A stretch of 64,000 bases of DNA from positions 1,488,001-1,552,000 of the forward strand of contig CDLV01000012.1 in assembly GCA_001244265.2 (NCBI GenBank), read 5' to 3'. Positions 1-64,000 of the stretch are shown here, piece by piece. Made by a program: the position numbers and the translations under genes. Source of the DNA: Microbotryum violaceum. Lineage: Eukaryota. Position 1 is the first letter of the stretch. Each line of letters opens with the position of its first letter. The notes under the pieces are model-generated. The model ran no database searches and had not been told where the DNA came from. It saw only the letters and a list, made by a program, of their open reading frames with translations.

Positions 1-1785
1 ATGTTCAGAGCGCGAGGTCAGCGCCACAACCCCGAACACGGTGAACAAGCATCGCGCGCAGTCTGGATAGGAACCACGCACCAGAGATAGCAGGAGCAGG
101 TGCTTGCACTCGCTCCTCCGCCTTGAGAGTGGCGAATATGTTGCCCGCGGACAGCAAGCCCGCGGCGACGATCGCCAGGAGGTGCCCCTGGGTCAACTCC
201 GGGCCCACGAGAAAGTCGAGGAAGGATCCAAGCTCGCCTCCAAGGATCGCAAAGATGGCATAATGGACGATGGAAAGAGGAGCTATGCGTGATACTAGGT
301 CCAAAGTGCCGAGGCCCCATCGCTCCGTCAAGAGGTGAGTCGTAATCAGCGACTTGATGGAGAGCAAGATCGCCGAGGTGAAAACGAGGAACGAGCCAAA
401 CGAATGGATATCGAGGTTCAGCGAGGTCAGAACGACTCCCAAAATGACGAGGAGGAATGTCGAGGTCGTTCGCATCGAGGTTCGCTCTTTGAAGAAGACG
501 ACCGAGAGTGCGAGGGTAAGGATCGGTGACAAAGCTCGAACCGACAGATGAAACTGCACGGAGCGGTGGCGCGCAGTACCCAAGTCAGTGTCCGAGTCCT
601 GCAACTGCCAGACGTCCTTCCCGAGCTTCCCGAACTTCCCGAGCTTTGACTCACCGGAACCGTCACTGAGCGTAGACTCAGCGTCGAAGTCAACTCCTCG
701 ACTGAGAAAAGCAAGGCTAGAAAGCGCAACGTTGTCTCGCGCTTGTGCGTCAACCGAGTGGCTCGAAAGGTGCCGGTCCGCCGAGCGATGTGGGTCGCAA
801 AGGTGGCAAATCCGGCTTGCGTACCCAGAAGTATGAAGGGGAAGGGAAACATGCCTTCTGGCTGTCTCAGCAAGAGCTTGCGCGAGATGGTGAAGGTGAT
901 CGACATGAGGAAGAAAGTGATGATGGCCGGGTCGAGTTGAGCAACGAACAGTGCGCTGGCCTTCATCGGTTGCAACAGTAGCTCGGGATCGACCAACGCC
1001 GTCGTTGAGAAGCGCTTTCCATTGATAGTCGGTGTGAAAGCAGTGAAGAAGGCGGCCACGTCTGGAGTACGAGGCAGCGCAAATATGGGTGAGCTCGTTG
1101 GTGCCAACAAAGACGCGGAACTGGAGGTCGATTTTGGCGTCGGAGACTCGGATGTCGGCATCAGGGTGGAAACGAACTTGCTCTTCGATGTGGGTATCGC
1201 CAACATGCTAGGCTTGGGAGATGTCGACGGCCGGTCGCTGGAGCTGACGTGGGATGCGTCACTGACGCTGTCTTCCGGAGAGAACGATCTCCGAAAATTC
1301 GAGGCTGGGGAGGAAATAGAGCCATTCAGGGTCACATGGGAAGGCGATTTGATGAATTGCGTTTTCATGTACGTGATGCCATGGTCCACATCTTGAGATT
1401 CGTGCAAGTCGGTGACTGAGCTGGCTCGCGAGTGGGTCGAGCCCAACATCGGCAGGGCCGCGATCGCACTCAAAGCCGCATAAGCGTGTGCATTGCTCGA
1501 CCTGTCCGAAGCACCCTCCTGGTCACGTATTGGCTCAGCACTGATGGAGTGGCGAGGTCGGAATGCGCGTAGTAGCGTGTCGTCGGATGTCGTGGCCGCC
1601 GATCGGTGGCTCTCCGTCTCTTGCGAAGGCCGGCCATCTCCGACGCGACTTGAAATGATTGACGCGTCCACGGCGAGGGTCGCACCACTGGCAGGGCCCG
1701 GCTCCGACTCGAGCGCGGAAAGCGGGTCTTGCGAATTTCGATGGCCTCGGTGGTCACCATCGAACCGGTTGTCGGCCACCTTCAT
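1..1785 (-). CDS. Triose-phosphate/nucleotide-sugar transporter family (DMT/TPT) membrane protein with long Ser-rich N-terminal extension; 3' end runs off the window
   Basis: ORFs 427..1785 and 5..604 join through an intron near 550-650. Multi-TM segments include 'FPFPFILLGTQ', 'SLRSVTVP|FHLSVRALSPILT' and 'LLSIKSLITTHLL...LDLVSRIAPLS', which are typical of TPT-family proteins. Confidence 0.75.
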
Positions 1786-2031
1786 GGCGTGCTGGAGAGC
1801 TCGAACGGCATGTGACGCGTGGGATCCTGAGAGTCGTGGCCGAGTAAGAGTCGGGCCGGCGCGAACTGAATCACATCACACTCCGCGCGACGCGGTTCCG
1901 CGTTCCAGTACGGTGATCATAAGTTTCTGCAGTGTTCTGTCACCTAAATAATGATAGCCAAAGAACAGATACCAGTCGGCGCCGCTGTACAAAGCGGCCC
2001 TAACGTGCAAGTGAAAAAAGAGGCAAAAACT

Positions 2032-2081
2032 CCATCCCCACCCATCCCCACCCATCCCCACCCATCCCCACCCATCCCCAC
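2032..2081. repeat. Tandem repeat (CCCATCCCCA)x5
   Basis: Read directly from the sequence, upstream of the TPT gene. Confidence 0.95.
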
Positions 2082-4741
2082 TTCCTCTCCATCATCCCCG
2101 TTCTCGTCTGACCTGTCCTGACATGTCAGTGCGAGCTGAAGAAGAATTCTGGCAGCCGGCGACACTGTACATGTTACTAGCTCACAAAAACTCTAAGAAC
2201 AACTAACTACTAGGGTAGTTGGGCTTGAAACGTCATAAATAGTTTGTTGACCATACCCGTCATGACGTCTTGCACTGCCGCTTGGCGCACGTGAGGAAGC
2301 CCCTTGAGGCGAAGAATCCGCATATCCGCAGGCGAACGCGAACCACGAGGTGGATGACGTAAGCCAGACAGAGGCGGACGACGGGGTGATGGCGCGCTTC
2401 GCGGTGGAGATCAAATTGAAGCTGAAAGATAGCACATGGAACGAGGGTACGTCGCAAGTGGAGGTGTGTGGGTAGGCAACAATCGTAGATGTGAGGGCAA
2501 AGACTCAAGATGGAGTTTGATCGAGGGGAAGCGAAGGTGATGGCGATGGGGGTGAAGGCGAAGGTGAAAAGGAGGCTATCTAATGTGGAGTTTCAGATGG
2601 TAATGGAGGTGGGGACGGTGTGAGGTGGTGCGAGGTGATGACATGTGAAGATGATGATGGAGATGGGAATATAAAGAATGGAATTTGGATGAAAATGAAC
2701 GGGCATGCAAAAACGAAGGTGAATGCAAGATCAGCCCAACTCCGTCGCACGGTCGAGCCGGCCGATGGCTGCTCGGTCACGGAAGTCACCACGCTGGTGG
2801 CACCCAGCGGCACTCAGCCTGTCCGAACAAATTTTCGACAGAACTACGCATAAGATCAGTGGGATCGTCTACTATCATGCTGTATCACCTACGAGATGCT
2901 GGGCGGTGTCAGACCGCATCCGCCCGAGCTCTTCTCCAACAGATTGAGGGCGTCTTGAGGGGTCTGACGATGTCGCCCCCGTTTCTCGCTGCAGCGCACT
3001 CGACGACTCGTCAACAATAGCTCTCGCAACTCATTGGTTTCATGAGCAGCTGTATTAGCAGATGAAATTCTGATGTAGACATTTTATAGTCAAAACTTAT
3101 TTGCTATCAGCCAGTGGCCCCAGACTTCGAGCTTTGAGGGCTTCGAGCACGCTTTGCCTCCGCGGCGCGCACACTCCTGACTCTGTGCATGCACGCCACC
3201 CATGGAAACCAATCAGGGTGCACGAGGCCACCCGTTCAAAGCAGGCTGACAAGTCTCACGTCTTGCAGTTTTGTCTTGGTACACTTATGGCGGAATCATG
3301 CAACGCGCTGGCTTTCGAGCCCTCGATTGCAGATTCGTCCGGGCCGGGCTAGCTGAGATTCGCGACACGAACAGAGAAGCAAAAGGAGTCCGTTGCATTC
3401 GCAACACCATCATCGTTTATACACGGAAAATTTATCAACCACTGGGCCCGAGAACGTTTGCTGCAGTAGAACTCTTCATCCTGCGTGGTTCGGCGGGTAA
3501 ATATCGAGGCCCAGGAGCCGGCCACCTCGGGCTCAGGGTTCGGCGGGCCAATACTCGCAACAGCACCAGCCCGATTCAACCGAGAGAGAACGGGGTACCA
3601 TTCTGAAGACCGAAGATATTGGGGGTTAGGACCCCCAGAAAATTCGGACGAGAAACGGTTCTTGGCCTCGCAGACGACGTCGGTCGAGGTCCTCCGGCGC
3701 GACTAGATCGGGCAAAATGGCTGAAAGGGGTAATTTCGGGAGGGGCTCGGAAGTATGCAAGCTGGGATCCGGGAATTCGGAACGGCCCCGGGATGGTTCC
3801 CACCCACCCCTTCAGAAGGGATTAGCACACTAGACTGCGAGGCACCATTTATAATCTGGGGATTGCTGTGTCGGCGCGGGATCTGAGGCTTCAGTGGCCC
3901 CTTGATAATTCCGGATAGACCCGAGGTCGCTCGGGCAGCCAAGGCGGTTAGGACCATCTTCCACAACGGGGAAGATTGCTGTGGCTACCGTCGCAATATA
4001 TACAAACGGGAATCGCGCCTGCATGCGCAGGTCAATGCTTCGACTCGACCCCGAATTGCACGGCCAGGTATGCAAATGTTCTAGGCTTTTGCAATTTAGG
4101 ATACTCCTATACAGCTTCTGTAACAGCTTTTCTGATTTTATGTCCGGCAGTAGACACTTAGGTTTGCAGTATCATAGCCTCTTTGGTGCCGGCGCGGACT
4201 CCCCCACGGCAGGGACCGGCCGGGGCCGTCTGAGTCGCTCATGATGCAGGACCCAGTATGACACTTCTTCGTCCAATCGACACAACACTAGCCATTCTAC
4301 CTGTGTAATTCAGAACTATCAACATTTCATGCGCAAAACAGGCTACATCAGGCACGGATCTAGGCCCCTACTAGTAGGGGCTGGCGCGGGCAGCTGAGTG
4401 CACCTAGCGACGCAGCGGCGCGCACAGGATCGACCCTCTGCCCCGAAAACGCTGGGCTGAAAAACAAAACAGAACCGTGCGCGCGGCCTCGTCCCTATTA
4501 TGTCGGTCCGCATTAGGATGTGCGGATCCCCCGCGTTGATCTGCGCGCCGAATAGTGGGCTATGGGCTATCTCTTGTCGTTTACCGAACACAGTGTATGA
4601 TGAGGACATCAACACTGCCTTCTCTTGCTCTTCAACCTCCTTCCTCATACTCATATCCTCGTTCACAAGTCACCTAGCCTCCACCTCTCGTGAAGCCGCC
4701 AGTCGCTCTCAAATTCGACCCCTGTGTTCTCTGCGTCCAAG

Positions 4742-5868
4742 ATGCTCGCTACTAAGATCCTTTCTGTGCTCGCCATCGCGCTGCCCGTATTTGCTGCGCC
4801 CGTAGCTGGTAGGTCCATGAGAACAGACTACCATACATGGGCTGATAATTGACCTCAACCGGGTTCTTCCTTCCACCTTGGAAGACTCTGCCTCCCCCGC
4901 GGCCGCCATGGGCTTCGACAGGAGGACGCTCCAACGCGAGACTTCGTCGCGAATCGCCCTCGCCCGAGCGCGCGCCGCCCGCAAAGCCAAGCGCTCGGTT
5001 CGAGCCTCAGAATCCAAAAACTTGGCTACGCGCAACTTTGAGGACGCTTACGCTGCGGTTGGTCTAACTCGAGGAGACTTTGAGAGCCAAGCCTTGAGCA
5101 AGCGATCGCAGCCGAGGATTCGTTGCCGACTTGGCCGCGAGGGTGAGTTGTGAACTCAGCGTGTGTCGCGTGTACAGTGGATAACCGTGTCATAAAGAGG
5201 CTGACTCTAGCATACGTGTTTTCTTACTCCACCGTTCCCAGCTAACGCCCAAGCCAAAGCGGACGCCCTCTGTGTTCGCCAGCTCCGAGGCAAGCTTTCG
5301 TACGACCCCAAGGTCGCGACCGTCACCTGTGACCAGGTGTGCACGGTCAGCTGCCCGAAGGGATACACGACACAGACCACCGATAGATCCACCGCTTGCA
5401 TCAAAAACGTCGGCAAGTGCAAGAACAAGACTTGCGCCCAGAGCGAGAACGGTGTGTCCGGCTGCGCCGACGGAAAGTGCACGCTCCAATGCACCACCCG
5501 CGGCTACACCATCAATAAAGCCCAAAACGCCTGCATCGCTCTTGGCTCCGACCCCAACAACTGCGGTCGTGTAAGTCAGCTAGAACGGGACACTTTCAGC
5601 TTCATAAAACAGCTTGATTAAACACCTACTGGTGATTGCCATACACAGGAAGGCAATAAGTGCGACGCCTCGTACGACGGAAAGTACGCCGCCTCTTGCG
5701 TTACGGGCGCGTGCAGCCTTGGTCGGTCTTCTCTTAAATCTCCTAAGGGACCACGTCCACCATCAGGGACTGACCACTTTCCTCCCTTCGTAAACCTTTA
5801 CAGATTGCCCCAGTGGGTTCAAGGCGGGCACCAACAAGCGCAGGCAAAAGACTTGCGTCAAGGCTTAA
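4742..5868 (+). CDS. Secreted cysteine-rich protein (PriA-like), about 5 exons
   Basis: ATG at 4742 gives the signal peptide MLATKILSVLAIALPVFAAP. The pro-region has KR sites (AKRS, SKRS). Cys-rich exons follow: 'VTCDQVCTVSCPKGY...CADGKCTLQCTTRGY...ACIALGSDPNNCGR|EGNKCDASYDGKYAASCVTGACSL|DCPSGF...KTCVKA*'. Canonical GT..AG introns; TAA at 5866-5868. Confidence 0.75.
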
Positions 5869-6477
5869 ACAGTTTTTTGGACGCTTCTTACTTTCTTCTC
5901 CTCATCGCATCATATCCCACGCACGTCTCTTGGGACACATGTATATCACGTCATGCTCTTCGTGACGGCGCGCTCTGGGTTACTCTACTTCTTCCTCGGC
6001 AGACACTGTCCTTTCGTTCCTCATCATAGACGTCTCCAGCAGTTTCTTCGGTTCCCAGTGGTTGCTCCATGACGCAAGCCTGGTTTGAGTCGAAATACTT
6101 TAGCTTTATACATGTATCTTTATTTTCTTAGTCCCTCACCCTTTTGTAGCCTAGTTCGGGGGCGTGGCATATAGACCTCCTGTAACGCCGCTCGAACACC
6201 ATTTCCTCTGAAGCTCAAGTTCTGCTCGGCCTGGACTTTGATTGAGATCTCTATTTGCTCCACCTGCGACAAAGAGAGCTGAGCGATCAAGCGAGCTCGT
6301 CTTTGCTTGACAAGGCAGAAGAAGAAGCCGTGCTTACATCCTGTATCCACTTTTCCGGATGTTTCTTGACTCTGAGTCGTCCGGCGGCGACTGTCCTCAT
6401 TGACAGGCGCGCTGCAGTGGGCCGGCTCTCGATCCCTCCGCACCGAAAGCCCCCACACGAGCAAGGGCAGGCCGGCG

Positions 6478-9400
6478 ATGAATGCGTACCATCGAGTGCA
6501 GCTGCCGCCGACGGGTGTGTCGCATGCGCTGAGTGTACGACTGACGGCGGCGCAGGACACGGCCTCGACCTCGAATGATGGGACGGTCGTCAGTCATCTC
6601 GTGACGGCGCGCAACCACGTGTTGCAGGTGTTTGAAGTGAGGGAATATGAGCCCGTTTCCGTATCGTCGCACGAGGTGAGTTTTAAGCCCACAGCTTCAG
6701 GTCGGAGTATCACTGCCGGGCCGGTGTTTGAGCTCGTCCTTTCCAGGCATAGCTGATACCTTACATCCGAATCAGGCCCCCACGGCTGGGCTGCACCACG
6801 TCCTGACGAGACGACTGCACGGCACGGTGACCTCGCTCGCGCGCATCCGGACACTCGCCTCCAAGACCGATGGCGCAGATCGCGTATTGGTCTCTTTCAA
6901 AGACGCCAAAGTGAGTGGTGCACCATCCATCTATCGTATCCGCGTACGACCTGCGGACGTTCTCACACGCTCGCTTTGCGTTCCCTTCAGCTCTCGCTCC
7001 TGGAGTGGACCCCATCCGCCCATGATCTGCTCCCCGTCTCGTTGCACACGTTCGAGAAGCTACCCCAAGTGGTCAGTGCACCCGGGTATGCAGCCCCTGA
7101 TTACCTTGGAAAACATCGGCTCACGCTGCTCTGTATAATGTGCGGGTTGCTCGACAGGCTGAAGGATCGACACTGGCTGCGACCGATCCAGCTTCGCGAC
7201 TGTCCGTGCTGCTGCTGCCTTCCAACACGGGAGGAGATGGAACACTGGCAATTCTACCCTTCTTCCAAGAGGAAATTGATCTCGACAGTCTTGGAGTCGA
7301 TGCCGAAGCATGGGGACCTCAGGGCATTGCTTCGTTAGTCTGGTCTTTCTCACTCCGAACCCAGCACGCCAGAGCTAACACGAATGCTGATCCTCATCGG
7401 CCCACAGCATTCCATACGCCCCGTCACATCTCCTACCTCTGGCTTCCCTGACCGCGACGACCAGCATCAGTGGACCCGCTCGATCTTCGACGCTGTCCAA
7501 CTCGATCGCTCTCGTCGGAGGCACACCCCCGATTCGTAACGTCATCGACATCGCCTTCCTCCCCGGCTTCAACGAACCGACCCTGGCGATCCTATACGCA
7601 CCGGAACAGACCTGGGCTGGACGCCTCGAAAATGTCAGCAACAACTACCTCGTCTCACTCGTGACGCTCGCGACGGGGACCTCCAAGGGGACCGACTCGG
7701 ACACGACCGCCGTTGTCATCGCAACCTCCCCACCTCTCCCTCACACCTGCCTCTCTATTCATCCCTGCCCACCGGATCTCGGTGGCGCACTCATTCTCAC
7801 TGCGAACGGTATCATGCATCTCGAACAAGGAGGCAAGCTAGTAGGCGTCGCCGCAAACGGATGGTTCGTCAAAGACTGGCCCGCCGCTTCGTCCTCGATC
7901 AAGCCGGGTGAGACAACGACGCGCGACGAGTTCGAAGGTGCCCGCATCGTCTTCATCTCCAACAGCAAAGCGATTATCTTTGCCAAGTCCGGCAGTGTGT
8001 TCGAGCTCAGTCTCGTCACCTCGGGCCGCTCGATCTCTTCGATGAACCTCAAGCAGGTCGGTCGAGGCGTGCCGGCGAGCTGCGTCGAACGGATCCGAGG
8101 GAGCAAAGGTCGCTTCGGCGAGATGGGATATGTGTTTGTGGGATCGCATGCCGGGGAGTCGAGTTTGCTGAGCTGGCAAGTGGGAGCTACGAAGGGGACC
8201 AGCTCCGAGCTCGCTTCGTCTCGACCTGCCGAGATGGACTTTGACGATTTGGACGGTGAGATCGTCCTTCACTTCAGAATAGTGAGCTGGCGCATGCTGA
8301 CCTCATTATCTATTATTATAGATATCTACGGTGCAAGTGATGCGACAAAGGCTCCCCAGACGACCATTGCTGCAACTCCGGCGCGGGTACTCGCGGGCGG
8401 TCGCTCGTTGCTGCTCACACCCTGCGATGTGCTTGAACACTATGGAAGCATACGAAGCCTTGCGGTTGGACTCGTAGGGGACGACTCACCCGCCGATCTC
8501 GTCGCTAGTACGGGCCAGGGACCAACGTCCGGGCTAACGGTGTTCCATCGCACCATCGCGCCGCGGAAACGACGGAGACTCGACAGCTCGGCGATCTCTA
8601 CGAATGGTGTTTGGGCGCTGAATTTGAAAGGGCAACAGTCTCCCATACTGATTTCTTCTGATGCTTCGACCACTCGATTCACCGCGCTCGCGACCACCGA
8701 GACTGAGCCAACAGAGCTTTTGGGACCGACCATTGCCGCTTTCGTCTCACCCGACGGGACGTCCATCATTCGCATCACCCCTGCGGAATTGCATGTACTC
8801 GATGCCGATCTCTCTATACGACACTCGCGCGTCTTCACCAGGGTCTCACTCGCATCGCGGGCCATCATTTCGCAGTCGCTCGTGGCCGTCTTCGGACCGT
8901 CAGATAAGGTTGAGGTCTTCGTCTACGACATCACCAGTGGCGACGTTGCCGTGTTCGATGCCGTATTGAGCTATACCAGCTCGGCCCTGGCTGTCACTTT
9001 GTTTTCGGATTCGACCCGAGCCGTGCCCCTCGTTCGCTCTGTGCCACAGGGGCAGAAGAGCGGCGCGACTGCAGTGCCTGACACAGCCGAGGACGAGGAC
9101 GATCTTTACACGACCGCGCCCCGGCGAACGCTTGCTTCCGAAACCAAGGGCAACCTCTCGCTCGTGATTGAGCCGACAGTGCAGAATGGGGCGCTGGCAA
9201 CGCACGGCCAAAACCCGGCATGGCAGTGGATGCCTCTTGTGGATGAGCATGGAGACCTGCAGATCGTGCTGCTGCCCAACCTTCAGGTCGTATTCTCCGC
9301 GACGGCGATCGCCCTGTTCCCCGACGTGATTCAGGACGGGCAGGGTGAACCGGTGCCCGAAAACATTGACGAGGACGACATTCAGATCGATCGAGTGCTG

Positions 9401-11482
9401 TGTGGTCACGTCGGTCAAAGTCGCCTGCGCACTCATCTCGTGGTCTTGCTCAAAAACGGTGCGATGGCTGTGTACGAAGCGATGCCTTCAATCACCGCAG
9501 GCGAATCATCCCGACCCGACCGGACCGCTTCACTCGGAGTTCGCTTCGTCAAGATGTTGACCAAAAGACTCCCTCTCCCCGTCCGAAGGAAAGCGAAGCG
9601 TGGCCTCGATGAAGAAGAGCCTCTACCTTCTCCGAGACGCGAATTCATTCCTTTCACCAACATCGATGGATTCTCGGGGTGGTTCGTAACGGGTGATGAC
9701 CCGTTCTGGCTCATTGCGAGTGATCATGGGCCGGTGCGATACGTCGAGAGTAGCGAGAAAAACTTGTACGGGTTCTCCCCGTCGGCCAATGGTGACGGGT
9801 ATCTGGTACAGTCTAAAGATGTGAGTGCCCTAGCAAGTATGGCCAGATCTTAGACATGCCATGGCTTACCCTATATATTCACAATTGCAGAGCCTTTACG
9901 ATGCATCCCTGCCGGACGACGTTTGTTTCGATCGTGAGATGCCGTATCACCGAGTGCCTAAAGATCGACGCTACGCTGCAGTCACCTTTGATCTCGACTC
10001 GGGTCTTTACGTCGCCGGAGCGTTGTACGATACCGTCTTTATGAACTTTGACGACGAAGGCAAGCCCGTCTACGTCAATGAGAGTGAGTGCACGCGTGTT
10101 ATGAAGATCGTTAGAGCGGAAGGCTGAGCCTTTTGTCGATCGCAGACCCCGAGATCACGGATGCGCACAACTTCCGCTCGACACTGGAACTGATCATGCC
10201 CGGCACATGGGAGGCGATCGACGGGTTCGAATTCCGACCCAACGAATTTGTATCGACGCTAAAGACCGTCACTCTCTCGAGCAAGAGTACAGCTACGGGG
10301 CGGAAGGACTTTATTGCGGTGGGAACGACGGTATTCCGTGCCGAGGATCTTGCGGCGAGGGGAGGGGTGAGTTCGATGGGACAGTGGCCGCGACAGGTTC
10401 GGCCCGCATTACTGACTATGCCCGCCCTTACGATATTGCAGATTTACCTCTTTGAAGTGGTCCCGATCGTGCCCTCACCCGAACGGCCTTACATCGCGCA
10501 CAAGCTCAAGCGACTCCTGAACGAAGACACCAAGTCCGTCGTCGGCAACATCTGCGACATCAACGGCCACCTCATCATGTCGATGGGGCAGAAGCTCTAC
10601 GCTCGCGCACTGGAACAAGATGAAGTCTTTATCGCCGTTGGGTTCCTCGATGTCGGCGTCCACGTCACTTCCTTGACGGCGACGAAGAACTTTCTCCTTA
10701 TCGGGGACGCTTTGCAATCCGTTACTTTGGTCGCGTTTCAGGAGGATCCTTACAAGTTGGTTCTCTTGGGTAGGGACTATCGACCTGTCGGCGTGTCGAA
10801 CTCCAACTTTTTGGTCAATGATGGCAAGGTCGCTTTCGTCGTGGGTGATTTGGACGGCGTGTTGAGGATGTTTGAATACGATCCTCTCAGTGAGTGCTTT
10901 CTCTGATTGCTTGCTTACTTATAAGCATCATCCTAACCTCATTATTACTATTCATCAGACATCTCCTCCTACGCAGGCCAACGCCTCCTCTGCCGCACCG
11001 AATACGCCACCTCCTCCGAAGCCCAAGCAACTCTCTTATTCGCTCGTCGCCCTTCCCCAATCGAAGACCTCAAACAAAACGGGATCCTCTACGGGACGAA
11101 CGACGGTTCCTTGATGACGTTGGTTCCGGTGAGGGATATCGTGTTCAAAAGGTTGCAGAGTTTGCAGATGATCATGATGAAGAGTGTGTTGCACTTTGGA
11201 GGGTTGAACCCGAGGGGATTCAGGTGGGTGCATCTCGATCTAATTTTTCCCCGACCGAATAACTCTCTACTCACTTTCTTTCAATTCACTTCGATCTGCT
11301 ATCCAAACAGGATCGTAAAGAACGACTCGGTCTCGCGCGCCATGACCAAAGGCATACTCGACGGCGAACTCTTGGCCGAATTCGAAGCGTTGAGTTTGGG
11401 TCGGCAGATGGAGTTGTGCGAGATGATCCATAGTGACCCGGATACGGTACTGGCGAATTTGAGGGGTTTGTTGAGTTGGTAA
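6478..11482 (+). CDS. CFT1: Cleavage and polyadenylation specificity factor subunit 1 (CPSF160), multi-exon
   Basis: N-terminus MNAYHRVQLPPTGVSHAL; motifs 'DRVLVSFKDAK', 'SLHTFE', 'IDIAFLPGFNEPTLAILY', 'KDFIAVGT...EDLAARG', 'KNFLLIGDALQSV...FQEDPYKL', 'GGLNPRGFR...KGILDG'. These match the CPSF_A family. Confidence 0.93.
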
Positions 11483-11692
11483 TTGGTGATAGAGGGAGAC
11501 TTTGGAATGTGAAGGAGCTTTGTTGTCTTTGGTGTGCGAGGGGAGAGGGGGGGGGGGGGAGACACACTTTGTAAAACCGAGGCGAGTTTTCGACCTCGAG
11601 ACAGGATCAGATGCGTATCCATCGGGAGAGCAAGGTAAGCGTAGAAGGGTGTTAGAGCATGAAAATGCACAAAGGGACTGCTACGTGTTGCT

Positions 11693-12709
11693 CTATACAA
11701 TGAAGGACCTGTGAGAACGAGGTGATATGATCAGGTCAGCTATTCGCGCGTCGGGTTCGAGACTGAACACCAGAGCTCGACCACTCACTCTCCGCAGCCG
11801 CAAGCGTCTTTGATATTGGGGTCTATTGAAGGATGACAGATCATATCAAGCGTCAGTGCGAGTAAACATCAACGAGTCTGGGCTGCAAGAGGGAAGCATC
11901 CCCCCCTCGCTCCCGCTCCCGATTCCACTCCGCCCCCGCGTGTCCGACCACAACGTACTCTTGAAGACAAACTTGGCCTGCAATGCATCCTCTTGCCAAT
12001 CCATCTCACTCCCAATCACACTAAACAACGCCCTCGAATCGACGACGACCTTGACGCCATCCTGTTCGACTACTTCGTCGAACCGCGCGGGTTCGTCGAC
12101 GTATTCGAGGTGGTAGGACATGCCCGCGCAACCCTTGTTGCGCACGCCGATGCGGATGAGTTTGGGTGTTGGAGAAGAGAGCAGGGATCGGATTCGGGTG
12201 ACAGCTTCGGGGGTCTGTAAGTGGGGAAAAGGGAGAACGGGGGAACGATCGGGACGGATCGGCGATGGTGGAGTGCAACAACACGGGGTCAGTGAGCCGG
12301 GGGATGCCAGACGAACCGAGAGCAGCTTGGGAGAACGCACAAGGGTGATAGCAGCCTTTCGTGCGGTGGGAGCGGCGCGTCGCTTGGTCGTAGGCTGGGT
12401 CTTGTGGGCGGTCGATGCCGCGGCCGGCGCCACTACGATCGGAGGCGCACCCGGGACGGCTGCGGTGCCACTCAGACTCAAGGCCACACTCGACGCGGAC
12501 GAGGCAGATCGGTTCCAGCGCAATGAGGTCGTTCCTGTGGCCGATCTGGTGGGACAAGTGGGTCGACTTGGCGCGTGCCACGGCGACGAGGAGGACAAGC
12601 TGAGCAGCGCGTTCGAACTCGAGACGATGCAGATCGATGACGGCGCCAGGGGGGAGGCAGGGTACGACCGATTCAGTGCCCGAGTCAGGCTTGTACTGAG
12701 TGTGTTCAT
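11693..12709 (-). CDS. ISA1: Mitochondrial iron-sulfur cluster assembly protein IscA/Isa1
   Basis: 'AAITL|TPEAVTRIRSLL...IRIGVRNKGCAGMSYHLEYV...FDEVVEQDGVKVVVDSRALFSVIGSEMDW', spliced to 'PNIKDACGCGE|SFIV*'. All three conserved Cys are present; stop at 11693-11695. Confidence 0.93.
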
Positions 12710-13323
12710 GGTGGAGAGAGGATGCGATCGAGTGGGGTGGGCGAGCGCGATGGGGGAGAGAGCGCGAGAGTCGCCGTCGGGCAGTCTCGGCCCAACGAGC
12801 AAGCCAGGCCAACTAAGCTGGGCTCGAGCACCTGAGCTGACGTGAGCTGACCGGAGCAGACCGGAGCAGACTTGGAGCTTGGAGCCCTGCCCGCCCTTCT
12901 CGTCGGCAAATCAGAATTGAGCCAAATGCCTTTCTTTGAAAAAGATCGCTGGAAAAGTCGGATGAGATGCATTTAGGCACACTGGCTAGGCCAATAGTAC
13001 TGTGTAGGAGCCAAATCCCTATCTATCTCTCCATCTATGTCTACCTACATCTAGCACGGAAAAACGTCTGCCTCAATCAAGGTTCTCGGGCGCGCACGCG
13101 CGGATGTTTTCTTTTCCCCCACCGGTCCGGGAAGAAAGACAAAACACGACCTTGAATCACGCAGGGAGGTGGGCGCACAAGCGTCCCCGAACCCTAGTTT
13201 CTTCTCAGCCATCGCTAGCTCAACATCTACTTAAATATTGCACCCTCGCGATCTCCCCCTTCCTGCCCCGGTTCCTGTTGCACCAACTGCACACCAAACC
13301 CGAGTGACTTGACGCGAGCTTGC

Positions 13324-13389
13324 TCATCGCTTCATCGCTTCATCGCTTCATCGCTTCATCGCTTCATCGCTTCATCGCTTCATCGCTTC
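13324..13389. repeat. Tandem repeat (TCATCGCT)x~8
   Basis: Read directly from the sequence. Confidence 0.95.
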
Positions 13390-13686
13390 CTCACTTCCTC
13401 ACTAGCTCGTTGCATCGCTGCAGCGCTCGAATTGACGATGCCAGCGAAGCAAGGTGATACTGATCGCCATCGCCCCAATCCTTCATTGGACTTTGCCTCC
13501 CCACCCAGCAAGCGCCCATTCTAAGCGTGTTGGCCAACAAGCGTTGAGGCTCCACGCAGCGCATTCGATCACGAACCCCCTATACAGCCAGATGCAACTG
13601 AAAATAAAGGCTCAATCGGTGTGGTGTTGCTCACGTGCTGACCAAAGCCTCTCCGTCGTCTTCTACCTGCAACAGTCACCACCGTC

Positions 13687-16122
13687 ATGGGTCCCGCCGT
13701 CGCGCGCACCTGCACCCTCCCCTCCCATACGCCTCGATCCTCATCGTGCCCGCGCCAGCAGCACTTTCGCTATCATCCGGGTCCTTCTGTTCGTCGTCGT
13801 CGCGCTCGTCGTCGCGTTCGTCGTCGCACTCACCATCGCAGTCGAACGCGCGCCAAGATCGCGGCAAGGCTCAGGCCGACGATGAGATCCCACGCTCGCC
13901 GTCGTCGCCGAGCATGGCGCGCTGTCCGACGACAATAAGCGGCGCCCACTCCTCCCACGGTGACCGTGACGAGCGTGACCACCTTAATCACCTGCCGATG
14001 ATACCTGCGACCGAGAGCAATGCGGCGCGCGAAAGTGTGGTCGAAGCTCTCATTTCGCCTGCGCTGGACCGCGAAGACGACCAACGCTTCCTCGAAGACG
14101 AGATCGTCCCACGTATCGTGATGTGCAACACCTCCGACCTGTTGTACTCGGTTGGTGGCACCGAGCAAGCCCGGTTTAAGGCACGCGTGCAAGAAGTTCA
14201 GAAGCGCCCCAAGCGAGTCCTGAGCAGGTTGAGGGACGATTTCCAAGCGCGACTGCCAACGATCTGCGAGCCAAACAAAGGCAGATTGGGTATGGCCATT
14301 TGCAAAATATGTAAGCATCCTCCAACCAGGGCTATCCAGATTATGCTTGGCAAACGACGATGTTGAATGCTGCGCTCGCTATGCGATTTTCGAACTAGGC
14401 GACTTCCGGTGAAGGACAAGAAAAGAGTTTGGCGATTGCACAAGCGCAGGAACACCCTCGGTTGACCCAAGAAGGTGCACGCCACAAAAAGTCTAAACGC
14501 TCTCAAGCTCACCATTTCCTGACGTGCTGTGAGTAGATGGCCGTGAAGAAGAAAGGGCCTGCCGCACGTGGTATGCTTGTCCCAATTCGTTTCGGCGTGC
14601 CTCCGCAGGGGGGCCATGCCAAGCGAACCGCGTGCGTCTCGTCTCCCCTCGTCGAGCTCGTTCTCGACTTGGTGCAGCATGCACTCAGTCAACCAACCCG
14701 CGTGTATGCGCCGGGCCTGGCCATCACCGATACCGAGGCTTACCTTGTCGTGCTCGACCATGAGGCGTGTCGGATCGCGACCATCGCGGATTGCTGGGGC
14801 GAGCGCTTTGGCGAGTTGGGGGTCGTCCTTTCCATTCTGTTCGGCCTGGATGTCTACTCGGCAGGGTTCAACCCGCTCTTCCGCTTACGCATGCCATTCT
14901 CAAATCGGCATCACCCCAGCGTCATTTTTGGCTTCTTGCCTTCGTCCGCCTGAGTGTGAAGGGGGAGCTCCTCTCGTTGGCCGCACCGTCGAGTTCATCG
15001 ACGAGGAACCCATCGAGCTCGTCCACCCCACATTCACGGACGGCGGGTCCATCTTCAGCCGCAGCACGGTCGTTTTGCAGCTGACCCGACCAAGCTTGAT
15101 CGCGCCGGCGGGCTCGGCATCTTCGCCTTCAAACTCCACACCGTCCTTTGTGCTCAAGATTCAATACAATACGCTCAACTATGTTGGTCACGAGGCGAAC
15201 GTGCTGCAAAAGATTGAGGAGCGTTGCGCATCCATCGCGTCGCAGGAGGAGGCGTCACTGATCTTCAACCACATCGCTCTCCTCGAAAAGTCGAAGTCGT
15301 TCGGCCTCCATTACTCGCAAATACAGGACAAAGACTTGCCAGTGTTTCGAGACGGGCAAGATGCTTATCAGCGAGTGCGACGACGCAAGCTGGACCTCCT
15401 CATTCTGCGCAACCCCACTCCTCTACCTACCCGGGTCCACGGACACCGACATTGTCGCCACCCGCTGAGCGACGCCTTCGATGTCTTGGACCGGCTCTTT
15501 ACGTTGCTGCCAGTTCTTTACGATCTCGGTATCCATCATCGCGACTTGTTGCTCGGCAACATCCTCCACCACCGAGGACACCTTGTTCTGGTCGACTGGG
15601 ACTCGGGCATCGTTGCGCCGCCGGGTGTACGGGTTCGCAACGTTGCCGAGGATTGTGGGTCCGTCAGAGTTACCCTCGACACGGCACCTTCGGACGTGCT
15701 CCTCTGGCTCCTCATGGGCCGAGAAAGGACTCTGGCGTTTCGCAGTCTTCAGGACGACCTCGAATCCGCGGTGTACTGGTTCGTGCAAGTCGTGGGCTCA
15801 TTTGCCGAATTTGAGCCCGCCAAGTTGGGAAGCATGGAAGCCGCTCTATCTAGCGTCGACCTGCGCGCTACCGGGCTGGAAGCAGCTGTTCAATGCACGC
15901 CTGGATCTGTGGGGCAGCGTCCTTGATCGTAGTCCACGACGCCGATATCTTCTGGAAGCTCTGCACAAGCTCAGTCCGCGGGAATGCCGATTGGTCAACA
16001 TGCTCACACTCAAACTGCCCGACTTCCCCCAGAGTCCGGACGGCATTGTGAGGACCAAAGCAATGATGGCGATGATGCAGACCGAGATGAGAGAAATCCT
16101 TGGATATCAGTCTCGCTCGTAG
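13687..16122 (+). pseudogene. Fungal-type protein kinase (FunK1/Pkinase_fungal), frameshifted; 5' boundary uncertain
   Basis: Homologous blocks are split over frames. 'SQPTRVYAPGLAI...LVVLDHEACRIATI...AGFNPLFR' is in 14537..14953; 'FVLKIQY...HEANVL...GIHHRDLLLGNIL...VLVDWD...DDLESAVYW' is in 14568..15926; the C-terminal 'WEAWKPL...LFNARLDLWG' is in 15481..16122. The breaks near 14885 and 15800 lack splice signals. Confidence 0.7.
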
Positions 16123-16558
16123 ATATTTGTTCATTGGTTCTTCATAATTTCTTCCTCTTTTGTTCTATTTGTGAAATAAATCGCAATTGTTGAGAGACCT
16201 TGCGGCCATCAAAAAGCTTCGGTGCCTTGCCTGAAGACACTGTCATTTTTTAACATCTACTTCGAGTTTCCTCGAGCTTCCTCGAGTCCCCTCGCGGCTT
16301 CTCTCCTCCCAGACACGAGCGCGTTCGAGGTTTGGCTTGTGCCCGTCTACTGCTGCGCCTGGCAACCCATTCATCTTCTCGATCGATTGAATTTCAGTCC
16401 CTAGGGGCGTAGGAGAGCTCCGTCGAACAAGCTCAACGCACTCTCCTTCCGGACCGAGCTCACTTCGGAGTCCGCAGCGGGGACGGCGCCGGCCCGGGGT
16501 GCTGCGAGTCGAGCACCGGATCGTCCAGGAAATCAGAGGAGAGCCCGGTTCATAGTCA

Positions 16559-18758
16559 ATGGCGTACCCGCCAGGAAGTTTCAGTTCGCCACTGGATGCG
16601 TTCGACTATCAACGTCGTAAGTCATGCTGGTTGGCGGCCGTCGCACACGCCGAGCTGTTGCCCAAGCTGACGATGGGGTTCCTCTACGTAGTCGCGAGTT
16701 CTGAACGAGGACTCGAATATGGAGGCGCAACATCATCTTCCTCCTCATCCTACCTTCCGAGAGCTCTACGAATACCCATCGTCCGATACCTCCTCGTGGC
16801 CTTGCTCGCACTGGTCGGATTGCACTGGCTCGCGCTGTTCATGTCCCCGAGCTACGCCGCCAGCGCCTCCCTCGAAGCCATCGCATTCAAAAGTGGTCTA
16901 GGATCAGATGGCTCCCCTTCATCATGGCATGACTCTTCGACTACAAATCTAGATGACTTGGCAAGTGTCGGCGGTACCGGACTCGCGCCGTTTGAGTCGC
17001 TTGACCCCGAGCTTAATGCGATCAATGCGACCAACAAAGCTCGCGCGGCGTTCGTTATCCTCGCTCGCAACTCGGATCTATGGAAGATTGTAGGCAGCAT
17101 CCGACAGACTGAAGGTGGGTTCGACGCTCTTTCCTTTTCGAGAGCAATAAAGCCATCCTTCGTTCCTGGCACTAGGCTTGCTGACAGTCGACCATCACTC
17201 TCCCTTCGAGCAGATCGGTTCAACAAAAACTTCCACTATCCCTACGTTTTCCTCAACAATGAGCCCTTCACAGACGAATTCAAGAAATTCACTTCGCTCC
17301 TCGCAAGTGGGACATGTAGCTATGGTCAGGTTCCGAGCGATCAGTGGGCGAATGAGCCGAGTTGGATTGATCAGACGAAAGCGGCCAAGGCGCGTCAGGC
17401 GATGGTTGAGAAGAAGATTCTCTACGGTGGCAGTCAATCATATCGACGGATGTGCAGGTAAGCCATCTTTTCATTTTACTGCACGCCAATTGTCTTGTCC
17501 TCACCTCTCGGTCATCGGTCATTGTCCTGTCGCAGGTATCAAAGTGGGTTCTTCTGGCGGCATCCCCTGTTGGACCAGTACGATTATTATTGGAGGATCG
17601 AGCCGGGCGTCAAGTTCTTGTCAGTCAAGTCTTCAAATCGGATCACGGATATCGCGCCTTGGACATGTGTCTCACGCTTGGGATACGTATCACTTTCGCA
17701 GCTGCGATTTGGCGTACGATCCGTTCGTCTTCATGCGCGACAGCGGCAAGAAGTACGGGTGGGCGATCTCCATCTACGAGTATGCGGAGACAGTACCTTC
17801 GCTTTGGTCAGAAACCCAAGGCAAGCCGCTATCCTGTTCATTGCAAAGAGTTTGGGGCCAGCTGACTCTTCCTATGGGTGGTGTATGGGCAAACATAGAT
17901 TTTATCCACAAAAACCAACACCTGATCGCTCCGAACAACCTCATCAACTGGATCTCCGACGATTTGGGCAAGACGTACAACCTGTGTCATTTCTGGGTAC
18001 GCTGTGGCCGTGCGAGACACTTGTACACAATACTAATGACAGTCAAGACCTCTTTGTGCCCTTTTACAGTCCAACTTCGGTCCGTTTTCACTTCGTGCCA
18101 GCCCACAGCTCCGGGCGAGACGAGAGACTGACCCCTTTTCCCTTGACATCGATCATAGAAGTTGGCGACCTGAACTTCTTCCGAGGCGAGGCCTATCGAG
18201 CCTACTTCGATCATCTGGATCGCTCTGGAGGGTTCTATTACGAGCGGTGAGTGTTGCCTGAATTCAGGAGGTTGGTGGGATCTCACCTAATCGATCATGT
18301 TGCGTGCACAGATGGGGCGACGCACCTGTGCATTCGATCGCCGCGGCGCTGTTCCTGAACCAAACCGAAGTGCACTGGTTCAAAGATATCGGCGTGAGTG
18401 CAAGATGGCGATCGGAATTTGTCAGCGGTTTCTGGTTCCTAAGAAGCCATTCGCTGCATAGTATCGTCACGAACCCTTCCAACATTGCCCTGCCGACCCG
18501 GCGGAGCGCGATCGATGCTCTTGCAATCCGTGAGTTGGCGGTCCTCCCAGAACAAAAGAACGCGAGCTTCCGACTGACGACGACTTGGTTCGCGTCCCGA
18601 TCCAGTGCCAATACATTTGGTCCGTCGTTTGCGCCGCGGCTTATATGCGGCGTCGGGAGAACGCTCTGGCTGATACCCTCGTTGTCAATCTATTCTTTCC
18701 AGAAACGCATTGGTACTCTTGCACTCAGAGAGGGAAAGACAAAGGGTTCTGGACCTGA
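16559..18758 (+). CDS. Alpha-1,2-mannosyltransferase, glycosyltransferase family 15 (KRE2/MNT1/KTR family)
   Basis: Type II TM anchor; 'AAFVILARNSDL', 'DRFNKNFHYPYVFLNNEPFTDEFK', 'YGGSQSYRRMCR|YQSGFFWRHP...YYWRIEP', 'YNLCHFW|SNFE|VGDLNFFR', 'GGFYYER|WGDAPVHSIA'. Last exon 'THWYSCTQR...FWT*'. Confidence 0.93.
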
Positions 18759-19004
18759 CTTGTTCACTCATGCTATTTTATCGTCTCCTCGCATTCATTT
18801 CTCTTCTTCCGCATCGTCGTTATCACTTGTACTCTGTTCAGGCTTGCATCCTGGCTTATGATATTTTCAAATGTATTCTGGCTCGAAAATAAGAACCCAC
18901 GGTCTTCCTCAGATGACGTGTACAAAGGTCTGTATGCTTCTAATAATGCGGTCGAAGAAAGCAGGATTGGGGCTTGAGATGAGATCTCCTAATCAAGAAG
19001 TCAA

Positions 19005-21182
19005 CTATGCGCTCCCTCTCAGGCTCAGGCTCGTCGTCGACGAAATCCATACCAACTGAGCAATCATAATCATCGAGATACCGACGAACCAGTACAACAA
19101 GTTCTCGATGTGCACTCGGCTGCGCTTGTCTAAGGTTTTGACGACCCCATGCTTGGCCCATGCCGGTTGCGCGATCGCGTAGGACTGTTTGCTCCAGGGT
19201 ACCTCCGCACGGTCGTCTTTGAGGATCTGCTCGGTCGTAATCCTTGCACCAGCCAAACAGATCGGAACACCCGTGCCTGGATGCGCCGAGGCTCCAACGA
19301 AGTATGCTCGGTCGACAGAGGGATGGCGCGTCGCAGGACGGAAGCAAAGTACGTTGAAGAAGCTGTGCGACAGACCGAGGATAGAGCCGCGGTGCAGATT
19401 AAATTTGTCGCGCCACGTGACGGGGGTGTTGACGATCTCTGACTTGATGTAGGAACCAAAATCGGGGACGTTGATGCGTTTGGCAATCGTGGAAATGATC
19501 AAAGTGCGCGCCGACTCGACGATCTTGTCCCAGTCGGCAGCAGCAGGCAAGGAGTCGCTGATGTGGCCGACCGGGACGAGAATGATGACCGAGTCGCGGT
19601 CCGAAGGTGCAGCAGAGGGATCGCTTCGACTCGGGACGTTGACGTAGAAAGAAGGGTCACGAGGAATTCGGTGGTCGCGAAAGATGGAATCGAAAGACTC
19701 CTTATATTCGTCGGCGAGAAAGATGTTGTGGCTGCCCAGCTCCGGTACCTTTCGGTCCATCGACCAGTAGAATGAGATTGACGAGCAGCTCACTGGCTTT
19801 TTGGCCAGTCGTTTGGCGTACGAGGTTGGCTCAAAGAGGTTGTTGAGTGCCCAAATGAGATCGGAGTTGATGACGACCACGTCCGCCTTGAGCTCCTCGC
19901 CGGACTCCAGCACGACCCCGGTTGCCTTTTTGGCATTGTGCGGATCGAGCAACACTCTGGAGACGCGAGTCGACAGCCGGAAGACTGCTCCGTTCCGCTC
20001 AGCGATCTTTTGGACTGCTTCGATCACTTTGTGGAAGCCTCCTATCGGATACCAAATGCCCTCTGTCATCTCCGTGTATTGTAACAGCGAGTACGTGCCG
20101 AGCGAATCGTAAGGTGACATGCCCTGGTCAAGCCATCATAAAAGGGCTTCAGCTTGGTGCCAGGGTTTGCATCCTTAGGACCACGCGAGCAACTCACCAT
20201 GTACATGGAGGCGAACGTGAATACACGTCGCAGGCGATCCGTCTTGAAGTAGCGGGAAGCTCTGGAGTACTAGACGAGGAGCCCCATACAGAGCCCAGCA
20301 TCATGGTCAGCACCAGTCGCGGTGACCGCATCGTCACATCAATCCTTCGCTCAACAACTCACTATCGACTCGAAGGGATGGAGAATGAGAAGGTTCTTGA
20401 GGAAAGAAGGACGCAGCATCGATAAGAGTGACGTAAAGTTCTGCAGGGATCGTACGGGCACGAGATCTCAGCATCGGCAACCGGAGCTGAGCGGCCCTGC
20501 CGTGTGGGGGAGATCCGACGATCGAAATGAATGCTGTCGCAACACCCACTTTATGCAGTACGTGCTCAACCGACAGTTCGTAGTGTCGGTGGCCCTCCAA
20601 CATGAATTGGAGAAACCTGTAGTCTCCAGGGAAGGTGACACCATTGTAATCAGCCAAGTGATTTCACTTACGCGTGGTGTCTTCCACGAGCATCTCGCGC
20701 GAGGCTGTCTCCGCATGGATGGGAGCAAGCTCACTGGACGATGCTTGAACGTCAAGTCCGGCTAGGCAACAGATAGATACTTACCCTTGGAACCCCGTTT
20801 CACCTTCGAATCGTTCGATCTCTGTCTTCATCTGCACCAAGTCGGAGCTGAGCATGAAGCTCTCGCCATCGCCAAAGTGGACCTTGTAGTTGGGGTTGCA
20901 TTTGACGAGCTCGATCCCTTCTCGCTCCATCGTCGTGCCGAGGTCGACGAACGTCTCCTCAAACATCTTGGGGAGCAGCAACAGTGATGGGCCCTGGTCG
21001 AACCGATGACCATCGTCGGTGTACATAAGCGAGCATCGTCCCCCCGTGAACGAGTTCTGCTCGAGGCAGGTCACAGCGTAGCCAGCCGAAGCAAGACGAG
21101 CCGCGGTCGCCACACCTCCGACGCCGGCGCCAATCACGAGGGCCGTCCGTTGGTGTGCGGAACTTTCTGCTGCGGCAACCAT
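19005..21182 (-). CDS. CAR1: Phytoene desaturase (CrtI/Al-1/CarB type)
   Basis: FAD-binding 'ALVIGAGVGGVATAARLA', 'GGRCS...HRFDQGPSLLL', 'RRVFTFASMYM|GMSPYD', 'EGIWYPIGGF', 'SCSSISFYW', 'DPSFYVNVPSR', 'GSILGLSH...YFVGASAHPGTGVPICLAG'. The exons join in frame. Confidence 0.96.
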
Positions 21183-21500
21183 CGTGGCTCGTCAAATCAC
21201 TCGGTGGGTGGGGAGCTTTTGGGCAGTAGACGGCAGAAAGATAGAGGCCGAGCCTGAGGACCCGAGCGGGAAAGCTGTATCGCAGCGCTCGATCGCTCAC
21301 CGCATCAACACCGAGCTGGTCTCGACGAGTCGCTGCCGATCATGCCGCGCGTCACCGCGTCACCGCTAAGCGCTAAACGCCGCTAAACTCCCGTTCACGG
21401 AGGTGAGTCGCTATCGGAGCAGCTGCAGTGGCCGCCGCGGCGGAGTGTTGCGCAGCATGATTGGTGTTCGTATATGTATCATAGTTGCAAATTTTAGGTA

Positions 21501-21546
21501 AATATTAAGTTTTAGGCTATGTGAATATTAAGTTTTAGGCTATGTG
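21501..21546. repeat. Perfect 23-bp tandem duplication (AATATTAAGTTTTAGGCTATGTG)x2
   Basis: Read directly; AT-rich; lies in the opsin 3' region and CAR1 upstream region. Confidence 0.9.
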
Positions 21547-21652
21547 CAAGCAATCAGAACTAATCATGTCCAGGAGATGATCACACGCCAGATTCAGAAA
21601 AACAAGGTTGTTGGAATGAGGATGAGAATTTGATTTCCAGCTGGTCTCGACT

Positions 21653-23288
21653 TCAAACGGCGGCCTGGGTGGGCTTGAACCCAGGATGAGCAGTGGACCC
21701 ATTGTGAGCGGCGGCGTTCGGAGACGACCCCTCGACTCGGGTAGCGGTGGAGCTGCGATGCTCGTTGGCGTGCTCGTCATGGTTCAAGTGCTGCGTGTTG
21801 TAGTATCGCTCCTCGGCGGTCGCAGCTTGCGAGTCTAGAGAATGGTGAATTTGCGGGAGAAACGCGTCGTTTAGGGGCAAGACTTGGCTCGCGGTGACCC
21901 GGGCCCAACTCACATTTGCCAGAGACAAAGCCAAGACGGTTGTAGTCGCACGTGGACATCGCGATGCAGTGGTAGAAGCAAAATCCGGGCTGTGGTGGTG
22001 TGAAGGAAGAGCGTTTCAGTGGCTATGACGTTGTAACTTTGGTCGACAAATAGCGCAAACTCACCTTGGCCAACACATCGAGGACACCGTAGAAGACCAT
22101 CTCCGAAGTAGGTGTGATGACGTTGCCACCATCGGCAAGCCCCCATGCAACGGGGTACAAAATCCAGAGTGCGGACAAAATCGAAGCGGACAGTGCGTAC
22201 CTGTGGAAGACAAAGCGCCACAGTTCAGACCTCGAGAGAAAGCGCCGGAAACAATCGGGAGGCACAGTGAAGCTCACATTTTGGGAAAGCCACCGCCGAG
22301 GTTGTTGGCCGACTTGCGAGCGGGGAGCAAAAGCATCCACCAGATGTAAAACTCAGCCACGCAGCCGAACTGTTTCATTCAGGAGAAAAACGGAGGTTTG
22401 ATCAGCGCCGCACTCGTCTCAAAAGAGACTCCAGGTCAATTCCTCGAGACAACTCACAGTCTGTTTGGTCGTAGAGCATGAAGGCAAGGAGTGGGATAAA
22501 GCGGCTTAGTATGCGCCGGTAGTCGTCACTAAGCTTTTACGCAGCCCATACCGTAACTTACGAAAAGACCCCACTTGTACTTGCTCGACACCAAGGCGCC
22601 AAGGAGACCGGTGACAATCATGACCTCATCCAAGAAAATGGTGGTGAAGATTTCCGTGAGGGGAAGACCGGTGGCGAGGAGGAGCTCGAGGAGGAGGAGG
22701 GGAGTCGTAATAGCCCAGTCGACGTAGCGAGCGTACCAAATCGAGCGAGTGGGGCGATCCACGCCGAGGGCGACCCAATTGGCTCCAAGCGACCCGCTTC
22801 GGATAAACTCGACGGCAATGGGGGTCGATCCGAGGTCAGATGCCATGCAGAAGTAGGCGATCGATGCCGTGAAGCAGATCGCGGCAGCTGTGAAAGGGAG
22901 CGGATGATGGCCCGCAGTGCGTCAGTGGAATTGCTCCTGACCGTGCGACGGATATCCGGACTGGACTACTATCCAGCTTAATTTGTACCACACACTCAAC
23001 TTACCCAAGTGGTGGAAGGCACGTTGACCGAGAGGACGCGTGGAGCCGAGGGCCAAAAGTCCAAGACCACTCGCGGCCATGATTGAGAAGATGGCCCAAA
23101 GGAAGTCCGACGCTGAGAGAACATAGACGCAAGGTTTTCGTGAGCTACTGCTATCCCTATCGCTGCGACTGATAGCGACTGTCTCAATAGCAACATCTTG
23201 CTGTGTAGTCTGCAGAAAGCTACTGACCATGGGTCGTGATATCGATGTTGCTGCTCAAAGGATTGAGGGCAAGAGCATTGTTTCCCAT
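21653..23288 (-). CDS. Microbial (type 1) fungal rhodopsin, CarO-like, retinal-binding Lys present; about 8 exons
   Basis: Reconstructed protein: MGNNALALNP..HASDFLWAIFSIM..RAFHHLAAAICFTASIAYFCMASDLG..RSIWYARYVDWAITTPLLLLELLLATG..FLDEVMIVTGLLGAL..KYKWGLF(T)FGC..LWILYPVAWGLADGGNVITPTSEMVFYGVLDVLAKPGF..QAAV*. Bacteriorhodopsin equivalents R82, D85, W86, T89, W182, Y185, P186, D212 and K216 are all recognisable. Confidence 0.93.
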
Positions 23289-23449
23289 CTTGACGAAGCT
23301 TCGGAGGCTTGAAGTGCGAAGGTGTCGAGTAATCTGCTGTGGGTATTGAGAGGTGCTAGCCTGAGTATTGAAGGGCGTTGATATTTTGATGCGTGGGAAC
23401 AGAGGGACGAAAGAGAGAAGAAAAGAGGGCTTGATGAAAACCAATGGAA

Positions 23450-23877
23450 GAGCCCGCCGATCTCCGCTGATCGGGGAGATGAAGGCAACGAAGGCTTCGG
23501 TGACCGGAGATGACGTCGTGAACGAGGGCCGAATCCTCCTGCGAGGCCGAAGCGCACGCCTCGGGCAGGGTTTACCGTTGACGAATCCGGTGACGGATAA
23601 GAAGTGCTAAATTTAGGGCGAACTTACAGCATTCAGTCTCGATCCGTCTCGATCTCCAGATTTGCAGCGTGCAGGGAGGAGCCCGCCGATCTCCGGCTTC
23701 GGTGACCGGAGATGACGTCGTGAACGAGGGCCGAATCCTCCTGCGAGGCCGAAGCGCACGCCTCGGGCAGGGTTTACCGTTGACGAATCCGGTGACGGAT
23801 AAGAAGTGCTAAATTTAGGGCGAACTTACAGCATTCAGTCTCGATCCGTCTCGATCTCCAGATTTGCAGAGTGCAGG
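23450..23877. repeat. Tandem duplication in the opsin upstream region (about 229-bp unit plus a second copy lacking 27 bp)
   Basis: 23493-23667 is identical to 23695-23869 (175 bp). The 16-mer GAGCCCGCCGATCTCC precedes both copies (23450, 23679). Copy 2 lacks the segment equivalent to 23466-23492. Confidence 0.95.
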
Positions 23878-24469
23878 CTGATTGCACGCCCAGCGTCGAC
23901 CGTGAAATTCTTGGGAGCTGCGTCGACCAGATCGGACCGTTCCGATCATCGAGGGCCAAGGCATAAAAATTGACGTCACATTTACATGGCGACCGATTGC
24001 CGTCGAAGCAACCCGAGGATCTGTAGTGCCTGCACATCTTGATCGAACTCGCTGATGTAATTCTAATTTTGTGTGTCAAATTGTTCATCACAAGTTCTGT
24101 GCAGCCGCGGCGTAGACCCGACGAACAATGGTAAGGAGAATCGGGTCGGCTTGCCGCGCTTTAGCCTCTGGCGGTCCCTCGCTCGCGTAGTAACCCTAAG
24201 AGTATCGAGGGCCATCTAACACCAATGTCTGAGAAATCCCCGGTAGGTCATAATATTTTTAATTTTTTGCCGGATTCCGCGGAAAGTGTTACCGGAATCC
24301 GGATTCGCGAAGTAGATTATTGAGCTTCTTCAGGTTGGCACGGCGAGAGGAAGAGTCTCCCAAGGGCTATGGGTTTTTTGCGCTCCCCCATCTTCTCTAA
24401 GTGGTCCTCTCTACTGTTCTCACATTCAATCGCCTTATCGCAGTTGCAAATGCGACTAGCGACGCACCC

Positions 24470-26839
24470 TCAATTCCAAGCGTTCAGGGATTTCCAAGCA
24501 GTGTTGACGCGGTCGTATACCGATACTCTTGCTCGATCGTGCACGGCACCTCTTTTCAATGACTCCTCTACGGCTTGGCCAATGCGCATGTAAACGGCAC
24601 ACGCGGCTCGGATCCCGCCCCTGGCCTCGAATGGAATCAGGTCAATCGTCTTGCGCGTTTCTTCGGCCATGTCCTTGGCAAGTGCGAGTAAACGCAGACG
24701 TGCGTCGGTTGCATCCTCCATGCCACCTTTGCGTTCGAGAGATGCAAGTGGCAGTCGAGGCAGGTACACCCGACCAATCTTGGCATCGGCTGGAACATCC
24801 CGGGCAATGTTGACGAGCTGTAGAGCTTGGCCCATTTTTCGGGCAGCAACCAGTATGCGCTGCCGGTCGCTGCTCGTGCCCGATTGGCCAAACTCTTCCC
24901 AAATGAGTTGCATGCACAAGTCGGCGACCGATGAGGCGACGTCGGAAGCGTATCGAAGCAGAGCGTCTTCATCCGCGATTAGTGGCGCGGAGTTGTCTTT
25001 TGAAAATGTAGAATCGGTTTTGAATCCGTGAAGAAGCTCGTTAAGGGGGCCCCGAGTAATAGGGAGATCGAGCAGCAGCCTGAACGTCGCCCGTTGCGCT
25101 GGACCTAGAATTCCAAACAGATTTTTCGCTTCTGGCCATTCCGGTGACAAGTCAATAGAGCTGGCACGATCGACGTGGTTTTGAGGAGCAGAGCTTGGGT
25201 ATTTGGCATCGAGGTAGGCCGAGATCAAGGAGATGTTTCTCGTTGCAACCTCGTTGGAGCTAGCGTCGTCCACGAGATCATCGGCAACGCGACACCACGC
25301 GTATCTACAGGTGTCAATCACACCAAATCAGGCGAGCCCGGGAGGCCACTGACGAAATACTAGGTGCGAATACTTACAGTGACAGTAAATTGAGTTGTAG
25401 TCGTCCTTCGAACACAAAGTTCGCTGTGTAGAAGCTCTTCGATTTCTCTCGAAGTAGACCCACCGCAGCGCTGAGGTCGGCGAGCCGAGCGTGAGGCAAA
25501 CTTTGGGGACGTGTCACCACTGTTCGCAACAGTCCGAGTATAGGTCGTTGCTTCCATGTCCTTTTAAATTCATGATTTGAAGGCGCGTCGTAGATGGCCA
25601 GGCAATAATCACTTCGAACGTCCGTCAATCGTCAGCTTTGTAACTAGCTTTCGATCGGCTGAGTCGGCAGGCTGTTGCTCACCAAGCTGCGAGACCAAAA
25701 ACGACCATGACGTTGGTAAGCAAGAAGAAGACGGCTTCCCTGTAAAGTTCAGAAAGACGCGGTCAGCATCATTAGAAGCTATGCGCGTTTGTCAGCCATA
25801 ACTCACTCAACCTCCAGGCCATAGACGGCGACACCGAGCTTTGTTCCTCGCTCAATCACCCAGGTCCCTCTCTGGAGAGCAAGTGCGTCGCAGACCCACA
25901 GATAGACTGTCGGGAGTAAAATCGGTATCAAGGTAGCATAGAGCGGTAGAGCGATGATGTGGGAAGATGCGACGCCCCTACACATGCGGGAAGAAGCCGG
26001 AAAACAAAAATGAGCAGAGTTGTTTTCCCTCCCAGTTCAATCAGATTGTGGCAGCCATGAGCGCACCATAACAATGCAAGGAAGGGGGATACCCATGCCA
26101 CGATGAGGGCCATATACGTCCACTCTCCTCCGCGACGGAGTTGATCGACAGCGACGGCCGTCACCCCAAGAAACGCCATCATTCCGATTGATGCAATTCG
26201 GGTAACCCGATCCGCGGCCTTGGTGGATCTCGGCAGGAGGAGAACGTGTAGAACGGGTTTAGAGCACAAAGCGTAGATGCATGAGGTGATGTAGGTTTGA
26301 ATGAAGAAGAAGAAAACCTCCTCGATCGGTATGGACGCGAGGGTGGGTCCAAGGCATGACGAGGGCGGGTACGACCAGATCTGTGACAACTCGAAACCAA
26401 AACCGTCTCAGTGCGACTCCTTCATAGCCAAGTGCCCAGGGGAAATGGATACGATTACCCTGTTACGGATGAGATACGAATCCCAAGGAATGGTCGCCTG
26501 TATAGGTGGGAACTAGCTAGTGAGCTTCTCGAAACAGCCAGGCTGAGCACCTCTTACAGTTATGGCAATCTGTTCGAGTCGACGACAAGAGTCAGCTGCA
26601 CCTCCTGCATGAGAATCAAGCGTATAGTGGTCCCCTCACAAGAATCAACGCGGTCGTCTTGTTCACCTCGCGTCTCGTCCGTAAACGCCGAAGACTCCTC
26701 CAGAGCAGCAGCGCCGGCGGAATCGTCCACCACAGGTGACTATGTTCGTTCGGCGGGGAGCTTCGCCCGAGTCAGTCCCCATGAACAGCTAGTGCACAAG
26801 GCCTTGAATGACTGACACTTTCGTATAGTCTGCGCCCAT
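24470..26839 (-). CDS. CAR2: Bifunctional lycopene cyclase/phytoene synthase (CrtYB/Al-2/CarRA type)
   Basis: Cyclase part: MGADYTKV|HLWWTIPP..|IAIT|ATIPWDSYLIRNR|IWSYP..IPIEEVFFFFIQTY..PTVYLWVCDALALQRGTWVIERGTKLG..EEAVFFLLTN. Synthase part: 'KSKSFYTA', 'YAWCRVADDLVDD', 'MGQALQLVNIARDV..DAKIGRVYLP'. Confidence 0.96.
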
Positions 26840-27630
26840 TCGAACTTATGCGAGACTCTGCGAGCTACGACTCCGAGTCGCGAGGCCTTCGTACGGGGAG
26901 CAATTCGAAAGCCTTAGTGCGCGCGGGGCACCACTTGTTATGCCCAGGACAATCGAGTCGCGTTCCTAGCCTAGCCTAGACGGTATTCAGCACGTATCCC
27001 CCCCCAGCACACTCACGGTTGCCAACGCAGGTGGCGTACCTCCAAGTAGGGCGGGTACATGTTATTCCACTGGGAGTTGCTCTCCCAGCATCTTGTCTTA
27101 CTACGTACGTACTCAGCTGGAATACTGCTCATATCCCGAGGTGCTCCCATTCGTAGGTACCAGGCCGGGCAAGTTGCTTTGCTTTCCGAAATCTCGGCTC
27201 GATCCGGCCGCCCCAGATCTCGATCTCGGCCTCCGCGCTAGTCTTGTCCGAGGCGGTTCCCAGCTCCAAGCCCAATCTCGGTGACGACTTGATCACGGGC
27301 AGACGAAGAACTCGATGACGTCGTCGCCGCGGTGGCGCGTAAGCATCGATGTGTGAGTTGCACCTGCTTTCTAGGATCCTTTTTAGTGTACGTTTTCCGA
27401 CAAAGGCAGACGCACAACCTCGGTCACTTGATACTTCCTCATTGGTCGTTGACGCGTTGACTGCCGCCACCGCTCCCGCTATTGCGCCGCGCTTTCGCCT
27501 CGGAGACCGCTCCCGTGCCTAACTTTCGTTGCACCCTGCCTCGATTTGCTTCATTGCCGTTCATAAAACTGCAGGCGACACTTCTCGTAGGTATCCCGTC
27601 GGTAGAGCAGCTCGTGTGCTCCTGAGCGAC
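26840..27630. promoter_or_regulatory. Bidirectional promoter region shared by CAR2 and the carotenoid oxygenase; contains a GATC-repeat cluster
   Basis: About 790 bp separate the divergent ATGs (26839 on -, 27631 on +). 'CTCGATCCG...AGATCTCGATCTC' lies at 27198-27227. Confidence 0.55.
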
Positions 27631-29961
27631 ATGGCGAAGCACCCCTACGCCTCGGGCAACTACCGCCCAATGCACTGCGAGCGAGGTCTGACGACATGCG
27701 AATGGCAAGGTCACATCCCCGACGAGCTTGCGGGAGGGTACGTCCCCGCTCACCCGGTTTGACGTGGGGTCATTTGTGCTGATGTGACTTGCAATTCCCT
27801 GTGGATCGCTGAAAAAACAGGATGTATATCAGAAACGGCAGTAACCCATCTATCGCCAGCGGGTCGAGCGTCAAGACCGAGGACTTTGAGCGAGCCTACC
27901 ACTGGGTCGGTCATGAGTTTCGCGGCGGTGGCAATTGATCCCAGAAGACGAGGGCTGACTTTTCAACTACGCGTGTTGGTGGATGCTTGAATGTTCAGTT
28001 TGACGGCGATGGGATGCTGCAAGGCGTGTACTTCCCGCGGCGCCCGGTCGACGCTGCGAAGGACCCCAGTGGTTCGGCCGTCGCTGCGCCCGAGTTCGTC
28101 AATCGCTACGTGCTCACCGATGTTCTACTCGCAACACCTGCCGATGCGACGGCACCAATCCTTCCTTCAATCACGACATTATTGGGCCCCTTGAAGCAAC
28201 TACCTGCGTTGATTGCCTCCGTATCACGTGCGGTGATCTTGGCCGCACTTTCGTTTGCGGCGGCCTCTGCCGAGGCCATCAGCCATGTGTCGGTCGCAAA
28301 TACGTCAATACTTTACCACGACGGCCGTGCTCTGGCTGGGTGTGAAAGTGGTCCTCTGGCCTGGGTTCGTCTCCCAGCCCTGGAAACAGTTGGATGGTGG
28401 GATCTCGATGGCGACGATGGCGAAATCGGTATGAGAGAGAAGCATGGCGCTCTCGGGTGGATGAAGGAATGGACGACCGCGCATGTGAGTATCAGCTTGT
28501 CGACCAAATCAATTTGCTCAAACTGACTCGATCACTGTGAAACGCCACCATATAGCCCAAACGTGATCCCGTCACCGGCGAGCTGATCCTGTTCCACTCA
28601 ACCATGCTGCCGCCTTACCTATCCTACTCGGTCATCCCATCAACCCAGAACGGCAAAGCACAAACCCCGCGGATACTGGGCGCTCCTGTGCCGATTTGTA
28701 CGTTGCGAGAAGGGCCATCAAAGGTCAGGAAGCGTCTTCTAATGCGGATGTTTACTTCTTCACGACTCGTTTAGCTGGGCCTCGGATGATGCATGACTGT
28801 GCGGCATCTCATACCCACACGATTCTGCTTGACATTCCCCTGTCGCTGGATCCGTTGAACCTGCTCCGCGGCGTGCCGGTCGTTGCATATTCGCCATCGA
28901 TTCCCGCGCGATTTGGAGTGCTCCCGCGTCACAGCCCAGAAAATGTTCGGTGGTACTCGGCACCGAGCTGTATCATATTTCACACCGCCTTCGCCTACAA
29001 CCAGGTCGATCCGGTGACTTTGCAGGAGTCGTTAAACCTCGTCTGCTGTCGCCTCAACTCGTCGCGACTTGTATATGCTGCAGGCAACATTCCGACCCCG
29101 TCATCACAACTTCAGCCGGGCTTGGAGGAGACATGTCGACTGTACTATTACTCGTTCGTGCTCTCGGATGTGGTCTTGCCTCAAGACCTTGCGCCGTCGC
29201 ACGCCTTTGCATTGTCGGTCTTGCCTTTCGAGTTTGCCACGGTGCCTCTCAAGCATTCCATGAGCTCTTCGCGCTACGTGTACGGGTGTTCAATGCGGGT
29301 GGGTTCGTTCAGTGCTGCCCTGGGAGGTGCAGCAAAAATCGACTGCATCGTCAAGATGGACGTCCAGGCTCTCATTTCCGAAGGTACCGACCGAAGGTTG
29401 CACGACGAACAAGCGGTTGACGAGCGCACGATGACTCAAATCCTCGAGGATCAAAGGAGCGGGGTCTCTTCCCACATCAAGGTGTTTGTGATGCCACCGG
29501 GTCACTTTGCGCAAGAGAGCTCTTTCGTCTCGCGGGCGTCGCCTCGCGGCGAAGACGATGGGTTCTTGCTCTTCTACGTCTTTGACGAATCTCAGCTCGA
29601 TCCACTCACGGGCGAACCGATGGAACATGCCAAATCCGAGTTGTGGATCATTGACGCGTGGACGATGGTTGATGTCATAGCCAAAGTGCAGCTGCCACAA
29701 AGAGGTGAGTAAGCAGTTTCGGTGTCGAGTACAAAGGCGGAGGCATTGCTGACAAATTTGCGGGGAAAATTTTAAGTGCCTTACGGCCTTCACGGAAGCT
29801 GGTTCACAGAGCGAGAGATAGCACGCCAACGCCAAGCGCCAACCCTTCGACAACGACCTCCTGCTACGCAGAACTCGAAATTGGGGTCGGTACGAGAGAC
29901 TGGCCATCGCCTCGGCTGGTGGGGAAGTCAATGCCAACGCCTCATTGAAATTTTAGCGTGA
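27631..29961 (+). CDS. Carotenoid cleavage oxygenase (RPE65/CCO family; CarX/Cco1-like, putative retinal-forming)
   Basis: 'HPYASGNYRP...GHIPDELAGG|MYIRNG...YHW|FDGDGML', 'NRYVLTD', 'SVANTSILYHDGRALAGCESGP'. The four Fe-ligand His contexts are present: 'TTAH|PK', 'MMHD', 'IFHTA', 'PYGLHGSW'. Also 'EDDGFLLFYVFDE'. Confidence 0.93.
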
Positions 29962-30657
29962 GCAAATGTAATGGTGGCGTGGATCGTTCGCGGTCTGCCT
30001 GCAATCTAGAAAGCGTTTTGTGTCGCTTGTATAATGTTGCTTAAATAATGGTATTATTCAAATATATTCTGGCATCGTAGCCTGAGTATCATGTTGAGAC
30101 AAATCGTTCAGCCCAAGTGGGGTGCACGGGCGTCGACGCTCCTGTTCGAAAAGTCCGAGGGAGCACTCCGAGGCGCACCTCGATCGATCGCCGCGGTGAC
30201 CTCGCAGCTTACTCCGACCTTTGCCTCCCCCAGTTTCTCCTCCTCCCTCGCACCTCTCCCCCCCCACCCGGCACCTCCCCCCCATTGTGTCCATCCTTCA
30301 TCTCAACGCTCGCTGAAACGTCAGCTCTACCCCTGATCTAGGGAAGACACCCGAGATTGTGTGGCGCGCCGCGACGCAAAAGTTGGCGACGAACGGCTTC
30401 GAAGCTTTCACACCAACGACCTGGGGGGCCCGTGCGAGGTTGCGCTTCTTCGTCGATAGGTGAGCCTTCTGTCTATGGCTGGCGCCAAATTCACAGCCAG
30501 AAATACACCTCAGAGTATGTAAGGCTTATCATTCCTTTCCTTCACTCGAACCCGGGCGCTACGCCTGCTGCTGCCGCCGCGATACAGGCGGAGGCGAGTT
30601 GACTGGTTCGCACGTCCCGAGGGTCGATGGGGTCAACCCCCACGTTTTCAGCCCGCC

Positions 30658-33358
30658 ATGGAGTCGCCGCCACCCTCGCCTTCTTCCCCCTCTCCATCGA
30701 TCATGGTCCATCCCAGCCCTGAACAGTCTTTCAGTCACAGTGAACCTTCTTTCGAGCACTCGAGCAGGTCATCGCCGCCATCGTCCCCCTTTTCGCAACG
30801 TGGCCAGAGACGTCGCCTCAACCCCGAAGATTGGTCCGGCGATTCGAGCATGGACAGTGTTCGTTACCCCAACCCAACAAGCCAAGGTGTATCGTCGTGT
30901 GATACTTCGTTTGAAGTCATCTTAGATTCCGAAACCCCTCGCTGGTTCTTGAGGGGCTCCACCAGCCATGAAAGCAGTGCGGACGCTGATGCCGAGCGAG
31001 TCTCTCCGACCTCGACGAACGCGTCGGACCTACATCCCAAGAAATCCTCACCTTCGAAAACGGATCAAAGGCCTCGCGCATCTTCGGTGGCCGACATGCG
31101 ACTCATCGGAGCTAATTCATTCGCGGCATCGAGCGACGCTGAGTTACAGTCTGCCGAGGGCTCAGCTGCAGCAGCTTCACGCCGTGCCTCCCACGATGGC
31201 GTTTTACTTGGTCATAGGAGGCCGAGCATTTTACCCACTCTCGAAGCCATTCCGGATGACCGCATCAGCGAGGCCGTGGCGGGAGCGACGCTCGACCCTC
31301 AGGCATCCATGTTCGAACCCTCGATGCCGCGAGACTCAAGTGTGGCTCGTGATGACCCGATCATCAGCGATAGCATTGAGCTCATCATCGAGAGGGGAAA
31401 GAACGAATTCGGTGATCTGACCAAGGCTGCGCGCTATGGACTGGCGCAGCGAGGCTTCTCGACAATCCCCTCACTGCACGGGCCCCTGTCGCTTCCTTAT
31501 GCTCGTTGTCCCTCGTGAGCTCGTATTCACTGAGGGACACGAACACCACGTGAAAGCTTGCTAACGTAAATTGATCAATACACCGTATCCATTCCAGAGG
31601 CATTGATGCATATCTGTTCTCCATGGACAAGGAAGAAGATCCTTGGACGGTGGGTGCGCAGCTAATTATCGATATGGCCGACATATCACTGACACCTGAC
31701 ACACGCCGTGCACACCGCAGTTCGCATTCGATCAAGACACCAGTGCAAGCCGACGCAGTGGGTTCCAAAACCTCAACGCCGGTCGTCACGCCCCTGTACC
31801 GCTTCCTGGAAACGCGCGCTACTTGCAAGGGTCTCACTCTGCACACTCCAGAGTTGGCTCGCGCGTGGTTTCTGCACCGGCTGAGGTTGGCATGGGCTAC
31901 ACTCAGCCAAGTGGCCAAAGCGAGCTACCGCTTGTATCCAGAACCGTTTCACAGCACTACGAGGTAGATGGGACAGAAGGCGCGCTGAGTGGCTCCGTCG
32001 GTATCAGCCCAGCGCCAGCGCTGAAGCGAGAATCCACCGAATTTGAGCTATGGCCCACTCCAGGAGATATGAGAAGCGCTAGCAGCGCCCGGGACCGACT
32101 CGAGGCAATCATCGAGCCCAGAAAAACGGAGTATCACGCGTCATCTACTCGAAATCACCCTCCAATCGACCCTCATCATGACTTTTACCGAATGGAATCC
32201 ACTCTTGACGACTATGGCGCACAACGTCAAGAAACTCGTCAGCGACTCGATGGGGAGCCAGCGCGCCCGGATTTTTATGTCAACCCATACGAAAGCATGG
32301 GGATTATTCCCCCTCATATCTACCTGCAACAGTTTGGCTACCAGTCTGTAGGGGCACCTTGGGCCACCATCAACTCGCTCCCAAGCGGCACGTCCTGGTT
32401 GTCGAACCAAGCACCGCGTGGCGTTTCGAGCTCGACTGCGCATCTCCCACCTCATCTGGCCCCTCCGTCTTCGACGACTCCTCATTTCAACTCGATTTAC
32501 TTCAGCGCTCAGGGTAGTATGGTGACACTTCCCCCACGAGGCCCGGCGGACACCTTGCACTTGCGACTGTTCCAAGACCCAGCAATCATTGCCGCCTCCT
32601 ACGTCTCGGATCCCCCGCCTGAACGAGATCCAATGTACCATCATCGTGGGCACTCAGCGTACGACGCTGCTATCCACTCTAGCAATCCTCATACACCTGG
32701 CCGCGACTTTATTCCTCTTGATACACTGTCGCCCTACGCTCATTCGCGTCCGGTCGCCGCCGCCGAGTACCGACGCGGAAGCGCCGAGTCCGAGTTCTAT
32801 GGCACCGCTGGATATCGTCTTCCTACCGACAGCATTCGCATCCCGGAACTAGCCACCAACAACGAATTGATCATGTCTCGTCGACCGTCCGTGCCCCTCC
32901 AAGTCGCAAGTATGCGCTCCGCAGCACTCACTGAACGACGAAATCCGGCCGCACCGGCGATACCCCAAATTGGTGAACCTCGCTCTCATTCAATCGCAAA
33001 GGTGAGAGTCGAGAGTCGAGAGTCGAGACTGCAAACCCAGAGAAGCAAGGAAAGGAAAACAGACTGATTTTGATTCTTGACATAGGGCAACAAACTACGT
33101 CTCCCTTCCATTGTGCCAGGATCAACTCGCCCGGAGTTGGACGAGTCGAGGCCAAGCTCAACGCATTGCGCGGCAGATGGCACGATTATCCTCGGCGCCA
33201 ACGCCAACCTTGGGAACGTCCCAGGTCTGCAAGCCAGTGATCCTGCACCGGCTTCCATCCGCACCTCGACCGAGAAGCAGCGCAAGTCACGTTCATACCG
33301 AGCAGGTCGCGGGAGAAAGCGTTCAAAAGCTCGCTCGAGTCCGAGTGAGGCCGCTTAG
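30658..33358 (+). CDS. Hypothetical Ser/Pro-rich, largely disordered protein (about 4 exons)
   Basis: Long ORFs join in frame through canonical introns near 31515-31597, 31650-31720 and 33002-33085. One ordered-looking block, 'RGFSTIPSLHGPLSLPYARCPSGIDAYL'. No family recognised. Confidence 0.65.
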
Positions 33359-33866
33359 CGCCTCAGCCCCTTTTCCCACCCCGGCTCCTAGCGAGATTGA
33401 CATGCGTCGCTTCGCAGGCTTGTTTTAACCCTTTCATACTATGTCGAAGCTCGTCACGAAAAAGCAAAAACCTCAGCATTTTGAAGATTCAAAGACTTTA
33501 GTACCGAACCTCTGTGCAGCAGATTTATAGTTGACTCTTTCTCGAAATTTACCTCGCTCCTGTGTACTACTTTGACAAGTCGACAACGACAGCACTTTAA
33601 CTTGAGCAGTGGTGTCGCTGCCTCTAGGACTAGGCCTCGCTTCACTCCAGACCAGCTCATTACACGAAGCCGGCGTCTCCTTGCTATTGTTCGAGTTCAT
33701 TGCATGAGGACAAAAGCTAGCCGCATCCGCACATGCTTATGTCATCATTTTTCTCTGTCCTTCATCGACCTTATTATATTCGGAGCCTTCCACCGGGGAA
33801 CAGAGGACATCTCTTGGTGCATCCATTGCTCAAGCTGGGATTTGTTGAATCGCTCGCTCGCATGGA

Positions 33867-36175
33867 TCAGCCCATCAATTCGGCCTGTGAAGAACGAGTA
33901 GGAGCGCAATACTCTCATCAGCATCGGCCGCCTCGATTTCGAGCAGTCGGGGAGCGTAGCCGCCCTTTGGGCGACTCACCATGGCTTGCATCTCCGGGCC
34001 ACCCGACTCCTTCATCATCAACTCGAAGTAAGAGTAGATGATGGTCGTCGCCAAGAGAATACCTGTACCGCTTCCCAAAGCTCCGACCAGATCCGTGCCG
34101 ACGGAAAGAAGTCCGATGACGGCACCGCCAAAGATGGCGGCGGTGGGGATGACACGCTTGAGCTCCTTGTACATGGACCCTTCACGATGGCCGGCGATGA
34201 CCATTTGCTGATCCTTGAGTTGCTTCGCGACGTCGCGGGGGCCGGAGCCAGAGATCTCGATCCACGTCTTGGAGAAGATCGCACATGCCGTGAGCATGAA
34301 AATGATGTAAAGCGAGGTGTGGATCGGATCCGTGACGACTTCCTTGAGCGTGTGAGGGGGCGACATGTAGTAAGCGAGACCAGACCTGACGAGTCCAAAG
34401 AAAGGGGGTTCGTGTTCAGTCGTAGACTCCGACAAGCGCTGGCGACAGCGCGCTGAACTCACTTGGCCATCAACTGCGCGGAATCTTCCATTGGCTGGTA
34501 AGAGAAAATTGAAGATGGGTCAACGATCTGCGGCTCAAAGTGATCGAGAATCAAAATGAATATCGCGGTGAAGACAACCTACCTCCCAAACGCCGAGCAG
34601 TCGGACAGCCAAGTTCTCAGGAAATCGGTTGAATAGCATTTGCGAAACGATGAAGACGTTGGACGTTAAAGCGCTTTCAAGCATGATAGGCATGTTACTG
34701 GGAAGTAAATGAAATGTCAATGGTGGTCATGCGGTTGATTTGGAATTAGAGCTGGAAAGAAACTCACCTGGTGTAGAACAACTTGACGGGGTACGTGCCG
34801 CGCTGTCCCCTGAAGCGGTTACTCTTGACAGGGATTTCGATACGGAATCCTTGAAGCCAGATGACAAGAGCAAAGACGCCGACGGTGGCAATGAGGTTCA
34901 TAACGTTGGGCAGGCGTTCACGGTAGAATGCCTCCTTAAGCGCTCGCGACTTGTCGTTCCATGTGAAGAGAAGGTGGAACAAGGCGATCAGGGCCCCTTC
35001 GAATTCGGGGCCGCGACCGGTGTTGACAGTCGTGGGGGAGAAGGCCTTCCAGACGATCGACTCGCAAATGTTGGTGGCGATGAAGAGATTGATACCGGAG
35101 CCAAGACCGTAGCCCTTTTGTAGCAGCTCGTCGAGGAGAATGACGATGAGCGCGGCGACAATGAGTTGGACGACGAGGAGCAGGCAAACACCGGCACCGA
35201 GGTCCGAAGGCTGGCCATATAGTCCGGTCAAGACGTAGACGGTCGAAGTGCCGAACGAGATTAACAGCGCCAGCACTGTTCAGGGAAAGGGCAAGATCTT
35301 GGCGTTTAGTCGAGGACCCGAGCACGTGAAGGCCGCCGCGTGAAAGCCCCAAGTGTGTGATGAGCATGGTGGAGCAAACCTACGTTTCTGGGCACCTGCA
35401 AACAATGCGCGATCTTCTTTGAGGGTGAAGTCGACTTCGATGAAGCCGGCGCCCTGGAGCAGCTGGATGATCATGCCCGAGGTGATGATAGGCGTGATGC
35501 CCAACTCCATCAGTGTACCCCTGTTGGAGGCGAGGATAACACGCATCCAGTAGAGAGGATCTATGAGAAGGCGCGAGTCGAGTACGCGAAAGCATTAGTT
35601 AAACTGGCGCGGAGAAGGCACGGCGGAGGTTCAGCAGCACCGGGAGTCGATGATGCCACGTCGGCCGTTTGTAGCGGCGCCTCGTCACGCGAAACGGCCG
35701 AGCAGCGGACACTGCAGAGAGACGGCGCATGCGACTTACCAGACGAGTCGGACGAGACGATACCATAGAGAGGGATTTGGGAGCAGACCAAGAAGATGAG
35801 GAGCGTGACGGCGGTCCATCCAACCTGGGGCGATGTGGGCACGAGAGCGTCCGTGCCGGCAAGGAGGCGGCAAGGAGGATGAGCAGGGTCGAGGTCAGTT
35901 CTCGGTCGTTTAGGGTCGGCGCGCCACGGCATACCGATCAGCTTTATCTCTCTCTCTCTCTCTCTGTGGGATGTACCTTGGTGTTGAATGGGATCTGTCG
36001 AGTTGCAACGCATGACGGAGTAATCGTACGTCAGCGCACGGTCGAGGCTGCAGCACTGCATGGGGTGGCCCAGCGGGGCGCTCGAGGGCAGACTCACCTT
36101 GCGATCCGGAGCCGTCACTTCGGGCAAGATCGGCAGGAAGGGTCTGACCAAGTTGAGGAACCGAAAGCCGCTCAT
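33867..36175 (-). CDS. SEC61: Protein translocon Sec61 alpha subunit
   Basis: [20 protein letters not shown], '[14 protein letters not shown]', '[21 protein letters not shown]', '[25 protein letters not shown]', '[15 protein letters not shown]', '[21 protein letters not shown]', 'GSGTGILLA'. Last exon AELMG*. Confidence 0.97.
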
Positions 36176-37357
36176 CTTGTACGACTTGCGGAGATGGAGA
36201 CCGGGGGGGTAAGCGAACGAGGTGGGTGGGAAAGAGGGTGCTACGGATGAGTGCGGGGTTTGCCTCTCCTCGCGAGTCCTCGCGTCAGCTCGCGTCCCCC
36301 AGATTGCCACAGCGGGCCAGCGCTGAGAGCGGGGCGGCGAGCGCGCTATGGCCCGGTGGCCATCGGCGGAAGCAAGGGCTGCATTGCATAGATCCAGTGA
36401 ATTTGACTTTAAATGAGTCTGAAACCGCTTTTCAAGAAACACCGAATTCGTGTAGATAACCAAAGAATTATCTGAAATCTAATCAGGCTTGATACAAAAA
36501 ACTTGTTGGCGTCGTCGTTGGCGTGAGAGCGCGAGCTGCTGCGTACCGACGACAGGCTCATGAGATCATGAGACCTCAAGCGCTTTGGTTTCATCACACA
36601 AGTATCACACACCCTTCCCACCGGCTTGCCCCACCTTTCCCCACCAGTCGCCACCGGTCGCCACCGACCAGCTCACCTCGGAGTCTCCTCGCGTCGTCGC
36701 TTTTCGCTTGACCTCAATCAACTCGCTCAGGTACTTCAGCCTCGGCTCGCGACGCACACACGAGCAATCATACGTCAACACCGACATATGAGCAGGTGAG
36801 GCTTGGTAACGATTCACATTCAGTCAGGCACATGACAGCTCTTCGCGGAGCATAACGACAAAAAAAAAAGAATTTCCTGATGGTGATATTCCTGTCAATG
36901 AAGTACCTAAAGAGGCAGGAGTATATGTCTTCATGCATCGGTCGATCCGTCCGGCCAAATCGCCGACCTGCGTCGAACAACTTAACTCGGGAGCACGCGA
37001 AGAGCTACCTACGGGCATACCTGTGCCGGAGCGACCCCACATCTGGCTATTGCTGATTCTCAGCACCCTTATTCTCGATTGCCAGACGTGATGAGGTTGT
37101 GGAGGTATGTCACGCTTACTCATGGCCTTCAATGGGCCCGATCCACTCAACACTGACCAGCAACACATACTCAACCTCATCCTACTCGCGGCGAACGAAC
37201 ATGGCCGCGCTTGCAGACGCTCGACCAGGCCTTGAACAGTCTGAGACAAGAACTCTCGACCGCTCTCGCGTCCGTTTCCAACAGCAGCAATACCACCACC
37301 AGCAGTACCAACTCGTCGAATCGCCAACCTCGCTCACTCTCGTCTACAGCATCCTTT

Positions 37358-39342
37358 ATGCCCCGCAGACTGTTTAGTGCATTGTCCAACGCGCTCGATC
37401 TGCCCCCATCTCAAGCCTCGAGCTCGGCAGGTCCCGCCTCGCCGACGTCCGAGCATCTTTCCCAACTTCGATCTTCAACTTCGGATGTATCAGGAACACG
37501 ATTTGGTCAACTTCGAGCCACAGCCTCGTTCAGCCCTTTCGCGTCCACTTCGCACGACGTCTACGAACTACCCCCCGATGAATGGAGCTCGTCGCTCACG
37601 GGCTCGAACGGGGGCCGCTCGTCTCAATGGAACGATAACATGGGTGTCGAGGGCGCGGAGAATCACGAAGAGAACGACGACAATGGTGCTGATACTGTAG
37701 AAGATGGCAACGCTCTCCCTTCTTACACCAGAAGAGCGCCTCATCTAGGTCGAGTGCACCCTCCTCCTCCGCGCCAACACGTCGTCACGTCGCGCAACAA
37801 GAAATTGAAGCTCGAGCTGAGAGCTCCCGGAGAGAACCACATCATCTTGATGCAGTCTCGGCCGGGAGAAACGATGAAGCTACAGGGAAAGCTTGTTGTG
37901 CGTGCGATCTCGAATGTAGCATATCACAAATCCCCGCCCAATCGGCCCAACCCTGACGATAACAATATTGGTGTTTTCGGCAGCTTCAACTTCCCAATCC
38001 CGAAGCGATCTCACAAGTGCGGGTTCGAGTCAAGGGCATCGTGCGATCGCTCGTCCTCAAAGTTCATGGATCAGGACGACACCCAGTCACGGACGAAGTG
38101 ACGATCTGGGAAGACGGCGTTGAGCTTTACTCTAGCTCACAGCTCCTGTCCAACAATCAGTCGAGCGATCCATCAAAGCTTCAAGGGTCGTTCGAGTTTG
38201 AGTTTGAACTCAAGATCCCGGCAAAGTGTTCTGGCTCCCCCAAAGCTCTTGCAACCACTGTGAGACTAGAACCCGCCTTCTTGACATGCAAAGCGGAGGA
38301 AATCCACTAATTGCGCGCACACGTGCAGCTTCGAACACTTCGGCCGACCCCTCCTAGCTTCGTGCTGAGTACCGACTCGGACGATCCTCGAGCATGGGGT
38401 AAAGGTGCCGAGTGGGCGGCGTGCCGGTACTATGTCAAGGTCACTGCATCTAGAAAGGGTCTCCTCACCCTGAACGACCGTCTTATCGTTCCAATTGTCT
38501 TTGTCCCATGCCACAACGAGCCCGAGATGTCTGCCGCTCGGACGGCAGCGTTGTCGCAAGGACTGCGTACCCCCGGCCCGGCCGTGGATCCGACCGGCTG
38601 GACGGGGAAGAAAGCTCGTCGCGATATCCGTAGTGGAATGTTTCATATGACGACACGGTCATGGTTCGAGGTTGTCTTGCTCGTTCCATCGCCTTCCAAG
38701 TTTGCCCGTCTTTCTGTGCTGCCCTTCACAGTCATGATCAAGAGCTCGGATCCCAACGCCACAACACGCTTCCCCCTTACGGCTGTCACGGTCCACCTTG
38801 TACAGCGGGCTTACGTCGGAGCGCAAGGCCTGACGAACCTGCACGACACGAGCGTCGGACGTTCTCAAATCGAAGAAGACGGGCCCAGCGAAGGGACACC
38901 GGTTCGGCGAGATGAAGCGGACGATGATGGTCCAGACTCGCAAGCGGCTGTGTGGAGCAAGCGTTTCAAGGGCGAGATCGACCTAACGCGAGGCGTGGCA
39001 ACGTCATTCAGAACCGTTAATCTCGTCATTCAATACCTCGTTGTGGTGCACGTTCAGTCCACGCCGGGAAACGAGTGCGATGTCGCCGTTCCGATCTCCA
39101 TCGTTTCAACGGCTTCGATCCTTCCTCGTGCTCGAACAGAGTCTCGAATTCCATCGGAGCGAAATTCCATCGAGATGCAACACCCATCGTCAGCTGTGAT
39201 TTCGACACAGAGCTCTCCTGTTGGGGCTCTTTGGGGTGGCCAGAGCGCAGCAGATGCCATGCTGACTGACGCTGCCCGAGATGCCCCCGCTGATCTGGGC
39301 TTACCACCATCCTATGGACAAAGTGTTGGGCTCCAGCAATGA
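37358..39342 (+). CDS. Alpha-arrestin-like protein (start codon uncertain)
   Basis: Arrestin_N-like strands 'VRVKGIVRSLV...IWED...LQGSFEFEFELKIP', 'PTPPSF...CRYYVKVTASRKGLL..NDRL', 'TSFRTVNLVIQYLVVV'. LPSY and LPPSY PY-type motifs lie near both ends. Confidence 0.6.
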
Positions 39343-39516
39343 TCACCCAAAGAGGCTGCCATACTTTTGTTTGCTTTACTGTAATCTACACCGTTGCTGT
39401 GGTGGTCTCAGCTCACTGCTATGCATTGCAGATGTGTACCCGCGCGTCATCTCAGTACAATGTCCGTACATTCGATGCGGTTGACCCTATAGACAGAGCA
39501 ACCTAATAAAGCGCGC

Positions 39517-42500
39517 TCATCGCTTCATCATGTCGGTCATGCTCATTCTAGTCTTAGTCGCAGGGGCAGGCGCACTTCCGTTCGAACGCTGCTGATTGGA
39601 GTGCGCCGATTGGATCCAGCTGGGCCCTCCCGAAGGGTAAGCGCCGTAGTACGGGGCGGCTTGCATCGGTTGGTGGTGTCGGATAGGTGGCTGAGGCGGG
39701 TTGGGCCGAAGCGTCTGCGCCCCACGCGCGCTACCAGTCTGAACGGGCCCCCCGTTCTGTCGCGGCGCCAGTACTGGTCCTGGTGCTCGATGTCGCCTAT
39801 CTTGCTTTTGCTGTTGCTGTTGCTGCTCGTCTCGTTGTCGCTTGTCCATCTCGTGAGAGGATTCCCATTGTGGTATCGCCCAACGTTCAGCGGGATAGGG
39901 CTCCGTCCAGAACCAATCGTGATCGAGCGCCTGGTGGGCTGTCAGGCGCCGATCAGGGTCGAGCAGGAGTATGTGTGCGAGAAGGTCGCCAAACGTCTCC
40001 CCCGCTTCCCATCTAGATTATCAGAGGAAATGCTACCCTGCCGTCAGATGGCTTCGGACGAAAAAAGGACTGCGGCTTACTCACTTGATTGCTCGATTCC
40101 GAATTTCGTCATTATTGGGCGGACCCGAAAATTCTTTGACTCCTTCGCACCCGGGCAGTTCGTTAAACCCAGGCATGCTCCGTTCACTAGGAGCGCCGCA
40201 CCACCTTCCAAGCCACGCCATTAAGCACCCGAAACTGCTGTCAGCGCCCAGAGTCAGATGCTTGAGTACAAGCGCACAAGCACGCACTTTGCAATGAGGA
40301 CGATTTGATTCGTGTCTGAGTCACCTGGAAAGATGGGCCGCTTGTGAAACATCTCCGCCAATACGCATCTACATCATTAAGATCACAGTGAGAAGTCGAA
40401 TCGTTTGCCACCAACCACCAAAAGTAAGAGTCAAAGGTTGTGCTCACCCCACTCCCCACATGTCAACGGCCGTGTGGTACTGCGTCTGGCCCAAGAGCAA
40501 TTCCGGAGGCCGATACCATCTTGTCACAACACAATTTGTGTAGCCTTTCGTGTTTACTTCCTTTCGAAGGCTTCGAGCAAGGCCGAAGTCTGCAATCATG
40601 AGATGGCCTTTGTTGCTGATGAGGAGGTTCGCTGCCTTCATGTCGCGATGAAGAAGGCCATTCTGAATGGCGCCACGTCGAGGAGATGGCAATCAGCAGA
40701 ACGCAAGAAGCGGAAGATGGGGCGGAAGGGCATACTTCATGGAGGTAATCTGTCCCCTCAAGCAACTGCTTTGCATACTGCTTGATGTGCGACACTTCGA
40801 GCTTGACTTTAGGGTTCTCGAGGAGACCGGCAAGATCATGATCCATGTAAGGGAACACCATGCATGTCGATCCGAGCTTGTAGTGCGCTGGATCGCCTAT
40901 TGGAGCAGACACCAGCACAAAATATCAGCCATGCCCTCACGATGTCCAAATCGACCACTAGACTTGCCATTCTCGTACGCCATATCAACGACCGGAACCA
41001 CCGCCGAATGGTTCAGTGCCTTCAAAATGCGGATCTCGCGCAGCGACGTGATGGGCATCTGCATCCTCGACTCAGTGAGAGGTCAGCCCCGCCCCGCGCG
41101 GTAATCAAGACTTCTAGCTAAACTCACCCCGTCGCTTTCGTTGTGGAGTATAATCTTCTTTAACGCGACGCAATCACCGTGTCGCACTTTGAGACCGCGC
41201 GCTACCAATACCTCTTCGCGACGTTGCTCCCCATCTGAAATGTCGCCTTTACCCCGTGTTCCCAACGATACGACACCAAAGGTTCCCTCACCTAGCTTGC
41301 GCTGAAGACGATATGCATCGATGGACGACGACCCGACCAGATCGATACCAGCGTCTTGTGCATCCTCGTCGTGGGCTTCGCCGCCGTTGAGACCAACACG
41401 AGTCTCATCTCGAACCCAAAGCTCGGTGTCACGAACATGAGTTCGTCGGCCTCCCCGCAGCACAGGTTCCCTGTCGGCCTCAAAGTGATCAGTTGACGAT
41501 GAAGGATCTAAAGGTGGAGGAGAGGTGGGGGCCGGAGTAGACTCGTTCTTGGTGATGCGCGGCGCTGCTTGTTCACTACCTGCCTCAAGTCCCGGCGAAT
41601 CAAGATCACTGGGTCGAAGCGGCGATCCTGGCCGCGGTCGAGATATGGGACTGGCTACGACTACGGAACAAGCATCGCTTCTGTCCGCTTGTTGCTCAAC
41701 CGCAAGCAGTGAGAACGTCTCGTTGTAGTGACCTTTCGTATGGGCAGGCAGCTCTGAGAAACGGCTTTGCGCACCGCCGATCGGCGAGTGTGGCAGGCGG
41801 ACTTGAGTGGCAGCATACCGTTGCGGATGAGCATTGTTGGTGGAATGGGTTGGGCCCAACGCCGTGTTGCGAGCCAAGGATATGCGCGGCTGAGGTGATC
41901 GGGACCGGGATCGCGAAGGCGACCGGGGTGATCGAGACGGTTGCCGTCTGGACTTCGATCGAAAGTGGTCGTCTCGATCGTCTCGACGACCACAAGCCCC
42001 ATCCCTACCGACCATATGCCCAAGTGTCCGCCATTCTCCATTGCTCATTCGTTTGCTACTTGGAGCATGCTCATCTCTGTCGTCATCTCTAGGGCGCTTG
42101 CGTCGATCATCATCCCGACTTCGGGAGCGGCGCCGATCCCCATCTCGAACTCGCGGTGATCTCGAAGGCCTGGACCAACCATCGCCCCCTTCCGAGGGTT
42201 CATGATACTGGGGATATATTTCACCGTGTGAACGGCGACGCGAAGAATCCTTTTGTGGGTGACGGGGTGCTGCTCCGCCTCGCCCGGTGGCAGCATCGCG
42301 GGTCGGAAGCCGAGTGTCGGAGCGCTCGCGATCATCCTTCGCGTGTCTATAGTTTTCTTCCTTCGCGCTGCGATTGATTCGTGACCCCCAACTTGAGCTA
42401 TTGACCGATAGAGATTCCTCGCTGTGTCGACTCGGGGCCACCCTCACTCGAGGGGACCGCGAACGCCGTGGGTCCGGATCGTCATCCAATTCGCCCTCTT

Positions 42501-43438
42501 CTCGCCCACTGTCGTCGAAAGGTTCTGGTGTCATCGGACGTTCCCCGCTGGTATGCCGAAAGTCACGGGGACGGCGGGCTTCTCTGGACGCCATAATAGT
42601 ACTTGTGGAAGCAGGCGTGTGGGAATCCCCTTTCTCCGGCTGATTCAGCGAACGAGACTGACCGCCGCCGACCGATTCCTCGTATAACTGTTGACGAGCC
42701 TTAGCATCTTCCGGGTCGATTAGAGGGTCCCGAAGTGCCGCCGCTGCTTTCCCAGGCGAGTTGGCCATCTTCTTGCGAGGAGAAGTGCTACCAGCGAACG
42801 GCAGTTTCCCAGCTTCGGGGGAAGGTGAGGCTACGAACGGCACGGGGTCAGATGTGAATGAATCAGTTCGCCCGTTCCGCGTGAGGATCAATCAGTGGTA
42901 GCTGCCCGCGAGAGCCAAAGCACTCACGTGTGGACGGCCCGATGATGCCTGCCTGATGCGCTGGCTTGTCAGCCATTGTGTTTATTGTAGAAGTGTTGCG
43001 CGTTCCGTAGGCCGATGCTTTGGCCGCGGCCAGGTCCTTCTGTCCTTTGAATGTGAATTGAATTGACGACCGTGGCTTGACGCCGCCGACAAGCCGTATG
43101 CTACAACGATACCAAGTACATGGTGGCGGCGCATGTGTTTCATCCGAGCAACTTCGATCAGTCTCGATCGTTTGGTTCATGCAGCTAAGCCGAACTCACG
43201 GAGCTATAGCCGCCTTGCCACCAGCCCCATCCTGTTTGGTGGGCGCCGACCCGGTGGTCAAGGTCTCGTTTGTGGCCGGCACAGCAGATATCGGGACCGA
43301 TGATGCCGAGGAAGACATGGATGACTTGAGTGCGGCTGCGCCTCTGATTGTTAGACTTGCATTTGCGCTGGCCGCTGATGGTGAGGACGGTGAGCTGGAC
43401 CGGGATGTACGCCCCATGCTCGACCCCACGCCGGACAT
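39517..43438 (-). CDS. BUR1: Bur1/Cdk9-type cyclin-dependent kinase with long Arg/Ser-rich N-terminal region
   Basis: '[10 protein letters not shown]', '[29 protein letters not shown]', '[17 protein letters not shown]', '[40 protein letters not shown]'. The 5' exons (43438 MSGVGSS..IAP|IRLVGG..GPST|) join in frame. Confidence 0.88.
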
Positions 43439-43834
43439 GACTCGAGCCTACTCGAGCAGCCACGGCCAAGGTCGAAAGCGCTTGGTGAGAGTCTTGCAGA
43501 GCCCGAGCGTCGCTACGAGACAGGCGCAGGGTTGCTGTGCGATGGGGGGTTACGAATGCAGATATGGTGCAAGGAGCAAGAGGTAGAGCGAGCTTGTCGT
43601 TGCGAGTCCGTCGTCGCGCGTCGGCTTCCTTCGGACTTTCTTCGGACTTCCCTTCGACCTTCATCGCGTGCTTTTACCCAACCATCATCGATCGAAAGTA
43701 TTCTGACCAAGACCGGAGCTCACAGTACTAGGTTTTCGAGGGCTGGCGGGGACGCAGAACCGACACTGATATTACAATACTTCTGCTTTCAGCCGATGGA
43801 AAAGGGCAACTCCTCCACCTTTTCTCGTGGCAAC

Positions 43835-44805
43835 TCAGAATTCGAACTCGCTAAGGTTTATCGGCGCCCCAGAGTCGGATAGGATCACGGGAGGTGTGCA
43901 AGGTGCGAGGTAGTAGCACGTCGGTGTCAACACAGTGATATCGAAACGAATGAACCTGAACCGTACGGCGCCCTGGTGAACTTACCCGTTGCATTTGGCA
44001 AAAAGGTAGTCCTTGCCGTTGACCGAGACCAGGCCGTCTTTGAGCGTGACCTTCCACTTGTTCTTGACCCGTTGCACCTGGTGATATGGCCGCGGCATGA
44101 TTTGCTCGTCAACCCAAGCCCGCAGCGCCAAGCACAGTACAGCACAGCGCGGCACAGCACAACAGGGGAGCGTCGGTATCGAACCTTTTCATACAGCGCA
44201 ATGACAAGATCACCCTCTTGCCCGGCGCCGGCGCCGTCATCATCGTCGTCGCCGTCCTCGTCCGAGTCATCAAGGTCCGAGTTGATCGCATCGTCGTCGG
44301 CGTCGGCTTTCGGTTTGGCTGGCGTCACCGCGGGCGAACAAGTGCCATTACCCGCTACCGCTGTTGAGCGATCCTTTTCCTTTTCGTCGCTGTCGTCCTC
44401 TCCCTTGACCCCCGCAGCGGCTGCAGCCGATGTCGAAGCCACGGGGCCCGGAGCTGACGTCGACGCAGGCTCCGCCGCGCGCGTTGAGGACTCGCTCGGC
44501 AACATGGGGAACGCTTGTGCGATCGCAGCCATCCTCGAGTCCTGGGTAAAGTCGGCTACCCTCGAAGAAGCAACCTTGGCCTCCCAACTGCGCTGCAGCT
44601 CGTGTAGCACCTCGATCTGCACGCCGGCTTCGTCAAAGTCGACCGTCGCTTTCTCGACGACATCATCGATGATGGATCGGTAGACGGCCGCCTGAGACAA
44701 AAGTAAGGTGTAGCGCATGGTTCAGTGGAGCGTACGAAACGGGTGAGATCTGTGTTGACGGGGCCAAGGGTGAATATATGATCGTACCACTTGTCGATTC
44801 GACAT
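43835..44805 (-). CDS. TOA1: Transcription factor IIA large (alpha/beta) subunit
   Basis: MSNRQV|AAVYRSIIDDVV..DFDEAGVQIEVLHELQRSWEAKV; acidic 'AINSDLDDSD'; C-terminal 'ALYEKV|QRVKNKWKVTLKDGLVSVNGKDYLFAKCNG|EFEF*'. Confidence 0.94.
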
Positions 44806-45358
44806 GGTGCGAAACCGCGCCCGGATCGACGTGCTGGAGCTCCTGGCTGACCAGCTCCACACACACTGACTGCACACGACCGAAAAGCGAGCGAGCCGAT
44901 GCTATCAAGGCGGAGTGTGGGGTGGGTCCGGGTTTGTGGGCGGAGAGAGGCAGGGTGTGGGAAGTGGGAGCTTGTGAATGGCCTGAGTAGGTGGAGGGGC
45001 ACCGAGCTGCGCAAGAGGTGGATCGTAATCGTATAGATCGCAACCTCTTAATCTATTGTAATCATCGAGCGATCGGAGAGGCGCCCCTTTCAATTTTTGA
45101 TTAGAAATCGAGCTAGTCTGGTTATATGGCCCGCGCAGAAGGCGTGCGCTTCCAGGCCAGGCCATTCACATATTCACAGCAGTTCACTGCCCACAACCCT
45201 CCAAGGCCGGAGCGCTCCGCCGAATTCAAGCGACCCGAGGCGACCCGCGCGATTTCGCGAGGCCAGGCGCGACCTCACCTCGTCTTGTAACCGCACCGCG
45301 CTCCGCCTCTCACCCCGCTTGCGTCCGTCCCGTCACACTCCTACAAGCTCAGTCCACC

Positions 45359-46651
45359 ATGTTCGCCGTCGCTCGAAGGTCATTGTTTGTCGCACCCCGC
45401 CTTGCGCGTGGGTACGCCGAAGCCGCGTCCGAGAAGCTCCGTCTTTCGCTCGTCCTCCCTCACGAGGTCCGTTCAAGCACCGCTCACTTCGTCTCGGGCG
45501 GTCCGGCTTAGCTTACTGGACTGATCCCGTGATGTGCCCCATAGACCATCTACAACAGGCAGGATGTCGTTCAGGTTCGTTCGAAGGGGAACCGGGCGAG
45601 GGAGCCTGCGACCATTACCCTCCCGTTTGGCTCGGTTGCTGACCTGCATCCAGTTTGTGCACTTCGATCCGTAACACAGGTCAACCTTTCGGCCGTCAGC
45701 GGTGATATGGGCATGTAAGTGAATGAGCCAGGTGCGGCTCTAGACCGATTGGGTCATCGCCGGGAGATCGTCGCTCGTCGCAGGCCCAGGTCACGGTGAA
45801 CGCATCGTCGAGTCGGGCGGGCCATTTACCAAAACGACCCCGAGCATGCTCATCGACTACATGCCCTACGACCCACGATCGCACCTCGACCGATGTCAAG
45901 TCGTTGCTGGGTGTTCCGCGCCTGCCCAGACCCCATTCACTGACCACGCGCGGCTTACCCGCACTCGCGCGGACCAACAGTCTCGCCAACCACGTACCCA
46001 TCATCGAAGCTCTCGCTCCGGGCGTCCTGGAAGTCATCGAGGGTTCTTCCAACGAGACCAAGAAGTGGTTCGGTGAGTGCCATCCATCCCGCTGCGAAAA
46101 GCAGGACCAGGCGTGTCGGCATCAAGTGGAGAAACCATTCTGGCTGCATCGCTCGGCCCAATCTCAGCAAGCTCTGCATTACTGATTGCTGTCCTTCCCC
46201 CATCTGCTTCCTTGTGCCACCGCCACAATTGTAATTCCGATCAACTTGTTCAGTCTCCGGAGGCTTTGCCAACGTCCACCCCAACAACTTGCTCACCGTC
46301 AACGCCGTCGAGGCTTGTAAGTCTCAGCGCGTGGGCGAGCATGCATCTTTTCTAGTACGGGAGAGCGCAGTCACTCATGGCCAACATGCATCCGTTTCGT
46401 CTCGTTCTCGTCACAGATCCTCTGGACGCCTTCTCGCCCGAGGTCAGTCCCCGGATCATCGACGTTGCCGCTCCATGTGCCCGTCACTTGGATCATCTCT
46501 AGTATGCTGATCTCCGTCCCCACAGGCCATCCGATCGGCTCTTTCCGAGGCTCAACGCGTCGCTTCCGGCTCGGGTGATGCGGCTGAGAAGGCCGAGGCT
46601 CAAGTCGAGGTTGAGGTTTACGAGGCCCTGCAAACCGCTCTCAAGGCTTAA
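45359..46651 (+). CDS. ATP16: Mitochondrial F1 ATP synthase delta subunit (about 7 exons)
   Basis: MFAVARRSLF..RGYAEAASEKLRLSLVLPHE|TIYNRQDVVQ|VNLSAVSGDMG|ILANHVPIIEALAPGVLEV..KKWF|VSGGFANVHPNNLLTVNAVEA|YPLDAFSPE|AIRSAL..AEAQVEVEVYEALQTALKA*. Confidence 0.93.
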
Positions 46652-46859
46652 AAACACAGCTCGGTCTATGGAAACTCGAGGAGACCGGACATTAGAGGAC
46701 AGGAGAAGGGTTAGGTACAGGGTCTACGGCGTGCCTTTAAGGATTGCCATGGTAGACAATTGTTTTCTCGGAGCATTCAAAGCAAGTGTGGTCACGACGA
46801 AGAAGGCTACGCGCATCGCCACGGCCAAAGTCGGGACACATCTCTATAGCCTGGTCATT

Positions 46860-48354
46860 TCAGAGTTGCGCATTGCAGTCTTGAGGTGACCCGGCGCTCG
46901 GTATTGTCCCATCAATCGCCTTCTTGACCGCTTCGAACGTCCCCAAGAAGACGGCCCCGCCCATTGAGATCCAAGCCACTCGAGGGGCAAGGCCTGAGAA
47001 CAGCACCCTGACACCTTCTTCTCTCCATATGATACCGAAGGTTTTCGGCATTGAAGAGGGGTATTGTCGGACCGTGGCTGTATCCTGCAGGTGCACCGTC
47101 GCGTGAAGCGCCGACGAAGCCGAGTGTTGAGTCGCGCCAGCACATGGATCGACACCGGTCATCGTGCGAGCGAGCTTACCAAAGTGGACGCCGAGCGACC
47201 GCTCAGCATAATCCTCGTCTTGCATACATCCAAGGGCGTGGTCAGAGCTGCCGAGATACCGCCAGCAACACTCCCGCACGCTGCAGCTTCGATCGATGGC
47301 AGGTCCGAGGCTTTGCCCGAGGCGGTTCTCCGGCGGGCCAGAACAAGTTTCATACGCTCGTACATTGGGAACTGAAGGCACGTGAATGGAATCTGCATGG
47401 AAGGTAAAGCATCAGGACAGTTGAAAGTTCGCCTTTATCATCTGCGAGTCTTAGAAGGAGGGATGGCGAACTTCTCTGGCGACGGTCGATCCAAATCCTC
47501 TGTAAAATCCGCGCAGACCTGATGTAGTCCAAATCGATCGAGCTATTGGCCAGCCCGAGGTCGGCAGGGTGGAAGTTTGGGACCGTTGCTTCACAACTTC
47601 GGTTGGTACTCGGATCATACACGCCGCCTGCAGACGGGAAAGTGGTGAATTCAAAGATGAGCAAGGTGGTGCCAGCTGCGTGGCATCAGGCTGCGCATCC
47701 GTGTCGCGACTTTTCGGTCGCGGCAGGGGCAGCCAGCTATCGTTGCTGCCATAAAAACCCGTGCTTCTGGGTGGTGAGATGGCGAATGCTGGTGCGAGAA
47801 GGATACAGTGGAGGGGGGACTGACAACCTCGCCTCCGCTCGCCGAGAGCATGTGCAACGCTGGTGCGTATTCATCGGTCCCGAGTTGAGGAATCCATGCC
47901 GGCAGCCGGGCCTTGAGCGTTTCATACGTCGTGAAAAACGCCGAGGCTGTGCTCGAAAGTTTTCAATGCGTTGTAGATGCAGGCCAACATGTGGGTTGAG
48001 ACGACGAGGCAAGCAGAGATAGGTCGTAGTCAGCCGCCACGTTTCATAGAGGCCGAGGCGAGCCGTATGAAAGAGCCTACCCCCCGGAGCACTGCCTATC
48101 ACTGCACTGCTGAGCCCACGGTATACGCCTGTAAAACCTCCGGAAGCGAAGAACCCCTGTTGCGACTGAGCGCGGGTTTTGAGCGTGTCGATCGGGAAGA
48201 AGAGCGTGTCGACCGCCGTGCCGGCTAGTCCACCGGCTACGAGCGCACTGGAGGCTGTGCTGAGGACCCTGCTCGAGTCTCTTGTTCCTGATGGCAATGT
48301 TGACCGTGTTGTGGGTGCGCCGGCCGAGAGAACCGGAACGGCAGAGTCGGCCAT
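46860..48354 (-). CDS. SAM5: Mitochondrial S-adenosylmethionine carrier (Sam5/Pet8, SLC25A26-like)
   Basis: Three carrier signatures: '[13 protein letters not shown]', '[12 protein letters not shown]', '[13 protein letters not shown]'. Also '[14 protein letters not shown]', '[14 protein letters not shown]' and '[15 protein letters not shown]'. Confidence 0.88.
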
Positions 48355-48637
48355 GGCGAGATCACGTGAGGGCGGAGCAAGATGGCGCGTGGGCCCGGTC
48401 ACTGCCCGGTCGCAATCGCGCATCCCGAGCTTTGCCAAAGACACGGACGGTCTGACACGACGGTCTGACACGGTACGGACACGGTAGGACACGGTTTTTT
48501 TGTAATCCGACCACCGTTGAGAAGGGGTCCAAGCGTCGCACGCGCGAGTTCGACATTTGAGATGCTTGAACGTCGCCCTGCTTCGCTCTTCCCCTCTTTT
48601 CGAGCGCAAGTCGATTAGATCATCGTTGCTTGGGTCG

Positions 48638-51342
48638 ATGACCCCTCCGCAGATCCTGTCGCTCCACCACGGCGTACACGCCATCGGCAGCGGAGGGCGC
48701 CGTCACCAGCTCGGACAGCTGTTGCCGCATCAACGCCGTGCCGACAGCTTCGACGACCAACTGGCTCAACATCAGGCTCAGGCCCAGGCCCAAGACTCGC
48801 TCACCGGCTACACCAGCGAGCTGGAACAGTCAACTGGGGCAACCATGTCCTTGGATCCCCGCTCATCGGACTCGACGAGCCTGTCCCCCCTCAGAGACTC
48901 GTTTCCCCATCACCGTGAGTTGCTGAGTCTGTCGCCACACTCGCTCGGCCCACTCGTGGTCGCGCAACGCCTTGACTGAATTGACCAGCCCCTTGCATTT
49001 GTGGTCAGGCGCGAGTTACAACGCTGCTGCCAAGAAGCTCGCCCAAAAGTCGGGACGATGTCAAACTCGCCCACCAGGGATCGATGCGCGTCGGATTGAC
49101 CTGCCCAAATTGCAAGCGCCGTGCGTGATCCAGGTGGTTGATTGCGCGAAAGACGTGAGTGATCCTTGATGCTAAATTCGGGGAAAGCGACCTGATCTGA
49201 GCCTTGTGCATTTCTTCTACAACGTTGCTGTTTGATCGACCAGTTTGTACAATTTCGAGTCTTCGACAACTCAACGCTGGGCGCCTTCCTCGAGGAGCCG
49301 CGACCCGTCAAGTCCAAGCTCCGATACATCCATGTCAATGGGCTGAGCTGGGATGTGATCAAACCTCTAGCTGTCAAGTTTGATTTGCACCGGCTTTCGC
49401 TCGAAGACATGGCGAGTTCGTCCCGAACGTTGCCGATGCATCACCCGACGAAAGCTCACATCCCGCACGGCTCTCGCAGATTCATCATCACGGCACCTCG
49501 GCCACGAGGACAAGCCTAGGGAGCAAAGCTGATTACTTCCGTCAGCACCTCTTCGTCTCTCTGCTGATGCAGAATGTCGTGAACGAGTTGGAGGAGGTGG
49601 ACGGCAACGTCGACGCTCCTTTCGACCCGTCCGCAGCACCTTGTCCTATCCGGGACGCGCGCGGATCCCATCTCGACGAAGAAAATATCATTGGGTCGCC
49701 CGACCACAATGTCGATGAAACTGGACAAGCTGATATAGAGGAGCATGCCTTGTTAAGCCACGCCGAATATGTCTTAGCGCTCAATGAGGCGTTTGAGCGT
49801 CTGGAATCCTGTTCGCCTGCGGGGCCAAAGAACGGCCATGAAGTAGGAGTATACTGAGTTTACTACCGAGCGGAGGATCCAAGCCGAACTAACTATTCTT
49901 CTCTGTCTTCAGCTCGTGTACACGAACTCGGCCGAGGTCGATCCCTTTTTCGAGTCACCCAGGGCCCACAGTCGATCGAACCGACTGAAGCAGAATGAAC
50001 GTCGCGCAGCTCGATGGACCGTCGCCGAGCTGACCAAGGAGGCCAAAGTTCGAATCAGCGTCGAGCAGCTGAGCGTCTTCCTGCTCGACTCGACGGTGAT
50101 CTCTTTCAGTCAGGACCCGGGCTTTCATCCCCAAGTCTCCTCAGTGTTTGATCGCATGGCGTCGCAGGATGACCTAATTCGGGACTCGGAACAGCCCTCT
50201 ATGGTGTTGCAGGCCTTGATTGATGTTGTTGTTGACGATGCTCTCGTTATTGTCGACGAGTTCCGGGACCGCCTGACACGTATCGAAGCCACTGTGCTGG
50301 CCCATGCGGACGATGACGATGTCAGAAGGTTGCACATACTTAGTTCACAGGTAAGAATCAACTCACAGACCGGGATCAGGGTGAAGCTTACGGGGCTGGC
50401 TCGCTTTTTCACGTTCTGACACAACATACCTCTTTGCCTGGTCCGTTTGCAGCTCTTGCTCCTCAAATCGACTTTCTCACCACTTCAGCTTCTTATCTCC
50501 TCTTTACGCACGCAAGACGAGGCCAAGTACGCTGCGACCTTGCACCATAATTCGACCAACCCGGTGAATGCCAAGAATCGCAGAGGCTGGGTCACGCATC
50601 AAGCACAATTGTACCTCGGCGATGTCCTGGATCACATCGAGCGCGTTCTCGGCGATTTCGAGCTCTTTTCGAACATGAGCGAGAATCTGATCTCTTACGC
50701 CTTGTGAGTCGAGTCGACTTGGGACTTGTTGGTACTATTTGTCATGCCGTCGGTAATGACTCACACTCGTTTCTTGACGGTATGCTGCTTCTGAACACGG
50801 CGCATCCCCAGTAATATGAGCGCGCAGCAGACCAACAGTTACATGCAGGCGCTGAGCGTCCTGTCAAGTTGCTTCCTCCCTCTGACATTCCTATCGGGCT
50901 ACTTCGGGATGAACGCAAGTTTTAGTTTTACGTTGCGCGGCGCAGTGCGTGCTTTACGATGTCTGACCCCGGAAGCTCGTGCTCGCAAACAGTTCGAACG
51001 ATTTCCCCACGTCCTCGACGGTGATGTCAGCTAGTAAGTGCCCGCAGTCGAGGCCTTGTGATATCACCCGACCGCTAAATCGGTCGCGTCGGCAGCTTCT
51101 GGATCATCGCTATTCCAGTGTCGGCTGCGACGGTGATTCTGTTCTCATGGTGAGTCCCGCTCGAAGTCGCTTTCACTCGAAGTTCCTTGCGGCGGCTGAG
51201 GCTGGCCGCCTAGGCTCTGTCTTTCTTTTCTTGGTCATTTCCTGTCAGGACCTACATCCGCACCTGGGTCTCAGCAATGAAGCGAAACTTTATGCGGCTG
51301 AATCATCGACGGATCGTCTACAAGCGGGACAAGGCGTTGTAG
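48638..51342 (+). CDS. CorA-family divalent cation (Mg2+) transporter
   Basis: 'RYIHVNGLSWDVIKPLAVKFDLHRLSLEDM', 'EQLSVFL..TVISF', 'LQALIDVVVD', 'LYLGDVLDHI', 'FLPLTFLSGYFGMN|F' (GMN signature), then a second TM helix. Confidence 0.9.
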
Positions 51343-51638
51343 ACTCGCGAAACCCTCATAGACGGATAGTACCATTTTTTCTGCTTCTCACCTTCTACCT
51401 CCAGCACTGTTGTTCGGCATTTTACCCTGTACTTTTAGTGTAACACAGCTCTGAATTTTTGAATATTTTCACGGTGTCGCCTCCTAAACAAATGATTCTC
51501 ACCTTGTCTAGCTACCTATCTACATCTACATTTGTTCACAAGTCTACATCTACTTACAAGATTGCACCACAGAACACCATCAAATAAAGATCTCAGGCTC
51601 GCCCCGAGCCCTCGTACTGTTCCTTAAAAGCTCTCTGG

Positions 51639-52445
51639 TAGGGCTGGGTCACTAATTGTTTTGGCCCTGTCACTAATAGGTGAGAAGTCGGACCCTCGGT
51701 CACTTATTATTGTCATTGTCACTTATGTCACCAGATTTTCGCCTGTCACTAATGCTACTAAGTCCAATATTTGGTCACTAATGTCACTAAGTCCAACACT
51801 TGGTCATTAATGGAACTGAATAAATGAAAACGTTGTACATCGGAGGACTAGGTCGTTGACATCGGCTACGATCATGGTTGTCGCTTTGAGGTTCGGTTAT
51901 TGGGACGCGGATAGTCGAGATAGAACGGAATCGAAGAAAGGCATGAGGCAAAGCGAGGATTATCGCGTCAAGAGCGTATGCGTCGGCGGACCAGTCGACG
52001 GCAGCCTGCAGGCCACCGGCGTGCCGGGGCCCACGGCCCACATGCCCACAGCTAAGAAGCATATCAAAACTTAAGAGGCGCGTGGGCCGGAGTCGTGACC
52101 CGGCATTTTCGTGTTCGTAAATAGCATTCCAGACTTGTCATTCACATTCCAGGGTCGCCATCAGGTACAAGCAAGTAGACCGGGTCTAGACCGGTACCTA
52201 GTACCTACCTAGGTACTTAGTGACATTAGTGACAACGACTTCTGGGACCCCCCTGTCACTAATTGTAATTGTAATTGTAATTGTAATTGTAATTGTAATT
52301 GTAATTGTAATTGTAATTATAATTGTAATTGTAATTGTAATTATAATTGTAATTGTAATTTCAATTGTAATTGTAATTGGTAATTGGTCACTAACTGGTC
52401 ATTAATGTCACGTCACTAATGTCACCTATTAGTGACCCAGCCCTA
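51639..52445. mobile_element. Non-autonomous hAT-type DNA transposon (MITE), 807 bp
   Basis: Perfect 18-bp TIRs: TAGGGCTGGGTCACTAAT (51639-51656) and ATTAGTGACCCAGCCCTA (52428-52445). Flanking 8-bp direct repeat CTCTCTGG / CTCTTTGG (7/8 match). Many subterminal GTCACTAA-like motifs. No transposase ORF. Confidence 0.88.
52261..52385. repeat. (AATTGT)n microsatellite, about 20 units, inside the MITE
   Basis: Read directly; includes a few variant units (AATTAT, ATTTCA). Confidence 0.95.
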
Positions 52446-52688
52446 CTCTTTGGCCCATGCCGCTCCGCACCGGCTCACTCGCGCGTTCGCCTCCGTGCGC
52501 GCGGTGACGCCGGGTGACGCAACTCGACGCAACCGACTGAAACTTATCGACTCTAGAACGCGTCAATCGGTCTTCTGGCTCCCTAACCCCACAACTCTTT
52601 CCTGGCTCAAGCACCTCACTCTTTCTCGTCAATCCCCGCCGACAGAGCGACTACAAGCTTGTATCTGCTCGACCAAAGCAGCCTCGGT

Positions 52689-55600
52689 AGTAAGTGCTAC
52701 TCGCTCCTTCGTCACCGGCCTATACGTCCCTCACGTTGGGCCTGCATTCCTTGTGCGAAGCCACTCCGACGAGGCGGTCGTCGACCGCAGCGTGCACCTC
52801 AATCGTAGCTCATTAATCGATGGTTGCTATCGCCCCGCAGTGCCAACACGCCTCGATGCATCGCGTCCTCGAGCGAGCTCAAAGCCTCCTGCTGCCTCAG
52901 GTTTGAATGGACCAGTGAAATCGAGTCGACCCACGCCCGTGACCCTGCACGATTTGCCCGAGAACGAGGATGAATGGGAGCCGGAGAATCTCGAGCCCGC
53001 CCTGACTCGCGAGGAGCTGCGGCACAGCATTCAGACGTGGCAGGAGGAGCTCGGACATCGTGGGAGGCCTGTCAGTGGTCGTACTATGTAAGCTTCAGTC
53101 ACCTGGTTGTCCTCTACGTCCTCGCCGCGTCGCGTGTGCCTGAGCCATGGCTACGAGGGCAGCGCAACCTTGCTCGCTGACCCGACACTGCCAGCTCGTC
53201 TCTTCGCGCTGTCGGCTTCACCCCCACCTCTCCGGCGTCCATCGCGCTACGGCCGAGGCCCGATCAGAGAGGAGTCAAAGTCGGCAGGAATTAGTTGGCT
53301 CTGCGTTTGTTGAATTCTGTCTTTGAACAGGGCTGGCTGGAATTGATGACTTTCAAACATGTCCGGTAGTCCTCGGCTCTAGTACGATTTGTTTGCTGAC
53401 CCTTGACCTGCTGTTGCACACTGGCGTTCACAGCGTTGTGGTTCACTCGTTGCCCTGTGAGTCCCTCGTTGCCGCTCACTCGTTGGACTGTGTGGGTCTG
53501 AAAGAGATGGCTTAACGTAGTGCCTCTTGTTTGCCATGTTCGCATTCCCGGCTTTGCCTAGACGCTTGCACGCTCCACCCCACCAAGTCCCATTCGACCT
53601 TATTCGACGCCCAGGTCATTGCCGACGACAAGGACGAACCCCTGCTCGCCTCGGGCGCTCAGACGCCTCTCGAAATGCGCTCGGGCGATCCTTTGCTTCG
53701 CACTCGCGCTCTTCACTCGCCACCTTCTGCACGCCACAAGACACCGCCGAGCAACTTCCCCGAGCCCGCCAAGTCACTGCGTCCATCTTTCCACCCGCCT
53801 TGCCCTCCCTCGCGCGCGCCATCTCCCGATTCCCTACACGCAGCCGCCCTGGACATCCTTGAGCCGCAGCAGCAGAGGCACCGTTGGGTCTTACATCCTC
53901 GTCGCGGCCACGCTGCACTCAACTCGGGGCTTAAGAGCCTGACAGATGGACCTCTTGTTGTTGTTGGTCGACCCGATGACTTGATCAAGGCCGACGGGGA
54001 GGCTCTAAGGCAGGCTGAGCTCGGTGAGACGGAAAAGAAGGACCTCGAGCGTGGTCTGCGCAACATGGCCGGCACATCGAACGCCGCAATCGGATGTGTG
54101 CCTGTTTGGCTCGATGACAAAGTCCACTCTGGTGCGTGATCCTCTTTTCGTGTGTTGAACGCGTTGAGAATATCGAAGCGACTGACCCACTCTGAGTGGC
54201 TCATTTGCACACGAGTTCAGACTTTTACGAAGGCTACTGCAAGACCGAATTGTGGCCAATCTTTCACTACCTCGCCCTGTCTGATACGCTCGACAAGAAG
54301 ACTGAGGATGCGGCGTGGCAGAGTTATTACGAAACAAACCTTGTCTACGCTCGCAAAGTCGCAGAGACGTATGTCCCTGGAGACTTGGTGAGTTGACCCG
54401 CGCCTCGTTCATCCGTTGTCGCCGCCGAGAGTTTCGGAACTGACTTAGTTTGCGCCGTAGATCTGGGTGCATGACTACCACCTGTTGCTCGTCCCGCAAA
54501 TGCTTCGCGAGTTGCTGCCCAACGCGTCGCCTTATATTTCCCTTTTCCTGCATTGCCCATTTCCTTCCTCGGAATATTTCCGGAACCTTCCTCGTGCGTT
54601 GCCCATCGATTTTCTGGATCGTGGTCCTACCAATTAGATTGTGCACTGACATGTCGCTTCGTGATGCTCGCTCGCACCAGGCCGCGAATCACTTCTCGAC
54701 GGAATGCTCGGCTGCAACCTCATCTGCTTCCAGACCCACTCTTATGCTCGCCACTTCCTTTCGTCGTGCGTGCGCGTCATGGGCTATGAGGCCGGATCCG
54801 GTGGGGTCGATGCAAAGGGCAGCATCACTCGAATAGCGCATTGCCCGATCGGCATCGATGTCGAGAACGTTGAAATTGACCGGTACGGACCTTGTTGCGT
54901 CGTCGAGAGCTCTTGCTAAGCGACTGATTGCGATATTGACTCCTTGGCTGTATCATCCGGCAGACATGCACCCGGCGTCGCGCCAAAAGCCGAGGTGCTA
55001 CGTCGAATTTACGCCGGGAAGAAGATTATCGTCGGCCGCGATAAGCTTGACCCCACCAAGGGTGTTCTTCCAAAAGTATGTCAGCCCAAGGAATCAGCAA
55101 GCGTGTTTGACGAAGATTCTGACTTCCGGGTCGCCGGTCGCCACAGCTGCGAGCTTTCGAGCGCTTCCTTCAAACTTACCCGGAATGGGCGCACAAGGTT
55201 GTGCTCATACAAGTGACGTCGCCCAGCCCCGGCGACTCTCCTTCGCTGGCAACGAAAGTGTCCGAGCTTGTCGATCAAATCAACGGCGCTCATGGGTCGC
55301 TCGAATTCCAGCCCGTGCATCATTACCACCAGACCATCGAGCGAGATGTGAGTCAAGACAGTCACGAGGCGGGCGGTGGGCTCATCTGGCTCGCCGCGGT
55401 CACTGATTGATCGACTCTCTCCAACATCTGACTCATGTGTGCAGGAGTACTTTGCACTTCTCACCGTGGCCGACGTTGCCCTGGTCACGTCGATTCGAGA
55501 CGGCATGAACACCACGAGCATGGAGTACATTCTATGTCAAGCCGAGGCCAAAGGACAGTTAATCGTTTCTGAGTTCACGGGGGTGTCATCGCAACTCAAC

Positions 55601-57256
55601 AAAGCGATCAAAGTGAACCCATGGGACCTTGGTGTGAGTGCCGGGATCCACTTGCGGCCATATGGTGCGTTTTTAGAAGGCTCATCCTTCCCCCTCCGTG
55701 TCGTAGGGTGTCGCGCATGCGATCGAGTCTTGCCTCACGATGTCGACCGCCGAAAAAGAGCTGCGCCATGCGGCCCTGCATGCGACCGTATCGAGTCAAA
55801 CAGCCGCGGTCTGGGCCCACACGAATATCCTGAAGCTGCTCGAGTCATTGCAAGGAGAACAGGCTTCGCAGAACACATCTCCGCTGGACGTCGATCACCT
55901 CGTCTTGCGATTCCAAAGTGCGAAGAAGCGCCTTCTGCTCTTTGACTATGGTAAGTGTAGTGCTGTGTGGGTTCGCCCCTGGGCCTTTGAAACTGAATCG
56001 TAGCGCTTGTATACGCTTGCAGATGGGACCCTTACGCCCATCGTCAAGAACCCGTCCGACGCGGTCCCTTCTCAAAGCTTGCTCAAGTCGCTGCCGATCC
56101 TTACCGCCGACCCGGACAACGTCGTCTTCATCATTTCAGGTCGTGACGGAGACTTTCTCGAGCAACATCTAGGCCACATCCAGAATCTGGGCATGTCGGC
56201 GGAGCACGGTTGCTTCTTCCGAGCGCCAGGAGCGAAGAAGTGGACAAGTTTGACCGAGCATCTGGACATGGACTGGAAGCGGGACGTACTGCGGATCTTC
56301 CGATGTTAGTGGTGTCAGCACTCTCTTGATGGGGTTCGTATCTTAGTCTTCTCATTGGATTTTTCTTTGACACAGATTATGAGGCTCGCACACAAGGCTC
56401 GTTTGTGGAGAAGAAGGCAAGCAGTGTGACGTTTCACTACCGCAATGCTGATCCGGTGTTTGGGCTCTTCCAAGGTCCGTTCCTATCTTCATTCAACGGA
56501 TACAAATTATTACTGACTTATGTTGCTGCTATACTGGTATGTCTTCAGCCAAGGAATGTCAGGCAATGCTTGAGAGCATGCAAGAGAGTTTGCCTATCGA
56601 TGTGCTTGTGGTAAGTGCACTTCACATACTTCAAATGCTGGTCTTGGCAACTCTCTGAAAGCCCCGCACCATCAAACTACAGGGCAAGAAGAATCTGGAA
56701 GTCCGACCTGCGCACACAAACAAAGGAGAGATCGTCCAGCGCCTCTTATACCAGTATGCCGACACTGAGTTCTGCATGTGCGCTGGAGATGACAAGACCG
56801 ATGAGGACATGGTGAGTGGGACCAATCCGGCTTCTCTTCTATTCTGCTGGTGGGACTGATTCGTGACTATTTCGCAAATCAGTTCCACTCTATGGCTCGG
56901 ATCTTTAGCACCTCAACCCCTTCAAGCGGTCCTCCGCTCATCCCAGCCCCCGAGTCGCTTCTGCTCTTCCCTTCCTTGGGAGATCAAGCACGGTCTCGTG
57001 ATGGGGAGCTTCTGGAACCGCGCATTAGCCGCCTTGACCCTGCTTCGATGTTTATGATCGCGATTGAGGCCAAGGAGAGTCAAGGAGCTCGCATGACAAT
57101 GGCAAATGCTGTACTGGAAAGGTATGCTTATGCGGTCTGATGCTGTTCAGGATTCACAACAAGCTGAATAGTCTTGATTTGACATGATGATCCCACAGTC
57201 CTGAGCAAATGGTGTCTTTGCTGGAAAGGCTTGCCCGCTTTTCAAGTGCCCCCTGA
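52689..57256 (+). CDS. TPS2: Trehalose-6-phosphate phosphatase (GT20 domain plus HAD phosphatase domain), many exons
   Basis: GT20 motifs 'FYEGYCKTELWPIFHY', 'IWVHDYHLLLVP', 'FLHCPFPSSE', 'CPIGID', 'IIVGRDKLD', 'DGMNTTSMEY', 'VSEFTG..VNPWD'. HAD motifs 'LLFDYDGTL', 'ISGRD', 'SAEHG', 'GKKNLEVRP', 'GDDKTDEDM'. TGA at 57254-57256. Confidence 0.93.
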
Positions 57257-57539
57257 GCCCCTCTTCCAGCTTGTATATTACAGAGCTTGCTCGTCGAGCA
57301 TTGTTTGAGTGTATCTCTATTTGCTACATGCCACCTTTTGGCTTGTACAAGCAACTTGCGCGTGTCTGTAGCCTCACTCAAAAACCTGAAATGACCGAAC
57401 GAGCGCTTCAAACTTTCAGACTCCGAAGATTAGCTTTTACAAGTGGGAACCCTTTGATTTCACAGAAGGAGGAGATTCAAGTAGCGAAGATTTGGACACA
57501 AGATTTCCAGTGAAAGCACACAACATACGGTACAGCAAA

Positions 57540-59450
57540 GAAGCTATGCTTTGTTTCGCCAAAACGGCCTGCCCGTAGCTTGGTGCCCAAAATGTTGTCG
57601 CATAGCCGGTTCAACTTGGCTTCATACACTCGTGCAAGGTGATCCGGACGTTTGCATGCCTTGTCGTTCGGGCCCAGTGTATCCTTGATTTCCAGCCATT
57701 TGGGGTTGCACGACACCGTGATGAACAGCAAAGGCTTTCCACATCTGATCTGATCGCACGCCATCGCATCTTGGTAACGTTGCATGATCATGCGCGGGCC
57801 ATTCTTGAATGTCGAGCCCAAAATCACCGAACGTCGAATTTGACCCGGGGTCAAGCCTTTACATCGCCAGTGTGGTCTTGAGCCGTGGTGAGGCGTAGTT
57901 CTTTGATGAAACCGAATACAGAAGAGTCGATCGATCTCAGCTTGGGAGTATCCGTCCATTACGAAGTCGCGGAAGAAACACTGGGTACAATGCGGGATCC
58001 AGAAGTAGCCGTCGCGTTCGTTCAAGTAGTTCATGGTACATTGGGCACGGGAGACTCGGATTGATCCACCTCGACCCGGGCTCCTTGACCTTTGTCCTAG
58101 ATGTTCAAACATTCCATGTCAGTCTGTGCTAGCGTCTCAACAGACTGAAACATGTGAGAAAGAGCCGAGGGCTCTTACGTACACTATCACATTCTCTTCG
58201 TCGTCTTCATACTCACTGTCGCGGTCTTCGTCCTCCTATTCGTGTTCGTCATCCAGACCAAGACCGGCAAGTACCTCGCGCACCACGCGGAATTGGACAT
58301 TTTTGTCGATCTGCTCTTGTTTTCTGGCGATCGGCGACCCAGCTTGATTGGGCCCGCAAGGAGGAATCTTAGGGACGAAGCCATTTTCTCCTGCGGTGAA
58401 TAGTAGTAGGTAACAGAGAGGCATCGCGGACGGATGGAGCGAGCTGAGGACACCTTCGTACTTGGGCCGACCGTCTGGATGTCGATCACCGCGAGCCTAA
58501 GAGCAACAGGCCTGGCGGTCCACGATCTTCCGTGATGGTGTCAGAATCGCAGACAAACATTGCTACTTCTGTGCTTGACGTAGGAAGGTTGTGGGTGCGT
58601 TGGTCTAGGCGTGGTGGTAAGCCGAGGCGCAGGACCCACTCTTTGACCGTACCCCTGCGCGAGCTTTGGCTGATGCAAACTCCATCACAAAGTGATTGCT
58701 GCCCCCAGGTAATCTAGGATCATACAGCATACTACCTGGGTCTCACTTTCAGCGTGTTTCGCGTCTCGTTCCGCACCGTTCCGGTACGCAATATGGACTT
58801 GAGCTTGGTCACAGTAGATCTTTGTATGCGAATGTCTGCGCCGTCGATTCCAAGTCGAGTGTCGGTGGCCTCAGCGGGCTCGATGAGCCATGTTTGGGCA
58901 AAGGCTGGGCGTTGATGGACGGCAGGGATCAGGGCACTGAGTCGATGATAAAAGCGACCCAACACGCGAAACACCGGGGGTCGTATCGAGTCTGATCAAC
59001 GTGAGCAGCGAGCGAACTGAAGGACAGCGCGTTGTTGTATGACCGAACGTTCTCACGAAATGCTTTAGCTTCTGTGTGCATGGGAATACTCCACAGTTCA
59101 GTATGTGGGGTCCACTGCAGACGAATGCTTTTGAACGGAGCAATTAACTGCTATACGAGCCTTGGGCTGGGGATGGGGAAGCGGCCGCACCAAGTTGCCC
59201 TGCGAGCAGCACGAGCTCAAGTGTTTAGTCAACTTCATCCTTTCGCACTCCCAATGTCGAGCCTTGCAGCGGGTGTACACGGCCGTCTGAGGGCCAGGGT
59301 AGTCACGGATTGAAAATATGGGCTTGAGTGGTTTGAACGTGAATCGAGCCTTGCGCGCTCGCCTTTGTGCACGAGGGAGGTGGTGGTGGGACGAACTCAG
59401 CGTCACGTCGGGCATTGCGCTGATCATGCGGTTGGTCTTGCACGGCTGCA
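57540..59450 (-). mobile_element. Decayed, truncated Helitron (N-terminal part of the RepHel gene)
   Basis: Helitron motifs in the expected order across shifted frames: 'RCKARHWECE...SCCSQGNLV', 'AFRENVRSYNNALSFSSL', 'FRVLGRFYHRLSALIP...PAFAQ', 'DQRTHNLPT..EVA', 'HPSAMPLCYLLLFTAGENGF', 'VILGSTFKNGPRMIMQRYQDAMA..GKPLLFITVSCNPKWLEI..KRPDHLARVYEAKL'. Boundaries are approximate. Confidence 0.9.
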
Positions 59451-61859
59451 CGGCGGGCTTGTATACGGGTCGCAATAGTAAGATTGCTTGCATTGATGTC
59501 GTTATTTTGTTACCCGCGGAGGTTGATTCTTGTTGATCAGAGGGAGACGAAGAGGATGGTCGACCATCAGGCGCGCTCGAGGCGCAGGGTAGCGCCGTAC
59601 TGGGCTGTACTGGCCCACCTATGCGGGTCATATTAAGCAACCCAAAAAAACTAGGTCGCCGTTAACGCGTTAAGCCTGTTCGAAATCTGGCCCAGGAAAA
59701 CGTTGGTACAGGCATGGTATACCATCCCCCCCCCCCCCCCCCCCCCGGCCCGCGCCCGGAGGCAGAACAGCGGCTAAGTAGTGCACTTGCTAACTCGCCT
59801 ATGCTAATCGGCCCTTTGCCTCAGCACATGGCACTGCAGTGGCACCCCCACCTTCAAGCTTCAATCCTCCCCCACCGCCTTGCACTCATCGGCATCGCTT
59901 CAAGCATGGGCTCCCCGCAACATACACCGCCACTACCACAAGCAAATCCAGCGTCCCTAGTAGGGAAAGACAAGGGAAAAGACACCAAGACCAAGTGTGA
60001 AAAACTCACGAGGCGGATGAAGAAGAAGGCGGATGAAGAAGAAGGCGGCTGACACGATCATCGAGAGCGCGGCGACCACGGTACCAGAGGAAGGGGCGAA
60101 GAAGATTTTAAAAAAAAAAAAAAAGATGAGGCTATGGCCCGTGCGAGAACGAGAAAAGGAGCCAGTCTTGTCCCCGAAGAGCGAGGCGTTTGTAAAATCC
60201 TCCGGGTACGCTGCTGGCATTATGGTATAGTGATCAAAGATGATATGATAATAAAGGCTAAGGTATGACTAAGAGCTTTTAAGACACCAAGGCGAGAGAC
60301 ACGAGAGACTGCAGTGGGGATATAATCGAAAGCGAGACCGAGTTCGAGAACGAAACGCTTAGGTCAGAGACTGGAGACGATGCCAAACGAGACTTGAAAC
60401 ACGCAAAAAGTGAGAGCGGATTATGATTTTGTATGGGATCCTGGAAACCTTCCTGAAAACAAGAAGAAAACTCCCCTCAAACGTCCCGGCAGTTCAACCG
60501 CTGCTTTCTGTTCATTCCCCTTCACCGCTTCATCCGCACATCGGGCTCCGTCTTCCTTCCAAATCCTGCCTCACTGATCCCACCAATGCTCGTAATTTTC
60601 CGAGTCTTTGCGGCGCAGAAGTGAAGGCCCGCTCGAAATCACATCCTCTTCCTCTACCTCCCGTAAGCCGGTTTTAGCCTCCCTCCTCTCGTGGTCGCCG
60701 GGAATGACTCGTCGTTGAGACGCCCAAGTCCAGAACTTACTGCCGCTACGACTTCTATTAGCCTTGATAAATTGAAATAGCGGATGCGACCGGATCCCGA
60801 GTACCACAGTATTCACGGCAACCCAACAAGGCCGCGTCCGATACGTCGACCGACTCGGAGCCCTCCTCCATCGGAGCCATCAATCCCGAGCCTTGATTAC
60901 TACCTGTGGCAGTGCACCCAAGGCACGGGCGAACAACAGATGGTGTTGAATTGCATTCTGCCAAGCCTTCAAACACTTCGACTTCGGGCCGCCGTTTGAC
61001 GGGCTTGTCCGCCTTTCGCCTCGCGCCTTCGCCTCCTCAAGCCTCCACCGCGCCCCCTGTCCCTCAAGCCTCGACGCATGACGCTTGCGCCCAGCCTCGC
61101 TTCTCGACCCATGTGCACCATTGTCAACTCGTCCAAATCTTGGTCCGTCTTCCCGTCGTTGCCAGCTTTGCCTGCTCTGCCATGCTCGCCACCTCGCGCC
61201 TTTGCCAGGCTCTTGGCACCTTCGCCTCGGCGCCTTCGCAGCGCCCCCTTGTCACCCGAGCCTCGTCGCCTGATATACACAACCAGCCTCGCTCCATTGA
61301 CCTATGTGCGCCTTAGTCAACACGTCCACATCCTGGTCCATCCGTCCGGTCGTAGCCTGCTGAGCCTGCACGTCACCGCCCGTCTTTCGCCTCGGCGCCT
61401 TCGCCCTCGCAGCCAAGCCGCCGCCCCCCTGTTCGCCGCCTCCGCGCCAGCCTGTTCAACTCTCGCTCTCGCGCCGCCGTCTCCACGCCGGGACTTAGTC
61501 AATCTACCTCTCCTGTATTGCCGAACCAATGCCTCCGGTCGATCCGGTTAGCTACCGTCAGCTTGTCATCACCGTCTTCATGTTCCATTGGCCATCAGAG
61601 CATTGCCCATTCATGATGTGCGTCATTCGCAACCTGCATCTTGTCCCTCCGGACCTCGCTCACCAACACTTGATCATGGTAGATAAGTATCCCCTTGTGT
61701 CTGTCGTCCAACACGACACCTCTCAGCGCCCTGATGGCCCACTTGGAGTCTGGTCCTTGAAGCTTCACAACATGCCCGCCCAGTTTGCCGTGCACCCAAC
61801 CATCTACAGCTGGAGTATGACACAATGCAAGCCAAATGTCAAGCAATCATGTTGTCAAA

Positions 61860-62810
61860 CCTCCTCTGGTTGGCGGAAGAGAAAGCCGACTACGGGCAAT
61901 GGCCGCTGTTTCTTGGTGATCAAAGGAAAGCAGATGAATGGATGCTCAAGGACACCATACCAATTCTCAAGCTTCCTTTGTACATGGCCACCAAAGTAGG
62001 TTGATACTGGTTCCAAGCATAAGCAGTCATTGATGGCTAGTTGAAGTTGCTGATTAGGAAGCAAAACTGACAAAATTATTCCTCACCAATCCTCCATTCC
62101 TTCATTAGCAAAACCAACCGGAACAGGAGCACAAATGGACAGCCTGCAAATATGAACGTTGCCTTGCCATAATAGAAACATCTCACGGTGCTCCATCAAT
62201 CTCTCTCCATCAGCATCCGGCGGATTACCTGACATTGTGCCCGGTCATTGGGTGCTTGTTGAGGCCCGTCTGTCCGACCACACCTTCCGCTTCCATGACT
62301 AGCTGCGGCAATCTAAAGAAAGCATAGACGACCCAAACATACCATTGCTGGAACAGAACTTTGCCAATTGTTTGAAGGTGAGAGGGCGAAGCGACTTGTG
62401 TAGATCCCGCTTACCTGATAGGCTGACTATAATCCGCCAAGCTCATGATCACAGAACATTGTTCCTTTCCTCACGGCTCGGGCAGAAGGCCCCATCCCTC
62501 GTGTCACCGGAGGCAGTGACCAACCCACAATCCCGTACGCAGAGTGGGAGCAAGTGATTGTGAAACCGCAAGTTCCAAAGAAGGGGGACTTGATGCCTAG
62601 GACAGAGTTTACGTGACAGCCCAATGGCAACGCTTGCGACGTCTTCGTTTGTCAAACAATGGAAACATTGGTCGCGACGGTTGCGTTTCAGTCTGAATTA
62701 GACTGGAGCTGGAGCCCACTCAAGCCACTAAAGGATAACTTTTATGCTAACCAACGCGCATACATGTTAAACATGGTTAAACATGCTCGCTTGTGGTGTG
62801 ATACGGAGTT
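61860..62810 (+). pseudogene. Decayed Ulp1-like (peptidase C48) domain, probably transposon cargo
   Basis: 'PGHWVLVEARLSDHTFRFHD*L' (His at 62246, Asp at 62297, stop at 62300) and '*QPNGNACDVFVCQTMETL' (Gln at 62617, Cys at 62635) reproduce the H-D-Q-C order of Ulp1/SENP proteases. In-frame stops are present. Confidence 0.6.
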
Positions 62811-64000
62811 GGAAGCAAATTCTGACCCCCCTCCCCTCGATTTGCAAGAGGGGCGTGGAGCTCCTCTGCCGGTTCCCGGTCAGTCATCCTACTGTTGATC
62901 TCAACAATCTGATCTTAGTGATTGTTCAAGCTTGCTTGATATTGAGGCTGACACTCTTGTGTATGCACAATCTATCCCACTTGCGCTCAAGGAGAGTTCG
63001 CCGGAGCTCAAAGAGAAGCCCTTGGGACCGCCTGGCATTGAAATTTCCCCGCCTACCCTCATTCTGATTGACCCTTCAATTGGCACAATGTACACCTCTG
63101 AGTCCAATACCAACACTCAATGTACTGCTCCGTTGATTTTGCAAAGCCCGCGGCCCAACCCGGCACCGTCAATTGCAATGATTGGTTTGATGCCAGATGC
63201 GCTGTCAATAAGACTCCAGAGGGTCGTAAGGTTTGACCCTACTCCCCCTCTGCTGGTGTCTGAGGCACTTGAGGTCATTGCTTACTTGCCAAGGTATCAA
63301 ACACATACATTGGCCATTTGGTCAATTGCCGCTATATCCACAAATGCCCCAAGCCCTTGCCGATCAAAGCGCAAGAGGGAAGCATCCTTTTTCAAAGCTG
63401 CGCGGCTTTGCTGAAGCCTTGCACGCAATGCCAAGCTTGCAATACAAATCTGATGTTGGAGTCAATCGCTCAAGGTATGGGCTCTTCCAAACTGCATTGG
63501 ACCCTTCCTTGTCACCAGAACACTCACATTGGTCAAGGTTTATTTTGAGCAGCTGCAAGAAGAGGAGTGAGGCCATTGATCCTAACCCGTGCCATTATGA
63601 GTAGAATGGAAGGATGTATATAAATATAATGAGATAATGATCGCGGCTAGTGACATTTGCGAGAATACTTGGTGATGTGCTACTAGCTGTGTTAGGACAA
63701 GTTCACGGATGGTTTGGAAAGGCAGTCAATGATCTTCCTTGTCCGAGTTGCTGAGGCAGGAAATACGGCGAGGAATGCTATACAAGGTGTCCCACCCCAT
63801 AGGGACACATCCAGCGGCTTTGAGATGATTGATCGTCTTAGTCATTGTATTGCAGCCTAGGGTGTGGGAGGGGGTTATTTGGTCCGGGGTCCAGACGATG
63901 GCCGCGGCTGGGACGAGAGCCGGGGGTGCAGGCACGAGTTGCAACTACACAAGGTCCTGGTGAGAGTGCTTCTTACTGAAGGTGGACGTACTTGGTGCAC

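What the first reader, a model, noticed from the sequence alone, without database searches (positions are those of the whole stretch)
19005..29961. Self-contained carotenoid-retinal-rhodopsin cluster in a basidiomycete
Seen: four consecutive, apparently intact genes with nothing between them: phytoene desaturase (-), rhodopsin (-), cyclase/phytoene synthase (-) and a carotenoid cleavage oxygenase (+). Known: CrtYB and CrtI make beta-carotene from GGPP, CarX/Cco1-type oxygenases cleave it to retinal, and type 1 opsins bind retinal. The same four-gene set forms the Fusarium carX-carRA-carB-carO cluster, with carX divergent from carRA as here. Inference: this is a complete module for making a chromophore and its light-driven pump or sensor. 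The opsin lies between synthase and desaturase, an order I do not recall from described red-yeast CAR clusters. It may be an ancient conserved cluster or an independent assembly.
Basis: partly seen in the sequence, partly recalled or inferred. Interest (0 to 1): 0.85.

Follow-up and report, generated by a model that had tools for sequence, protein, structure and literature searches.

The report
Anther-smut retinal and proton-pump cluster
The anther-smut fungus keeps, side by side, the three enzymes predicted to make retinal and the light-driven proton pump predicted to use it, a four-gene set known from Fusarium and other ascomycetes, which suggests the set is older than the split between the two big fungal phyla.

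Summary
Confirmed. The window is Microbotryum lychnidis-dioicae, and the genes are MVLG_05585 (crtI), 05584 (opsin), 05583 (crtYB) and 05582 (oxygenase): intact and consecutive. Spliced contigs support the opsin, oxygenase and crtYB models, including a last oxygenase exon with the fourth iron-binding His that the public model lacks. The opsin is a seven-helix CarO-like DTE rhodopsin matching the proven pump UmOps1. The oxygenase's relatives hold the carX position in ascomycete car clusters and it is far from stilbene oxygenases; retinal formation is inferred, not shown. Locus tags show the opsin linked in six other Microbotryomycetes genomes, and unlinked in 11 of 11 red yeasts. Published RNA-seq shows opsin, oxygenase and crtYB low in closed buds and high in open flowers; crtI is not in that table. 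Trees show no recent transfer from ascomycetes, but the oxygenase tree conflicts with the species tree. Verdict: a new member of the known Fusarium-type car cluster, in another phylum. I found no basidiomycete report in ten literature searches. The gene order itself is not special.

The parts
19005..21182 (-). crtI/CAR1/carB phytoene desaturase, 577 aa, 5 exons (MVLG_05585)
   Evidence: model; identical to P0121; TIGR02734 above cut-off; no splice joint shown
21653..23288 (-). CarO-like type 1 opsin, 327 aa, 8 exons (MVLG_05584); R110 D113 T117 E124 D143 E144 D220 E230 D238 K242
   Evidence: seven helices at pLDDT above 90; all 7 introns in spliced contigs spanning 21466-23392
22458..22460 (-). 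3-nt micro-exon of the opsin
   Evidence: predicted; three letters between joints 22369 and 22562 in X1 and X3 (table 5c)
23493..23877 (.). 183-nt direct repeat (23493-23675 and 23695-23877, one mismatch) just upstream of the opsin transcript
   Evidence: DNA contig of the unit at depth 472 against 228 and 221 for the flanks
24470..26839 (-). crtYB/CAR2/carRA lycopene cyclase-phytoene synthase fusion, 594 aa, 9 exons (MVLG_05583)
   Evidence: both cyclase repeats and both aspartate-rich motifs present; 4 of 8 introns as joints
26840..27630 (.). 791-nt head-to-head intergenic region, probable bidirectional promoter
   Evidence: same divergent pair in 49 of 52 related loci with 2 kb or more upstream; promoter function inferred
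27631..29961 (+). CarX/Cco1-type carotenoid cleavage oxygenase, 644 aa, 6 exons (MVLG_05582, public model 585 aa); His 226, 280, 343, 589
   Evidence: 5 of 5 introns in spliced contigs
29777..29961 (+). last oxygenase exon carrying the fourth iron-binding His, missing from the public protein model
   Evidence: joint 29702-29775 (cut +2) in X1 and X3; motif present in 88 of 108 hits that reach this region

Best explanation
A working retinal-and-rhodopsin module homologous to the ascomycete car cluster. CrtYB makes phytoene from GGPP supplied from elsewhere, CrtI desaturates it, the CrtYB cyclase forms beta-carotene, the oxygenase cuts it at 15,15' to retinal, and retinal binds Lys242 of the opsin to give a green-light outward proton pump like UmOps1 and CarO. 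The oxygenase also drains beta-carotene and so limits pigment. Shown here: intact genes, catalytic residues, splicing of three genes, co-variation of three transcripts, linkage in related genomes. Inferred: the cleavage product, pumping, light control. Origin: one ancient cluster shared with Pezizomycotina, most simply from the Dikarya ancestor, kept whole in Microbotryum, Phenoliferia and two unclassified Microbotryomycetes, with the opsin moved away in red yeasts. My odds: chemistry about 0.8; one shared origin about 0.8; vertical descent given that, about 0.65.
For: Opsin: D113/T117/E124/D238/K242 intact; E124, E144, D220 are the UmOps1 positions 129, 149, 225 less five (UmOps1 shown to pump in PMC6467936, passages); Glu at the BR-G116 site is the CarO-like mark. 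Oxygenase: four His; best solved relative plant CCD1 (2e-36) against CAO-1 (3.7e-9) and lignostilbene dioxygenase (3.9e-8); relatives sit head-to-head with crtYB in 49 of 52 loci, and 23 of 30 long loci hold all four genes. Linkage by tags: NB124-2 006769/006771/006772, JL221 003675/003676, P. psychrophenolica 008523/008524/008526, Phenoliferia Uapishka_3 KAK4705484/5, M. saponariae 10899/10898, M. silenes-dioicae 09972/09973. Opsin tree splits basidiomycetes from ascomycetes 100/99; Microbotryomycetes oxygenases are one clade (99/99) outside the ascomycete clade. Expression r = 0.90-0.97 over 14 samples.
Against: No assay of the oxygenase or opsin; CarX and Cco1 sequences themselves were not available for the tree. 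crtI is absent from the FDR 1e-5 table. One of 15 background genes correlates about as well (r 0.89-0.95), and the opsin rises at bud stage 10 while the oxygenase does not. Carotenogenic strains are reported to hold neurosporene and lycopene, not beta-carotene (PMC6680902, passage). The oxygenase tree rejects Pucciniomycotina as one clade (p-AU 1e-5 and 2e-5) and is borderline for Basidiomycota (0.069, 0.043). Opsin and oxygenase lie on different contigs in Mixia and Melampsora americana. Neighbour tags 006770 and 008525 are assumed, not shown, to be crtYB.
Confidence: 0.65

Rival explanations
1. Origin rival: the cluster, or its three enzyme genes, crossed between an early basidiomycete and the Pezizomycotina ancestor long ago, in either direction.
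For: A 100/99 oxygenase clade joins Microbotryomycetes, Ustilaginomycotina, Clavulina, Calocera and ascomycetes and leaves out Mixia, Melampsora and Kwoniella; AU tests. In the crtI search all named hits after the 22 Microbotryomycetes were ascomycetes, among the 120 shown of 2793. A Microbotryomycetes+ascomycete opsin clade is not rejected (p-AU 0.08).
Against: Neither group nests in the other; the best opsin tree follows the phyla; ancient paralogy with loss explains the same tree; I named the tested groups after seeing a first tree; sampling was 18 to 28 rows.
Confidence: 0.25
2. Origin rival: independent assembly in Microbotryomycetes from native genes, under selection for co-regulation.
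For: Opsin unlinked in 11 of 11 Sporidiobolales and in Mixia and Melampsora; order differs in Phenoliferia; opsin position is labile among ascomycete-like loci.
Against: The head-to-head oxygenase/crtYB pair and co-directional downstream genes recur in both phyla; only 2 of 192 signed four-gene orders are this close to the Fusarium order (my arithmetic); the clustered opsin is the same CarO-like type in both phyla.
Confidence: 0.15
3. Chemistry rival: the oxygenase cuts elsewhere (9,10 like plant CCD1, or acyclic carotenes), so the cluster mainly controls photoprotective pigment and volatile apocarotenoids.
For: Best solved relative is a 9,10-dioxygenase; neurosporene and lycopene are the reported pigments; loss of retinal gives no phenotype in Ustilago maydis (PMC7396576, passages).
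Against: Its relatives hold the carX position; CarX and Cco1, from both phyla, make retinal (PMC5133782, passages); the neighbouring opsin keeps the Schiff-base Lys.
Confidence: 0.15
4. Function rival: the opsin is mainly a light sensor that times spore germination or mating, with pumping secondary.
For: Glu144 lies at the proposed transducer site of CarO-like proteins; CarO delays germination; there is a 70-residue low-confidence tail.
Against: The proton donor position is acidic (E124), whereas the non-pumping UmOps3 has Ser there; no transducer gene lies in the cluster.
Confidence: 0.15

Closest known systems
Fusarium fujikuroi car cluster carX-carRA-carB-carO (FFUJ_11801-11804) and its Pezizomycotina counterparts
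   Same: Same four gene families; oxygenase divergent from the synthase/cyclase; desaturase and CarO-like opsin co-directional with it; 8 of 11 ascomycetes examined cluster them (PMC5796164).
   Different: Here in a basidiomycete; opsin and desaturase swapped; proton donor Glu where 9 of 11 named ascomycete opsins have Asp; light induction not tested; crtI co-regulation not shown.
Rhodotorula/Sporidiobolales crtX-crtYB-crtI (CAR0-CAR2-CAR1) cluster
   Same: Orthologous enzymes in one clade; head-to-head oxygenase/crtYB in L029, L056, L057.
   Different: The orthologous opsin lies on another contig in 11 of 11 species; none in 19.4 kb of L057; PMC5691792 section 14 names no opsin.
Ustilago maydis Car1/Car2/Cco1 and UmOps1
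   Same: Basidiomycete retinal pathway with a CarO-like DTE pump; the UmOps1-type P0051 is 58% identical over 270 residues with matching key positions.
   Different: UmOps1 has Leu where this opsin has Glu144; the U. maydis genes are dispersed (recalled, not tested).
Proteorhodopsin-crt-blh clusters of bacteria and ChoanoViruses
   Same: Same logic: pump gene beside its chromophore pathway (PMC10016063, passages).
   Different: Blh-type rather than RPE65-family oxygenase; unrelated assembly.

Membership tests
Fusarium-type car cluster | crtYB, crtI, oxygenase and opsin adjacent | tested here: met
Fusarium-type car cluster | oxygenase divergent from crtYB, others co-directional with crtYB | tested here: met
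   49 of 52 loci share the pair
Fusarium-type car cluster | exact order carX-carRA-carB-carO | tested here: not met
   opsin and crtI swapped; order also varies among ascomycete-like loci (15 of 30 long loci have the Fusarium order), so I do not treat it as defining
Fusarium-type car cluster | co-regulation of all four genes | tested here: inconclusive
   three genes r 0.90-0.97; crtI absent from the table; 1 of 15 background genes similar
Fusarium-type car cluster | induction by light | not testable with these tools
   no light/dark data found; GATCGA-type motif not clearly enriched
CarO-like rhodopsin | seven helices and Schiff-base Lys | tested here: met
CarO-like rhodopsin | acceptor, donor, release and counter-ion residues | tested here: met
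   D113, E124, D220/E230, D238; BR position labels are recalled, anchored on UmOps1 numbers
CarO-like rhodopsin | Trp or Glu at BR-G116 | tested here: met
   E144
CarO-like rhodopsin | light-driven proton pumping | not testable with these tools
   needs electrophysiology
CarX/Cco1 retinal-forming oxygenase | RPE65 fold with four iron-binding His | tested here: met
CarX/Cco1 retinal-forming oxygenase | orthology to CarX and Cco1 | tested here: inconclusive
   clade with ascomycete proteins in the carX position and with Ustilaginomycotina proteins; CarX, Cco1 and CarT sequences themselves were not obtainable
CarX/Cco1 retinal-forming oxygenase | 15,15' cleavage of beta-carotene | not testable with these tools
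   needs an assay
Stilbene oxygenases (CAO-1, LsdA, NOV) | closest similarity to CAO-1/LsdA | tested here: not met
   E 3.7e-9 and 3.9e-8 against 2e-36 for CCD1; NCBIfam 61 bits, cut-offs 650 and 800

The most novel reading that the evidence does not exclude
The four-gene retinal-photosystem cluster predates the Ascomycota-Basidiomycota split (or crossed it once, whole) and has been held together ever since. In anther smut it is switched on by light when the flower opens, loading spores with a working proton pump for pollinator-borne dispersal. It is also the classical tightly linked colour locus of Ustilago violacea (linkage recalled from Garber's genetics, not read), so white, orange and yellow mutants would map to crtYB, crtI and the oxygenase and give ready-made tests of what fungal rhodopsins are for.
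Probability: 0.3. Interest if true: 0.65.

Novelty: new member of a known kind. Interest (0 to 1): 0.45.

Why it matters
The cluster type and its chemistry are known, so a specialist would not be astonished. Its presence in several Microbotryomycetes would date the linkage to the root of Dikarya or to a very old transfer, making it an unusually long-lived fungal gene cluster, and it recasts the red-yeast three-gene cluster as a reduced form. The role of fungal proton-pumping rhodopsins is an open question; here a tractable plant pathogen shows 25- to 48-fold swings of opsin and oxygenase across infection stages, which gives a direct test. Practical point: the public MVLG_05582 model lacks its catalytic last exon and was listed only as an abscisic-acid NCED candidate.

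Tried and rejected
No whole genome is held, so photoreceptor genes, GGPP synthase and other opsin copies could not be sought. No listed run is on record as RNA; X1 and X3 are read as RNA from their joints. Poor contig cover over crtI in X1 and X3, and depth differences between genes, are not used as evidence. A shared promoter element was not found: no 9-mer is common to the three upstream regions, and GATCGA (White Collar motif, recalled) occurs 5 times upstream of the opsin against about 2 expected, partly through the duplication. The metagenome scan gave no basidiomycete locus with all four genes; 3 of 80 were recognised as red-yeast-like among the 39 classified. The crtI tree lacked other basidiomycetes and an outgroup, so it cannot test origin; no crtYB tree was built. 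The careful 60-row opsin tree did not finish. The oxygenase fold was of the M. intermedium model, pLDDT 67.5, and added nothing; the Atlas search gave only the family. Recent transfer from ascomycetes, assembly artefact, pseudogene status and stilbene-oxygenase identity were considered and rejected. PMC5797489 (fungal opsin phylogeny) is not held. Five look-ups in earlier findings gave nothing relevant.
Full report
Observation. Exon models give 577, 327, 594 and 644 aa with GT..AG introns and no premature stop, and domain scans name them phytoene desaturase, bacteriorhodopsin-like protein, cyclase plus phytoene synthase, and RPE65-family oxygenase. Protein searches identify the organism: the crtI and opsin models are letter-identical to MVLG_05585 and MVLG_05584 of Microbotryum lychnidis-dioicae, and the oxygenase equals MVLG_05582 over its first 583 residues. 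The genome paper's table lists MVLG_05582-05585 as consecutive autosomal 'hypothetical proteins'. Flanking genes are unrelated (a mannosyltransferase, Sec61).

Splicing. Contigs of runs X1 and X3 (one study, RNA by the tool's guess) skip exactly the predicted introns: 7 of 7 in the opsin including a 3-nt micro-exon, 5 of 5 in the oxygenase, 4 of 8 in crtYB as joints; none of crtI's 4 is among the 15 joints shown, and 2 joints were not shown. The last oxygenase joint adds an exon with the fourth iron-binding His, which the public 585-aa model lacks. A 183-nt duplication upstream of the opsin is real, at about double depth in DNA run X10.

The opsin. It folds into seven helices at pLDDT above 90 and keeps R110, D113, T117, E124, D238 and K242. 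E124, E144 and D220 correspond to UmOps1 positions 129, 149 and 225; UmOps1 is a proven green-light pump, and Glu or Trp at that middle site marks CarO-like proteins (PMC6467936). The bacteriorhodopsin position labels are recalled. A pump is the likeliest function; this is inference.

The oxygenase. It has four His and is far closer to plant CCD1 than to CAO-1 or lignostilbene dioxygenases. A metagenome scan kept the best 80 of 178 relatives. In 49 of 52 loci with 2 kb upstream, crtYB lies head-to-head. Of 30 loci with 9.5 kb upstream, 23 hold all four genes: 15 in Fusarium order, 6 with the opsin beyond the oxygenase, 2 in the window's order. Those two are one organism (99.96% identical), with crtI seen only at the locus edge 5 kb from the opsin. 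The loci are partly redundant; 28 of the 30 were classified and all had ascomycete best hits. So this enzyme belongs to the family that holds the carX position. CarX and Cco1 make retinal (PMC5133782), but their sequences could not be put in my trees.

Synteny in basidiomycetes rests on locus tags and contig lengths, not on DNA. Opsin next to crtI: M. saponariae, M. silenes-dioicae, NB124-2 (oxygenase two tags before the opsin, as here), JL221, Phenoliferia Uapishka_3 (inside a fused gene model). P. psychrophenolica has oxygenase, crtI, one unseen gene, opsin. M. intermedium has crtI and oxygenase four tags apart, opsin not seen. In 11 of 11 Sporidiobolales with both kinds of hit, the orthologous opsin is on another contig; two of these contigs are short (10.6 and 13 kb), and only 120 of 219 opsin hits were shown. 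Mixia and Melampsora americana are unlinked too. Leucosporidium lacks both synthesis genes (PMC12093110).

History. The opsin tree separates the phyla (100/99) and places the linked opsins (94/88) as sister to the unlinked red-yeast ones; this alone cannot tell loss from gain of linkage, but the shared head-to-head core and the ascomycete arrangement favour loss. Microbotryomycetes oxygenases form one clade outside the ascomycetes. Against simple descent, that tree rejects Pucciniomycotina monophyly (p-AU 1e-5, 2e-5) and is borderline for Basidiomycota (0.069, 0.043) (unnamed rows dropped; groups named after a first tree). Ancient paralogy or ancient transfer remains open.

Expression. In PMC5919739 Table S2, opsin, oxygenase and crtYB are high in mated cells, 33-, 48- and 11-fold lower in stage-8 buds, and 25-, 25- and 5-fold higher again in open flowers; r = 0.90-0.97 over 14 samples. 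Against: crtI is not in that table; one of 15 background genes, taken from one of 206 parts of the file, tracks about as well; the opsin rises earlier than the oxygenase. Dark bud versus lit flower is my inference; spore maturation explains it equally. Carotenogenic strains resist photokilling and hold neurosporene and lycopene (PMC6680902), so beta-carotene flux is unproven.

Literature. Ten searches gave no report of the four-gene cluster in a basidiomycete; subscription journals are largely missing. The known survey covers ascomycetes only (PMC5796164). Seen as passages around search terms: PMC5103461, PMC5796164 (plus a supplement search), PMC8879039, PMC12279972, PMC12093110, PMC6467936, PMC5133782, PMC10016063, PMC7396576, PMC6680902, PMC11682019. 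PMC5691792: passages and section 14. PMC4469406: term search of the main text (no carotenoid or opsin mention) and of 24 supplements. PMC5919739: term searches, 8 supplements searched, one part read. Garber 1975, Estrada 2009 and Prado-Cabrero 2007 were not read. Figures, and supplements of the other papers, were not seen and could show such a cluster.

Verdict. Real, intact and at least three-quarters expressed; a new member of the known car cluster type in a second phylum. The order is a minor variant. Interest 0.45.

Noticed in passing
window 23493-23877: 183-nt near-perfect tandem duplication just upstream of the opsin transcript, real in DNA reads; it doubles two GATCGA-type sites; effect and strain spread unknown.
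   Followed up: partly
window 29705-29961: Public model MVLG_05582 stops before the exon with the fourth catalytic His; the M. intermedium model shows the same kind of faulty end.
   Followed up: yes
window 22854-22856 region, opsin residue 144: Glu at the BR-G116 site in most cluster-linked opsins (Microbotryum, NB124-2, P. psychrophenolica; not JL221) and all named ascomycete ones, but Ile/Leu in every complete red-yeast opsin aligned; confounded by kinship. Position given loosely; residue 144 lies in exon 3 (22887-22562).
   Followed up: partly
P0377 and P0062 (no locus held): An Ustilaginomycotina-type oxygenase and an Exobasidium-like opsin both list a 245,738-nt contig, a hint of linkage in another subphylum.
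   Followed up: no
L029, L056, L057: Red-yeast-like loci show oxygenase and crtYB divergent, although PMC5691792 calls them convergent.
   Followed up: partly
L023 7841-11818; L011 5428-12019: Reduced ascomycete-like clusters: opsin head-to-head with the oxygenase and no synthesis genes within 10 kb (L023); no crtI within 10 kb (L011).
   Followed up: no
P0030, P0045, P0102: Melampsora, Mixia and one Sporobolomyces roseus opsin have Thr at the proton-donor site (DTT), possibly non-pumping sensors.
   Followed up: no
window 57480-58118 (-): Helitron helicase-like fragment.
   Followed up: no
window 14547-15926 (+): Kinase-like ORF with only a weak APH hit, next to a glycolipid mannosyltransferase gene at about 16556-18861.
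   Followed up: no
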